Assembly: GCA_907165135.1 (NCBI GenBank)
Contig: OU015567.1
Span: forward strand, 2,480,001 to 2,544,000
DNA: 64,000 nt
Source of the DNA: Oikopleura dioica
Taxonomy: Eukaryota; Animalia; Chordata
Reading direction: 5' to 3'
Shown: positions 1-64,000 of the stretch, one piece after another
How positions within the stretch are numbered: the first letter of the stretch is position 1
Layout of the letters: every line of letters begins with the position of its first letter
Notes under the pieces: generated by a model
Told to the model about the DNA's origin: nothing
Databases searched by the model: none
What the model saw: the letters and a program-made list of their open reading frames with translations, nothing else
Position numbers and translations under genes: made by a program

Positions 1-24
1 TTCAAATCATCAAGCAGCCCAAAA

Positions 25-803
25 ATGAAACTTTCTTTGACCTTATTTCTCGCTGCTTCGGCTCAAGATTTGGCCGACCAACGATGTGTAGATTACAATC
101 TTGGTCAACGATGCAAATCCGAATGCAATGGCGCTCTCTTCACTTGCGAGTCTGCTTGTGATCCCAATGACTACACGTGAGTTCGTTTTTTTTTCTTTCG
201 ACAAGTTCATGGCTTATTTTTCTAGCTGCCAAACTCGGTGCCAATCAACCCACCTCGATTGCACCAACACCTGTCCTTGTGGCCCTGCTTGTCCTCTCGG
301 GTGTAGTTCTAGCGATGGCTGCGCTCTTAACAGTTTCTGCTCCTACAGAAGCGTTCTGTTGATCAATCACGAGTGTGTAGCTGCTGCTTTCGTCATCAAC
401 ACGGAAGATGATAGTGTCAAGGGGGCGGCATTCGACTATAATGTTCTCGGTAATCGAAGATCGATAGGTGCCAATGAAAACTTGTTTAGACATTGAGGAC
501 TCCTGCTCTGTTGTGTTCAGAGGCGAAGCCTTGATCATCGGTGGTTATCAACGACCAAGGCAAATTTCGAAGCTCAATGAGTCGGGAACGTGCGGCATCT
601 CTCACATGGTAATTATAAGTTTCATGGTGAAAGGGAAAAATACACTATAATTTTTAGTCTATAAAGATTCATTTTGAGAAGAAATATATATTTTTTTTCT
701 AGAAATTGTTTTTTTAAGAATCATTTTTGCAATTTTTTTTCTAAGATTTATAGATAAAAGGAACATCTTAATCCTTACAGTCGAACACATGGATGGTATG
801 TAC
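25..803 (+). pseudogene. Truncated copy A of a secreted Cys-rich + kelch-like beta-propeller family gene
   Basis: ATG 25; exons 25-176, 226-449, 490-608 with GT-AG introns of 49 and 40 nt. Near-identical to copy C (3152-). The acceptor of exon 4 is lost relative to copy C, and homology stops after ILTVEHMDGMY at 803. Confidence 0.75.
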
Positions 804-1783
804 TGCAAGATCCATAGTATCCATCAACATGCGGAATCGAGAGCTCTTCGTCCTGTACTTCTAGAGCGTTTCTGCCGACGATCGCAATTTGTCGGTACTG
901 GAAATAGCTTCCCAAAACGTATGGAACTCCTCGAAACACGACGGAGCAGGAGTCCTCGATGTCTAAAATCCTTTTAACCAAAAGCAAGGCGGATTAGCAA
1001 CCAAGTTCGTTCAGCTCTGGTTCATAAAGTGTCAACAAAGAAAGATTACTTACTCGCCGGATAAGCGTAATCATAATCCACGGCCGTGTATGTTTGGGAG
1101 AGTGTGTCGATAAGAAGGCCTTTGCCAATGCCAGCCTGTCTTGGATTCAGGATAAGGAGGTCTAAAAGGGACCAGAAAATCAGCTCAAGTTCAATAGAAA
1201 ATAGTTCAGAAAAAATATGCTATTGACTGCTACTAAATTTCGGATGATCTTTTGAATCCAAGAGCACCTCTAAAAGTCACCTAACTCTAGCCCCACAAGC
1301 TGTATCAAAAAGCTCGTGTGGTTAGGTGTTCGACCAGTTTGCGGTAACACGCTTTTACTGAGTGTTTTCTATTTGAACAAAATCAACAGTTACGTAGCTA
1401 TTGAATTCTGAATTGCTTCTGTGTCTTTTCCTGTGTAAGAACAAAATTCATTTTCTGGGCACGAGTCGCATGTTGGACAATTCGGCCCACACGGACAATT
1501 TTGAGTACAATCCAGGAATTCGCCCTGGCATCGTGTAACACATCTTAAAGCGCGTTAAAATTTTTACATTTTCTCTCTCACGAAGCTTACGAAAAATCAC
1601 CATCTTGGCAGTTTCTAGAGCAGTAATGAAGGTCGCCTGAACACTTTGATTGGCACCTCTCTCCTTTGCTCAAATCTCTAAAAATTTTCATTACAGTAAT
1701 GACTGTAGGCTTGGGGCTTCTTACGGGCAAACGTCAGCTAATGACTTTGCAATAAGGGCGGGGAGTAAATATCCAGTTCTCAT
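804..1783 (-). pseudogene. Truncated diverged paralog B of the same Cys-rich/kelch family (5' half only)
   Basis: Phase-consistent exons 1783-1725, 1677-1591, 1543-1431, 1161-1054, 962-804 give MRTGYLLPALIAKSLADVCPDLSKGERCQSKC...CPCGPNCP...NIEDSCSVVFRG...PHVDGYYGSC, colinear with copies A and C. One intron (1430-1162) is GA-AG. Confidence 0.8.
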
Positions 1784-3151
1784 TTTTGAGTAATTTTTGG
1801 GAGAAGTTCGGAGCGGATCATTTTCAATTTTGGAAAATGAAGCAAAAACACGTGCCGCGCTCTCAGATGAAATAAGTTCGTTCTACTTTGTATTCCGCCC
1901 TTTGTTTTCGACGCTAGAAACAGACTCTAAAACCTAGTTGACCGAAGTGCAGGTGGAAGGGAAAGAATGAATACAGCTTGTTGGAAGATTGAGGAATTTC
2001 AGTTGAATAAGAGTGGGGGAAGCGGTATGTGGATAATGATACCGCACAATATGTAACTTACGTACAACTCTAAGACAATTTTTTCTCAAAGAAGAGGGAC
2101 TTGGGATCAGAATTACTCGATAAATTACTCGATAAATTGATGATAAGACCCAGAAAAGCACTCTATCCAGAAATTTCCAATGCGAATTCATCGAACTTTT
2201 CGATCATAAAATTAATACCAAAATATCTTTGCCGAAGAAAAACCACGAATACAAAAAACAGGAAATTCAAGATGAAAATCAAGCAAGAAAAGGATCTGAC
2301 AGCTGATTTCAATCAAGCGCTTCTTTGAATTTCTCGAAAAAGAATGTTGTCCCACGCCAAGATCAATGGACTGCCAGCTGGCAGATTTTCCGACAAGCTG
2401 GAAATTGATATGCATCTGTTTCACTTCCCCTGTCACACGAGGCGGCATTACACCACCGGATGCAAATAAATACGAAGAGAAGAGGCCTAAAAGTCATAAT
2501 CAAAAAACAACAATCAACAGAAAAACCAGCAATGATCTCCAAAACAACCATCAAGAACATCTTCTCCAGCAACAAACACGAACGATTCGGGACTGAAGAA
2601 AAAGCAATGAAGGAATCTTTCAAGCATCAAAAATTCGACAATGCTGAAATTCAACTTCTCTCTTCTACGAAGAACGACAAGCTTAAGAAATTTTCTTTTG
2701 TGCGAAAATATGAACAGCTCTGAATAAAATAAACACAAGTAGCAAAATTCAATTAGTTTCATTTTCATTTATTGAACGTTTTTCATTATTTTTATCAAGT
2801 GCATCCGCTGATAAGCAGCCAGCACTAGAAATCTTTCCATTTTTGCTTCCGCACTTCAAAATATTCAAACGTTGCCAGCTCTCGTGCCACGAATCCTTTT
2901 GGAACTTGACCAAAATCATCTTTAGTCGGTCTGAACGTCGCATTCTCCAAAACCGACCTCGCCCTTGATCGTCGTTCTTCAGAAAAGCACGTTTATTTTC
3001 TTTCCTTTTTTTGCCATCTGAGCGAAAAAAAATCTATTATGCTTTAATTATAAAACTTATTTTCCTGTGAGATTATGACCATCTGGTCGATAGTTCATTA
3101 TATTTATAGCTTTTGGTGCCAAGTCGTTTCAAATCATCAAAACGCCCGAAA

Positions 3152-4833
3152 ATGAAACTTTCCATGACATTTTTTCTCGCTGCTTCGGCTCAAGATTTGG
3201 CCGACCAACGATGTGTAGATTACAATCTTGGTCAACGATGCAAATCCGAATGCAATGGCGCTCTCTTCACTTGCGATTCTGCTTGTGATCCCGATGACTA
3301 CACGTAAGTTTGTTTCTTTTTCTTCCAACAAGTTCATGGCTTATTTTTCTAGCTGCCAAACTCGGTGCCAATCGACCCACCTCGATTGCACGAACACCTG
3401 TCCTTGTGGCCCTGCTTGTCCTCTCGGGTGCAGTTCAAGCGATGGTTGCGCTCTCAACAGTTTCTGCTCCTACAGAAGCGTTCTTCTGATCAATCACGAG
3501 TGGGTAGCTGCTGCTTTCGTCATCAACACGGAAGATGATAGTGTCAAGGGAGCGGCGTTTGACTATAATGTTCTTGGTAATCGAAGATCGATAGGTGCCA
3601 ATGAAAACTCGTTTAGACATTGAGGACTCCTGCTCTGTTGTCTTCAGAGGCGAAGCCTGGATCATCGGTGGTTACCAACGACCAAGGCAAATTTCGAAGC
3701 TCAATGAATCCGGAACTTGCGGCATCACTCACATGGTAATTACAAGTTACATGGTGAAAGGGAAAATACGCTATAATTTATAGTCTAAAGATTCATTTTG
3801 TGAAGTTTTTTATATTTTTTTTCTAGAAATTATTTTCTAAGAATCATTTTTGTAATTTTTTTCTAAGATTTATAGATAAAAAGATTATCTTGATGCCGAT
3901 TCTTTTGAACAAAAAAGTCCTAAGGGTGGATATTCTAGGATAGCTCACTTAGTGAGCCTCACTATTTTTTGGTGATCACAGTAAACAAAACTCATGTCGG
4001 CATTAATAAGGGGTTTTCCTCCGTAAAGAATTTTTAATTTTTGTCTGATGATCGCGCTTTTTTGAAAACACGGTTGGTCAATCATAGTTAGAGAATTTAT
4101 AGAATGAAATCCTAACTGTTGAACACATGGATGGTATGTACGGCTCCTGTGGCGTTTTTGACGGAGCGGTCGCTTTATGCTTCTACGAAAACTCTGATGA
4201 CAACAAGGTATTTCCTCTTTCGTTTTTCGGAAATTCTAAAAATGTCACCAGGCATGTTGGACTTATCAGCCAGGGGAAGAGCAGACCCAGCTTCCAAGTT
4301 CTTCTTTCGGCCACGATTGGGCCGAAATGGTTACCTTCAAGAACGAACTTGTCACTGTTGGAGGCTGCGATTCTACTCTCGTCAACAACTGTAACAGCAA
4401 CACTGAGGTTCTGTACACCGGAAGCGACAGTTGGGTAACTAAAGCTCCAGCGCCTTTCTCTGGATACATTCGAGGACATACCATGACAGCTGATGGCGCA
4501 GCTGTTTATCTCATGGGCGGCAGAACTGTCACTGGAACTCAGAAAAGTAAGCAAAATGTCTTCGCATCTCTCTGTATCCATTTTTTAGACGTGTTGATGT
4601 ACAAAGACAACGTCTGGAGCACCCTCGGCGCGCTGAATGAAACTGGCGCGACAATCAGCTCCGCCTTCCAGTTCGGATACAACTGGTACGTCGGAAACTG
4701 CGCGATCGAAAGGACTACGTATGAAGATGGAAGCTTTAATACCACAACGATTTATGGTGGAAATGGAGGCTGCAGCCTCGATTTGTACTATGCTCACTTT
4801 GTTGAAATTCCAACTGGAACTTGCGCAACTTAA
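3152..4833 (+). CDS. Secreted protein with an N-terminal Cys-rich domain and kelch-like repeats (intact copy C)
   Basis: Exons 3152-3303, 3353-3576, 3617-3735, 4103-4207, ~4252-4546, ~4590-4833. Signal-like MKLSMTFFLAASA, Cys-rich CPCGPACPLGC, kelch-like LVTVGG..W and VYLMGG..W motifs, stop at 4833. Confidence 0.8.
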
Positions 4834-5345
4834 AATTTTAAATAAAAGGCGAAATTCGTTGACAAATTATCTCATGTATCTTTGTTTAAAAACTCAAAAG
4901 AAGATAAATTGTTTATTATCATTCATTAGATCTCGAAGTTTGAGACTGAAAACCTATTTTTTTTCATTTTTAGAGTCTTCCATCAAATCAGTGATCTTCC
5001 GAAAGGATGGGTCCTCCGGATGACCTTGAGAATAGCCCGGAGCTTACAAGCTTGCAATGAGTCTCCATTTTTCGCCTAGCTGAAAATCGAGAAAACTGTA
5101 ATGTGAACATAACTTTTCTGTTAGTTTTTCAATAAAAAGGGGATCGTCCTCCGAGGAGCGCGCAGTTGAACACGTGTAATACTCGCACCATTACGTCAGC
5201 AACGCCGTGAGAGAAACTTTCTTCCTCAACAACGCCCTAGAAAAGCTGTATTTTTTTAACAGAGATACTTATGCGAAGATTTGGAGAGAAAAAATCTATA
5301 AACTGTTCATTTTTAACAATTTGGGTTAAGAAATTTTGCTCTAGA

Positions 5346-8300
5346 ATGTTGCGGCTCTTGGGTCTCGGCTTTCTGGCATCGGTTTCGGCCCTGTTGACCG
5401 AAGCAGGAGTCGTCGTCCTCAAAGACGATGAAACTTGGGACAAGTACATCGATCCAGCCAACAACAAGGTCGGCATGATCGAGTTCTACCAGCCCTGGAG
5501 CGGCGAATGCCAACAATTCAAGCCAATTTACGAAGAAGTTGCCGCGGAATTGTTGGAGCACGACATCCGAGTGGCTAAAGTTGACATAACTGAATTCAAG
5601 GCTAGGGTTCGAAATCTTATAAAAGCTGAAAAAAATTCTCTACTAACTTGGTAGTACCAAGAATATCAATAAGTTTTTTGAAAAAATTTCGACCCAAAAA
5701 CAAAGCTGAAACAAAAAATCGACGAAATGGAAGTGACCGAGTACCCAACCATCTTTTCCGTCAGAAAAGGCGAACTCATGCTCTACAACGACATCCGAGA
5801 CGTCGCTACAATCAAGCAGCATCTTTTGGACATGCGAAGTTCCAAGTGGAAGAAGCCAGAAGAGCTCGTCGTTGAATTGACAGACGAAAACTTTGAAGAC
5901 TATGTCAACGGAGAAGAATTCACAGTCGTCGAATTCTACGCCCCCTGGTGCGGCCATTGCAAAAAGCTCATTCCAGAATACGAAGCCGCCGCAGCTGCAC
6001 TTGCCAAAGACGGAATCAAGCTTGCCAAGATCGATGCGAACAAGTACACTGAGCTCGGTCAGCAATACGGCGTCAGCGGTTACCCTACTTTGAAGATTTT
6101 CAGAAGAGGCAAGGAATTCGACTACAATGGGCCGAGAGAGCGAAAGGGAATCATTTCTTATGTCTTGGATCAGGTCTCCCCGCCGAGCAAGGAAGTGGAG
6201 GTGAAGAAAGAATACAAGAAGATTTTGGAGAAAGGCACTAAGAAGGGTCCAGGTAGGCTTTTCTCTGTCTTAATCCGTCACTTTGGCTTCTAGGATTGGG
6301 CTTAATTGCCTTCTTCGAAAACCCCGAAGACGAACTGATCAACAATTATGCCGATGCCGCCAACGATCTCCGCGAAGACTTCGCTTTCTACCACGTCAAT
6401 GGCGAAAACGTCGCCGCTTTCGGAGGCAAGAACGGACACCTCCGACTCAGCCAGCCTACTCATCTTCAGTCAAAATATGAGCAAAAGGTATTTACCTTAG
6501 TATAACTTTAGTTATTCTTGAAGCTTTATCGTTTATTGATCAATGAATTTCAAACAGAAGGAGTGTTAACAGTAAAGAGGAGTACTTAGCAGTTGTTAGA
6601 GCGTCAAATTTAACCAGCAATCATTGCAAGATAGTAAACAAACGCTATAATAATACAATTTTGGGGGAAAAGAGCTTTGAATTTCTGCTTACCTAGTATA
6701 AAAATGACAAACAGCGCGAAAATCGTATAGGTCATGCATCTTTCATAACCAGACCAGCTTTCCTGCTCTTCTGCGTCTGAAAATTCTTTAAAGTTTCCAT
6801 TCATTTTTCGCTTGTGTTTTGGTTATTTTTATATTATGGTGTTTTTGAGGGTTTGGGCTCACATTTAGGGCGTTTGTATTTCAAATCATCCTCGGGGACG
6901 AAGTCGTAAATTGACACCTGATTAGGGTTTTGCTTTGGAGCTCCTTTTTGCTTCGATTTGTGAGTATTTATGTCGGATTAATTCGAGACAAAATGAACCT
7001 AGATGCCCCTTACTGTTCTTTTTCGAGCCTATATTCTGTAAAAACTCCCCTTTTCTGACTCAAAATCTCATTTTTATCATTTAAAATCAATCGAAATTGT
7101 AAGTTTACCACATAAAAGTAGCGCTAGAATTTTCTATGAACAATATTTTTAATCCATAACTTTTCCGTTGTCATTCTTTAAAAAGATTCTCGATTGTTGT
7201 TTTTTCTCTTTATTTTTTCCAAATAGACTTATTGAAAATTAAATTCCTCGTCAGTCTGCCGACCACAGAAAGTAATCCTCGCTGTCAATATTTTCCTGAT
7301 CCTCAGCCTCGGATTATCCAGCGAGGACATATTGCGAACTTTATCGTGGATCACTTCAAACGCCACTTTTTCTTGCTCATTTTGTGTGCAAAGCTCTTAG
7401 AGCACAAAAAGCTCATCATTTCTTCATCTTTTTTGGCCCCGTAAGCTGCGTAAAATCCACGTTTTTTGAACGAGCGATGTTATCCCACGAAAAGATACAT
7501 TTTTCTTGTTCAATTTAACATCGTGTTTATTGAAACCAAGGTTTTGAGCCATCAAATGTTAACTAGTAAGTTGGGGTTCGGGAAACTCTGCATCAACAAA
7601 AGGATCGATCGCGAGCGACTTGTGATTCTAGAGGTCAACAACGCTCACCTTCTTTGATTTTCTAAATGGCAAAAGTTTTCGCTAAGATCGGAGATTAAAT
7701 CCGATTTCGAAGAAAAAAGAGCTCTTTTTCGAAGCGGGAAAATTGAAATGAAAGGGGGTTTTTAATTGCTCGGTTATGAGACCCTTCTTTTTAGAAGAAG
7801 CAAAAATTATGCATAGATTAAATACGTGACTCAGCAATTTAATCTCACCTGCATAAATATTCGCATCGACGGGCGGAATTGCAGGGCCGTTCAAGTCTGT
7901 TCCCTTTTCTAATCCTCTTACAAGGGAGAACCAGGTCATCTTTTATTCGTCTTTCTGTCTTCTTAGCTCCTTAAAATTATTCTTATTATTGTAATTTTCA
8001 AAAAGCAGATGTTTCGCAATGGAGAATTTGGGCTCCGAAAGCAAGCATATTGTCAAAAATCATCAATAATTACTCCTTTCAAAATGAAAATCGATAATTG
8101 AAAATCAGAGGGGAAAATCTTAATTGTTCTTTTTTCAGTTCTTGGATTTGGACTTGTCCGGCAAAAGCGCAGAAGACATCAAAAACTGGGTGATTGAGCA
8201 CACTCTTCCTCTCGTCGGAGCCGTTACTCCCGCCACAAGGTAAAAATTATCGATAATCGTTGCTGATGTACTCGGCGGAATGAACGTCATTTTCGACGTA

Positions 8301-11300
8301 AATTCAACCGCGAAATGATCAAAGTGAAACACGCAAGATCATGGCTGAGTTCAATCTGCAGCACTTACACTTACCTGTGTCTTTCGCGTGATCCCCTTGG
8401 GTATCGTCGTTGGGTTGAAAAAAGTTAACTTAAAGTCTAGCGGGAATAATCAGACAGTTCAATGCTTCAGTATTATTAAAATAAATCGATGTGATAGACT
8501 TACAGTACAAAAAAACCGTCAAAAAGGAGACCATATTAAAGGGTAGTAGGCGGTTATCATTCGAGCTATCCCTAACCCTAAACGTAACCCAGGGGGCTAC
8601 GCCCCCGGGACCCCCCACCAAACGCCCAAGCCAAGGGGCTTCGCCCCCCGGACCCCCCCAGTCCCTAATCCTAACCACTAGCCCAGATTCTAGGGATATT
8701 GGATGGCTCGAGTCATAGGCTCGAATGATAACCGCTCTCTACGTATTAAGGTCCTCTCTTGTGTATGAGTAGGGTAAATCACTAATAATTGAGCTTTTTT
8801 TTGGGCTAAGAAGGGTAGGCATATAATACAGTTTTAGAAAGCCCAAAAGCTGGGGATCATTTTGACTATTGATACCGGGGGGTGATCTTGTACCCTGAGG
8901 GCATTTAGGTACCTCCAAAGTCCCAAAATCTGGCCAATTTCAGAAATTTGAATTTTTGAGTGCCTGGACTGGCCTTTCAGAGCCAGTGACTATGCTAGAA
9001 TTGTAGCCCAGGCTCTGACGGTCATTTTGAGATACAGAAAAGTACTGACACCCGGGGGTTCCTAAGGAGCTAGAGGCTCTTGAAGTTGGGAAACTCGACA
9101 AAAAGTGAGTACTTTTTCATAAAAAGTTCACCATTTGTGTCACAAATGCCTTCCAAACACTTTTTATCTATGTTTCTTCATTGAAAAATGTTAAAGAAAT
9201 CATTTGGGATCATCTGAGGTCACTTTAGGTCAGAAATTTTGAAAAATTTAGAAAACTGTCATGAGTGACCTAATTTGACCTCTGATGACCCCAAATGATT
9301 TCTTTAACATTTTTCAATGAAGTAACATAGATAAAAAGTGTTTGGAAGGCATTTGTGACACAAATGGTGTACTTTTTATGAAAAATTACTAACTTTTTGT
9401 GGAGTTCCCCAACTTCAAGAGCCTCTAGCTCCTCAGGAACCCCCGGGTGTCAGTACTTTTCTGTATCTCAAAATGAACGTCAGAGCCTGGGCTACAATTC
9501 TAGCATAGTCGCTGGCTCTGAAAGGCCAGTCCAGGCATTCAAAAATTCAAATTTCTGAAATTGGCCTGATTTTAGGACTTTGGAGGTACCTAAATGCCCT
9601 CAGGGTACAAGATCACCCCCCGGTATCAATAGTCAAAATGATCCCCAGCTTTTGGGCTTTCTAAAACGGTATTATATGCCTACCCTACTAAGCCCAAAAA
9701 AATGCTCAATTATTAGTGATTTACCCTATGTATGAGCAAATTTTCAAATTAAATCAGTTGATCTTACCTTTATCCCTTTTCAGCAAATTCTACGAGCACC
9801 AATATCCCCGCTGCTTGGTATTCTACTCGGTGGATTTCTCTCACGCGTACATCAAGAACACGCAATTATGGCGCGAGAAGGTCAGTGCTCTCTGCTTTTT
9901 ATCTCCGAAAACACTCAAAATATTATTTTCACTTTATCTGAATAGACACCACGGGTGCGTGCTCTTCATTCCCCCGGGGCATTGCTCGCGAGAAGCGGAT
10001 TATGTCTCGTTCGAGAGAGTTCCAGTTGTAACCCGACAGGTGATCAACCTTTTTCGTGTCTGGGACTCATTATTTCCTCCTAATGAAATAAGTATTCGGT
10101 CATATGTTATTGGTCATGCTTATTTTTATCAATCATAACAAAGAAGCTGAAAAACGAGCCTGAAACTCAAAAGGGGCAATTAGTGACCTTATTTATCCAT
10201 TAATTTATTCTAAGTCAGGGATCGCAAACAAGACTTTTTCAAGAGTTCATCCCTTTTTTCCTCGAACCAGCATTGATGCTTTTCTTTAGGTGCTCAAGAT
10301 CGCAATCGACTTTGTGAAAAGAGGCGAAAACGTCATCTTTGCCGTCGCGGACGAGGATCAGAATAAGGAGCTTTTGAAAAAGTTCAACTTGCACGATTCT
10401 GGTGAGGAGCTGAATATTGGCTACATTGGAGCGGATAAACTTTACTACCCGATGGAGGAATTCGATGAGTGGGATCACGACGAAATCAGCGATTTTGTCA
10501 AATCTGTTCTCAAGGAAAGAGTTTTATTTTGCCATAAGCGGTTAAATTGCGTAGAATTTTATTAAACTCAAAAAGGGAAAAGCCAAGCCCTTCATCAAGT
10601 CCGAAAAAGTGCCAAAAACCCAAGGGAACGTCATTAAAGTCGTGGGAAAAACCTTCAAGCAAATCATCGACGACGACTCGAAAAATGTCATGATTGAATT
10701 TTATGCTCCTTGGTGTGGCCATTGCAAGGTATGAACAAATTCTTCGTGTGCTTACGAATTAAATTGTCATTTGAACGTGGTTTTGTACGTCAGCTTCGAG
10801 CTTGTTCAAGATTCGCGTACATGAAAGATTGTCCAAAACGAACAAGTACTTGCGTAATCTTACTTTTTAAACAACAGTAAGATAAAGAATATTTTTTGAA
10901 GACAAAGTTCGCTGCATCTTTTGTCCTTTTTGCAGTCCAAAGTTTAGACTGTAAACTTTTGACTTGACAAGCTTTCATTTTTCATCGCTTTCAGTCCAAA
11001 AAAGAGGCGTGGTCCGACAAAAAGATAATCGGATTTTCAGCAATTGGCTCCAATTTATGACGAGCTCGGTGACGAGTTCAAAGCCGACGAATCTACTGTC
11101 ATCGCGAAAATGGACGCCGTCGCCAACGACATCACCAATCCAGAATACATCGTCGAGGGCTTCCCGACGATCTATTTCAAGCCAGCTGGTGGAAAGCCAA
11201 TGATTTATGACAAAGGTCGAGAAATTGCCGATTTCATCACTTTTATCGAGGAGAATAAAGCCGGAGCGGAAAAGAAAGAAGAAAAAACAGAGGAAACAGA

Positions 11301-11325
11301 GGACAGTCCAAAAGACGAGCTCTAA
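5346..11325 (+). CDS. PDIA4: Protein disulfide-isomerase A4 (ERp72)-like
   Basis: Signal peptide, three thioredoxin active-site regions (WSGEC, WCGHC, WCGHC) and C-terminal KDEL. Exons 5346-5600, 5706-6252, 6294-6487, 8139-8239, 9784-9880, ~10290-10514, 10576-10728, 11041-11325. Confidence 0.92.
8543..8742. mobile_element. Short MITE-like element with ~24-bp imperfect TIRs and internal TAACCC/GC-rich motifs (PDI intron)
   Basis: gtagtaggcggttatcattcgagc (8543-8566) is the reverse complement of 8719-8742 apart from a few mismatches. A partial second copy lies at 59901-59988. Confidence 0.65.
8770..9728. mobile_element. Non-autonomous hAT-type foldback element
   Basis: TAGGG...CCCTA termini and 8-bp TSD tgtatgag (8762-8769 and 9729-9736). 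The arms are inverted repeats over ~460 bp each. No ORF. Confidence 0.9.
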
Positions 11326-12655
11326 GAGAAGATGAACAATCGAGCTTGAAACGATAAAAACCGCTGCCAAATTAGGTAAGAAACGCGTCAAATTTCGAAG
11401 TAGCAAGCTTAACCTACTTTAGTACTTTTGGAACACTAAGTGGCTCCTTCCAATCGAATCATTTCTCGAGTACCGTGAGATTCCTTTCAATAACACTGCC
11501 ATTTAGTATCTTCCTTCCCCAATTCTTCAGACCAGCCAGAGTTGACAATAAGTGCAATATTTATAAGAACAAAGATTTCGAACAAAACCTGTTTTTCCTG
11601 TACAATTTCTTGAATTGCCTGATTATTATTATTTGAATAAATTATTCATAGAACCAATCGTGTTTTTCAGCTTATGGTACGTCAAGTTTAAGAGCTCCCC
11701 GAAGGAACGGTTCCACAAGTCCTAATTCTATGTATACAGCGAATAAGCCACTTGGCACGAAAGACCTAGTCTTGTTACATTTCCATGTTGGAATTGCTAG
11801 CTAGCTGTTATGTTTATTAGATTAGCGGTATTGGAGTCATCGTATAACCAGAAAAAATTCATGGTGCAAGAGTTTATTTTCAAAATTAAGTTTTTCATAA
11901 ACTCAAAAACCGGATTTTATGTTCAAAGTTCAACAAATCAAAAGCCAGCTGTTCATTTTATGATATATTTCGCTTCATAATTTGCCCCAAATAACCAGTC
12001 ATAAAATCATGGGAGATGGTAATTGAGTCATAAACTCGCTGCTCTTGAGCGAATGGAACTGATGACGCATGGCTAAGCAAAGTGTGCTTGCTCGGCTTGT
12101 AATCTTTATTGTTCTTTTTGAAAAAGAGTGTCTCCCTCTTTTTCTGTGAGAGAAAAGGGAAACTGGTCAGCTGGCTTTTGTGAGTCACGTGATCGATTGG
12201 AAAGAAACGGATACTGGAATTTAGACGAAGAAAAAAATCCATTGATTGAATTTGAAAAAGAGAGAAAAGAAAAAAAAATGCGGCAAATTCACGAATTTCC
12301 AAAAGCATATTCGAAAAACGCCCAAATCCCGATCGAAGATTTTTCAGAAAGGAAAGGAGGAAAAAAGAAGCCAAAATTTAATTTCACTATTTCTTGAGCT
12401 CGGACCGCAAAAAAGCTGCATGAGTAGCTGCCGAGTATTGCTTATCTTGTTAAACTTTACTCACGTCAGTCTTATTAGCCATTCTTCGACACCTGTGCGG
12501 TTTTTGGTTAATCAAACCAAGAATTTTCGAATTCTACGCCCTCTTTTATGCGACTGAGATTGAATTGTAAACGCTCAAATTTCAGGCGTTCTGACTCGAA
12601 CTGAATTTTTACAGTGACCATTAAAGTGCTGTCAATTTCGTCAAGTTTATTTCAG

Positions 12656-13006
12656 CTAAAAATCAGCTCCAGACTCAATCAATTGAATACAGAAATGAAA
12701 GCAGGAAAAGATTAGACCAGCGATTGATGTGAAAATAAGGATTATGAAAATTTTGATGTGGCGGAAGAAACAGCATTGTTCCGTGGTCTCCTCTTCATTT
12801 ATCTCTTTTTCAGCGTTAGAAATGGGAATGGAAGTGTCAGTTCTCGGCTTTTCCGCTTGTTTTTCAGGCTCTAAAATGATTTTTTCATAAGAAATAGGAA
12901 GAAAGCTGATGATCAGAATTGTTTTATGAAATTTACCCTTCTGAATACAGGTCTTATCAGTAGTACGGCCATCAAAAGATTCATTTTCGGGTATTATTCT
13001 CGCCAT
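12656..13006 (-). CDS. Hypothetical small protein with a C-terminal hydrophobic segment (possibly tail-anchored)
   Basis: 116-aa ORF from a good ATG, with hydrophobic IKIFIILIFTSIAGLIFSCFHFCI near the C-terminus. It may contain an in-frame GT-AG intron. Divergent from the Rab gene. No family recognised. Confidence 0.35.
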   Translation of the reverse strand: MARIIPENESFDGRTTDKTCIQKGKFHKTILIISFLPISYEKIILEPEKQAEKPRTDTSIPISNAEKEINEEETTEQCCFFRHIKIFIILIFTSIAGLIFSCFHFCIQLIESGADF

Positions 13007-13358
13007 GCTTTCTTTTTATCATTTATAGACGATAAATTATAGTTTCTGAGCTAAGTTCCGAAGCTGTGAATTATTTTTTACTACTTTGATCTTTCGAGTG
13101 ATCTTTTGAAACCTTCTCTGTTACACATTTTTTTTGAAATTATGATTCTATAAAAAAAATTCCTGAAGTATAAGGTCAATAAATACGCTCTATCACAAGT
13201 ACCTGAAAGTAACTCAAAAGTGCTCTAAAAGGATTGTCCTCTAGAATTTGGCAAAAGCACCTAGTGATAAGATAAACTTTCGAGGAGGAGGCCACGAGTT
13301 TTACGTATCATTTTCTTGCGGTTTCAGTTTTATTCCATGACGATTCTTGTTTTCTCAG

Positions 13359-15349
13359 CTTTGAAAAAAAAACGGCTCTGAAAATTTTTCACTCCAAAAA
13401 CAGTGCAAAAAGGGCTGCTCGTGAAGGGAGAGCATCTTCTACTCTTCGATTGGCAAAAGTCATCGTCATCGGGTAAAAACTTATTAAAATCATTCTTGAT
13501 CAATTCTCGCTAGAAATCGCGAAAATATGCGATTACAACTCGTAACAATCGGATCATAATAAAGGGCTTTAGAGATGCTGGGGTCGGCAAAACGTCACTT
13601 GTGATGAGGTACACCCAGGATGTTTTTGACTTGGATTACAAGGAAAGGGTCTTGTTAGATTCTCTAAACAGATACGTAGTAAAATATTTTCTTAAAAGTT
13701 TTAACAGCTCATTTTGTATTTTCTCAACTTGAGCTTGAATGGGCTGTGTAGCTATAATTTAGCTCTTGAGGTAGAAAAAACACCTCAGTCTACCGACGAA
13801 CAACTGAATAAACAAGACCCTTGTGAGGCCACAATCGGAGTGGATTTCGAAGTGGAGAAGTTCGACATTTTGGGAATTCCCTTCACGTTGCAAATGTGGG
13901 ACACTGCCGGCTCCGAGCGATTTCAAGCAATTGCGGCGAGCTATTATCGAGGAGCGGCGGCGGTGGTGATTTGCTTTGACTACTCAAAAATCCAGGTTCA
14001 AATCGAAAATTTCTCTCGTCAAAATATTTGAGTCTAAGCTATTGCATACTTTGACGTACGTCAATCTCAAGTTGAAGATAAGCAAGAATACTTGAATAGC
14101 GATAATGTCAAGCTTTTTTCCATACAAAAGATACTTGGGGAAAACGTGAGGTCTTGTAGGAGTACCGTAACGTAAGCTTTGAATAAATAATAAATGATAA
14201 TCAAAAGAAGGCAGCAGGGAACTGATAAAATGTTAATTTATGGTCGGAACAAGCATAACAACGAAAGGGAACTTTTGATGAAAATCTTTCTTCTTTCCTT
14301 TTTCCCGCAATTTTTAATTCTCGTTTTCAGACTCTTCAAACCGTTAGAAAATGGCTCGACAACGCAATTTCCGAAAATCCAACTCAAAAGGTATCTAAAA
14401 ACTCGAAAATCTCTCCCTCACTCTATTTCGATGATTCTCTTAATTTTGAACTCAAATTACCTTCTTACCCACTCGAGGTGCTTTTGGTAAAAAATCACAG
14501 ATCACGAGAGAGTGCGGTAATTTTCTCCTCGTTGTCTTATACAGTTTTTTCCGCGTATTGCAAATTTTTATTCAATCATTTTCATTCTGCTCTAGTTTTG
14601 TTTATTCCTGGTCGGGACGAAGGCTGATTTGGTCTCAGGAAAGGTGTTCATAAAACCGCTTTTTGGATTGATGAAAACGTGTCATTAAAAGGTAAATATT
14701 TATTTCGGAGCTAGAAAAACGCAAGAATGAACATTCCAAAACAGCATCAGTCGCGAGAGAAATCGAAGTTGAAGCCACCAAGATCGCAAACAGCATGAAC
14801 GCAGAATACTGGAGCGTGAGTTCCAAACAAAACCAAAACGTGGCGGAGATGTTTGCTAGAATCGGCAGCGTTTGTTTCGATAAAGTTTTATCTAAAGAAG
14901 ACGGAATTTCAACGGTGAGTTTTCAAATCACCGATAGAGCAAATTGATGAACCAAATTTTTAGCCAAAGAAAACGACTATGAATATTGGACCAAAGAAGA
15001 TTTTAAGTAAGTTTTTTTTCGAGGAATGTCTGCCAGACACTGTCTGGTAGACAGTTATGTCTAAATTTGTCGTTCAATCTCAGAAAAAGATTTTTTTCGC
15101 TTATTTTCTAAAAAAGAACTCGTTTTCGAGAGAAAATGGTATCTTGAGATTACCATATGGTCCTTTGGAGTTCATTTTTGCGGGCAGATATAAAAATGAT
15201 AATACTTATCGAGCTCGAAATTGTACCCTGCCGAAACCGCCGCGTGTTCATTATCACGTGGATTTCCTTAGCTGCTAAAATATGTATTTCTAGTTGATGA
15301 AGATTTCAACCGCCGAACGAAAGAATCCAACTGCCCCTGCCAGACATAA
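13359..15349 (+). CDS. Rab34/Rab36-family small GTPase (start exon uncertain, upstream of 13359)
   Basis: Spliced KVIVIGDAGVGKTS, DYKATIGVDFEVEKF, WDTAGSERF, YYRGA, GTKAD and a C-terminal CPCQT* prenylation-type Cys motif. Intron 13643-13827 is GA-AG. Confidence 0.88.
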
Positions 15350-16461
15350 AATCCTTCATTGAATCGTTCTATTTCTCTTTATTTCTCATTTCTGAAATAT
15401 ATTTTGATAGTCAATTTACTGGACTCATTGATGTTAAAAGGTGTTAATATATGCAAATTTAATCATCTTTATCGAACACATTTGTTTTGAAAAAACAAGT
15501 TTAATTGGCCCCGTTGCGTAAATTCTTTTAAAAATCGTCACGATCCTTATTTTTTCTCCTGTTTTAACAAAAAATACCTTCAATGGTCTAATCCCGTCAA
15601 GATAAAATCCGGTTTCTATCCGACTGGGACGTCATTTTTCTAGATTAAATGAATGTACGACTTCCTTGAACAGCAATTTCATAAAATAAATCTCCCTCTA
15701 AATTTTCGGTTGCGTGTAGCGATCATAAATACGGTAAGGTTTGACGTAAAATTTGATCATGGATTGAGTTTGTAGAACCAACAGCTTATCGAAAAGGAAG
15801 TGCATGTGAAAGTCACCTCCATTTTATTTTCATTCAACAAGACACGTTTATTTTTGGGCTTGGAATCGAAGTAGATGATGTAATAAATGTGACAGTGGTG
15901 CAAACAAGATGTTTTTAGAAGCTGAAACAAATTAACTAAAAAAGACCTATTTGTCATGACAAAAGAGAAAACGATTATCGATGTTGACACCCTTAATCAT
16001 TCTCTAAAGAGAATAAATGACAGAAGGGGTATTAATTTACAAGAAACATGTAAAAAGTTACTCAATCTTATCTTTACCTGAAATACCCTTTCACGGTAAG
16101 ATAATGAAAAAATAAAAAAAATATCTTTTTGTTTTTTCTATTATCAAAATTTTTTTCTGAAAAACTAGAAAATCTTTTTTATAATTGCAAATTAAACAAG
16201 CATCATCAAAGCTGCGTCATCATTTTCGACCCAATTTATCTTTTATGAATGGCAATGCTTTCCTACAAAAGTGGTGGTCTCTCTGACTCCACCTGATTCA
16301 GCAAAAATTTGAGCGACGGTGAGCGCGTACTGATGATAAGCACCCGCCGCGCGCGGCTCTCGAACGCCACCGCGCAAAAAATACAGCGCGTATAAAAGTA
16401 ACGATTTTTCGACTATTTTACTTTCAAAAAATTTGCCTCTCATACTTTTGCAGAAAAAGAA

Positions 16462-19400
16462 ATGAGAGTCGCTGGTCTTGCCTTAGCCGGCTCGGCCGTG
16501 GGCTTGAAATTTCCAAAGCCCATTTACTACGACGATCCTGACTATACTTTTGATTTTCCAGAGACAGAAACAGAAAAGGCTGCTAATTGGACTCTAGAAG
16601 ACAGATGTGGTCAAGCAGCGATTGCTGGATCGGCCAATGATCAAAGAAACGACATCAACTGTCCGAATGTCATCGTCATCAATACCGACGACATGTCCTG
16701 GGCGGATGTGACCATCAACAATCCTTCGAAACTCGTCCCGACACCGAATATTGATAAACTCGTTTCGAAGGGAATTAACTTTCGCGACGGCCATTCCTGT
16801 ACTTCCCGATGCGCCCCATCCCGATACTGTCTCATGACTGGTCGGTACCACTTCCGCCGTGGTGACTATCATTACAAACCAATGAAGCTCGAGTATGGTC
16901 GAAAAATCCTCCCTCAGCTTTTCAAACGAAACAACTACCACACGATGGTTGTCGGAAAACCTCAGCCAGTCGAAGAAAAACTCGAGAGAAACGGCTGGTT
17001 CTTTGTCGAAGGAACACGATTCTGGGGCTACGACAAGTCGTTTACCTCTCGATCGTATTGCTGCCTCCCCGGAGGAGGGTACTTCGAAAATGACTACCCT
17101 CTTTCTCCATTCGATAAGTGGGCGATTTTCACTGAGTTCAGAGATGAAAATGAAGATTCTCTCTGGGTCCAGGACGAAGAAGCCGAGTGGGAGTTTTTCC
17201 GACAGCCAGAGAACTGGCACTTCCTCGATGGATACTACAAGGATGGTCAGGAAGAGAACGGCCGTATCCAAAACGCCTACAAGGCGTACTGGAGCGCAAT
17301 AGATCAAGGGCTCACCTCTGGCCTTAATGATGATGAACAGCCGTCGCGAAAACGCCGAAGACGATTCGCGAATGGCACCCTCGCCGTTCGAGACCACCGA
17401 AATCATCGAAGAAGAAGAAACGCAGAAAAAATCAACGAGGGTCAAAAGCCCCGAGAGCTCGGAAGAAAGAATTTCCTCCGATTCCGAAACGTAAAAAATG
17501 GAAAAGTCGTCACTGCAGAATACAAAATTAGCGAAAAAGCGAAGAAAACGATGAAAACTCTTGATCAAGAACGGGCAAATTACGAGTTTGCTGTGAACCA
17601 GATCATGTTTGACAGTCCTGAAGAAGCGAGAGAATACAAAGACCAAGTCCTTGCTGAGCTCGTTGCCAATGGCATGTCCACTACCGATCCTCTTTACAAA
17701 GACATGAAGCGAGCTGGACCAAAACGTACTCAAATCGGCTTCGACTCGAAAGAAATCATGTACACTTTCCACTCCAAAGCTCGAGAATACATCACCGAAT
17801 CCGTCTCTGAAATGAATCCAATCACTCCAGAAGGACAAATGAAAGAATCCAACCGACCATTCTTCATGTATCTTTCTTTCCGTGCCCCTCATCGTCCAAG
17901 TTCCCACAACTTGACTTTCGACGAAAACAATCCGATGGAATACTACCCTCACGCAGCCCAAGGAAAACAAGGAGAACAGTTCTGGCAATTCGACAAACTC
18001 GTTGGAAACGTGATGAAAACTCTTCATGATATGGAAGTTGCTGATAACACGCTGATCTTCTTCACTTCTGATAACGGACCAGATCAAGGAGCATTCAATC
18101 TTCTCAACCGATTCGGCCATGTTCGAATGGGAACTCTTCGTGGCAAGAAGGCTTCTGTCTATGAAGGCGGACATCGAGTCCCGTTCCTTTCCTGGTGGCC
18201 ACTTGGAACTCATCGATCTCTTTGGGGTACCAACTATGACCTACCTGTCAGCCAGATCGATCTCTTCGCTACTTTCGCCGACATCATGAACTACCCACTA
18301 CCTGGTGGCGACAAGTGCACCTACGCATACACCGAGGAAACCGCTACTGAAGAGCAAATGAAGCGAATTGGCCGACCAAAGCGACTTTCAAGTGAAACTC
18401 CTTGGCGATACAACCGACGAGTGAGCACTCAAATCGTTGATGGAAAATACGTCGGGCCAGATACTGGCTACTCCGCGGAAATCCAACATAATGGCTTGAC
18501 CGGTTATTTGGAGGAGAAACAAAACTTTGGCTATCGAACTTCCGAGACTTGGCTTACCATGGAATCCGGAACCGGATTTCTCGTTGGTTGGGACGGATGC
18601 ATGGCTGAAGATTCTCAGTCCTTCGCCGCTGCTTTCCGAGCAACTCGAGTTCGAACAACGACCAATGAGAATGGCGAGAAAGTGCATCATTTCATGAACG
18701 ACCAGCAAGAGATGCCCGCCAAGATCTTCGCTGGTAAACTTGGTGATCTTTCACTTCGATTCGGAAGATACAAATTCGTTCGATTCAACGCGCCGAAAGA
18801 TCTGAGAACTGGTATCACAAGACAACACGGAATGATCCCCAACGAAGGTGATGCCTGGCACGCAGCTGAGGGTACTGATGCTCAGTGTCTATACAATGCT
18901 GATGGAAGTAAAATCAACCCGTCTTGCACGGTCGAAGCGGAATGCCGAGAGCACACGACGTGGGGCAGCACTTTCTGCATGAGAGATCATTACTACCAGC
19001 TCTGGGATTTGGAAGAAAACTTTGGCGAAAAGACATTCTGCCATGATGACCGTCCAGATCGAACGAATCCAAATATGGAAATCGAAGCCGCCATCTTGGG
19101 TGGAATTCAAGAGCGAAAGTTTCAAGTTGGAAGTGAAGAAAAAGAGCCCGAAAAGCCAACGGATCCTTTCGGCATTGGACTTGGCGTTGAATCGACTCCA
19201 GCTGGACGAGACTTGAACGACTGCTGTATTCTGAACTTGGATGAGAGACAGAAATTCATGCAAGCAATTGTGATGATTGGCAACAATGGCAAGCCAAGAT
19301 GGAATTGTGCTACAGCAAAGATCAAGATGTACGGTGTAGAGATGGACGGAGGAGATTGCAAAGAAATTCCAGCCTATGTGCCTGGCGCGACCCGATTTGG

Positions 19401-20756
19401 ACTTCGTAAGACTCGTTTTATTTTCTCTTGTTTTTAAAGTCTAGAACAAATAAGCTTAATTTCCATTTCTAGAGGACGGATCTTGGGAAGGACAGCAAAG
19501 CTACTTTGACCGTGTCCAGCGTCGAATGCTGGGAACCCCGACTCGGCCTCAACTCAACTATGCGGAAGACTACGGTTGGACTCCGGAAATTTACTTCAAA
19601 TGGCCAAAGGAAGGAGAATGGACACCCGGATACGGCTGTTCAAACATGCTTCCCGGCTTGATGAAAGGAACGGATAGACAAGTTAATCGACTGATTTGGG
19701 ACGAAAACTTGGAAGGAGAAGACAAATGGCGAACCATCACTCATGCTGATCGACTTTGCTACAAAGGCAAGGATGGTACCAACTGGAGCGATGAAGAACT
19801 TGAGGGTGATGTTTTGGACAATTTTACTCTTGGCTGCAAGGTTCCAGCTCATAATGGTCCTCTTGGTGAAGGACAGGGTTCTAATTTGCTTTTTTAAGTG
19901 ATCATTCAATTAATTGGATTTATATTCGTATTTATTAATTGTCCAAAAAAAACGATTCTGAACCCGCTATCAGGATTTGAAGGAAACTCAAAATACCACT
20001 CTGACACTCCATCCCGCCATAAACCGCACGTCGCCGACGGAGATCTCGACCCAGACAACTTCGGAAAATGGTTTGACTTCGCAAACTGCCTCAAATCAGT
20101 TTTGAACATCATCGAGGGTCAAGCCTTCTTCCCAGAGGCCAAGAATGTCAAGAGCTGGAACGGCAAAATTGGATACAGTCAAGATCTCAAGTGGGATGAA
20201 AAGCCACACGCTGATGATGGAACTGAGGAAGGAAATGAATCATCTAAGGATGTCGTTCTCTCGGGCCAGGCGATTGGAGCATCAAAGCTTGCTTCGGTAA
20301 GAGAACAAATCTCAACGCATGAAGTAACTTTCTTTTTCTTTCAGGCTCGACAACAAGCTCTCCTTCAAAACGTCATGAATGCATCTGAAGCCGAGTCACT
20401 GCGATACCACGGCGCTGGAAGTCGCTTTATCGAGCCAACAAGTGGTGTCGGATCACTCGTCTCTCGATGCGCTGCTTTCTTGCCCGATGATGAGGAGAAA
20501 CCTTACAACATCAAGGTAGATTACTTTTAAAAATTTTCAAACCTTTGATCGACAATTTAAGCCCGAGTATGACATGGAAATGAACCTGATGGGCTATTAT
20601 AATACCAACGACAACACCGGCGGAAGCAATCAAAAGACAGAGCATAAGCTCGTCTTCACTGGTGAAGTCGACGGAAAGAAAACCTACAGAGATGATCGAC
20701 CAGTAATGAAGTACTACAGCGAGCCATTCTTGAAGGCATTTGAGCCAAACTACTAA
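16462..20756 (+). CDS. Large secreted Cys-type sulfatase (arylsulfatase-like) with an insertion and a long Cys-containing C-terminal extension, ~1340 aa
   Basis: INTDD, PTPNIDKL, CAPSRYCLMTGRY, APH, FFTSDNGP and LRGKKASVYEGGHRVP motifs. Exons 16462-19405, 19473-~19875, ~19974-20297, 20344-20515, ~20562-20756. Confidence 0.9.
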
Positions 20757-21223
20757 AGCCCAAAAAAATTCTTCCTGTACAGATGATAAAAAATGTATGC
20801 AAGTGTAAATAAACAAACTTATAAAAATAGGTTTTCCTCCTTGATTTCAAATTTCATCAAAACTCATTTTTAAGCGCTTGAAATATTTTTCTTTCTTTTT
20901 ATTCGAGTATGAGTAAAAAAAACTTCGGATAATTGAAAAATAGGTTAGTTACATGTGAGAGTTGAATGTAGAGAAATTCGTTATCATCGTCAGGATAAAA
21001 CTTGTAAACTTTTGCTTACTTTTAGTAAAATCAACGTATGTAGACTTTCCCGAGATTTTCTAGCGGTGCCGTAGAGACACTTCGGGCATCGATGAGAATT
21101 TTGCATTCTCCATCGCAAACATGGAAGAGTATTCCTTCCTGAATTGGAAACGCTGGGCAACCTGAAGAATTTTGCATGATTCTCACTCGATCCCCAATCG
21201 ATGGTTCTTTTTCAAGATCAATT

Positions 21224-22412
21224 TTACCTTTTCGTTGGTAAATAATTTATATAAAATAAATATTTCATATCTTTTAAATCTTTTCCTGAAAATTGCAACT
21301 CACTTGGTTTCATTTCTTTATTGAGCAGATTATTCTTATTAATTGTCCCTCCTTCATCAGGCATAACAACTGCGACTCTATATGACGACAGGTTGTTTTC
21401 TCTCTCTTTGATTTTGTTTATAATCAGCTTTTCGTTTGAAATTAATTGTGTTGCATACAATTGTTCTTCTTCTTTCCGCTCAATCTCAATATTTTTGAAG
21501 AGTAGATTTCTATCAAACTTTGAAGTCTTTTTTCCAAGATTGTCAAGAAGCTTTTGAATGCTCAATTTTAACATCGGAGATGGCGGTTTTCGACTATGAA
21601 AATTTTCGCCGGCGGTTTCATCAATTTGTTGCTCAAGTTGGGAAATTTTGTCAGCCTGATCCTTTATGAGTTGATTCAATTCATAAACATCTTTTTGAAG
21701 GATTCGAAAACAGGTTTAATATCATAATGCAGCTCTACTAAAACAATCCTTTTTGGCTTTTCCAGGCGTTATGCTTCAGTTCAAGAAAATCATCCAGTTC
21801 AACCAATTCGTTGATTTTCTCTTCGAAGCAATTTATTCTTCCATCAATATTCTCATATTGTATCTCCAGCATTTCATGAATCGATGAGATTTTACTCTGG
21901 ATATCTTCACCAAATAGCGAAATTTTTTTGTCGAACTTACTTCTGTTGGCGATGATTTTCCTCTGACAGCTCATGAAAAGTTGATTTGTGTCATTTATAT
22001 ATTGTCTGATTTCCGATTCAATCTTCCCTTGCCGTTCTTCGATCTGATCAACTCGCTTCGACAAATTCCCATATGAATTCTCAATGTTTTTACAGACAAC
22101 TTCCACATAGGAATTGACATATTCTTTGATATCCTCAGGAATATCAGGCAGAGGACTAATAACTCCTGACGGATATTCCATTTTTGGTGAAGGAATCGTC
22201 GATTCTGAAGGAGTTGACATAATGCCATTAGGGACTTGTCCGGGAAGGTCTGCAGGCGGCGGACTTTTATTTATTTCTCTTTTTATTTGGCTCATATCTA
22301 GGAGCTTAAAAACTTTCTTCTTAATTGCCCGATGGTCTTCTGACTTCCAATAATACAATAGCGAGTCTTTTGAAAATCTGACGATAAAAAACGCCTTTTG
22401 AAAAACGCTCAT
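21224..22412 (-). pseudogene. Two adjacent intronless coiled-coil-rich ORFs (224 and 151 aa), probably one frameshifted or decayed gene of unknown origin
   Basis: ORF track 21738-22412 and 21224-21679. Pro/Ser-rich patch followed by heptad-like K/E/I/L sequence, AT-rich codons, no splice-compatible junction found. Confidence 0.45.
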
Positions 22413-22833
22413 CCATTCAGAATCATAAACACATGGCCAACTTATCCTTTCTTTTCTCAGTTTTCCTTTCGATCGTAAAACAGGAGGTATTACGGCGAAA
22501 AAGCAAGAGAGCTGGCCGCAAAAATGTCTGGAACGTAACCAACCATGGAACTAAAATTAGCGACTTTGCGCTTTAGAAGATTGCAGTTTCGAATACCCCA
22601 GATTCTTATCTCTTCTAGAGCTCGGGAGAAAAAAGATAATTATCAAAATCTTAAGAATTCATAGATTCAAAGTCAATTATTAATAATTTTTATAATTACA
22701 AAATCAAAAGCAAGATAAAGTTTATTTTGCGTCGACCTTGGTCGGCCCCTCTTAATTTTGCAAATTTATTGAATTTGTCAAACATCCGAGTGAATACTTG
22801 GTCGAACCGTTGCTAGATCGGAGGTGATTATTT

Positions 22834-23433
22834 ATGGAACATGAAGTTTATCCTCAATCGTTTAAGAAAAAACGGGTTGATAAGGACAAGATAATTTTGT
22901 TCCGAGCCAACGAGGGTGAACTCTTAGATGGGTTTACTGAGTTTCTGGGCCAATAAAAAAGACCTGATAAGGAAAGCCTGATATGTAGTCGACCAGCTTT
23001 TTATGAAGATAAGAAAGATACAGAATGCCCCCTGAAATTCAAGAAAATCGAATTTTTAGAATTTCTAAATGATCAATTAAAAAAAAGATTACACCGTTCG
23101 CTTTTTATTTTTAAGAAAACAAGGAATTCTAATCGACGATTTGTAATTCTAACATGTTATCCACCTTTTACAAGTCGCGCTAAAATTTTATTATCTTGTA
23201 AAATTTGTCAAATTAGCACTTTCTTAGAAGAAGAATTAAAACGGGCCGAACTTGTTCAACCTTATTTGGGTGCGTTCTATTTTGGTAATGTTTTGCCGCT
23301 CGAAAACGCTAGAATTGAGGGGATTACTCTATTTATAGGAAAAGTTTATAATAAATTGAGGCTGAAAATAGGAGCGATGTTGTTTGATTGCAAATCAAAT
23401 CGCCTGCTTGATTGCTCGATGTTTCTTTTGTAG
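22834..23433 (+). pseudogene. 200-codon intronless reading frame interrupted by one TAA
   Basis: ATG 22834 (MEHEVYPQSFKKKR...), TAA at 22954-22956, then the same frame stays open to TAG 23433 (...LLSCKICQISTFLEEELKRAELVQPYLGAFYFG...). Not in the ORF track. Confidence 0.5.
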
Positions 23434-24247
23434 AACATTACGAGTTTTGTAAAGACAGTGTTTTCAAAATAGAGTCGGAGGGTTTCGAGTCTCTGAGCAT
23501 AAACGGGCGATTGAATAATTGATATAATTTATAAGATTTTAGAAATAAGTACTGATGAAAGAAGGGGGTTGCCCTTGACGAAATTAGCGACACCGTGTGA
23601 GCGCATTTCGCTTTTTCATGCAAGGTGGAGGACCCCGCCTGCTGGAAGACTTCCTCTGTATAGGAAGAAATCTCTTCTAACTGAAATCTTTCATTTCTGA
23701 ATTATTTTTCTTGGGGAAATATCTGACTAAAAGGTTTTTTCAAAGTTGAAAGAAATAAGGAAATGAAATTCAGCGAATAATAAAAACGCACTAGCTTTAC
23801 TAGATTAATTAAACATGAGCGCTCTCGCCGCCTCTGATAAGCGCTTGTTCTTTTTTTGTTTTACTCATTTTTTCAATGTTACGCAACCGCAAAGATATGA
23901 TACTCTAACCAGGTGAATTTCAACCACTTGAGAGCGGTGAACATGAAAAGTGTGCCATTTTCTATCTCTCTCAACGAATATCCAGTTCAAAAATGAAACG
24001 ACTTTTTCAAGTTCCACACTTCCAAACTGCATTTTTTTCTAACGACTCCGAGTCGCGAAAACGGCCTTTTTGAACACTTTGAAACGAAAACAGAAAGCCT
24101 TTTGTAAGTCGACTAAGAAAAATAATGACTGATTCATTTAAGGGTCAGCTTAATTTCTTAAAAAGTCAAGAGGCGGAGCCTTAATACAAGTGGGTTTGAT
24201 TCTTCTATGAAATGACTCATATGCACTCTTGAAAATTTTTCTTGGGT

Positions 24248-24340
24248 TTTGAATTTTTTGAAATTTTTGAAAATTTTTGAAAATTTTTGAAATTTTTGAA
24301 ATTTTTGAAATATTTTGAATTTTTTTGAATTTTTTGAAAT
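24248..24340. repeat. Imperfect 9-10 bp tandem repeat (tgaaattttt)
   Basis: About 9 consecutive gaaatttt(t)-like units. Confidence 0.8.
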
Positions 24341-25174
24341 TTCGCTTGCTTTTTGCCAACTGATGAGTTCTTTTCTTCAAAAATTGAATTACCATTAAAA
24401 CAATTATTTCTCAAAAGACGACATCTTTTTTGTTTCCTAAAAGAATTATCATATGTTTCATTTTCTCCAAAACATTGTCCAGCTAAGAACCAAAACACTC
24501 AAGAAACCGCATTTTTCGTTTTTACGAGAAACAACGTATTCTCCTTTTTTTCGCTGAGGATGACAGAGAAAATGAGATAGAGAGCGAGTTGTTTGATAAG
24601 ATAACCCGTGCGGCCTTGAGAGGACCCTATCACATTTCGGAAATGCGTTCTCCTTGGCCGCTTTGGCCACATGCAGGCTTTGGCATCATCCCACTTGATT
24701 TGAGATTAAGCTGCTGTATTAAACACGTGGCAAGGGTTTTATATATAATACAAATGTGATATAAAATTCGAAAGTCGGTTTTAGCTTAAATCGAAGGAAA
24801 ATATCGATAAAATACAAGCTTAATCATCATTGAGCTTCAAGAATTATAGAAAAAACCGGTCAAGACTGACAAGGCTGGGTCACTTTCAGGGTTGGTCTTT
24901 CGATTTCGCTTTTTGTTTGTATGATGCTTATTCTGACCCAAATAAAGAACTTTTCGCGGAAAAGTAATAAAAAAAAATTTTCATCCCTCATTTTTGAAAA
25001 AAAATATGTCGAAGAACCGGTTTTTCTAGAATAACACCTGAAGACACTCACAGTACACGTGATCTTACTGTATCATCTTAAAAAACTCGTTTCCCCGGGA
25101 AATGACAGGTATTTTGAATGCCCGACTACAGCAAAATTGAGCAAAATACGACCCAAATTTCGCGATTTTCTTAA

Positions 25175-26103
25175 GGGATCCCCCCCCGATTTCGCCAACT
25201 TTGACCTCTATCTACTTTTTTTTGAGCTTATGTTTTCATGAGCACGAATGAGCATGCTCACATGTGCTCATGCTCACGAAAATTCGAGCACCCCCGTGCT
25301 CACGCGTGCTCATGCTCACGAAAATATGAGGATCACGTGCTCACGCGTGCTCATGCTCACTGAAATTCGAGCAGCCCCGTGCTCACGCGTGCTCATGCTC
25401 ACTGAAATTTGAGCACCCACGTGCTCACGCGTGCTCGTGCTCACGCAAAATTTTCAGATTTCAAACCCTGGTAGGAGGCTGGTTTTGGGCGCATTAGAAA
25501 GCCCGCATCGAAATGAGCAAATTCTGGTAGAATCAGCTTGCTAGCAAAAGATTCGCTTATGCATTACAGGCCGTCAAAGTGATTAACATTTTGAAAAATG
25601 GCCATTTTAGGTCATTTTCAAATCGTATCTACTTTTTTTTGGCCTTTTTAATTACAGATCTTTTAGCTGGAGAAGCAAGTTTGGACCCTAAACTTATTAT
25701 TCTGGTAGAACCAGCATAATCTGATGAGCGAAACAAAATTTAGATAGTTGTAATACTTTTTGAAGCGATTTTCGGCATTTTTTGGTATTCAATTGCTCTT
25801 CAGCGCCAGCAAATGGCCAAAAATTCTAATGCGGTTCTTATATTCTTAATCTACAGATTCTAAGCTTTCGATAGACCCCTTATTTGTCCTCTTTTAATGA
25901 CATTGAAAAATCGAAAAAATTAACGATTTTTACGCTAAGTACAATTTACATGCATTTTCCCGAACTTTGCAAGGCGAAATTTTGGGGATGCATTCATGTA
26001 AAAGAGTAGTATAATATATCAAAATGATCCTTAGAACACGAGGAATCTAATTATAGGCGATAATGATCCGCGCAAAAGGTTTGAAAAATCGGGGGGTGAT
26101 CCC
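25175..26103. mobile_element. TTAA-flanked non-autonomous DNA element with GG...CC termini (Kolobok-like by terminal signature)
   Basis: ttaa|gggatccccccccgattt ... aaatcggggggtgatccc|ttaa: ~18-bp TIR with TTAA on both sides. Confidence 0.65.
25255..25446. repeat. 41-42 bp minisatellite (~4.5 copies) rich in gtgctcac/gagcac
   Basis: gtgctcacgcgtgctc recurs at 25296, 25337, 25379 and 25421. Confidence 0.85.
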
Positions 26104-26496
26104 TTAAGTATGTAAAAGTACTTTCCAGGGAGTGCACAGAGGTGCTCGGGTGCTCAAAATGATCATGGCTCGAAAAATGTTTAAGGGACCTGGGCGAGCA
26201 GCGCTGAGCCAAACTTCACGCGCTCGCCGTTCTTGTTAGAAATAAGATTTTTTGAAGTTTCTTTTTGTAAATTCTATCTCCCAATCTTCAGCTTTACCCA
26301 ACCCATCCTGACTGCTGAATCATCAGAACTTACATATGCATTAAGCATATGGTATAAGTGTTCCGTGGTGGTTACTTATATGATTTTAAAGTAACATCCG
26401 TTGAACCTCTGGTGTTAATGAAATATGATAGTCATCGCACAAATGTCATAAGAAATATAAATACGGACGAAGGATAAGTATGCTTATGGTTTCTTT

Positions 26497-27164
26497 GAGT
26501 CACGCTAACTTGCCCAAGACGCTAACTTCCCCAGACGCTAACTTCCCCAAAACGCTAACTTCCCCAAGGTTGTGCAAATTAGCGTCTGGGGAAGTTAGCG
26601 TCTTGGGCAAGTTAGCGTCAAAGCTTCCCGTTAGAGAAAATAATATTTTTTCTCGAAATTTTTCGAAGCCTCAATTTTCGGAACACTTAATACAGTATTC
26701 AGAAAATATTAGTAGGAGCGATTTTTTATAAGTCATTTAGACAGAGGTTTGAGAATTCAGGCATTTTTTGGGATTAATGTTCTAATAATAACGCTTCAAA
26801 ATAATCAAAGATATTATATATTTTAAATAATAAGAGCTCAGATTTTATTATTGACTGTCAAAATAAGTGTACTCCCGGAGTACAAAAATATTATTTCAAA
26901 ACGTCAAATTAAATTTGCTCAAAAGAAATAGAAAATATTCACGAGGAAAGGTCGAGGTTAGATTCTAAGAGACGACTGTCTACCAAACTAAGACATGCTG
27001 AAAGAGCCATTCAACGTTCAACGGATCGCCCACGCATTTAAGACGCTAACTTGCCCAAGACGCTAACTTCCCCAAAACGCTGAAATGCCCAACGTTGGGG
27101 AAGTTAGCGTCTGGGGAAGTTAGCGTCTGGGGAAGTTAGCGTCTTGGGGAAGTTAACGTGACTC
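26497..27164. mobile_element. MULE/foldback-like non-autonomous element
   Basis: gagtcacg...cgtgactc termini and 9-bp TSD ggtttcttt (26488-26496, 27165-27173). Subterminal arrays of 15-16 bp gacgctaacttcccc units occur in both orientations at each end. Confidence 0.85.
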
Positions 27165-28354
27165 GGTTTCTTTCTATAATTCTGAAAACTTTTAAGAAAT
27201 ATGGTTTGATAAATTTTTTTTGCGTGTTTATTTCGAAACCTGAAATTTTTGTTTCAAATAACAGCACTTTCCAAATTTTAGAAATTGAAAACGTCTGAGT
27301 TGTCGGCTATCGTGTTGGATTGGATCGGATTAATACGAGAGCGGGTTTGGGAGGCACGACGGGCCCGCTGAATCTACGGCTAAGCTTTTTGCCAGAAAAG
27401 AAAAAATACTTCCTCCTCGCGATCAAAGAGAGTCATTTTCTTTTTGGTTGACATTTCATTTTTTTATGCGGAAGGACGGTTTTAGAATCCGCCGCAACTA
27501 AAACAACCACGTTTTTTGGTAATTTAATTGATTTTCGTTGATATTGAACATGCTCGAAAATAATCGAGTTTTTCAATAAGACGAATTTTACATATGATTC
27601 ATATGAATCATATGATATGATATGAACAAATTAAAATTATTGAACAAAATCTTGCAAAAAAAGAAAGAGTTTAACCTGACAACATCAAATCGCGGGAACA
27701 TGACGTTCCGACACGACAAGCGGCTATAATCATCCTTCGTGTTTCCGGAAAAATGAGACGAGAAATGAGCTTTCCAAAGCGCCCACCGGAAAATTTCATA
27801 TCGCACTTTTCTCTCAATCGAATCATTTTTCAAATAAAACCTTCATAAGCGACTTTCAACGAACGTCTAAAAATCACGCGCTGACCTGATTACCTTGGCT
27901 TGGATAAGCGAGGTTAGAGCGGTAGAACTTAATCGAATGAAAATCATGGTGATTTTGGCCGGCCAGGCTCGTGACCTTTTTGCGCTAAATTTTCACTTCG
28001 CTCGAATCTGATCAAGTCACTCTTATCACGGCAGCTGCCCTTTCCCGCTACATGCACTTTTACATTGCTCAACCAACTTTCCTGGCATTCGTTTCCGCCT
28101 AGCTTTCAGGTTATGAAGAGCAACTTTTTTCGAACTAAAAAACGTGAGGTGCAGCGAAAAAAATATCTGAGATAGCCACAGAACACTTGTCACACCATCA
28201 CATAATGACTACAGTGGTTAGAGGTCGCCAGGGGTGGATCATCTTGATTCTCCGCCACTTCTTAGAATAAACCTCGCTATTGCGGGGTTACTCCAGGTTT
28301 CTTTCCATGGATTCGAAGCTTAATTCCAGTCTGAGTGATTTCAAACAGAAAAAA

Positions 28355-28428
28355 TTAAGGGTGTCAATATATTAGCTTTAGCACAAAACCAAGTCAAAAA
28401 ATTGGAATTATGTTGACGAAGCCCTTAA
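28355..28428. repeat. Mini TTAA-GGG...CCC-TTAA element
   Basis: ttaagggtgtcaa ... ttgacgaagcccttaa. The same terminus occurs at 46471-46600, 15984-15996 and 32801-32813. Confidence 0.5.
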
Positions 28429-28847
28429 GTTACCATTATTTACAATCAAAGAAATGCTTTATTTTAGTCAGTTTTTCATTTAAAAAAGCGAGATCAAGGG
28501 TGTCATTATGAAAATTCATATTTAAAAAAGAGGAATTATGGTTTACTCAGGATGACTTGTTCTTCCTTTTGAATGTTTCTCTATTTATAAGATGGCTTTC
28601 TAACATTTTTATCAACTAATTCTGAACTCTGACTGTGCGCCAAACTTGAGCTGCTGCGAGTCGCGAATTCAATTAGGGCTTTGTTCATAACAAGTGATTA
28701 CAAGCGTTATCGGGCGCTTACGTGTATTTGCTTCCATATCATTCTTTACGGACGTGGCTGTTGTAGGGCAAAAGTTAAGCTTGGTAAAGGACAGGTTCTT
28801 CTTTTTAATAATTTATTGATTTTCTTTAGACAAAAGAAAATTAGTTT

Positions 28848-30089
28848 CTATCCGCTTAAATGCTTCATGCAAACGCAGATATGCTCGTGATCGTTATAAT
28901 CTAAAAAAATCATGAAAAATATTCGAATAAGAGTCTTTATAAATACCATGCTCTTTGCATTCTTTCCAGTCGCCATCAGGTTTCGCCTGGAAGTAATAAA
29001 CAATTGGATCATCTTCATCTTCAAAGTAGTCGCAGTCAATATTTTCTGACGTCGCTACATGTTCTTGTGGGACGGGTTCTGAGAATTCTAGATTTTCATC
29101 CAACCAGTAATGCTTTTTAGGGTTCCGCACGATTGGGACAGAGACTTTAAATTTACCAAAATTTTTTTATTCTACTAAAAATGACTAGTAGAATCCATTT
29201 CCGATCCTAGTTTCTCCTAAAAGCCATTTTTTCTGTCATTTTAAAGCTATTTAAAAATACAAAGTTTAATTAGCTTCTGCGCTCTGATTGGTCAGCTGCG
29301 CAAGGGACTTTTTCTAGACTGAAGATTCTTCCATCTGAACAACACAGTCAGAAATTCGACCAATCAGCGCGCGGGAAATGAAAATGTTAATGCTTATGAA
29401 AACTTTAATTGATCAGCCCACAAAAAGTTCGCTGAGTTATAATTTCATTTTAAAACAAAAACTAAAAAGCATTGCTTTTTCTTCTCGGTCTTGTATCCCA
29501 TCCACACTTTTTCCTCGTGACAATTTGCAGCAAGAAACTTTATTATATTCTCAGCCGTTTCCTCAGACTCGATTTGAAGTGGTTTATCTTCATATGAGCG
29601 ACAGTAGCTAACACATTCGTCGAATTGCATCCAGGACTTTTCAAAATCGTACGCTGGAATCGATGATGATGTCGTCGATCATTTCGTTGTTGTTGTGAGG
29701 AGAGTTGCTGTTGTTGACTTCGTAGTTGAAGTATTTGATGTTGGGGAGGATGGTGCTGTAGTTGTTGTCGCTGATGTCGAAATCGCTGAAGTGGAAGTTG
29801 CCGAACTTTGTGAGGTTGCTGATGACGAACTAGATATTATTGAAGTTCTAGTGGAGCTTGAAGTATAAGCTGAAGTATTCATAGTGGTCGAAGAATGTGT
29901 TGTCGCTGATGTCGAAATCGCTGATGTGGGAGTCGGTGAACTATGAGAGGTTGAAGTTGTCGAGCTTGATATTGTTTGAGTTCTTGTCGAGCTCGGAGTA
30001 TTCGCTGATGTATATTTTGTTGTCGAAGAAACTGTTGTTTCCTCAGAAGCGGCAGTTTCTTCTAAAAGGACAACATCTTTCTTTTCCAT
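28848..30089 (-). pseudogene. Ser/Thr-rich (mucin-like) stalk + C-type-lectin-like domain gene with an in-frame TGA; 5' end uncertain
   Basis: The S/T-rich ORF 30089-29679 continues in frame past TGA (29681-29679) into KSWMQFDECVSYC...VWMGY. Later exons give HYWLDE...C...GDWKEC and HICVC* (28848). Confidence 0.6.
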
Positions 30090-30630
30090 ATAAAGCGGTT
30101 CCAGTAAAACTGTTCCAACAAGACAAAATCAAATTGCGTACAAAAAAATCTGTAACCATTTTCTCTTTTTTTTCCGGAGACATTATTTATAATACTTAAG
30201 ATCAGGTCATTCGAATGTTTTATCCTTTGCGCTTTATTTGTTTATGCGGAAGAGCAGCTGCCTAAGATACATTTTCCGCGAGTATTTATCAATGATTTTA
30301 TGCGCTTTTTGTCAGGCAAGAGCAAGGTCTTTGCGAATAAACATCGCCTTTCGAATGGTTGTTCCTAGAAAACAATCAAAGATTTCAAATCATAAAATTT
30401 CTTTCAATATTACTCCTCAAAAAATAATCTCTTTGAAGAGTTCGCCTTACATCTCGCAAAAACGGGAAATTACAATATCTGACATGCGTCTAAAGAATCC
30501 GGCTTATCCTTCCTTACCTTATTTTCTCGCACCTCCACTCTCTAATGGACGCGACATTTATATAATCGACAGATTTCCGTCTTTCAATCAGAATCGAAGT
30601 CCGAATAAAAAAAGGAGAAAGGATAAGAAA

Positions 30631-31021
30631 ATGAACTTTTTAAAACTTTTTGGTGTTTTCGGAACCATGGTTTCTGCAACGGATTTTTCGCTGACTGACA
30701 TGGCCAATGTCTATCAGGTAATAATTTCTAATAATCAGTTATAATTATGAAACCTTCTAAATTAACCTTAATTTCATCAAAAACATAATTGAGGTGCAAG
30801 AAATAGACTGAGAAATGAAAAATATTTGAATACAAAACACTAAATGCTCTTAATTATGACTCTATTTTGAAACAAAAAGATCAATTTAAAAAACATGTTT
30901 TCAGAAACGCAGCGGCTACTCGATGCCCTTCGTCAAGCGGGCCAACATTGGCGACCCGATGCTACGACGATTCATTGCGCTCATGGATCAGTTCGAAGCA
31001 GAACAGGCTGCTCGAAATTGA
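30631..31021 (+). CDS. Putative neuropeptide/peptide-hormone precursor (67 aa)
   Basis: Exons 30631-30717 and 30905-31021 with a canonical GT-AG phase-0 intron give MNFLKLFGVFGTMVSA-TDFSLTDMANVYQ-KR-SGYSMPFV-KR-ANIGDPML-RR-FIALMDQFEAEQAARN*. Confidence 0.72.
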
Positions 31022-32608
31022 AATTGAAATTTTTCTTTGAATAAATGAATTTTTCTTCTCTTTTCTTTTTTTGCTTGAATAGTTTCTAAAAATTTAAAAA
31101 ATTAAGCGTTCTCTTTTTTTTTGTTTTCTAAGCTTCGCTTATCAGAGTGTTCTAGCTGTGAACACAAATAGCGATAGAGCCAGGGCCCGTCTTTCGCGTA
31201 AGAAGAAAAACCGATGAAGACAAGAAGATATTCTAGAGCTTCTAAAAGAATATTTATCTATCATTTCTTACCCATCGAAAATGGACGAGTTCAGAAAACC
31301 TCGATTCAGATGACGCCTTTTTCCAACAAAGCCCAACAAAAGAGGGTCGAAACAGAATTTTTGATGCAATGACTTTTATCAGTAAAACTTCACCGTCGAA
31401 GATTTTCCAAAAGCGATCTTGCCCTCTTTCGACTCGTAAACTTGGCCTTTTAAAAGTCCCATTTTCAACTTCCCGAGTTTCCAGTTTGAAAAGTGATCAT
31501 TAGCGAAGTTCTGAAGCTTTACGAAGACCGCGATAGCTTATCGATAGATAGGGCCTGAAAATTATGGTCGCGAATTTGAACCCTATTTTGACTTGTATAA
31601 CGATAACCGTAGCGGTGGTCGCCAGTCGAGATTTTGGCAATAAAAATGCTCTTCTGTATCTCTTCCTCGGATAATTGCTCTTCTGGAAAAGAGGTTGAAT
31701 CGGTACGACACTATTTTACCTAACCCTAACACAGAACGAAAAAAATGATAAAAAACGAAGAAAATCCAATTTCAACCAGCTCATCTCCGGGTGACTTCTA
31801 AAGAAGCGGCGAGTAAAGGTCAATTCCACCGACCGCAGCTGGGTGAAGAAAGCACCAAAAACAACCTCACAACCGGAAATGAATGTGTTGCATCAACCTT
31901 TTTTCTTGCAAGAAGGATAAGGATACGGATTAAGTTGACAAAAAGATGGGATAATTATGACCAAAATTTTGGTCAGATTTTAGACCAATAAGATGGTGGA
32001 GTTTGGCTGACTTTAATAATTGGCCAATAAGATAACGAGTCGTCGCAGAATTTCAAATTTTTTTATAGATTTTGTCGACTCGAAAATCCACCCAATTCGT
32101 AGCTTTTTATCTCTCTCCTCAAAATTTATTACTCTCCAAATTTTGGTCCAAAATTCACGTTATTTCTAGTTTCCTTTCCGCAAACACATGTTTGCACTTT
32201 TCTGGTTCTTTTTATCCGACGTCATGTTTCTTCAGAAAAGCGCGTTTGTTTTGCGTTTGCGATAAGCTTTCTCCTTTGCGAACCGTAAACTCGCCCTCAA
32301 AATACCAAATCTTTCCAATTCTTCTTTCTGCCAATCAATTCTTTGTCAATCAAGACGAAAAATACGAGTCATTTTTAATTGTCGCGAAAATAAAAGCGCG
32401 GCCACTTGTCTCTCTCTTAGAAAGTGTAGGACACGGATTTGAATATGTCAAAATCAAAAGGCAATTATCATCTGCTTATCTGACAAGCTGCATGAAAGAT
32501 AGAAGCCGCCATGTCAAGCGACATTTGAATTGAAACTGTCAATTTTTAACTGCAATATTTTTTTGTAATAAAATAAATTTCTTGGTATATATAAGTCGCT
32601 GGATCTTT

Positions 32609-32927
32609 CTATGACGACTTGAAAAAACAAGCAAACCGAGCGGGCTCAGATTGAGACCATCTGCGGATGTCATGATCATTGTCAAGCGCTGACAGCTTGA
32701 TTTGTTTGAGCACTTGTACATCCATCAATAACACAGTGGCTTTAGCATCACAGGCGACGGAAGGTTACGAGATCGTTGATTCAAAAACAGTCTTTTTTCG
32801 TTGACACCCTTAATGAAGAAACCTGTGTCAGCGTCTTACTCAGGCTTCTACGCAGATCAGCATTGTATTGCTTCTTCATAAGTAATGAATCATAACCGTC
32901 ATTTTCAAGTTCACGGTGTTGATTTTT
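32609..32927 (-). CDS. Last two exons of a possible unrecognised gene
   Basis: Exons 32927-32840 and 32739-32609, joined by a GT-AG phase-1 intron, read KNQHRELENDGYDSLLMKKQYNADLRRSLTTVLLMDVQVLKQIKLSALDNDHDIRRWSQSEPARFACFFKSS*. Upstream exons were not resolved. Confidence 0.3.
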
Positions 32928-35827
32928 CTCCAGAAAAGACGAAGATCAAACAACGGAGGTCTCCTTAGTGGAGGCTAAGTCAAAGAGGAAATTTTTCGAA
33001 CACAGTTCTTTTGAGCTTATGTCAGCATGAACTTGAGCTCAAGACTGGCTGAAATCGGAGCGAAGCGATTATCCTCAGAACTCAACGGGAACGTTTTATA
33101 CACGCTTCTTGAGCTTCACAGTTATCGTGAATTGTAAGAAGCCTGGAAGTGCGGGGGATCAGGAAAGATCAGTCAATGGCAAAATCATTTCAGTATAGCT
33201 CGAGGAAACTCACTAGAAGTCTGAGAAAAAATAGGCTCCTCACGAAAACGAATAAATGATTCGAGCGAAAAGCAATGGAAGTCTTTTTTGTCAGTTTTAT
33301 TATCAGATTCATTGAATGGAATAATTTGATAAAGAAATAAATTCGATCATAACAACTCCCATTTTGCGGAAAAAGTTTATCGACAATACTCAGACTCTCA
33401 ATTCAGTTCAATTTGTCCCTGTCTGCCCGTTTCCTCCGCGCTCAGAGGGCGCTCCTGAGCCACGAGCGCGCGTTTTCCGCATCCCTTTTTCTTCTGATCG
33501 TGACTTTGAGGCGGCGCCAGAGAGCGCGTTTTCAGCGGGTTGAGGCGAAGAAATAAATTTGAATTTCTCTCGCTCTACTAAATTTTTTGCCATCTTGAAT
33601 CAGAAACAGAGGCGTTTCGGCATCGAAAAAAGATTGCATCAAGTTTTGCTTTTTGACGTTTTGAAGAAACAAAATTTTCAGAGAAAATCAGATTTTGAAA
33701 AAATAAAGAAGATTTGAATAGAAAACGAAAACGACCGGTTAAATAAAAATCGAGAGTGTAAATTTGAATAAGAAGAAAGAATTCTTTTACGAAAAAGCTT
33801 AATCTAAAAAGGTAATTCGACAAATGATTTTCAATTCTGAAGAACTAGAATTTTGCTAAAACAATCAGTTTTTGACGGGAAATTATAGAGGATCGGAAAA
33901 ATAGGGATTCAAATTTAAAGAGGTGCAATTTGTTTTTGATTGGTTGACTAAGACAATAGCGCGTTCTGATTGGCTTAGAAAAGCCCTATAAGATCTTGGA
34001 CCAAGGCGCTCGAAAAACGAAAATCAGCATGAAAAATCTTTCCGCCTAATGAAAATAAGCATCAATCCCGCCAAGCGATATTAGATTCTCCGGGAACACA
34101 ATTCAATTAATCTGATCCCGCGCGACGCGCTTTCGAAATTTCTAGAGCTCCCGTAGCGAAACTAAAAACCCGCGGAAAATCAAACATCTGTCAATCTTCC
34201 ACTCTCTTCTTTTTTAGAAAAATGAGGCGGCAATTGAAGTACCATAAAATTTTAGGGTTTTAGGAAAATCTGGTTATTATTTTTCTTAAAAAAATTTAAA
34301 ATGGTCGTTATTTTTTCTTGATTTAATGTATTATAATTTAAGGGCATCATCGTTATAAATTTCTCTGATCAAAATTATAGGAAGTCCCTTAAGAATTCGT
34401 TTTTTTTTATTTTGAAAATCAAGCGTTAGGAGCCTAGAAAATGCCATGTTATCCCAGACGGGTTAAAAAGACCAATCCAAGGTTAGAACCTTATTTTGAA
34501 CGTGACAGTCGGCGATGAACTTTTGGTAAATCTGCGTAAAGTGGATTTCTCCAGAATCACAATCTCGCTCTACTTTCGACCGCAGAATCGACATTTATGG
34601 GTCCTGTCCCTTAATTTCTGCCTCCCGTGGCAGATTTCTGTCATCAATTTATTATGCAAAGCAGCCTTTTTAGAAATTAAAAAAGGAATGAAAGAAAATC
34701 GAGTTATCAAACTGACAGGTGCTTGATTTTACGGCGGGATTATCCGATTTATGAGTCATTACTTACGAGAGTCGCAGTAAAATTATCGATAAGGTTTCGA
34801 TAAAATTAAAACTCAATCGAAATCGGCTGATTTCTAAAGGGAAATGGATTAGATGAAAGATCGTTAATTTTTTGAAGAGAACGCGGTTCGTTTTTGGGAA
34901 AACATAAAATGTTCGATTATCGCTTTAATGAGTTGGTTAAACAAGAAGATAAAGTGTCGCTGTACTGACTCAAATCACTTTTTACTGTAAAAGAGCGCAT
35001 CTTAATTCAGTCTTACTAGAATAAAGGGCTTCCTGAAAAACGAGTTTAAGGGAGTCAATCCGTTAATCCTAAAAATGAAAGCCTTTCCCCTTGCCAGTCG
35101 CAAGTCGCAAGTTGGAAGTCGCAATTTGCAAATCTGAAAATCAATCCCTTCAAACTCCGCAATAGCGAGTCAGAGGAAACGCGAGAGAATAATGCTTACG
35201 TATGTGGTCTTGCGTTTCGTTTCTTATCAGGGTTGGAAAATGACCACGGTCGAGGGGCTTTCCTTTATCACATTAAACTACTTAAGATAGAAGCCACTTT
35301 ACTTATGACCTATTTTAAACGGAAAATCGAGTCGTTTTTTGCCAGAAATTTTGTTTTCTCAAAGAAGATCCTCAAAAAACTTGTCCTTTTTGAAGCTCAT
35401 TTCTTCTCCCCGAAAACGAGCGCTTTCGAGCGCGCGGGGCCGTCAAGCTGCATTTTCATTCCGCGCTGGCGGCTGGTGGATATATTTACACACCTAACTG
35501 ATCTATAATTTTCGCCTCTCGCCTACTCCTTAACCCCTTAGCGCGCCTTCTAAAGCGTGTCCCGCGCGGGCCGCTGTTCAGGCCGCTGACGCCGGTGCGT
35601 CTTCGCTACGCGGAAATGACCAGTTGCTCAGTTTCCTTTAACACGCATCTCAAACATGCCTGTAGCAAGCTTTTTGAACTCGAAAACCTACAACCATCCT
35701 CCTCGTCAGGTACTAATTACTACGAAGCAAGTGCAACGCAACAAACTTATCTAATCATACATTACTTGAGGCTCTTAATTAAAATTCAGTAAAACAAAGT
35801 TTTCGAGACAAAAAATAAAATTCATTG

Positions 35828-35929
35828 AAATCGAGAAGCCGCTTGCGGCTTGGAGATATAAACATTTTAGCCGCGCTTCACGCGGCTTTTTGGTGTTATA
35901 CTCGAAGCCGCAAGCGGCTTCTCGATTTC
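35828..35929. repeat. Nested-palindrome element (three AAGCCGC/GCGGCTT hairpins), copy 1
   Basis: gagaagccgcttgcggctt..agccgcgcttcacgcggct..aagccgcaagcggcttctc; the whole unit is an inverted repeat. Confidence 0.85.
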
Positions 35930-37049
35930 TATAATTCTTATCTTTTTTTCGAAAAACTTCTTTTTCGAGGTCTAGATCCTTAATTAAGTCGTGCTCAATA
36001 AAAGCCAACATCTCACATTTCAAAAAGAAAGCAACGTTTTTTTGAAAAAATCGGCTTTGGCCGTTGATTTTTATCCGCAGATCGGAAGCGCAGTCTGATT
36101 TCTCGCAAAATCGCGAAATAGAGGATCAAATTTATCCCGGGCTGATCCGTTGATACGACCGCCAGAGTGGCGCAGCACCTTTCAGATTTGCGCGGTCGAT
36201 AGTCGCCCACAGAACAGACCCAGAAACATTGGGAATAACATAATGATAAGGTACTATCGTTCGGGAGGGATTCGATGTATGGTGTCTGATAGTGGACGTA
36301 GTTCCTACATTGCAAATTGAGGGGCAATTGAGGCCAGTTAAAGAAGATCAGACGAAAATTGACGGCAATTTTGAGTTGTTAATTTTGGTGTAAGACATTT
36401 ATTGAATTGAGGAATACGGTAATTCGCTCAATTAAAGAAAGATACATTTTTAAAAGAAAAAACTTGACAATTTAAGTTCAAAGAATGGTATTCCGAGGCG
36501 TGTGGCTTGGAGTAAACATACTTGTCAAAATTGCGCGGTGAAATTCGCGCGCTTTCTCTCATTTTTCGCGCGGCAGATACATTTTCCCGGCGATAAGCAG
36601 CAGACCACGCCCGCTGAGACCAGGAATCTCATTTCTGGATTATCCAAAAAATCATGGAAGAATTTCATCTTTTTAACGCAAAAATGAATTGAAACCGCGG
36701 TTGGTATTGAAGGTGGTCTCGAATCAGACAACAGCTTGTGGTTACTGTATCTTTCAGCAAAGGTTAATCTGTTCAATGTCTAAGAAAATGCTCCCTGAGC
36801 ACCAAAATTATTTCGCGAATGCTTCACATTAGTTTCCCTCGATTCAGCAAGAAGTAAAACATTGTAAACCCAACTTGCGGTTTTCAAACGACTGGTCCTT
36901 TTTCTCATTTCATTTCTAAAAACAGAATCGAGCCGACACGTGTAGCGAAAAATTTTGCAATGCAAGCAAGCGCAAATATTTTTCAACCTTATAATTTCGA
37001 ATTGAAACATGCACGTTTTAAAGTTTTGAACTGACGTCATTAAGAAAGA

Positions 37050-37268
37050 TTTTCACCATTGAAACTGGGCTCGGCAACCTGTGTAGAAAACCTGAGTCAG
37101 GGCCTGGACGACAAAAAATTTAAAGCCGCGTAGCGGCTTTTTAAAAAACGAAGCCGCTTTGCGGCTAATTTAAAAAAAAAGCCGCTACGCGGCTATTCAT
37201 AACTTGTCCTTCAGACCCTGACTCAGGTTTTGGACACAGGCTGCCGAGCCTAGTTTTAACGGGGAAAA
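37050..37268. mobile_element. Palindromic MITE (ctgggctcggc termini) with internal AAGCCGC hairpins
   Basis: The arms are reverse complements across the element. A related copy lies at 47144-47362. Confidence 0.75.
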
Positions 37269-37709
37269 GCCTTCAAAATATTTCTGCGTCTGAAAATCCG
37301 GCTCTAGAATTCGCGAATTGCAAGAACTTGTAGTGCGGAACTTAAGACAGGTTACGTGAATATTTTTGGTTACGAAAGCAACTTATTTCAACTCCCGTAG
37401 CTGCGCGAAATTACGAATTCACATTTTTTTTCTTTTTACTCTTGAATTTCAAATTGTTCATGAATAAAACGAAATTCATTAAAATTACTATTTCGCTTTC
37501 GCGGGAAAATTATCCCAAGCGACGACTAGTAATTCTGCGTTCGAGCAAAAATGCAAAAACGCTGGAATTTTCAATTTTGAAAAAACACCCGCGACGTGGC
37601 GCGGTTCACACGTTTTTGAGCGCTTTTTGGAATTTTAATTTTACAAGACGCACGTTCCGAGAAAGCGCTTTTTGAATATTGTTCTTTGATTTTTCAGAAT
37701 ATTCAATTT

Positions 37710-37887
37710 ATTGAAAAAGAAGGAACCCTTACTCATTTACTAAGGAAAAGCGAGAAGCCGCTTGCGGCTTCGAGTTTCACAAGAATTAAGCCGCGCTTTG
37801 CGCGGCTTTTTTGCTTGTTTCTCTTGAAGCCGCAAGCGGCTACTCGCTTTTCCTCAGTCTATGAGTAAGGGTTCCTTCTTTTTCAAT
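37710..37887. repeat. Nested-palindrome element with extended arms
   Basis: ttgaaaaagaaggaacccttactcat...atgagtaagggttccttctttttcaa flanks the three-hairpin core. Confidence 0.85.
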
Positions 37888-38881
37888 AGAAATGATATTT
37901 TGATAATGAGTTCAGCTTATCGCAACCCTCCAAAAATTTCATAATCGCTCCATAAAAAGCCTGCTAAGGGGGTAATGCCGCTCTGAAACGGGCGCTCCTT
38001 AGCGGTCGGCTAAAATTTCGCGACCACAGCGGGCGGTCATAATGAGCTACTTTCGCTGGTCGCTCTAGAAACCGACCAATTGCGGTGGCAGTTCAACCTA
38101 TCTGGAGTCGATTCCCGCTTCTCAATCATTATCAGACTGAGTCGGAAATCGGTAAAATTACGCATGAATATTTATGAGACGCTTTCTTTCCCGAGGAAAA
38201 ACGGGAATTTCTGGGACTGTCGAGAGTCGTTTTTGCGGCTTTTTGGACGGCGACAGGTTAAAACCCGCACGTTTAGGGGAAGATTCATGGAAATAGGTTA
38301 ATATTTCAATATTTCAGCCATTTTCCTTGGCGAGCTATTTTTGCGAAGATTGCGATTCCGTGAAAAAAGCCTTCTAAGAGACAAACAATCACGTAAAAAC
38401 ATTAGAGGGCTAGATCCTTCTGGCCCCGCTTGACGAAAATATTTATGTCCTTGTGATTCAATTTCAAGCCCGCGAATTTGTAAACAGGAACGAATCGAGG
38501 CGCTATTTTTCCACGTTGAATAATAGAACATAAAGTGCGGGCTTTTTTTGGATTTTAATGAGTTAGCCAAATTTTAACCCGTTCTGTTTCTCTTGCACAA
38601 AATTTGCGTAATCTCACTAAAACTCAAGTATTTACCCTGAAAAAGAGTTAAAAATAAATCAATTAATAATATCTATTTAAAAATTTATTATTAAAAATAT
38701 CCCGAGAAAATAAGGGTGAACCTGTAAGCTAATTATGCCAATTATTTTGATTACATTGATTAAATTTCACGCAAGGAACTCAAATTATTTTCATGTTTTA
38801 TAACAAAAAGTATTTCCAAAAATAAAATGACACCGTAAAAAGTCAAATTTTCTGGATCTTACTAATAACTTAAATTTCTAA

Positions 38882-38956
38882 GGGCTTTCTAAATCTGTAT
38901 TATACTCCCACCCTACTAAGCTAGAAAAAACGCTCAAATATTAGTGATTTCCCCTA
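38882..38956. mobile_element. Solo right-end fragment of the hAT family seen at 8770-9728
   Basis: gggctttctaaa..gtattata..ccctactaag..aaaaaa.gctcaa.tattagtgattt.cccta aligns with 9655-9728. Confidence 0.7.
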
Positions 38957-39762
38957 CTTATAAGTATCCCACCCTTTTTCAAAACAACAAACAACCACTG
39001 TCTTCTGGCTAGCAAGAAACAAACGTCATTGTTGAGTTTTGTCCAATTCCTCGGAAATGCCCAAACGACTTTATTTTTGCAAAAATGTCAATATCCGATG
39101 CTCCAAATTCTGATCCTTTTTCCAGGATCAATGAGACACCTCAGAGTCTTTTTTTCTCGAAAAATGAGTCAGAAAAACTGTTCTACAAGAGAAAAAAAGA
39201 TGCTTGGAATTGCACAATTTCAAATTATCCTGATTATTTTCCCGCCGCTAATTTATAATTAGCCGCGGTAATAACTCGCAAAAACACCTCGTTCCCCCGT
39301 TCCATGTTTTCAATTTTGACCGCCAAAATATTCTCAAATTTTAAAATTAAAAATTTCAAATTTTCAGCGGCGAAATTATGAAAACAGCTCAGTCCAAGTT
39401 CTCAATAAATCCTGAGCAGCGAGGCGAAAGAACCCGCTGCCAAAATACCGCTGAGGGTTCACCCGTACCACCGAAGCTCGCATTGACAAAATACGTTACA
39501 AAACATGTTTCATCCCTTTTAGGAGGATAACAGTTGTTTGCTCAAAATGGTTTTTCAGGAAGCAGTTTTTTTCTCACTAATCTTTTTCAAGGTCAAAAGA
39601 AGTAGGTCGCTTTCGAGTCAAAAAAAAGCGAAAAGGGCGGCTATGCGCGGCTTTAATTTTTTTTTGACTCAAAGCCGCAAGCGGCTTTTCGGCCTTACGC
39701 AATAATAGTTTTTGTTTTTTTCTTTGTAGAATCAAATTTTTAACTGTTTATTTTCAGGTTGA

Positions 39763-42700
39763 ATGAACCCACTCCTCGTCAACGCAAACTATGCTCCGAC
39801 GACTCAACAGCAAATCCTCCTCCAACAGCAGCAACTTCTCCTCCAAGAAATCGCCATCAAGCGAGCCCAGGTAAGACCAAAAGCTACAGTAACAGGAAAC
39901 GCAAGTAAGAAAAGCTCCCTTACGCGCTGGCGAAAAATTTTTGAAACCTAAGGAGCACTTCTAATCCTTTCAAATCCGATCTGTTCAAGAGCCCAAAGTA
40001 TACCAGCTTTCTATCGTGTTCTCTCAAATCCTAGGTTACAGGACAGAATGAGTCAATCCTTTCGGACCTTTGTTTTTCTTGAAGCTTTTTTGACTGTTAA
40101 ATATAGAGAAGCCGCTTGCGGCTTCGAGTTGAAATAAAAGCTGCGCAAAGCGCGGCTCCTTTTGTTTTCTACTCGAAACCGCAAGCGGCTTCTCGATCTT
40201 ATACTTCCCTTCTACCTTTCTTTCCCAAACACCGTTTTCAGCTCCTCCAGCAGCACCAGCAGCAGTTAGCACAAGCTCAAGCTTACCAGCAAGCTCAAGT
40301 CGCCCAAGCCCAAACTTTCGCAACTCACAAGTCTGCCACTTTCCAGCCAACTTTCATCACTTCCCGAAAAGCGATTTCCAGCTCACCCGAGCTCCAATCC
40401 TCTGGAACATCAAGTCCGGTGACGCATCACTTCAAAACCTTCGATTCTATCGAAGATCATGAAATTCCGTCGCCTGAGCTTCAGCGAAAAATAACGCAGC
40501 AGGTAAATTTTGTTGAAAATAATCAAAATATTTCTTTCACGCTGTGAGATAACACGAGAAACACGTGATAAACGAATATCGCGATTTGATCGAGAAATTA
40601 TTTTCAAAATAAACTCTTTTCGATTTAACCTGTCAAAGAGCAAATTTTGACGATTAACGGAACATGAATTAATTTGGTCATTTTCTTGATAACAACGGTT
40701 GGTTAACCTTGTAACTCATTTTTCTTTTTGCAAGAGGGGCTTGTTCTTATTAACCCTAACTAGAAATTAGGCCATATTTCGAATTTAAGTGCCGACTTTC
40801 TCAAGTCCCTTTAGCCCGTTAAAGAGTCTCATTATGGCTTAACCTGTGATAGGAGTTATTAAGGCTCTCCGCCCTCCTTTTTTTGAAGGAAACTCGAAAC
40901 GGTCTGAACCCTTCAAAATCGCTCTGAAGAATGCATAATGAAACCTGGTGTTTACAAAATTGTACTAAACTAAATTCGTGTTACAGAAGTTCGAGTATGA
41001 GTAAGGGCATAGCACTTGAACGATTGAGAGGCTCGTGAGGGTTCTGAGGAAGTTTTAGGCTTCGAGCTTCAAGTGTGGCACTTTTTCTAAACACTGTATT
41101 TTGCTTGTTTTTGTAATTGATATTTATTCAGTGGATATTTTGGCAATAAATAATTGAAGATTGAAACTGATCGGCTATTCATTTTCTTCGAACAGTTTTC
41201 CGTGAATTACGTTTCGATGAATTAAGGGTGAATATAGTCACTATATTACAGTAAAAACCCAAAAATTGGCCGGTTTTCAGATGTAAATTCCCGAAAAAAG
41301 CGGCCAAATTTTGGGTTTTTTTTGCCGGGTAGCCAAGTTTCCATTTCAAAAAGCATAGTCTCGAAATTTTCGAAAATCGGCATGATTTTCACATTTTTGA
41401 TAAATTCTATTCAAATTTTTGCTTGTTTGAAGACATTTTTTTGAGAATTTTGTCATTTAAAATGATAAAAACACTCTAAGAAAGCTAAAAATGATCAGAA
41501 ATAGCATCATTTTGGCCCAATTCGGATTCAAAATTTTTTATTTTTGAAAAAGCGGCCAAATTTTGGGTTGATTTCAGGTTCTAAAAAAGGCGGATTTAGA
41601 CAAAAAACGGCCAAATTTTGGGTGGGCAAATTTTGGGTTTTCACTGTATAGTGATGAATAAGTACTATAAGTCCAATCCCTCAAAAAGCCGGTAATGATT
41701 TGATTTTCCGCGAAAACCAGTAAAACCGAACTTAAAAATGATAGAGTTTGCATAACTCGCTGCGGTGCGGAACATTCCACCTGCATTCTAGAGCAGCCGC
41801 TTTAACTCTTTTCATACCTCTACTCTTTGTTTCTAATTTTCGCTCAATCTATGCTCAACCTTCACCAAACCCATGTTTTCGCCCTTGTTAGAGAACAAAA
41901 AACGATGCAATTTTCTGGTAAAAAATTTTCGAAAAAACTTCGAAAATACTGGTTTTGGGAGGATAATTTGTTGAGCGAAAAATTGGTTGTTACAAAAAAA
42001 AAATCCTTGAAAGCATAAAATTACAGTTATGAAAGGATGAAATCAAAGCCGCTTCGCTAGAAAACTTCACAATAACTTGACTTCTTAGAATCAGCCCTTT
42101 TTTTGTCTGTTTCGAAAAAGCCCCTCCGGAAGTTTTCGCTTCGTCTCTGTCGTTTTTCTGTTTCCAGCTCGATTGTATTTTGGCTTCAAACAGGAAGACC
42201 GCGTTTTTTGAGTTTGTTCAAGTTCCGTATTTATTTTTGCTGTACTGTCGGAATCGATCTCATGTGAGCGATAAGGAGGAACGGGCCCGGAAACAGAACG
42301 AGTAGTCGTGACTGTCAGTTGATCGTTGGTTATTACGTTTCGAGAGACAGGCATTGACATCATGTCAGAGGAGGATCCGGTTTGGAGGAACCTGAGGAAT
42401 GCTCTGAGCAAATCGGACCTCTAATTTCAAGATTTGAGAGTCTCTTTTGATCGATTGATGATCGATGATGTTTAGAATTTCAAAAATGATTAATTGATCT
42501 GAACCAAAATAGTCTAAGACAGAGTTAAATCGGTAGATTTCCGCGAATTTCGCAGAATTCGGCAGTCTGGTCTGACGAAATAATTGCAAGACAATATTCG
42601 GCGATTATGATCCCAGCTTGGAACGTAAAAACTTTTCATTGATCGAGAAAATAAGCTCAAGGCCAACTTTTGTGGCAGAAATTTTTTTTCGAAAAAAGCT

Positions 42701-45700
42701 TATTATCGGTGAAACAGCGCGGCTTTTGCGGGAGATTTATGGAATTAAATAACGTAACTTTCTTCTTTTTTTTCTGCGTGGACAAATTTCAAAGCTACTA
42801 TGAATGCAATCATGAATGATAAACTTGAAGCATTCTTCGAGCCGAATAGAAATTGTATTAAAAATTATCCGAAACGAAATGTTATCAAATTTGAAGAAGT
42901 CGCGGTTAACCGACGTCCGTCCTTATCTCATCCAATCGAAAGCTTGTGGTTTACGCCCAATCTTTTCCAAATAAACTTCAACCCTCTTTTAGCGACAAAA
43001 TTTCCATTAGAATTTTGATCTTGATAAAATCAACTAATTACTATCTCTATTCAGTTGAATCCCAGTTTTTTCTTATCGAAAATAATTACTATCGATTCAA
43101 GTTCTTCCTTCTACCACAATTTACTCGAGGAGATACCCTTATCTACTGTTCAAAGACGTGGTCTTTCTTTCAATCAAAAATCAAGACATTCGCTGATTCT
43201 TCAAAAATTCAGCGATGGATTTTCAAAATTCTCTTGGAACTCGAAAATCCGGCTCGCTTTAGAAATCGCCTGTCTTATCATTTTATCCTTTCTGATCCGG
43301 ATTTATATATTTCGCGCGCTTTTGCAAAAAGCTCTCTCTGAGCCGCCTTGAATCCGGATTCACAAAAGTTGCATGTTCAATTATTATTCATTTATTCCAA
43401 AACCAGCAGCGCGAGTTTAGAAAAATTCAGCGCGCAAAGTTTACTGGTCTGATAAGCTACTGCTGATAAGCAGAAGCAAGCTACAAAGTATTTTTTAAAT
43501 AGTCAACAGTTTTTTAGAGCACTAACTGTTTTACAGACAGAAATTTTTGAATCGAGAAGCCGCTTGCGGCTTCGAGCGCACAAAAAAAAGCCGCGCAAAG
43601 GCGCGGCTAAATTGAACAAATACTCGAAGCCGCAAGCAGCTTCTCGTTTTTTCGGATTCATTAATTAGAGAAGGGTATATCCTTAAGAAAGAGAATCAAG
43701 GTCTTTATTTAACCGTCTTAAAAGCTTAAACCTGCAAAAAGGTTCTTTCTTTAACCCAGACTCTTAATTTTTCTGACATTTTTGTCTGAACATTTAGAAC
43801 GTCCAACTTTCCATAAGGGTATCCCATTGTGCAAAAGGGCAAAAAAGCCTCCCCCGCACTGGCCAAGAGTTAAATCAAAAACGTTCCGCCCAAATACCAG
43901 TTACAAGTCCTTTCTGTCTGAGTCTGACTCAGCGGAAAATCTTCAATCTTCGATCGAGAATTAATCTTTCAAATTTAGGTCGAGTATTATTTCTCAAATG
44001 AGTATTTGACTCGCGATGCGTACTTCCTCCGCCAGATCCGCCGCAAACGGGAGGGATATCTGTCGATGAAATTGATTACCAACTTCAAGAAGGTCCGAAA
44101 GCTCAGCAAAGATCCACGAATCACGAGCTTTTGTCTTCGAAAATCGAAACTTCTTCAGGTAAAAAAAATAATTTTGAATTCTACTGACGCTTCTCGAAAT
44201 AAGAAATTTTCCATCAAGCGCTCTGATTGGCCAGTTTTGTTATCAATAAAATATAACAGATTTTAACCTTCCTTTCTAGGTAAACGAAGAGGGCTCAAAG
44301 GTTCGCCGAATCCAGCCAATCCCCGAAGATTTGCGACTTCACACGGTAAGTCGACAGATCCTTAAATTTTACAAGTTGTTACCGGACGGCGTCAGATTTT
44401 AAGCCCAGCGTGAACTTCCTTATCTAAAGAACACGGCTTTTAGTAAATACTAACTCTCACTCTCTTCGGAGGAACAGGAATGTCAATGTTCCAAACACGG
44501 AATTGATGAGGTGACATTCCTTCCGGTGGGCTCCTCCTTAATTAAGGGGCTCTTGGGGGAGATACCTTGAAAGTTGAAATCAAATTAAACATAACAGAAA
44601 TTCTTGAGCCGTTTTGGGCCGGCCTTCTTTCTTAAAGAATTAACACTCTGATACCCTTATTATTTTGCAAGTTTTTGTTCAAATTTCAGACTCGTGAAAA
44701 ATTCGAGCCGAAGTTTCCCGCGATAGTTCCTCCCACTTATCCGATAAAATTCCAGTTTCCATTTTCCATATCTGAAATTCTTCATTTCTAGCTCACACGT
44801 TCCATCCTCGTCTCGAAAATCCCGAGTAATCTGGCAACGATCGATTCTTTGATGAATGTCTTTTTCAAATTCGGCGAAATCTCGAGCGTCCGAATTCTCC
44901 GCCCTGGAAAGGTAAAATTCAAAAATTCTGGATTAAAAAATTCTTCGATCAAAAAGATTCGAGTTCACATTTTTAAATTCAGGAAATTCCTCACGATCTG
45001 CGCGAGTTCTTCGGAAAGTCGATCGAGCACGTTTCTGGAATCTCAGCTGTCGTCGAATTCGAGACACCTGAAGGCGCCGCGATGGCCTACAATCAAGTCA
45101 GCTTGGGCAGCGCGGAGAATTTCAGAGATTCTGAAATCTTCAAGACGATTAATGTTGTGCTTCTTGGCGTGGATGGCTTCTCGTCTGAAGATGATTCTGG
45201 TTGTGGAGAGAGTTCTGGGGCATCGGGGGATGAATGCGTCAGGTGAGAAAATAATAGTGTTGAAAGAAGGCCCTTTCTTTACCCTGTTTTAGTTCTTATG
45301 TCAAATCTGGCCCTTCCAACGTCCAAATCCCCGACATCTTCGACTGCGACCTGGACGACGACTACGAAGCGTACATGAATCAAATCCGCCAAGAACGACA
45401 ATCCGAAGCCAAGACCGCCGTCCCATCCGTCATCGCTTCGCTGATGGACGAATACGGCGCCTGCTCGTTGGAGACGCAATCGCGAAGCCGGACAAACTCG
45501 GTTTCTGCATCGAGCAAGGCAATTGGAAGTGGTAATCGACGAGCAAACTCGTCCACCCTTTGGTCGAGCGGAACGACTTGGAATTCGACGGAAGAGAAGC
45601 AGCTGAAATCGGTGTTGAACAACTCGGCTCTCAGTGCTTTTGGACAAATGAAGCTCGAATCTGATGATGGTTTTAATTTGAAAAAATATTCAAAAAAAAA

Positions 45701-45749
45701 TCTAAAATTCCAAAAAAATGATTTCACTTTCCATGATTTTGGAAAGTGA
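39763..45749 (+). CDS. LARP6: La-related protein 6 (La motif + RRM) with a Gln-rich N-terminus; exact 3' end uncertain
   Basis: Spliced QVEYYFSNEYLTRDAYFLRQIRRKREGYLSMKLITNFKKVRKL, VNEEGSKVRR, FGEISSVRILRPGKEIP and AVVEFE match the LARP6 LaM-RRM layout. Exons near 39763, 40241, 43979, 44280, 44792, 44982 and 45292. Confidence 0.88.
40106..40197. repeat. Nested-palindrome element (LARP6 intron)
   Basis: Same three-hairpin core as 35828-35929. A degenerate copy also lies at 39608-39695. Confidence 0.85.
41249..41646. mobile_element. Tc1/mariner-like MITE
   Basis: ta|cagtaaaaacccaaaa ... ttttgggttttcactg|ta, with internal repeats of ggccaaattttgggt. Confidence 0.7.
43553..43646. repeat. Nested-palindrome element (LARP6 intron)
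   Basis: Same three-hairpin core. Confidence 0.85.
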
Positions 45750-46470
45750 AAGATGACGAAAAAAGCCCCCCTTTCTTCGCCCAGACCGCTAACTAATGAG
45801 TTTAGTCTTCGCCGAGAGCAACCTGATCGCGCCGGCGCTCGATTTTGACCGCAACTTGCGACCGGCCAATCTTCCCAATTTCAACCAGAATGGCGCCAAA
45901 TGCTGGGCTGATGCTGTTAGAAAGTGAACGACTCTGCTGATCCAAAATTTGACTGATCCAACTTTGTGTAAGATTTCGACCAATCAGAGCGTAGATCAGC
46001 AGCATTCGTTATCTGGCGACCGAAATGTAGAAATTTTTTTTATTTAAACCTTTTTTTCTTCAGATAGCGAAATTTCTAAAAATCCGCTTTTCTGCTTTGG
46101 CGTCGCTTCAAAAATCCACAACCAAAAATGCAAAAAAATGTAAAAACTCTTCTCCGTGGCTTCTCCTGTACGAAAAAAACGAACGCTCATGTTAAATGTA
46201 AAAACGAAAAAAGCGAAGCTCGCGAATTGTAAAATTAAATCACAAAAACGAAATTCACGCAATTATTTTTCACATAAGGTCTCTCGCTGAATTAACACTT
46301 GTTTTATAAATATCACGTTACACGCGCCGCAATTTTGAACATAATGAATATAAAATCATGCCGAACTTTGAAATTGATTTACAGTTTTTTTCTTTTACGA
46401 CTGAATTTCGCCGTAAAAAGCTTGTTTTTCGAAATAAAAAGCTCTGAAGGTCTTTAAAATTTATTTTTTA

Positions 46471-46600
46471 TTAAGGGTGTCAATGAGTTATTTGTCAATT
46501 TCGTCATTTTGATCGTTTTCGACAAAAAATTAAGGGTCTTTCTTTGTTAAATTTTCAGAAAAGCCTTTTTTCAAAATCGATATCGATTAGATACCCTTAA
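46471..46600. repeat. Mini TTAA-GGG...CCC-TTAA element
   Basis: ttaagggtgtcaat ... gatacccttaa. Confidence 0.45.
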
Positions 46601-47143
46601 TTTAAAACCAAATTCAGCTTTTTTTTTCTAAAAAACTGTAAAATCAAAATTTCATTGTTTAAAATCTAAGAAAATCATTTTTTTGTATAAATCGATGCAT
46701 ATCACCAATATCAGGATATATAAAATCATAACTTTCTGTTATCTATCTTTCTGTAAATTCTTTTATAAAACATAAATGTTTTGTCGCCCCTTTCTTTTCG
46801 CACCGACTCACGCCAGATGATCTCGAAGACGGACGAAACTCGACTCAGAAACATCTGACGAAGAATATGAATATAAAAAAAATCACACAAACAAAGGTTC
46901 TCACTAAAAATCACTCTTGAATAGGTGCTTTTTCTGCTGTTTCTGCTCGACAAATTTGTTAGCAAGTAGAAAAATATAATGATTGAGTTCTTTATCATAA
47001 TAATAACCTCGATTCTCTGATTCGCATCAACAGTTTTTTGAGCAGGTTTTCTGCTAGGTCGCAAGTGTCCTGTGAAAATAACTCAGTAATAAGTCAACTT
47101 CTTTTTAGACCATGACTTAGTTTTTTACACAGGCTATCGCGTC

Positions 47144-47362
47144 CTGGGCTCGGAAACCTTTGTAGAAAACCTTGATCAGGGTCTGAAAGACCTTAAATGG
47201 AAAGCCGCGTAGCGGCTTTTTTTAAAACGAAGCCGCAAAGCGGCTTCGCTAGAGTTCAATGATAGCTTCAAATGTTTTTTAGGCGAAGCCGCCTTGCGGC
47301 TTCGTTTTTAAAAAGCCGCTACGCGGCTTTCCATTTAAGGTCTTTCAGATCCTGACTCAGGT
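47144..47362. mobile_element. Palindromic MITE related to 37050-37268, with four AAGCCGC hairpins
   Basis: Starts ctgggctcggaaacc..gtagaaaacct; the internal region is self-complementary. Confidence 0.75.
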
Positions 47363-48217
47363 TATCTTATCAGGTTTGCCGTTTAACGATGTTAAACGAG
47401 ATAATTACAGTCAACTAATAGCACCCGGTTTTAAGGCTTATCAATAATTTCTTCCAGCGAAAAATGAATGTACATTCTTCGCCCTGCTAAGTCCTCAAGA
47501 TCCGTCGATAGTGCTTATCCACCACGGTTTATATTGGCAATAAGCGCTGAAGATCTTTCTTTCAAGGCGGGTTTTATTGCCAAAACCGAGGTAGAATTAT
47601 TTTTGGGGAAAATTATTTTCATCCGCAATTAAGCTTTTTTGCGCAGTTTTCAAATGAACACGTATGATACCAAAACAAACGCCCGGGCACGGTTAAAATT
47701 AATGCTTTGCAGACGTGGATTTTTTCAGGCTCTAAATTGGGAGTAAACGAACTGATCAGATTTCCAAAATAAAATAAGAAGGGTGGAGGGAAGGGTTTGT
47801 TTTCAAAAGCACGGGAGGGACGGAATTTTTTATTGCTTTGAAATCTCACGTGGGAGCGATCCAAAAATGATTTTCTAGCGTTTTAAGGGCGCTGAAAGTG
47901 TTGACTCAATCTTCAGGCTTTGAGGTATTTTCTAGAGATGAGTCTTCTTCTGCAAATTGAGAATAAAGTGACGGGCTGTTGAATTCTCCTGGATCCAAAT
48001 GAATTCCAATTTTGCTCCTCACTGACCCAGTTCACCGCAAAAATCAGCAAATATGAAAAAAGACTTCTATAAAATATTATTGAAAGGGTTTTCTAACGAA
48101 CAACCGCGAACAAAAATGATTAGATAAAGAGCTTTGAGACTCTACTATCAAGCTTCAAGCAATTATTATTAATTGTCAGTGTTGACCTCTCATAATGATT
48201 TGATTCGTAATTTATTT

Positions 48218-48258
48218 GGGATACGCGTTTCGGCGACTATTGTGCCTTCATCAGTCCC
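48218..48258 (-). ncRNA. Minimal hammerhead ribozyme in the inverted pLTR
   Basis: Reverse complement of 49621-49661 with one difference in loop II. Confidence 0.75.
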
Positions 48259-48411
48259 TAGTACAGATATAAATTTCACAGCTCAGAAAAAAGAAAGAAT
48301 ACTCTCACCTAGAGTTGGACAATTTCGAATGAGATAGAAAGTTGAAAACAAAAGATGAAAACTCGCTTTCGCGGCAGATGTAATGGAGCGCCAGAGAAAA
48401 CGAGTTTCAAA

Positions 48412-49460
48412 CGAGCTTTGAAACGAGCTTTTTTGACCAATTAATTGGGGAAGGCCGAGCACTTTATGTGGCTAGGTACGTCGATGATTGTGTCTTTTGT
48501 GTCAAAAAATCTGAAACAGACTTTATTTTGTGTGAGGCAAATAAGCTTCATCCAAATATAAAATTTACTCAAGAACTGATGGTGGATGGGAAATTGTCTT
48601 TTTTAGATACCGAATTCCGAAAGCACGGCGGCGGAATTGAAATGTTTCATTTTGAGAAAAGTTCGAGTAAAGATTTTTTGCCGAATTTTCGAACAAATGT
48701 TGCCCCGAAATCCCAGAAAATAAGTCTTTTGGTCGGTCATCTTCACAGAGTCAGAAATGCCTCATCTTGTGAAGAAGCAGTCCAAATCGGATTTCGAAAC
48801 GCAAGGAGGAAATTCATTCTAAATGGATATCCACCAAGTCTCATTGAAGAAAAGATAAAACTCCTTGAAAAGCCAAAACCTGAAATTAAATCTGAGGATG
48901 AAATTTGTCATAACTTTCGAGCGGTTTTCACTGGTGCGAGGTGCGACAGTATTGGCCGCAGAATGCGTGCTATTCTCAAGAAAGTAACTCCAAAATTCTT
49001 TCTTAGACTCTGCTGGAAAACAGTGAGAATAGAACAATGTCTGCATCCAACCTGGAAGCGTCCAGTCCCGATTGAGCAAAAGAGTGGGGTTGTTTACCAC
49101 TATAAATGCCCTTGTGGCAAAAATGATTATCAGGGGGAAACAAAGAGGCAGCTCGGAACAAGAATCCAGGAGCATTTCGAACCCAGATACCGTAGCCCTA
49201 TGTTCTTCCACACTTTGAGGTGTCCAAAATTCAGGGAACTCTTTGACAAATATTTAAGTGAGCCAGACACTCCTAAATACAAACCTACGACTTCTAGAGC
49301 TAAAATTAAAACAAATTTCTGCTTCAAACACAAACTCGTTTCTGTTATCTCCAATCAACCGTACTACAAAGACCGTACTCTATGTGAAGCGTTTTCAATC
49401 AAATTAAAAGATCCAAGCTTAAATAAGCAGATCAAGTTCGCTGAAGTTAAATTTCTGTAA
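48412..49460 (+). CDS. Penelope-type reverse transcriptase C-terminal half + GIY-YIG endonuclease (5' truncated)
   Basis: FETSFFDQL..ARYVDD, HPNIKFT.E, LSFLD and GVVYHYKCPCGKNDYQGETKRQLGTRIQEH motifs; the frame is open to TAA 49460. Confidence 0.92.
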
Positions 49461-49620
49461 TGGAGCATTTGAAACTCGCTTTCTCTGGCGCTCCATTACA
49501 TCTGCCGCGAAAGCGAGTTTTCATCTTTTGTTTTCAACTTTCTATCTCATTCGAAATTGTCCAACTCTAGGTGAGAGTATTCTTTCTTTTTTCTGAGCTG
49601 TGAAATTTATATCTGTACTA

Positions 49621-49661
49621 GGGACTGATGAAGGCACCATAGTCGCCGAAACGCGTATCCC
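49621..49661 (+). ncRNA. Minimal type-I hammerhead ribozyme in the pLTR
   Basis: ggga CTGATGA a ggc..gcc GAAA cgcg TA tccc: core boxes, stem I ggga/tccc, stem II ggc/gcc and palindromic acgcgt stem III. Confidence 0.8.
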
Positions 49662-49837
49662 AAATAAATTACGAATCAAATCATAATTATTATTAAATGC
49701 AGCCTGCATAGATTGCTTCAGGTGAACAGTGATAAGCGGCTATTTAGCTATAAGAACGAGGCTTTTTCAGATTAATTTTCTTCGAGCCAAAATTTTCGCG
49801 ACCGGACATTCAGAGCCTTTGCCGGTTGGTTCTCCAA

Positions 49838-49908
49838 GCAACGTTGGTTCAGTGGTAGAATTCTCGCCTGCCACGCGGGAGGCCCGGGTTCGATTCCCGG
49901 ACGTTGCA
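49838..49908 (+). tRNA. tRNA-Gly (GCC)
   Basis: 71 nt with GCAACGT/ACGTTGC acceptor stem, TGCCA anticodon loop, GGTTCGATTCC T-arm and a downstream T-tract. Confidence 0.97.
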
Positions 49909-50083
49909 AGTTTTGAGCTTTTTTCGAACCTTTTTGAACCAACTTATTTTGCGACTTTTATCGCGCATCAAATCGTTCTTACTGATATCAAGTCTATTGC
50001 ATCCCTTTATAGAACCAGGAAACTTTCCTGAGGAAAGATGATTAAATTAATTGGTTCAAAATGGTTCGAAAAATTTCAAAACT

Positions 50084-50154
50084 TGCAACGTCCGGGAATC
50101 GAACCCGGGCCTCCCGCGTGGCAGGCGAGAATTCTACCACTGAACCAACGTTGC
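50084..50154 (-). tRNA. tRNA-Gly (GCC)
   Basis: Exact reverse complement of 49838-49908. Confidence 0.97.
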
Positions 50155-51032
50155 TTGTAGATTAAACCTGAATGAAACCATTAATAATTATGAACCAATG
50201 GAACCATGGCTGCTTGAAAGCTGAATCTTACTGTTCAAATTGACACCAGCCAAAAAGAAACGTTGCATTAAAAACAGCTGGCGTTTATCAGCCAAAGTCT
50301 CTAAGGCTGAGGATTTAATTTTTGATTCAGCGAAATGTGCGAAAATGGAACAAAATCGCTTCAAATCTGCGTTTAGCTGAAGTGGCCGTCGATGGCTTCG
50401 GCTGAACGTGGCCGAGATTAGCCAAGTGGCATTTTCATTGGAAAACCGACGATGTCTATTTTTGTTGTTTTTGCATTTCTCGTGAATATGGCAATTTTAT
50501 CTACAAGCGCGTATACTCAAAAAGCCAAGTAAGGAGCATCTCAGATGCTGCATCTGAATTCTGGCAATTTATGGCCTCAAATTTAAACAGCTTGATCGCA
50601 ATAAAAATTTCATTTCGAATTTGTTCCTTCTTCTTTCCGCGGAACAAATAAGCTTATCTCTTTTCCTCTCAGAGCGAAACTCAGTGAATCGAAATTTTTC
50701 GCACTTTAAAATTTCAAATTTCAAAAATCATGGAAGAGAGAAAACAAGAAGAAAAAGACGGTAAAAATACATTTTCTAATCAGAAAAAATGATACGGTAA
50801 ACACCCGCTGCTTTGCATATTTCGTAACTGTTATCTTTTGGTTGATAAAATGTTGTTATCGGTTTTCTCCGTCAGAAATTCCCCGCTTAGCTGTACCAAA
50901 AGCCGATAGCGATCGAGAATACTTGCTATACTTTCTTTTTAAACAGCAGTTCTGCTTTTTATCTTGCGGCTTTTCCCATCAGTCTTTTGTCACTAGAACG
51001 TGGTTTTTTCTATTTGAGACAAAGCTCTAGAA

Positions 51033-54000
51033 TAGGGTCAGGCATTTTCACGTGATCACCGCTGTACACGCTAAATTTTTTTTGGGTAGTAGCCTGGGGG
51101 GTACTGATCACAAAAAACATAGCGGCCCTCGCTTAACCCAAAAACACCTTAACAATTTTAACCCGTTTTCTGTTTTACTCGTTTTTGGCCATTTTAAAGG
51201 AAAAAAAGTATTTTAACTCGATTTTATACGTACAAAACAAACAAATAATTATTTTGATAAGTTTAAATTAATCTTATAATGGAAACTAAATAATTGAACT
51301 GGGGTTGCCACGGGAGAAAATCGAGTTTAATCGATGAAAGACACCATAATTAAGCAAAAAACAAGAAAAATTAGAATTTTTATAACAATGGGAGTGGGTG
51401 GGGTTGGGGACATAACTAAGATTGATCAAGTCAGTGTTCCAAGCCTTTGTCAAGCCCCTTAAATTAAAAAATCAAGGGACGGGGCTGAGACGGCCCGAAG
51501 GGCCGTCAAGCCCCTTAAATTAAAAAATCAAGGGACGGGGCTGAGACGGCCCGAAGGGCCGTCAAGCCCCTTAAATTAAAAAATCAAGGGACGGGGCTGA
51601 GACGGCCCGAAGGGCCGTCAAGCCCCTTAAATTAAAAAATCAAGGGACGGGGCTGAGACGGCCCGAAGGGCCGTCAAGCCCCTTAAATTAAAAAATCAAG
51701 GGACGGGGCTGAGACGGCCCGAAGGGCCGTCAAGCCCCTTAAATTAAAAATCAAGGGACGGGGCTGAGACGGCCCGAAGGGCCGTCAAGCCCCTTAAATT
51801 AAAAATCAAGGGACGGGGCTGAGACGGCCCGAAGGGCCGTCAAGCCCCTTAAATTAAAAAATCAAGGGACGGGGCTGAGACGGCCCGAAGGGCCGTCAAG
51901 CCCCTTAAATTAAAAAATCAAGGGACGGGGCTGAGACGGCCCGAAGGGCCGTCAAGCCCCTTAAATTAAAAAATCAAGGGACGGGGCTGAGACGGCCCGA
52001 AGGGCCGTCAAGCCCCTTAAATTAAAAAATCAAGGGACGGGGCTGAGACGGCCCGAAGGGCCGTCAAGCCCCTTAAATTAAAAAATCAAGGGACGGGGCT
52101 GAGACGGCCCGAAGGGCCGTCAAGCCCCTTAAATTAAAAAATCAAGGGACGGGGCTGAGACGGCCCGAAGGGCCGTCAAGCCCCTTAAATTAAAAAATCA
52201 AGGGACGGGGCTGAGACGGCCCGAAGGGCCGTCAAGCCCCTTAAATTAAAAAATCAAGGGACGGGGCTGAGACGGCCCGAAGGGCCGTCAAGCCCCTTAA
52301 ATTAAAAAATCAAGGGACGGGGCTGAGACGGCCCGAAGGGCCGTCAAGCCCCTTAAATTAAAAAATCAAGGGACGGGGCTGAGACGGCCCGAAGGGCCGT
52401 CAAGCCCCTTAAATTAAAAAATCAAGGGACGGGGCTGAGACGGCCCGAAGGGCCGTCAAGCCCCTTAAATTAAAAAATCAAGGGACGGGGCTGAGACGGC
52501 CCGAAGGGCCGTCAAGCCCCTTAAATTAAAAAATCAAGGGACGGGGCTGAGACGGCCCGAAGGGCCGTCAAGCCCCTTAAATTAAAAAATCAAGGGACGG
52601 GGCTGAGACGGCCCGAAGGGCCGTCAAGCCCCTTAAATTAAAAAATCAAACGGGGCTGAGACGGCCCGAAGGGGTCAAGCCCCTTAAATTAAAAATCAAG
52701 GGACGGGGCTGAGACGGCCCGAAGGGCCGTCAAGCCCCTTAAATTAAAAAATCAAGGGACGGGGCTGAGACGGCCCGAAGGGCCGTCAAGCCCCTTAAAT
52801 TAAAAAATCAAGGGACGGGGCTGAGACGGCCCGAAGGGCCGTCAAGCCCTTTAAATTAAAAAATCAAGGGACGGGGCTGAGACGGCCCGAAGGGCCGTCA
52901 AGCCCCTTAAATTAAAAAATCAAGGGACGGGGCTGAGACGGCCCGAAGGGCCGTCAAGCCCCATAAATTAAAAAATCAAGGGACGGGGCTGAGACGGCCC
53001 GAAGGGCCGTCAAGCCCCTTAAATTAAAAAATCAAGGGACGGGGCTGAGACGGCCCGAAGGGCCGTCAAGCCCCTTAAATTAAAAATCAAGGGACGGGGC
53101 TGAGACGGCCCGAAGGGCCGTCAAGCCCCTTAAATTAAAATCAAGGGACGGGGCTGAGACGGCCCGAAGGGCCGTCAAGCCCCTTAAATTAAAAAATCAA
53201 GGGACGGGGCTGAGACGGCCCGAAGGGCCGTCAAGCCCCTTAAATTAAAAAATCAAGGGACGGGGCTGAGACGGCCCGAAGGGCCGTCAAGCCCCATAAA
53301 TTAAAAAAATCAAGGGACGGGGCTGAGACGGCCCGAAGGGCCGTCAAGCCCCTTAAATTAAAAAATCAAGGGACGGGGCTGAGACGGCCCGAAAGACCGT
53401 CAAGCCCCTTAAATTAAAAAATCAAGGGACGGGGCTGAGACGGCCCGAAGGGCCGTCAAGCCCCTTAAATTAAAAAATCAAGGGACGGGGCTGAGACGGC
53501 CCGAAGGGCCGTCAAGCCCCTTAAATTAAAAAATCAAGGGACGGGGCTGAGACGGCCCGAAGGGCCGTCAAGCCCCTTAAATTAAAAAATCAAGGGACGG
53601 GGCTGAGACGGCCCGAAGGGCCGTCAAGCCCATTAAATTAAAAAATCAAGGGACGGGGCTGAGACGGCCCGAAGGGCCGTCAAGCCCCTTAAATTAAAAA
53701 ATCAAGGGACGGGGCTGAGACGGCCCGAATTTTAGATTAAAATTACAATTTTTTTTATGAAAAATCGGAGTTCACTAAAAAGGGTTAAATTTAAACCTTC
53801 GACTATGGGTTAAAAAGATATTTTTATAGAATAATTTTCAATTTGACACGTTTAAAAACAATTTAAACACCAAAAATATTCTTATTTCAATGAAAAATTG
53901 CAATTTCCGAAAATGGGTTCAAATATATAGTACGTTTTTGGGTTAAGCGAGGGCCGCTATGTTTTTTGTGATCAGTACCCCCCAGGCTATCACCCAAAAA

Positions 54001-54046
54001 AATATTAGCGTGTACAGCGGTGATCACGTGAAAATGCCTGACCCTA
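51033..54046. mobile_element. Non-autonomous hAT-type element carrying a satellite array
   Basis: TAGGGTCAGGC...GCCTGACCCTA termini, ~110-bp TIRs and 8-bp TSD ctctagaa (51025-51032, 54047-54054). No ORF. Confidence 0.92.
51451..53729. repeat. 56-bp tandem satellite, ~41 copies
   Basis: Unit caagccccttaaattaaaaaatcaagggacggggctgagacggcccgaagggccgt; period 56 measured directly (51451, 51507, ...). Confidence 0.97.
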
Positions 54047-54120
54047 CTCTAGAATTTGCAAAGAATTTGTTTTGTCGCAAATCGGTTAGTGTTCGGAATG
54101 GTTCAAAAAAGTTCAAAACT

Positions 54121-54191
54121 TGCAACGTCCGGGAATCGAACCCGGGCCTCCCGCGTGGCAGGCGAGAATTCTACCACTGAACCAACGTTGC
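54121..54191 (-). tRNA. tRNA-Gly (GCC)
   Basis: Identical to the other two copies. Confidence 0.97.
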
Positions 54192-55176
54192 TTGAAAACC
54201 AATATTTTTGGAACCACTAGCAATTAAACGAATCAAGAAATCTATTTTGTGGCCGGATTCGGTGTCACGAATGAGCCTAGAACTCGATCTTGTTTGCAGC
54301 AAACTTTTTCCCATCTGATTGGCCTATCGCCAGAAAGCTGCCATCTGATTGGTCGTGAACTTGAAAAAAAAATTTCGGTCAAAATTGTCGCCAAAAAAAT
54401 TTCTTCTTGCTAAAAATGAGTAGAGCTGTAGTTTGTAAGATGAAAGCATGTTTACGCCTGGGTCCCTTATCTTTCCCGATTTGACTCGAGCATCGACAGA
54501 CTGTATCTGTGCGCTGGCCGTTCATTAGAATAAATATTTAACTTTCGTCCTTTCAAATTTTTTCCCAAAAAAGGCGAAATCCGCCACCTGCAAAAATTCT
54601 AGCGAATTCATTTCTTATCAACTTTCCTCCCACATTCCCATCCGCAAAAAAACTAGAATAAAAGGCGGGAAAATACGGAAATTTGAAATAATCAGGCCAA
54701 GGCGTGCCCCTGAGAATAACAAATGTTTGTTCAAGAAATTTCTGTTGAACAGATTTTATGCAAACTGTTTTTCTTTAAAAAAACTGATACCGGAGAGAGT
54801 TATTTTGAACGAACAAGAACAGGAATTTAGTTCAAAGAAACACCTTTCAAAAATTTAAACGTGCTGATTTGTTGATCCCATAATAAGCGCTTGATGAACC
54901 CTTTCCACTTATGAACCTTGGTTCTTCGCTTTTTTTGGTTGCAAGCTTAGACGGGGATAATCTGATAAGCCAAACAGATTTTCATTCTGAAAATCGAGAT
55001 GCTGATACTCTTAAAGCTTTAGGCTTATTAAATCTTAAAGATTTTTGCTTGATTTTTTAAGGGCGTAGACACTGTTTATGCCCGGCCCCCCGTAAACCGC
55101 AAAAATAGCATTTTCATTTTTTTTGAAAATCGTGAAGTTGTTACGATTTGTAACTAAAAGAAGCTCGAGTTGCGTT

Positions 55177-56215
55177 ATGCCGAACACGAAGCGCGAAAAG
55201 AACCCGTCATTAGATGCTTTAGATGAGAAGATAATCGAGCGCCAAAGATTGAGCCACGTTTTCAACAAACTAGGTAGGTCATGATTTTTATAGAAACGGA
55301 AATAGCAGTTTTTAACTTCTAAAAAACATCTTTTCCTTGGAATCTGGGGAAACGAATAATTCAAACTCTTATCGGTTTTTAAATGATAATGTCCGTTTGT
55401 TGGTTGTTTTATCTGCTGTTTTTATGTTAACAAGGAAAAAAAGAAACAATCAAACAAGTTTTTATGAAGAAAAAAACAAGAATATCGAAAAATAATTCGA
55501 ATTAAAAAGAATACTTTTCTTTCTAAAATCTGATTGGCCTACAACTCGAACGCAGACCCCTGATTGGTCTTAATAATGAACGAAATTTTCTTATTTTTTT
55601 TTCTCAAAATATGAATTTTAGCTGAACAGAATGGCCCGGTCGAAGAAGAGGAAGCAACCATGAATGCATTTTTCACTACTTGGCAGCTCCGGCAACTCGT
55701 CGAAAATTTTGGAGAAGGTAAAATAAAAACCCGCCGAACATGAAAATTATTCGAAACCAAGATTTACAAGTCAGGCTTATCCTGAACTTACGAGCATCGG
55801 AGTAAGTCGAACCCGAGTAATTTTAAATCTTGAGCGGCCCAAAATAATAAATACAGCTGTCTGTATTGGAACATACAGAGGGCGCGACCTGACATGTATT
55901 TGGAGACGAAAACACTTGGTTTTGAGCCGTTTATATTTGACAGCAAGAGGATTAAGAATTTATAAAAAAAAATTTGGCTAAAAAAGAACTAATCTATTTT
56001 TAGACCCGTTGGAGCCTTCAGACGTCTCCGAACTCGTGAAAATTCTAGGCTCGGGGCTTCGCGAAGGACCGCTGCTCGAGTCAGATAAAACGAAATCTCG
56101 AGGGTTATTTTATTTTTGGCGGTTTTCGGCGGCCCTCAGGTAGACCCACTCGGTCAAGGGCGAGTACTTGTCAGGAGCGGTTCCAAAATGAAGCATTGGA
56201 ACCCACGTGCATAAT
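55177..56215 (+). CDS. Possible divergent EF-hand/calmodulin-like small protein; 3' structure unresolved
   Basis: Phase-consistent exons 55177-55273, 55622-55717 and 56004- give ..RQRLSHVFNKLAEQNG..FFTTWQLRQLVENFGEDPLEPSDVSELVKIL. A later VDPLGQGRV resembles an EF loop. Confidence 0.45.
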
Positions 56216-57154
56216 TTTCGCACCTTGCCTAGTAGGGTCCAAACGAGCGTGCTTTTTGGAACAACGGGAAAGTCATGCTGTTGCTGTTTTATGTGGAGAA
56301 GCTTGATGGAAAAACGAAACGGCGAAAAGATATTTTTCTTGAAGAATAAATATAATTTTCTTATCTCTTTCTTTTCATTCAATGCAATCCAAATTTCGAC
56401 GAATTTTCTTTTCTTCCTTTTTTTATTTGAAGTAGAGTTCGAAAAAATTGTGCATAATATCTTGATGTTTCTCTTCTTCTGGCTCGAAGTGAGGGGTTTT
56501 TACTTTATGGAGATATGCGTGCTTCACCAAATGTTTTAAATAACTGAAATTTGAATAAAGATACTTATTATGAAAATACTTTTTCGAGAAAAGTTCTCCG
56601 GAGACAAGAATCAATGGGCAAAGAAAAAGGTTAAATCGCATTTTTTTGTGAAAATCTGTGTTCTGGCTAATTTGACATGAGACTCTGTAGCTTTCATTCA
56701 TAATTGAAAAAAGGATTATTCGGTGAAGTGCGGCGTCCTCTCCTGAAACTGTGTTTTTGAAATTATTAATGCCGGGGTTTTGCGGTCTTTGAATCACGGA
56801 TAGAAGTCCAAAGTCGACTCAGGTTTCCTACATCAGTATTTTATGACGAATTTGTTGGACAGACGTGTCTTTCTCACAACTAAACAAAATACCTTTGTGC
56901 CTCGAGGGTTGAGTCATAAGATTCCTCCATCATATGGACGGTCGTCCAGACATTTATTTCCCTTCCAAAAAGAGTACTTTCTTCTAGAAAAATGTTCCTT
57001 TCCCGGCAAGGTCCGACTTGGGGAAAAACCCACTTGCTTTTACGATCGGGCACTTTTTAGACTTTACGCCTTTTACGGGTCAAAAACTATTACCCTTACG
57101 TTTTTTGTTCTTCGTAATTGAGAATTTACTCAAGCAAAGAGAGAGAGAGAAAAG

Positions 57155-59216
57155 ATGAAGAAGGAAGAAATGGAAGAAAACTTGGGATATGACTATTTGT
57201 TCAAAAAGGAAAAAGGATACCCATTTAATTAATAAAGATGTGATCTTTCTCCTCAAATTTAAAGTATCCCCTTGAAAGATGCCTCAATTCAGCCCGCTTC
57301 AATTCATGTGGACGACGATGGCCGCCTATTGCTGGTTCACTTCCGGTTTCTTCCAGGTTGGAAGCACTTTTACTCAGGAAAGCCGCTAGAAATCAAAAAT
57401 CAGATGGCGCCATTAAAATAAAAAGATAAGACAAATAACGAGCGGCTATAAAAGTATACGCCTGAGCACCGGTGCGAGACCGAAATTGACAGGAGATTCA
57501 AAAATGACACTGGTCATCATAGAATATCTTATGAAGACGGGCTGTTTTTTACAAAAGGATTGGATAACCCAAGCTGTCAAATGTATAATCTTGATTGGCC
57601 ATCAATATGTCCGATGACAGACGAGACTGAAGCTCTCGCTTGCGCTAGAAATTTCATCAAGTTCGCAAATCTATCAGAGAGCAAAATTGTCTCCTGTTCA
57701 AAAAACGTCTTCGAGAAGAAATCATCTCCTGGCTTTACAAACACCGTTGCGACAGAATTCAACATCGTCTGCGACCGCGCTCATATAAACAGTAAACTGA
57801 CTGGTGCCTTTATGGCAGGAATGTTTGCCGGCGTTTTTATCGGCGGAATCATCATGGATCGCCTTGGACGAAAATTGGCGTGTCTAATGGGCCAGATTGG
57901 AAGCGTCGTCGTGAATTTAGCGATCGCATTTTCAAGTGGAATCTGGATGTACGCGGGACTGAGATTTTTAGCTGCGTTCTTTTCGATGTTACAAGCGACT
58001 AGTTGTTTTGTTTACTGCGTCGAAATGACAGGTCAGTAGATCGTGCCTTTTGCCAAGAAGACAATCGCTATTTGCAGGGCCAAAATATCGAACTTGGGTT
58101 GGAAATTGGGCGGCTGTTATGTTCACTTTTGGATTTATGTGCATCACTCCTATCGGAATGATTTTCAAGGTAGAATCGAGCGAATGCTTCTTTCCAGCAA
58201 ATTCTAGGATTGGCGCGAAATGCAGATTGCCTTTTCTCTATCACCGATTCCATTCATCACAATTTTCTTTTGGCTGCTTCCAAATTCCGCGGCATGGCTC
58301 TACTCAATCGGAAAATTTAAAGAAGCACGAAAGACGATCTATCAAATTTCTTACAATGTCAATGCGCAAGGAATCGATGATGAATTCCTGGAAAAGCTGG
58401 AGGTTGAGATCAAGAACTGTCAGAAATCGGCGAATGTTGGTCAAAAATACACGCAAGTTGATTTGCTCAAGACATCCGGGATGAGAAGAACGACGCTGAC
58501 GATTTGCTTGTTCTGGTTTTGCCTGGTCGCTCTATATTACGGGTAAACTGAGGGTTAAATTTATCTTTTTATTCTTTTTTAGGCTCACTTTTGGCGTCCA
58601 AGATCTCGGAGGAAACATTCTCTACACAAATTTAATGTATGGTGTCGCTGAATCTCTCGGCTTTGGATGCGTTTCTTTCATCATCGACAAGCCCTGGCTC
58701 GGAAGAAGACTTGGAAATATTTGGATCGTATCCTTTGCCACAGCTGGTTGCTTCCTTGCTCTGGTTGGCGACCTCGTTGGATTGAAAATGATGAAGATTG
58801 CTTCCGCTTTTGCTGGAAAACTCGGCGCTTCGGCTAGCTTTGGCGTCGCGTACATTTACGCTTCTGAGCTTTTCCCGACTCCGATGAGAGGCATCGGTGT
58901 GGGGACTGCTTCTGCTTGTGGAAGAATTGGCGGTGTTCTTTCTCCTTTCATCGCTGATTTGAGTCGGACGGCTTCATATTTGCCTTTTGCCGTGTTTTCT
59001 GTTTTTGGGCTGGTTTTGATTGCATCGAGTAAGTTGGTTTTTCTCCTTGTTTTGTTTCTTCTACTGATTTTTTAACTGTTTATAGCATATTTCTTGCCAG
59101 AAACGCTGGCGATGCCGATGATGATTTCAAAGGATCAAGCTGAGGAATTTTACGAACAAGCTTATGGAAAGAAAAAAGATCGAAGAAATGACGAAGAAAT
59201 TTCTTTGAAAATCTAG
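57155..59216 (+). CDS. SLC22 organic cation/anion transporter family member
   Basis: YDYLFKKMPQFSPLQF, TPEHRC, TVATEFNIVCD, MDRLGRK, CVEMTGPKYR, YIYASELFPTPMRG and LPET motifs. Exons 57155-57208, 57279-57377, 57455-58031, 58078-58169, ~58209-58543, ~58583-59029, ~59087-59216. Confidence 0.92.
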
Positions 59217-59900
59217 GCTATTCAAATTAATCTGTTTCGAGTCGAAACTTTCGACTGTAAATTCATTACGAAAGACCCCGTCTCAAAGATGTTGAAATTT
59301 TCAAATTAAAAATAACCTTGAAAACATTGTCGTTTTTTCTACGCAAATGGTAAGTAGCAAAGTCCGCTCAGCTGCAGATCGCAATGAGTTCACGTCTCAG
59401 TGAGTCTCTCCTTGAGTTGTTATTTTGAAATTTCTGACTGCAATGGCATTTGTCTGCGTTGCCGCTGCTGGGAGCGAACTTATCCATCAAGTTATCCGGT
59501 TCAGGTGTTGCTAGCGGGACCAGACGAGAGCGATCTGGTGCAATGCGGGTCAGAATAATTTTGATCTACTCGACCTTCGGGCCCATCTGATGCAAATAGA
59601 AAAGTTTCCAGTCTGGTCTAGGATAGTCCTGGTGGTCCTAGGCAATGTATCATTTCGCTGGGAAGGAATTTTGCTCTTATCGCGCGTAAAAGCGCTTTCA
59701 GCTGCGATCTAATCCGAAAATAGATGCGAGACTGTGCGAAATTGCTCGAAAAAATGTCTGGCAAAAGTAGAGTCAATGACATGACGTGTTATGGACCGGA
59801 TTCGATGAAAAGGAATTAAGAAAGCCGAAGCATCGAGAAGGGCTTCTTATGTCAAAATTTCCAGGAAAGTATAACCAAGGGAAGACATAGTCTAAAATGA

Positions 59901-59988
59901 AGGTAGTAGGGGGTTATGATTCGAGCTCCCCCTAACCCTTAACCTAACCCAGGGGGATACTTCCCCTTTCCACTAGCCCAGATTCTAG
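59901..59988 (+). repeat. Partial copy of the 8543-8742 MITE family
   Basis: Shares ggtagtagg.ggttat.attcgagct, ccctaaccc..aac.taacccaggggg and ccactagcccagattctag. Confidence 0.65.
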
Positions 59989-60478
59989 AAATAAAAAAAT
60001 TTAGTAATTATGTTGTTAATTAAAAAAACAGGAATGGATGCAAAGACCCAGGCTAATTGTGTACTTCCAGAAGCGGCGGAACTGTGAGACGGGAATATTT
60101 TAGTTTTTTCTGTTTCTTTAAGAAGTGCTTTATGTAACATAAATTATGTTGTAAACAGATGATTTTATTTTCCACTCTACAAAATGAAATTTGATTTCAA
60201 AAATGAATAAATCTGTTTATCGAAATATTTATCGTTTTCGAGAAGAAATCAGACAAGTTCAAAGATCCGAGTGCAAAGATTTGTCCCTGAAAAGCCACTC
60301 TCTCCCTGAGAACACGTCCGGAAACGACTGCACCCCAAGCTGTGCCAACATCAATCCACCAGTCTGGGACCCAAATAATCCTTGGCTGTATAATCCTCCC
60401 CTATAAAATCTCCTTTCAGTCTACCGAATCCATCAATCTTTCAAAAAAAAATCAACTGAAATCAACAAAGAGAACCAA

Positions 60479-61966
60479 ATGCAAAACTTCTTTTTTCTCG
60501 CCTTTTTGGCGATATTTCTTCTCGCGCTGCTTCTTCTAAAAAACACCTTGAAAAACCGCGAGTTAACCGCCTTCTACAAAAATTTCCAAACTCCAGAAAT
60601 CGGGAATAAGTCCGATTCCTTGATCAAAAAGCTGATTTTCGGCCACTTGATCGACTTCAGCCGGGAAAGCGGTTCAACTTCCGCCGGCTTCGACTGGCGA
60701 CGAAAATGTATTACTGAAACAGGCGCCCACGTGATCCGATTTTTCTCCCGAAAAATGCTCGTCATCTACTCGCCCGAAATAGTCCAATTCTTCACCAATC
60801 TCGACGCGGAGCTTGTCGAAAAGTCGCAAAACTTCAAGCGAATCTTCAACAATCTCACCTCTTCCGTCCTTTTCAAAGAAGGAAAAGATTGGAAAGCCGA
60901 TCGAAAGCACTTCGAGCCTTTTTGCTTCTACGACATGGTCAAAAAATACGCTTCATACTTCTATTCCGGCGCTCAAGATCTTTCAACGAAGCTTCTTGAT
61001 GCTGGAAAGTCAGGAAAATCAGTTTTGGTCGACCAACTCGTTCAAGAACTCACTTTGAAAACTTTGATGGCAAGCTTGCTTGGAATCGAGCTTGATCTTT
61101 CCGAAGAAGAATCGAAACAACTCAACGACGATTTTATCACCGTCTCGATGACGATGAAGCTCGACAAGTCACTAGGCGACATCCTCGCCAAAATTCCCCT
61201 CCTCCGCCGCTTCTCGAAAAAGGGCCAAAAAGAAAAGGCCGCTTTTGAAAATCTTCGAAATTTGGTCGATCAGATTTTGGATCAAGCCGCAAACACGAAG
61301 AAAATCTCCGACCTGGCGTTTTATCTCCAGAAGAAGACAAAAATGACAAGGGATGAGATCGCTGCGAATATTTTTCTCTTCACCATGGCTGGTCACGAGA
61401 CCAACAAATCATCGATTGTTTGGGCTCTCTATGAATTGGCGAAGGACCCGGAACTGCAAAAACAGCTGGTGGAAGAGTTCAACCAGAAGAAAGCCCTTGG
61501 CATTGATATCTTAACATACGTCCAGCAGGAGTCCCTTCTTTCGTCCTTCGTTTCCGAGGTTCAGCGATTCTACTCCGTCGCTCCAGAAATCGTTCCCCGC
61601 ACGCTCAAGCGCTCCGTCACCATGCCAAATGGCCTCGTTGCTCCTAAAGGAACCACTTTCATGCTCGGCATCTGGGAGAGTCACATGAACCCGACAAGTT
61701 ATTTCGAGCCAGAGAAGTTCAATCCACGACGATTTTTGGACAACGATATCGCAAAAAATGCTTTCATCCCCTTTTCAGCCGGGCAGCGAAAATGCGTTGG
61801 ATACAAATATGGAATTACTCAAGTGCGAACTGTGATTGCGACGCTGCTAGAAAAATGCGAGTTCAAATTGGATACAGCCCATCATGTCAATATGACGAGG
61901 GTGATGACGATGAATCCACACAATGGAGTCAAACTGTTTATCAGCCCTAGAAAAAATGATGCCTAG
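60479..61966 (+). CDS. Cytochrome P450, intronless (495 aa)
   Basis: N-terminal membrane anchor, AGHET, EVQR (ExxR), PEKFNPRRF and heme motif FSAGQRKCVG. Confidence 0.96.
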   Translation: MQNFFFLAFLAIFLLALLLLKNTLKNRELTAFYKNFQTPEIGNKSDSLIKKLIFGHLIDFSRESGSTSAGFDWRRKCITETGAHVIRFFSRKMLVIYSPEIVQFFTNLDAELVEKSQNFKRIFNNLTSSVLFKEGKDWKADRKHFEPFCFYDMVKKYASYFYSGAQDLSTKLLDAGKSGKSVLVDQLVQELTLKTLMASLLGIELDLSEEESKQLNDDFITVSMTMKLDKSLGDILAKIPLLRRFSKKGQKEKAAFENLRNLVDQILDQAANTKKISDLAFYLQKKTKMTRDEIAANIFLFTMAGHETNKSSIVWALYELAKDPELQKQLVEEFNQKKALGIDILTYVQQESLLSSFVSEVQRFYSVAPEIVPRTLKRSVTMPNGLVAPKGTTFMLGIWESHMNPTSYFEPEKFNPRRFLDNDIAKNAFIPFSAGQRKCVGYKYGITQVRTVIATLLEKCEFKLDTAHHVNMTRVMTMNPHNGVKLFISPRKNDA

Positions 61967-62127
61967 AATCCTCTTCGTTTTCTGCTTTTTTCACTGCCCT
62001 GCAACTTTTCTTGTATAATAAATGAAAACATTTTTAATCAACCCTTTTTATTGCTCAAAAATATTGAAAATTGTCCGTTAAATACAGTCACAATCCGTCA
62101 ATTACCGTCAATCGCCATCAAAAATGC

Positions 62128-62532
62128 CTAATAGTCGCGGAATAGCTCGTCCAAATCGCTCAATCTGTTCAAGTAGCGTCGATTCTGGCGATTTTGGGAG
62201 TCGAAGTTATTGTAGAATTGTTGATTTTGGTAGGATGGCTTTTGGAAGTACTCCTGATTCTGCTCGAGGAAAAGGTCCAGGTTGCTTGGGAGGTTAAAGC
62301 TAGAGCCGATGTTCTTTGGCTGGTTGAAGTTGTTGGCGCGGCCGTTGATTGGGACTTGGCTTGGGAAGTCGTTGTTGATTGCATCGAGGGCGAGGAGATA
62401 TTCGAGATAAGCGTCTGAAGGGGTGTCTAGAAGGTCTATTTCTTCTTGAATCGCGTTTTCCGCCCTGTTAGAGCCGCGATATCGACTTGGTCGAGCGAAA
62501 ATGGAGCTGAAGAGAAAAATTGATATTTTCAT
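62128..62532 (-). CDS. Small secreted Asn/Gln-rich protein, possible peptide precursor
   Basis: 134-aa single-exon ORF with signal-like MKISIFLFSSIFA and an RR before the C-terminal YLNRLSDLDELFRDY. Convergent with the P450. Confidence 0.65.
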   Translation of the reverse strand: MKISIFLFSSIFARPSRYRGSNRAENAIQEEIDLLDTPSDAYLEYLLALDAINNDFPSQVPINGRANNFNQPKNIGSSFNLPSNLDLFLEQNQEYFQKPSYQNQQFYNNFDSQNRQNRRYLNRLSDLDELFRDY

Positions 62533-63184
62533 TTTCTTTTTCTATACAAGTTTTGAAGTTCTGAAGCCTGAGAAAGGCGGACTTGGTTAAATAGTCCTTG
62601 AGGATTAGGCAAGATGACTTGTGACATTTTGGTAATCGTGACAAGTTTTTTTACTCATGATGAGTTTTGTTGCTCATTATACGAGACAGGTCGCATTTTG
62701 AGGGGGATTTCGGAACACGGGCGAGTTTTTTTTTCATCGTCAGTTTATTCAATACATTAAAAAAGGAACTAGTTCAGTTGGAAAAGCCGCATATAATCAT
62801 TGTATTTATCCGAATCGCCAATCGGTGCGGGTCCTCCAAAATCTGAAAAAGAGCATAAGGATGATACAGTAAGATCGGATAACTTACAGCCTGCATCAGA
62901 AGGGACGTCGTTTTTTGCGCTGTCTGACAGGAACATATTAATCGGCGACTCGAATCTTCTCATTCTTTGCATGTATTGCTATCAAAAAATATTACCGGCA
63001 CTCGATGAATTATTTATTCTTTGTTTCTAACGGTAATTGTCTGTCAGTAAGATTGACCTTCTTACTCATTAAAGGATGTTTTAAATTACCGAGTAAAAAT
63101 CTCAGGTCTTCATCATCAATGTAAATTTTTATGTATCTTAAATATCAAAATAATTTATCTTATTTAAAAACTATTTTTTTTTAT

Positions 63185-63335
63185 GTTTTCAATCTCTGCC
63201 TTCATTCGAAATTGTCCACTCTAGGTGAGAGACTGTTTTTCCTGTTTTTGAACTTTCATTTAAAATCTGTACTTAGGGCTGACGAAGGTCCACTGAGACC
63301 GAAACGCGTCCCAAAAATAAATTTCAATCATCATA
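63185..63335 (+). mobile_element. Diverged solo/partial Penelope pLTR
   Basis: Aligns with 49520-49684 (ttcgaaattgtcca.ctctaggtgagag ... atctgtact.aggg.ctga.gaagg ... gaaacgcgt ... aaataaatt). Confidence 0.8.
63276..63312 (+). ncRNA. Hammerhead ribozyme variant in the solo pLTR
   Basis: ggg CTGACGA a ggtc cactga gacc GAAA cgcg TC cc: stem II differs in sequence but still pairs, GUC triplet, weak stem I. Confidence 0.65.
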
Positions 63336-64000
63336 TTTTTTTTAATCTCAAAATTTTTCAACTAAGAAATTATTTTTTCTTTTTATATTGAAAGAAAAAA
63401 TTAACACTTTATTTTGTAATCAACAATTTTTAAATCATCGATAAAATTATCTTACCGGTGATGCAATGAATAAAGGAAGAAAAAAGACAAAACTTTTCAT
63501 AATTTCTTTGTTTTTTTTCAATTCTTATGTGGGAAACTCGATTACGCCAATTCAAGTAAGCGAGTGCCTTAAATATATCGAAAGCGTCAAATATACATGT
63601 CCGCAAAGTGGCGCTAAAGAACGTCGGCGTGCATTATCCACGTTATCGCTTTTCTGCCAGAAAATAACAAAGAAGAATATTCAACTATATTTCTTGGTAA
63701 AAGTGACAGACAACGGGGGAAAAGAAACAGCGTATTTTTACAGTGAATAAATAAAAATTTCAAGATATAAAAAGTGTTTGTTCGTCGATTTTCGGCTCTC
63801 CAAAGTTGCTCTGAGCTCTGAAAACCGGGTCGACTCGAGAAATTGACAGCTCAGTAATATTTTGAACAGAAATGAGATGTCGCATAATCCCGGTCAAGAA
63901 TTTTGCAGAATGATGAACTTGAGTTGGCGATAATTGCGCGCGTTTCAAAACGAACGATTCCGCAGTTTTTGAAGAAATTGAGAAAGAAAGAGTACTGCAC

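What the first reader, a model, noticed from the sequence alone, without database searches (positions are those of the whole stretch)
30631..31021. Hidden two-exon neuropeptide-like precursor: KR-SGYSMPFV-KR
Splicing one canonical intron gives a 67-aa protein with a signal peptide and three dibasic sites. Predicted products are TDFSLTDMANVYQ, SGYSMPFV, ANIGDPML and a C-terminal 16-mer. The first KR is created exactly at the exon junction. It is invisible to the ORF track, and I do not recognise the peptides as a known family, so it may be a novel tunicate signalling peptide.
Basis: partly seen in the sequence, partly recalled or inferred. Interest (0 to 1): 0.75.

Follow-up and report, generated by a model that had tools for sequence, protein, structure and literature searches.

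The report
Second larvacean GYSMP-peptide precursor gene
The two small exons are a real gene of the plankton tunicate Oikopleura dioica, already in GenBank without a name, and it most likely makes a secreted precursor cut to release one short signalling peptide (SGYSMPFV) related to a five-copy peptide gene on another chromosome.

Summary
It is not hidden from annotation. It equals GenBank CAG5110109.1 (O. dioica OKI2018_I69 chr2.g4545), an unnamed model with no Pfam match.

There are 8 such models in this window against about 4 in shuffles.

Independent features rescue it:
- a TATA box 72 nt upstream and AATAAA 19 nt after the stop
- exon 2 at 55% GC against 22% in the intron
- coding-like codon usage

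The decisive result is that KR-(S)GYSMPFV-KR is a copy of the unit GYS[M/I]P-x-x-KR. That unit occurs five times in a row in a second small gene on contig C4 of the same genome. The scan had already noted that gene on other DNA (s1-534430). Its uninterrupted counterparts occur in marine assemblies (P0004-P0008). Motif codons differ at 19 synonymous positions and 1 non-synonymous position, while the flanks are unalignable.

So the gene is a diverged single-copy paralogue in an undescribed larvacean peptide family. The other three predicted products have no support as active peptides. Transcription, processing, neuronal expression and orthologues of this copy could not be tested here.

The parts
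30559..30565 (+). TATA-like box (TATATAA), 72 nt before the ATG. There is no other ATG between it and 30631.
   Evidence: Only 4-5% of ATGs in 264 kb have such a box at -120..-36. The C4 paralogue has TATAAAA about 69 nt before its ATG. The function is inferred.
30631..30678 (+). Exon 1, part 1: predicted 16-residue signal peptide, with cleavage after V-S-A. The Kozak context has A at -3.
   Evidence: heuristic only. It shares K-[LI]-F-G with the paralogue's signal peptide, which is not significant on its own (E=0.087).
30679..30717 (+). Exon 1, part 2: 13-residue acidic spacer (TDFSLTDMANVYQ), followed by the donor CAG|GTAATA.
   Evidence: No counterpart in the family. Codon score is ambiguous at -1.2 bits.
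30718..30904 (+). Phase-0 intron, 187 nt, GT..AG, 22.5% GC, with acceptor TGTTTTCAG.
   Evidence: In-frame stops lie at 30742-44 and 30887-89, so exon 2 cannot be reached without splicing. Not repeated elsewhere in the genome.
30905..30910 (+). First dibasic site, KR (AAA CGC), the first two codons of exon 2.
30911..30934 (+). Predicted active peptide SGYSMPFV. Its core GYSMPFV is one unit of the GYS[M/I]P-x-x family.
   Evidence: the pattern hits 7 times forward, with 0 in the controls; hhalign E=9e-7 against the family profile; 19 synonymous against 1 non-synonymous motif codon differences.
30935..30940 (+). Second dibasic site, KR, conserved with every unit of the paralogue.
30941..31021 (+). 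ANIGDPML, RR, a 16-residue acidic tail and TGA. Probably spacer or associated peptide, or possibly a decayed second unit.
   Evidence: MAFFT aligns ANIGDPML-RR with G-YSMP-x-x-KR and the tail QFEAEQ with QFDDEE. hhalign instead aligns it with the acidic spacer after unit 3. Nucleotide identity to the paralogue here is at chance, 0.20-0.27.
31040..31045 (+). AATAAA polyadenylation signal, 19 nt after the stop.
   Evidence: About 5% of stops have one within 40 nt. The function is inferred.

Best explanation
This is a real two-exon gene of Oikopleura dioica (Okinawa assembly OKI2018_I69, chr2; public model g4545, CAG5110109.1). It encodes a 67-residue prepropeptide. It is a diverged, single-unit paralogue of a five-unit precursor gene on contig C4, whose units read GYS[M/I]P plus two hydrophobic residues, each followed by KR.

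Inferred mechanism:
1. The 16-residue signal peptide takes the product into the secretory pathway.
2. A subtilisin-like proprotein convertase cuts after KR30-31 and KR40-41.
3. A carboxypeptidase removes the basic residues.
4. The non-amidated octapeptide SGYSMPFV is released as an extracellular signal.

The N-terminal 13-mer, ANIGDPML and the acidic tail are most likely spacer pieces.

Shown here: the gene structure, its public annotation, the paralogy, and maintenance of the peptide motif against saturated synonymous and flank divergence.

Inferred: transcription and splicing, secretion, cleavage, bioactivity and cell type.
For: - The model is identical to a public AUGUSTUS model. That model was built with RNA-seq intron and exon hints (PMC8008620).
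- TATA box, A at -3, canonical splice sites and AATAAA are all in place.
- Exon 2 has GC 0.553 against 0.225 in the intron. Its codon score is +4.4 bits, like real coding chunks (mean 3.1), and in the top 3.3% of null frames.
- The genome-wide DNA pattern for GYS[M/I]P-x-x-[KR]R gives five clustered hits on C4, this gene, and one chance hit. The reversed-pattern control gives none.
- The C4 gene reads signal peptide, then three units, an acidic spacer, two units and an acidic tail.
- A profile search found uninterrupted five-unit counterparts, P0004-P0008, in ENA/JGI/Logan marine assemblies. Units and KR sites are invariant while spacers vary.
- Exon 2 against that family profile gives hhalign probability 91%, E=9e-7. 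BLASTP of P0001 against the C4 first half gives E=5e-6.
- Motif codons of this gene against the C4 units differ at 19 synonymous and 1 non-synonymous positions. The flank downstream of the unit is at 20-27% nucleotide identity.
- At least six loci with convertase P-domains are present in the genome.
- The protein language-model neighbours are mostly small prohormones: PDH, galanin, DH31, NPF, PrRP, spexin, NPS. This is a lead only.
Against:
- No orthologue of this particular copy was found in 1.84 billion representatives, the 5.8 billion word index, or JGI metagenomes. Constraint on this copy is therefore inferred only from comparison with its paralogue.
- Exon 1 has no significant similarity to the family, and its codon score is ambiguous.
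- All three forward frames are open over exon 2, and codon statistics do not separate them well. The frame is fixed by the motif match, not by codon usage.
- The unit carries an extra N-terminal Ser, which no unit of the C4 gene or of P0004-P0008 has.
- The signal peptide is short, only moderately hydrophobic, and was not scored by SignalP.
- 7B2 was not detected, but that search rang nowhere, so it is uninformative.
Confidence: 0.7

Rival explanations
1. The gene is a real duplicate but is decaying or non-functional. Under this reading it is a young pseudogene-like copy of the GYSMP precursor that still has an open frame, or a transcribed copy whose product is not processed into an active peptide.
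For: - It has one unit instead of five, with an atypical extra Ser before Gly.
- The rest of the protein is unalignable with the family.
- No orthologue of this copy was found anywhere, whereas the five-unit gene has several counterparts.
Against: - Everything outside the unit has diverged to chance-level identity, yet the seven motif residues, both flanking KR sites, the start codon, the splice sites and the stop are intact. Motif codons show 19 synonymous against 1 non-synonymous difference. That is the pattern of selection on the peptide, not of neutral decay.
- Exon 2 keeps coding-like GC3 of 0.63.
- The promoter-like and poly(A) signals are present.
Confidence: 0.15
2. The precursor is a multi-product neuropeptide gene giving four distinct bioactive peptides: the 13-mer, SGYSMPFV, ANIGDPML and the C-terminal 16-mer. 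All three dibasic sites are used.
For: - There are three dibasic sites at a regular 10-residue spacing.
- Pairing of the basic residues is unlikely by composition, P=0.006.
- MAFFT aligns ANIGDPML-RR with a GYSMP unit, keeping the Pro, the two hydrophobic residues and the dibasic site.
Against: - Only the GYSMP unit has a conserved counterpart.
- hhalign places ANIGDPML and the tail opposite the variable acidic spacer of the family.
- The two octapeptides share 30% of nucleotides, which is chance level (my count).
- RR followed by Phe is, from general knowledge of convertase sites, a weaker site than KR.
Confidence: 0.1
3. The model is a chance open reading frame that a gene predictor happened to accept. 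Under this reading it has no product.
For: - The signal-peptide-plus-dibasic pattern is at chance frequency.
- It is an orphan in protein databases.
- A long non-coding-like open frame (30193-30741) runs into exon 1.
Against: A chance 51-residue frame containing GYSMP-x-x-KR, identical in its motif to a five-fold repeated unit elsewhere in the genome, is expected about 1e-8 to 1e-7 times (my estimate). The pattern control gave 0 hits genome-wide. In addition there are the TATA box, AATAAA, the GC island and the codon score.
Confidence: 0.05

Closest known systems
Five-unit GYSMP peptide precursor of Oikopleura (G000:C4:3884137-3884400; earlier scan note s1-534430; marine counterparts P0004-P0008). 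It is unnamed and has no literature.
   Same: - A signal peptide starting M-x-K-[LI]-F-G.
- The unit G-Y-S-M-P plus two hydrophobic residues followed by KR, and then Ala after one unit.
- An acidic spacer or tail with a Q-F-acidic motif.
- No amidation Gly.
- A TATA box about 70 nt before the ATG.
- Tiny gene size.
   Different: - One unit instead of five.
- An extra Ser between KR and Gly.
- A phase-0 intron before the unit, whereas the C4 coding region has none.
- A 13-residue spacer between the signal peptide and the unit. In the C4 gene the first unit follows the signal peptide directly.
- An RR site that the family lacks.
- No counterpart of this copy in other assemblies.
Ciona-specific non-amidated neuropeptides Ci-LF, Ci-YFV/L and Ci-NTLP, and their tunicate-only GPCR clades (PMC6475428).
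   Same: - Short peptides (Ci-NTLP-2 has 8 residues).
- Tunicate-restricted, with no similarity to peptides of other phyla.
- The same paper places presumptive O. dioica sequences in the urochordate LF-receptor clade.
- From my memory only: these peptides are non-amidated, are cut from precursors at dibasic sites, end in hydrophobic residues such as LF, YFV or YFL, and one Ci-LF peptide reads much like Y-x-S-M-x-L-F.
   Different: - No detectable precursor similarity. No Ciona protein appeared in the exhaustive or profile searches.
- SGYSMPFV ends in P-F-V, not Y-F-V or L-F.
- The exact Ciona peptide sequences could not be checked in the paper library, so this is a resemblance of style, not membership.
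Generic multi-copy neuropeptide prohormones, such as enkephalin or FMRFamide-type precursors. The nearest language-model neighbour is the pigment-dispersing hormone precursor (PF06324).
   Same: - A signal peptide.
- Peptide units bracketed by KR.
- Acidic spacers.
- Units conserved while spacers drift.
- Small size. Atlas feature score 0.90 to the PDH cluster.
   Different: - No Pfam match to PDH or any other family.
- Only 136 of 256 features are shared, below the range of true family members.
- No amidation signal.

Membership tests
Larvacean GYSMP-peptide precursor family (unnamed; C4 gene plus P0004-P0008) | Core unit G-Y-S-[M/I]-P followed by two hydrophobic residues | tested here: met
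   GYSMPFV lies at window 30914-30934.
Larvacean GYSMP-peptide precursor family (unnamed; C4 gene plus P0004-P0008) | KR immediately after each unit, and KR or the signal-peptide cleavage site immediately before the Gly | tested here: inconclusive
   The C-terminal KR is present. The N-terminal KR is present but separated from Gly by one Ser, unlike all units.
Larvacean GYSMP-peptide precursor family (unnamed; C4 gene plus P0004-P0008) | Significant profile similarity of the precursor | tested here: met
   hhalign of exon 2 against A2: probability 91%, E=9e-7 over 23 columns. Exon 1 alone is not significant.
Larvacean GYSMP-peptide precursor family (unnamed; C4 gene plus P0004-P0008) | Five tandem units in a 3 + spacer + 2 layout | tested here: not met
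   There is one canonical unit. ANIGDPML is at best a decayed second one. I therefore file it as a diverged paralogue, not an orthologue.
Larvacean GYSMP-peptide precursor family (unnamed; C4 gene plus P0004-P0008) | N-terminal signal peptide | tested here: inconclusive
   It passes a crude n/h/c-region and -3/-1 rule heuristic. No trained predictor was available.
Neuropeptide / peptide-hormone precursor (generic) | Processing machinery present in the genome | tested here: met
   Nine exon-level matches to the convertase P-domain PF01483, at six or more loci. The 7B2 search was uninformative.
Neuropeptide / peptide-hormone precursor (generic) | Expression in neurons or endocrine cells, and release of the cleaved peptide | not testable with these tools
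Ciona Ci-LF / Ci-YFV/L / Ci-NTLP precursors | Detectable precursor homology or the family's C-terminal motif | tested here: not met
   No Ciona protein appeared among the hits of the exhaustive search or the profile search. The peptide ends in PFV. The Ciona peptide sequences themselves could not be verified from the library.
Pigment-dispersing hormone (PF06324) | Match to the Pfam model | tested here: not met
   No Pfam family at E up to 10. Only a feature-space neighbour.

The most novel reading that the evidence does not exclude
SGYSMPFV and the GYSMP-x-x heptapeptides of the C4 gene form a two-gene, larvacean-specific neuropeptide system. This system would be the fast-evolving counterpart of the ascidian Ci-LF / Ci-YFV peptides. 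It would signal through the tunicate-only GPCR clade in which presumptive O. dioica LF-receptor sequences have been placed (PMC6475428). The single-unit gene would supply a ligand variant with its own receptor preference or cell type.
Probability: 0.2. Interest if true: 0.6.

Novelty: new member of a known kind. Interest (0 to 1): 0.4.

Why it matters
Larvacean neuropeptides are almost uncharted. The paper library holds no report of GYSMP-type peptides, and no paper that names both Oikopleura and neuropeptides treats an Oikopleura peptide repertoire.

A two-gene family gives concrete, cheap targets. One gene has five near-identical units and the other has one variant unit. The targets are synthetic peptides, in situ probes, and mass-spectrometry masses. 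My calculation for SGYSMPFV is [M+H]+ about 887.40.

These would serve three aims: linking peptides to the tunicate-specific orphan GPCR clades, mapping peptidergic cells in a chordate with a very small nervous system, and following how peptide genes duplicate and shed units in a rapidly evolving genome.

It also shows that a signal peptide plus dibasic sites by themselves occur at chance frequency in this AT-rich genome. Such candidates need an independent anchor such as a paralogue.

Tried and rejected
- Pfam on each exon, on P0001, on the upstream open frame and on the alternative +2-frame ORF 30895-31041: nothing.
- Rfam on 28-34 kb: nothing near threshold.
- Own-genome protein searches with exon 1 and with exon 2: only self. 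The short motif was below that tool's reach, and the paralogue was found only with a degenerate DNA pattern.
- Exhaustive HMMER search: besides self, two hits (P0002, P0003) that are repeat proteins scoring by summed weak matches, without dibasic sites. Rejected as spurious.
- JGI metagenome scans, by protein and by a K-R-x-G-Y-S-M-P-x-x-K-R pattern: 20 pattern hits, all unrelated prokaryote-like sequence.
- The 168-codon TTG frame running into exon 1, used as a probe for called ORFs from other Oikopleura DNA: no hits. Its codon score is non-coding-like at -27.9 bits, so I treat it as a chance open frame.
- A looser YSMP-x-x-[KR]R scan: no third gene above the control level.
- The seventh pattern hit (L034) is the SNW1/SKIP gene, a chance match.
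- tblastn of the family proteins against the whole window: no better signal-peptide exon than exon 1.
- A CRH-like reading of the helical tail: considered from memory and dropped. There was no Pfam hit and no amidation signal.
- Supplements of the two O. dioica genome papers: no mention of g4545.
- The Ciona peptide sequences could not be verified in the library.
Exons were searched by reference. The spliced protein was handled only as the public record P0001, which the search of the contiguous stretch 30890-31018 returned.

Full report
**What is there.** The window is G000:C5:2480001-2544000 of a 64.28-Mb, 19-contig genome. That size and contig count match the Okinawan Oikopleura dioica assembly OKI2018_I69 (PMC8008620). 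The protein hit names chr2 of that assembly.

- ATG at 30631.
- 29 codons to 30717.
- A 187-nt GT..AG intron.
- 38 codons from 30905, with TGA at 31019-21.

The intron is phase 0, so the first KR (AAA CGC) is simply the start of exon 2. It is not made by the junction. Unspliced, exon 1 runs into a stop at 30742-44, and exon 2's frame is closed upstream by TAA at 30887-89. The peptide region can therefore only be translated after splicing.

**Not hidden.** I searched the contiguous stretch 30890-31018 by reference. The only hit, P0001, is a 67-residue public protein. It is CAG5110109.1 / UniRef100_A0ABN7SXP0, named only 'Oidioi.mRNA.OKI2018_I69.chr2.g4545.t1.cds'. Its sequence equals exon 1 plus exon 2. 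That annotation was made by AUGUSTUS with RNA-seq intron and exon hints. Whether this model had hint support I could not see. From here on the spliced protein was used only by that id.

**Is the pattern more than chance?** No. A scan for 'signal-peptide-like ATG, GT..AG intron of 35-400 nt, 50-120 residues, at least three [KR]R sites' gave these counts of start sites:
- 8 in this window. Two of these are true signal peptides of other genes joined to false splices.
- A mean of 4.15 in 20 dinucleotide shuffles.
- 21 in the adjoining 200 kb.

**Independent gene signals.**
- TATATAA lies at 30559-65, 72 nt before the first downstream ATG, which has A at -3.
- AATAAA lies at 31040-45, 19 nt after the stop.
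- In 264 kb only 4-5% of ATGs and about 5% of stops have such neighbours.
- Exon 2 is a GC island: 0.553 against 0.225 in the intron and 0.35 in the flanks. Only 2.3% of 114-nt windows reach that level.
- GC by codon position in exon 2 is 0.61/0.42/0.63.
- A codon log-odds model was trained on open frames of at least 200 codons from the next 200 kb. It gives exon 2 +4.4 bits, against a mean of 3.1 for real coding chunks and -4.3 for null short frames. That is the top 3.3% of the null.
- Exon 1 scores -1.2 bits, which is ambiguous.
- The 146-codon open frame upstream of the ATG scores -27.9 bits, which is non-coding-like.

One caveat applies. All three forward frames are open over exon 2, and codon usage separates them poorly.

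**Orphan by ordinary searches.**
- Pfam found nothing.
- Rfam found nothing.
- The gene is single copy by DNA and by exon-wise protein search of its own genome.
- The exhaustive HMMER search of 1.84 billion representatives returned itself and two repeat proteins. Their scores are sums of weak repeated matches without dibasic sites. I reject them.
- JGI metagenomes gave nothing.
- The ESM Atlas holds the sequence with a low-confidence model (pLDDT 0.51). Its nearest feature neighbours are small prohormones: PDH at 0.90, then galanin, DH31, NPF, PrRP, spexin and NPS. The theme persists without the signal peptide, at lower scores. This restates the architecture and is only a lead.

**The anchor: a paralogue.** A word look-up in the scan's notes turned up s1-534430. 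It describes a precursor elsewhere in this genome with five GYS(M/I)Pxx heptapeptides. I tested this myself.

The degenerate DNA pattern for G-Y-S-[M/I]-P-x-x-[KR]-R hits the genome seven times on the forward reading. It hits zero times on the reverse reading and zero times in the reversed-pattern control. The seven hits are:
- five within 184 nt on C4 (3884179-3884362);
- this gene;
- one chance hit inside an SNW1/SKIP-like gene.

A looser scan found no third gene above control.

The C4 locus (L028) has TATAAAA about 69 nt before its ATG. It then reads as follows:
- a 14-residue signal peptide starting M-K-I-F-G;
- immediately after it, GYSMPFL-KR-GYSMPLF-KR-GYSMPMI-KR;
- an acidic spacer;
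- GYSIPLF-KR-GYSMPLF-KR;
- an acidic tail.

In the assembly the last two units are one base out of frame, after a run of five C.

**The family in other assemblies.** A profile of P0001 plus the two C4 pieces (A1) retrieved P0004-P0008 from ENA, JGI and Logan marine assemblies. These are 74-116-residue proteins with the same five-unit layout in one uninterrupted frame. Units and KR sites are invariant and spacers vary. The family is therefore real and conserved across several related lineages.

**Relation of this gene to the family.**
- Exon 2 against the family profile: hhalign probability 91%, E=9e-7.
- P0001 against the first C4 half: BLASTP E=5e-6, spanning K-[LI]-F-G of the signal peptide and the unit plus KR-A.
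- Exon 1 alone is not significant.
- At the seven fixed motif positions (G, Y, S, M, P, K, R), this gene differs from the five C4 units at 19 synonymous and 1 non-synonymous codons out of 35 comparisons.
- The 45 nt downstream of the unit are at 20-27% identity, which is chance level.

The peptide and its cleavage sites have thus been held while everything else diverged to saturation. This also fixes the reading frame of exon 2.

The rest of the protein has two competing alignments. MAFFT puts ANIGDPML-RR opposite a unit, keeping the Pro, the two hydrophobic residues and the dibasic site, and puts QFEAEQ opposite QFDDEE. hhalign puts the same stretch opposite the variable acidic spacer. Either way these parts are not conserved peptides.

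**Mechanism.** The steps are inferred by analogy with prohormone processing.
1. Signal-peptide cleavage after Ala16.
2. Convertase cleavage at KR30-31 and KR40-41. At least six loci with convertase P-domains exist in the genome.
3. Carboxypeptidase trimming.
4. Release of non-amidated SGYSMPFV.

Use of the RR site, the fate of the extra Ser, the producing cells and the receptor are all unknown.

The nearest described systems in style are the Ciona-specific peptides Ci-LF, Ci-YFV/L and Ci-NTLP. They are short, tunicate-restricted, and act on tunicate-only GPCR clades. The LF-receptor clade contains presumptive O. dioica sequences (PMC6475428). No precursor homology to Ciona was detected. I could not verify the Ciona peptide sequences from the library, so I claim resemblance only.

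**Limits.**
- No orthologue of this single-unit copy was found, so its age and constraint rest on the paralogue comparison.
- No RNA, SignalP or NeuroPred result is available.

**Verdict.** The gene is real and already in GenBank as an unnamed model. It is best read as a second, single-unit member of an undescribed larvacean GYSMP-peptide family that this scan had already met at the C4 locus.

Noticed in passing
L028:1583-1590 (G000:C4:3884261-3884268): In the five-unit GYSMP gene the frame breaks at a run of five C followed by TGA. Units 4-5 continue one base out of frame. The near-identical marine protein P0004 reads straight through (…KRAPLTRDELDQ…). The break therefore looks like a homopolymer error of the Nanopore-based assembly rather than a real disruption.
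   Followed up: partly
window 28951-30101, minus strand: There is a divergently oriented neighbour gene. It has coding-like exons at 28951-29145 and 29469-29657. The second gives a weak partial C-type lectin match (PF00059, E=0.012). A 136-codon Ser/Thr-rich, mucin-like first exon starts at the ATG at 30089. Its start lies about 540 bp from the peptide gene's ATG, so the two may share a promoter region.
   Followed up: partly
window 30193-30741, plus strand: A 183-codon stop-free frame runs through the intergenic region into exon 1. That is unexpectedly long for 35% GC. Its codon score is non-coding-like (-27.9 bits), and it has no Pfam or database match. Similar unexplained long open frames lie at 32069-32530 and 35050-35505.
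   Followed up: partly
window 30867-31044, plus strand: All three forward frames are open across exon 2. They include a 49-codon ATG-started frame at 30895-31044, whose stop lies inside the AATAAA. It has no database or Pfam match, and I take it for a by-product of the GC-rich exon.
   Followed up: partly
L034:1500-1680 (G000:C5:6159314 onward): The one pattern hit outside the family (GYTIPLDKR) lies in an exon that reads like the SNW domain of SNW1/SKIP. I recognised this by eye and did not test it.
   Followed up: no
window 5346 and 16462, plus strand: My signal-peptide scan also picked up two apparently genuine secretory starts. One is a thioredoxin/PDI-like gene at 5346.
   Followed up: no
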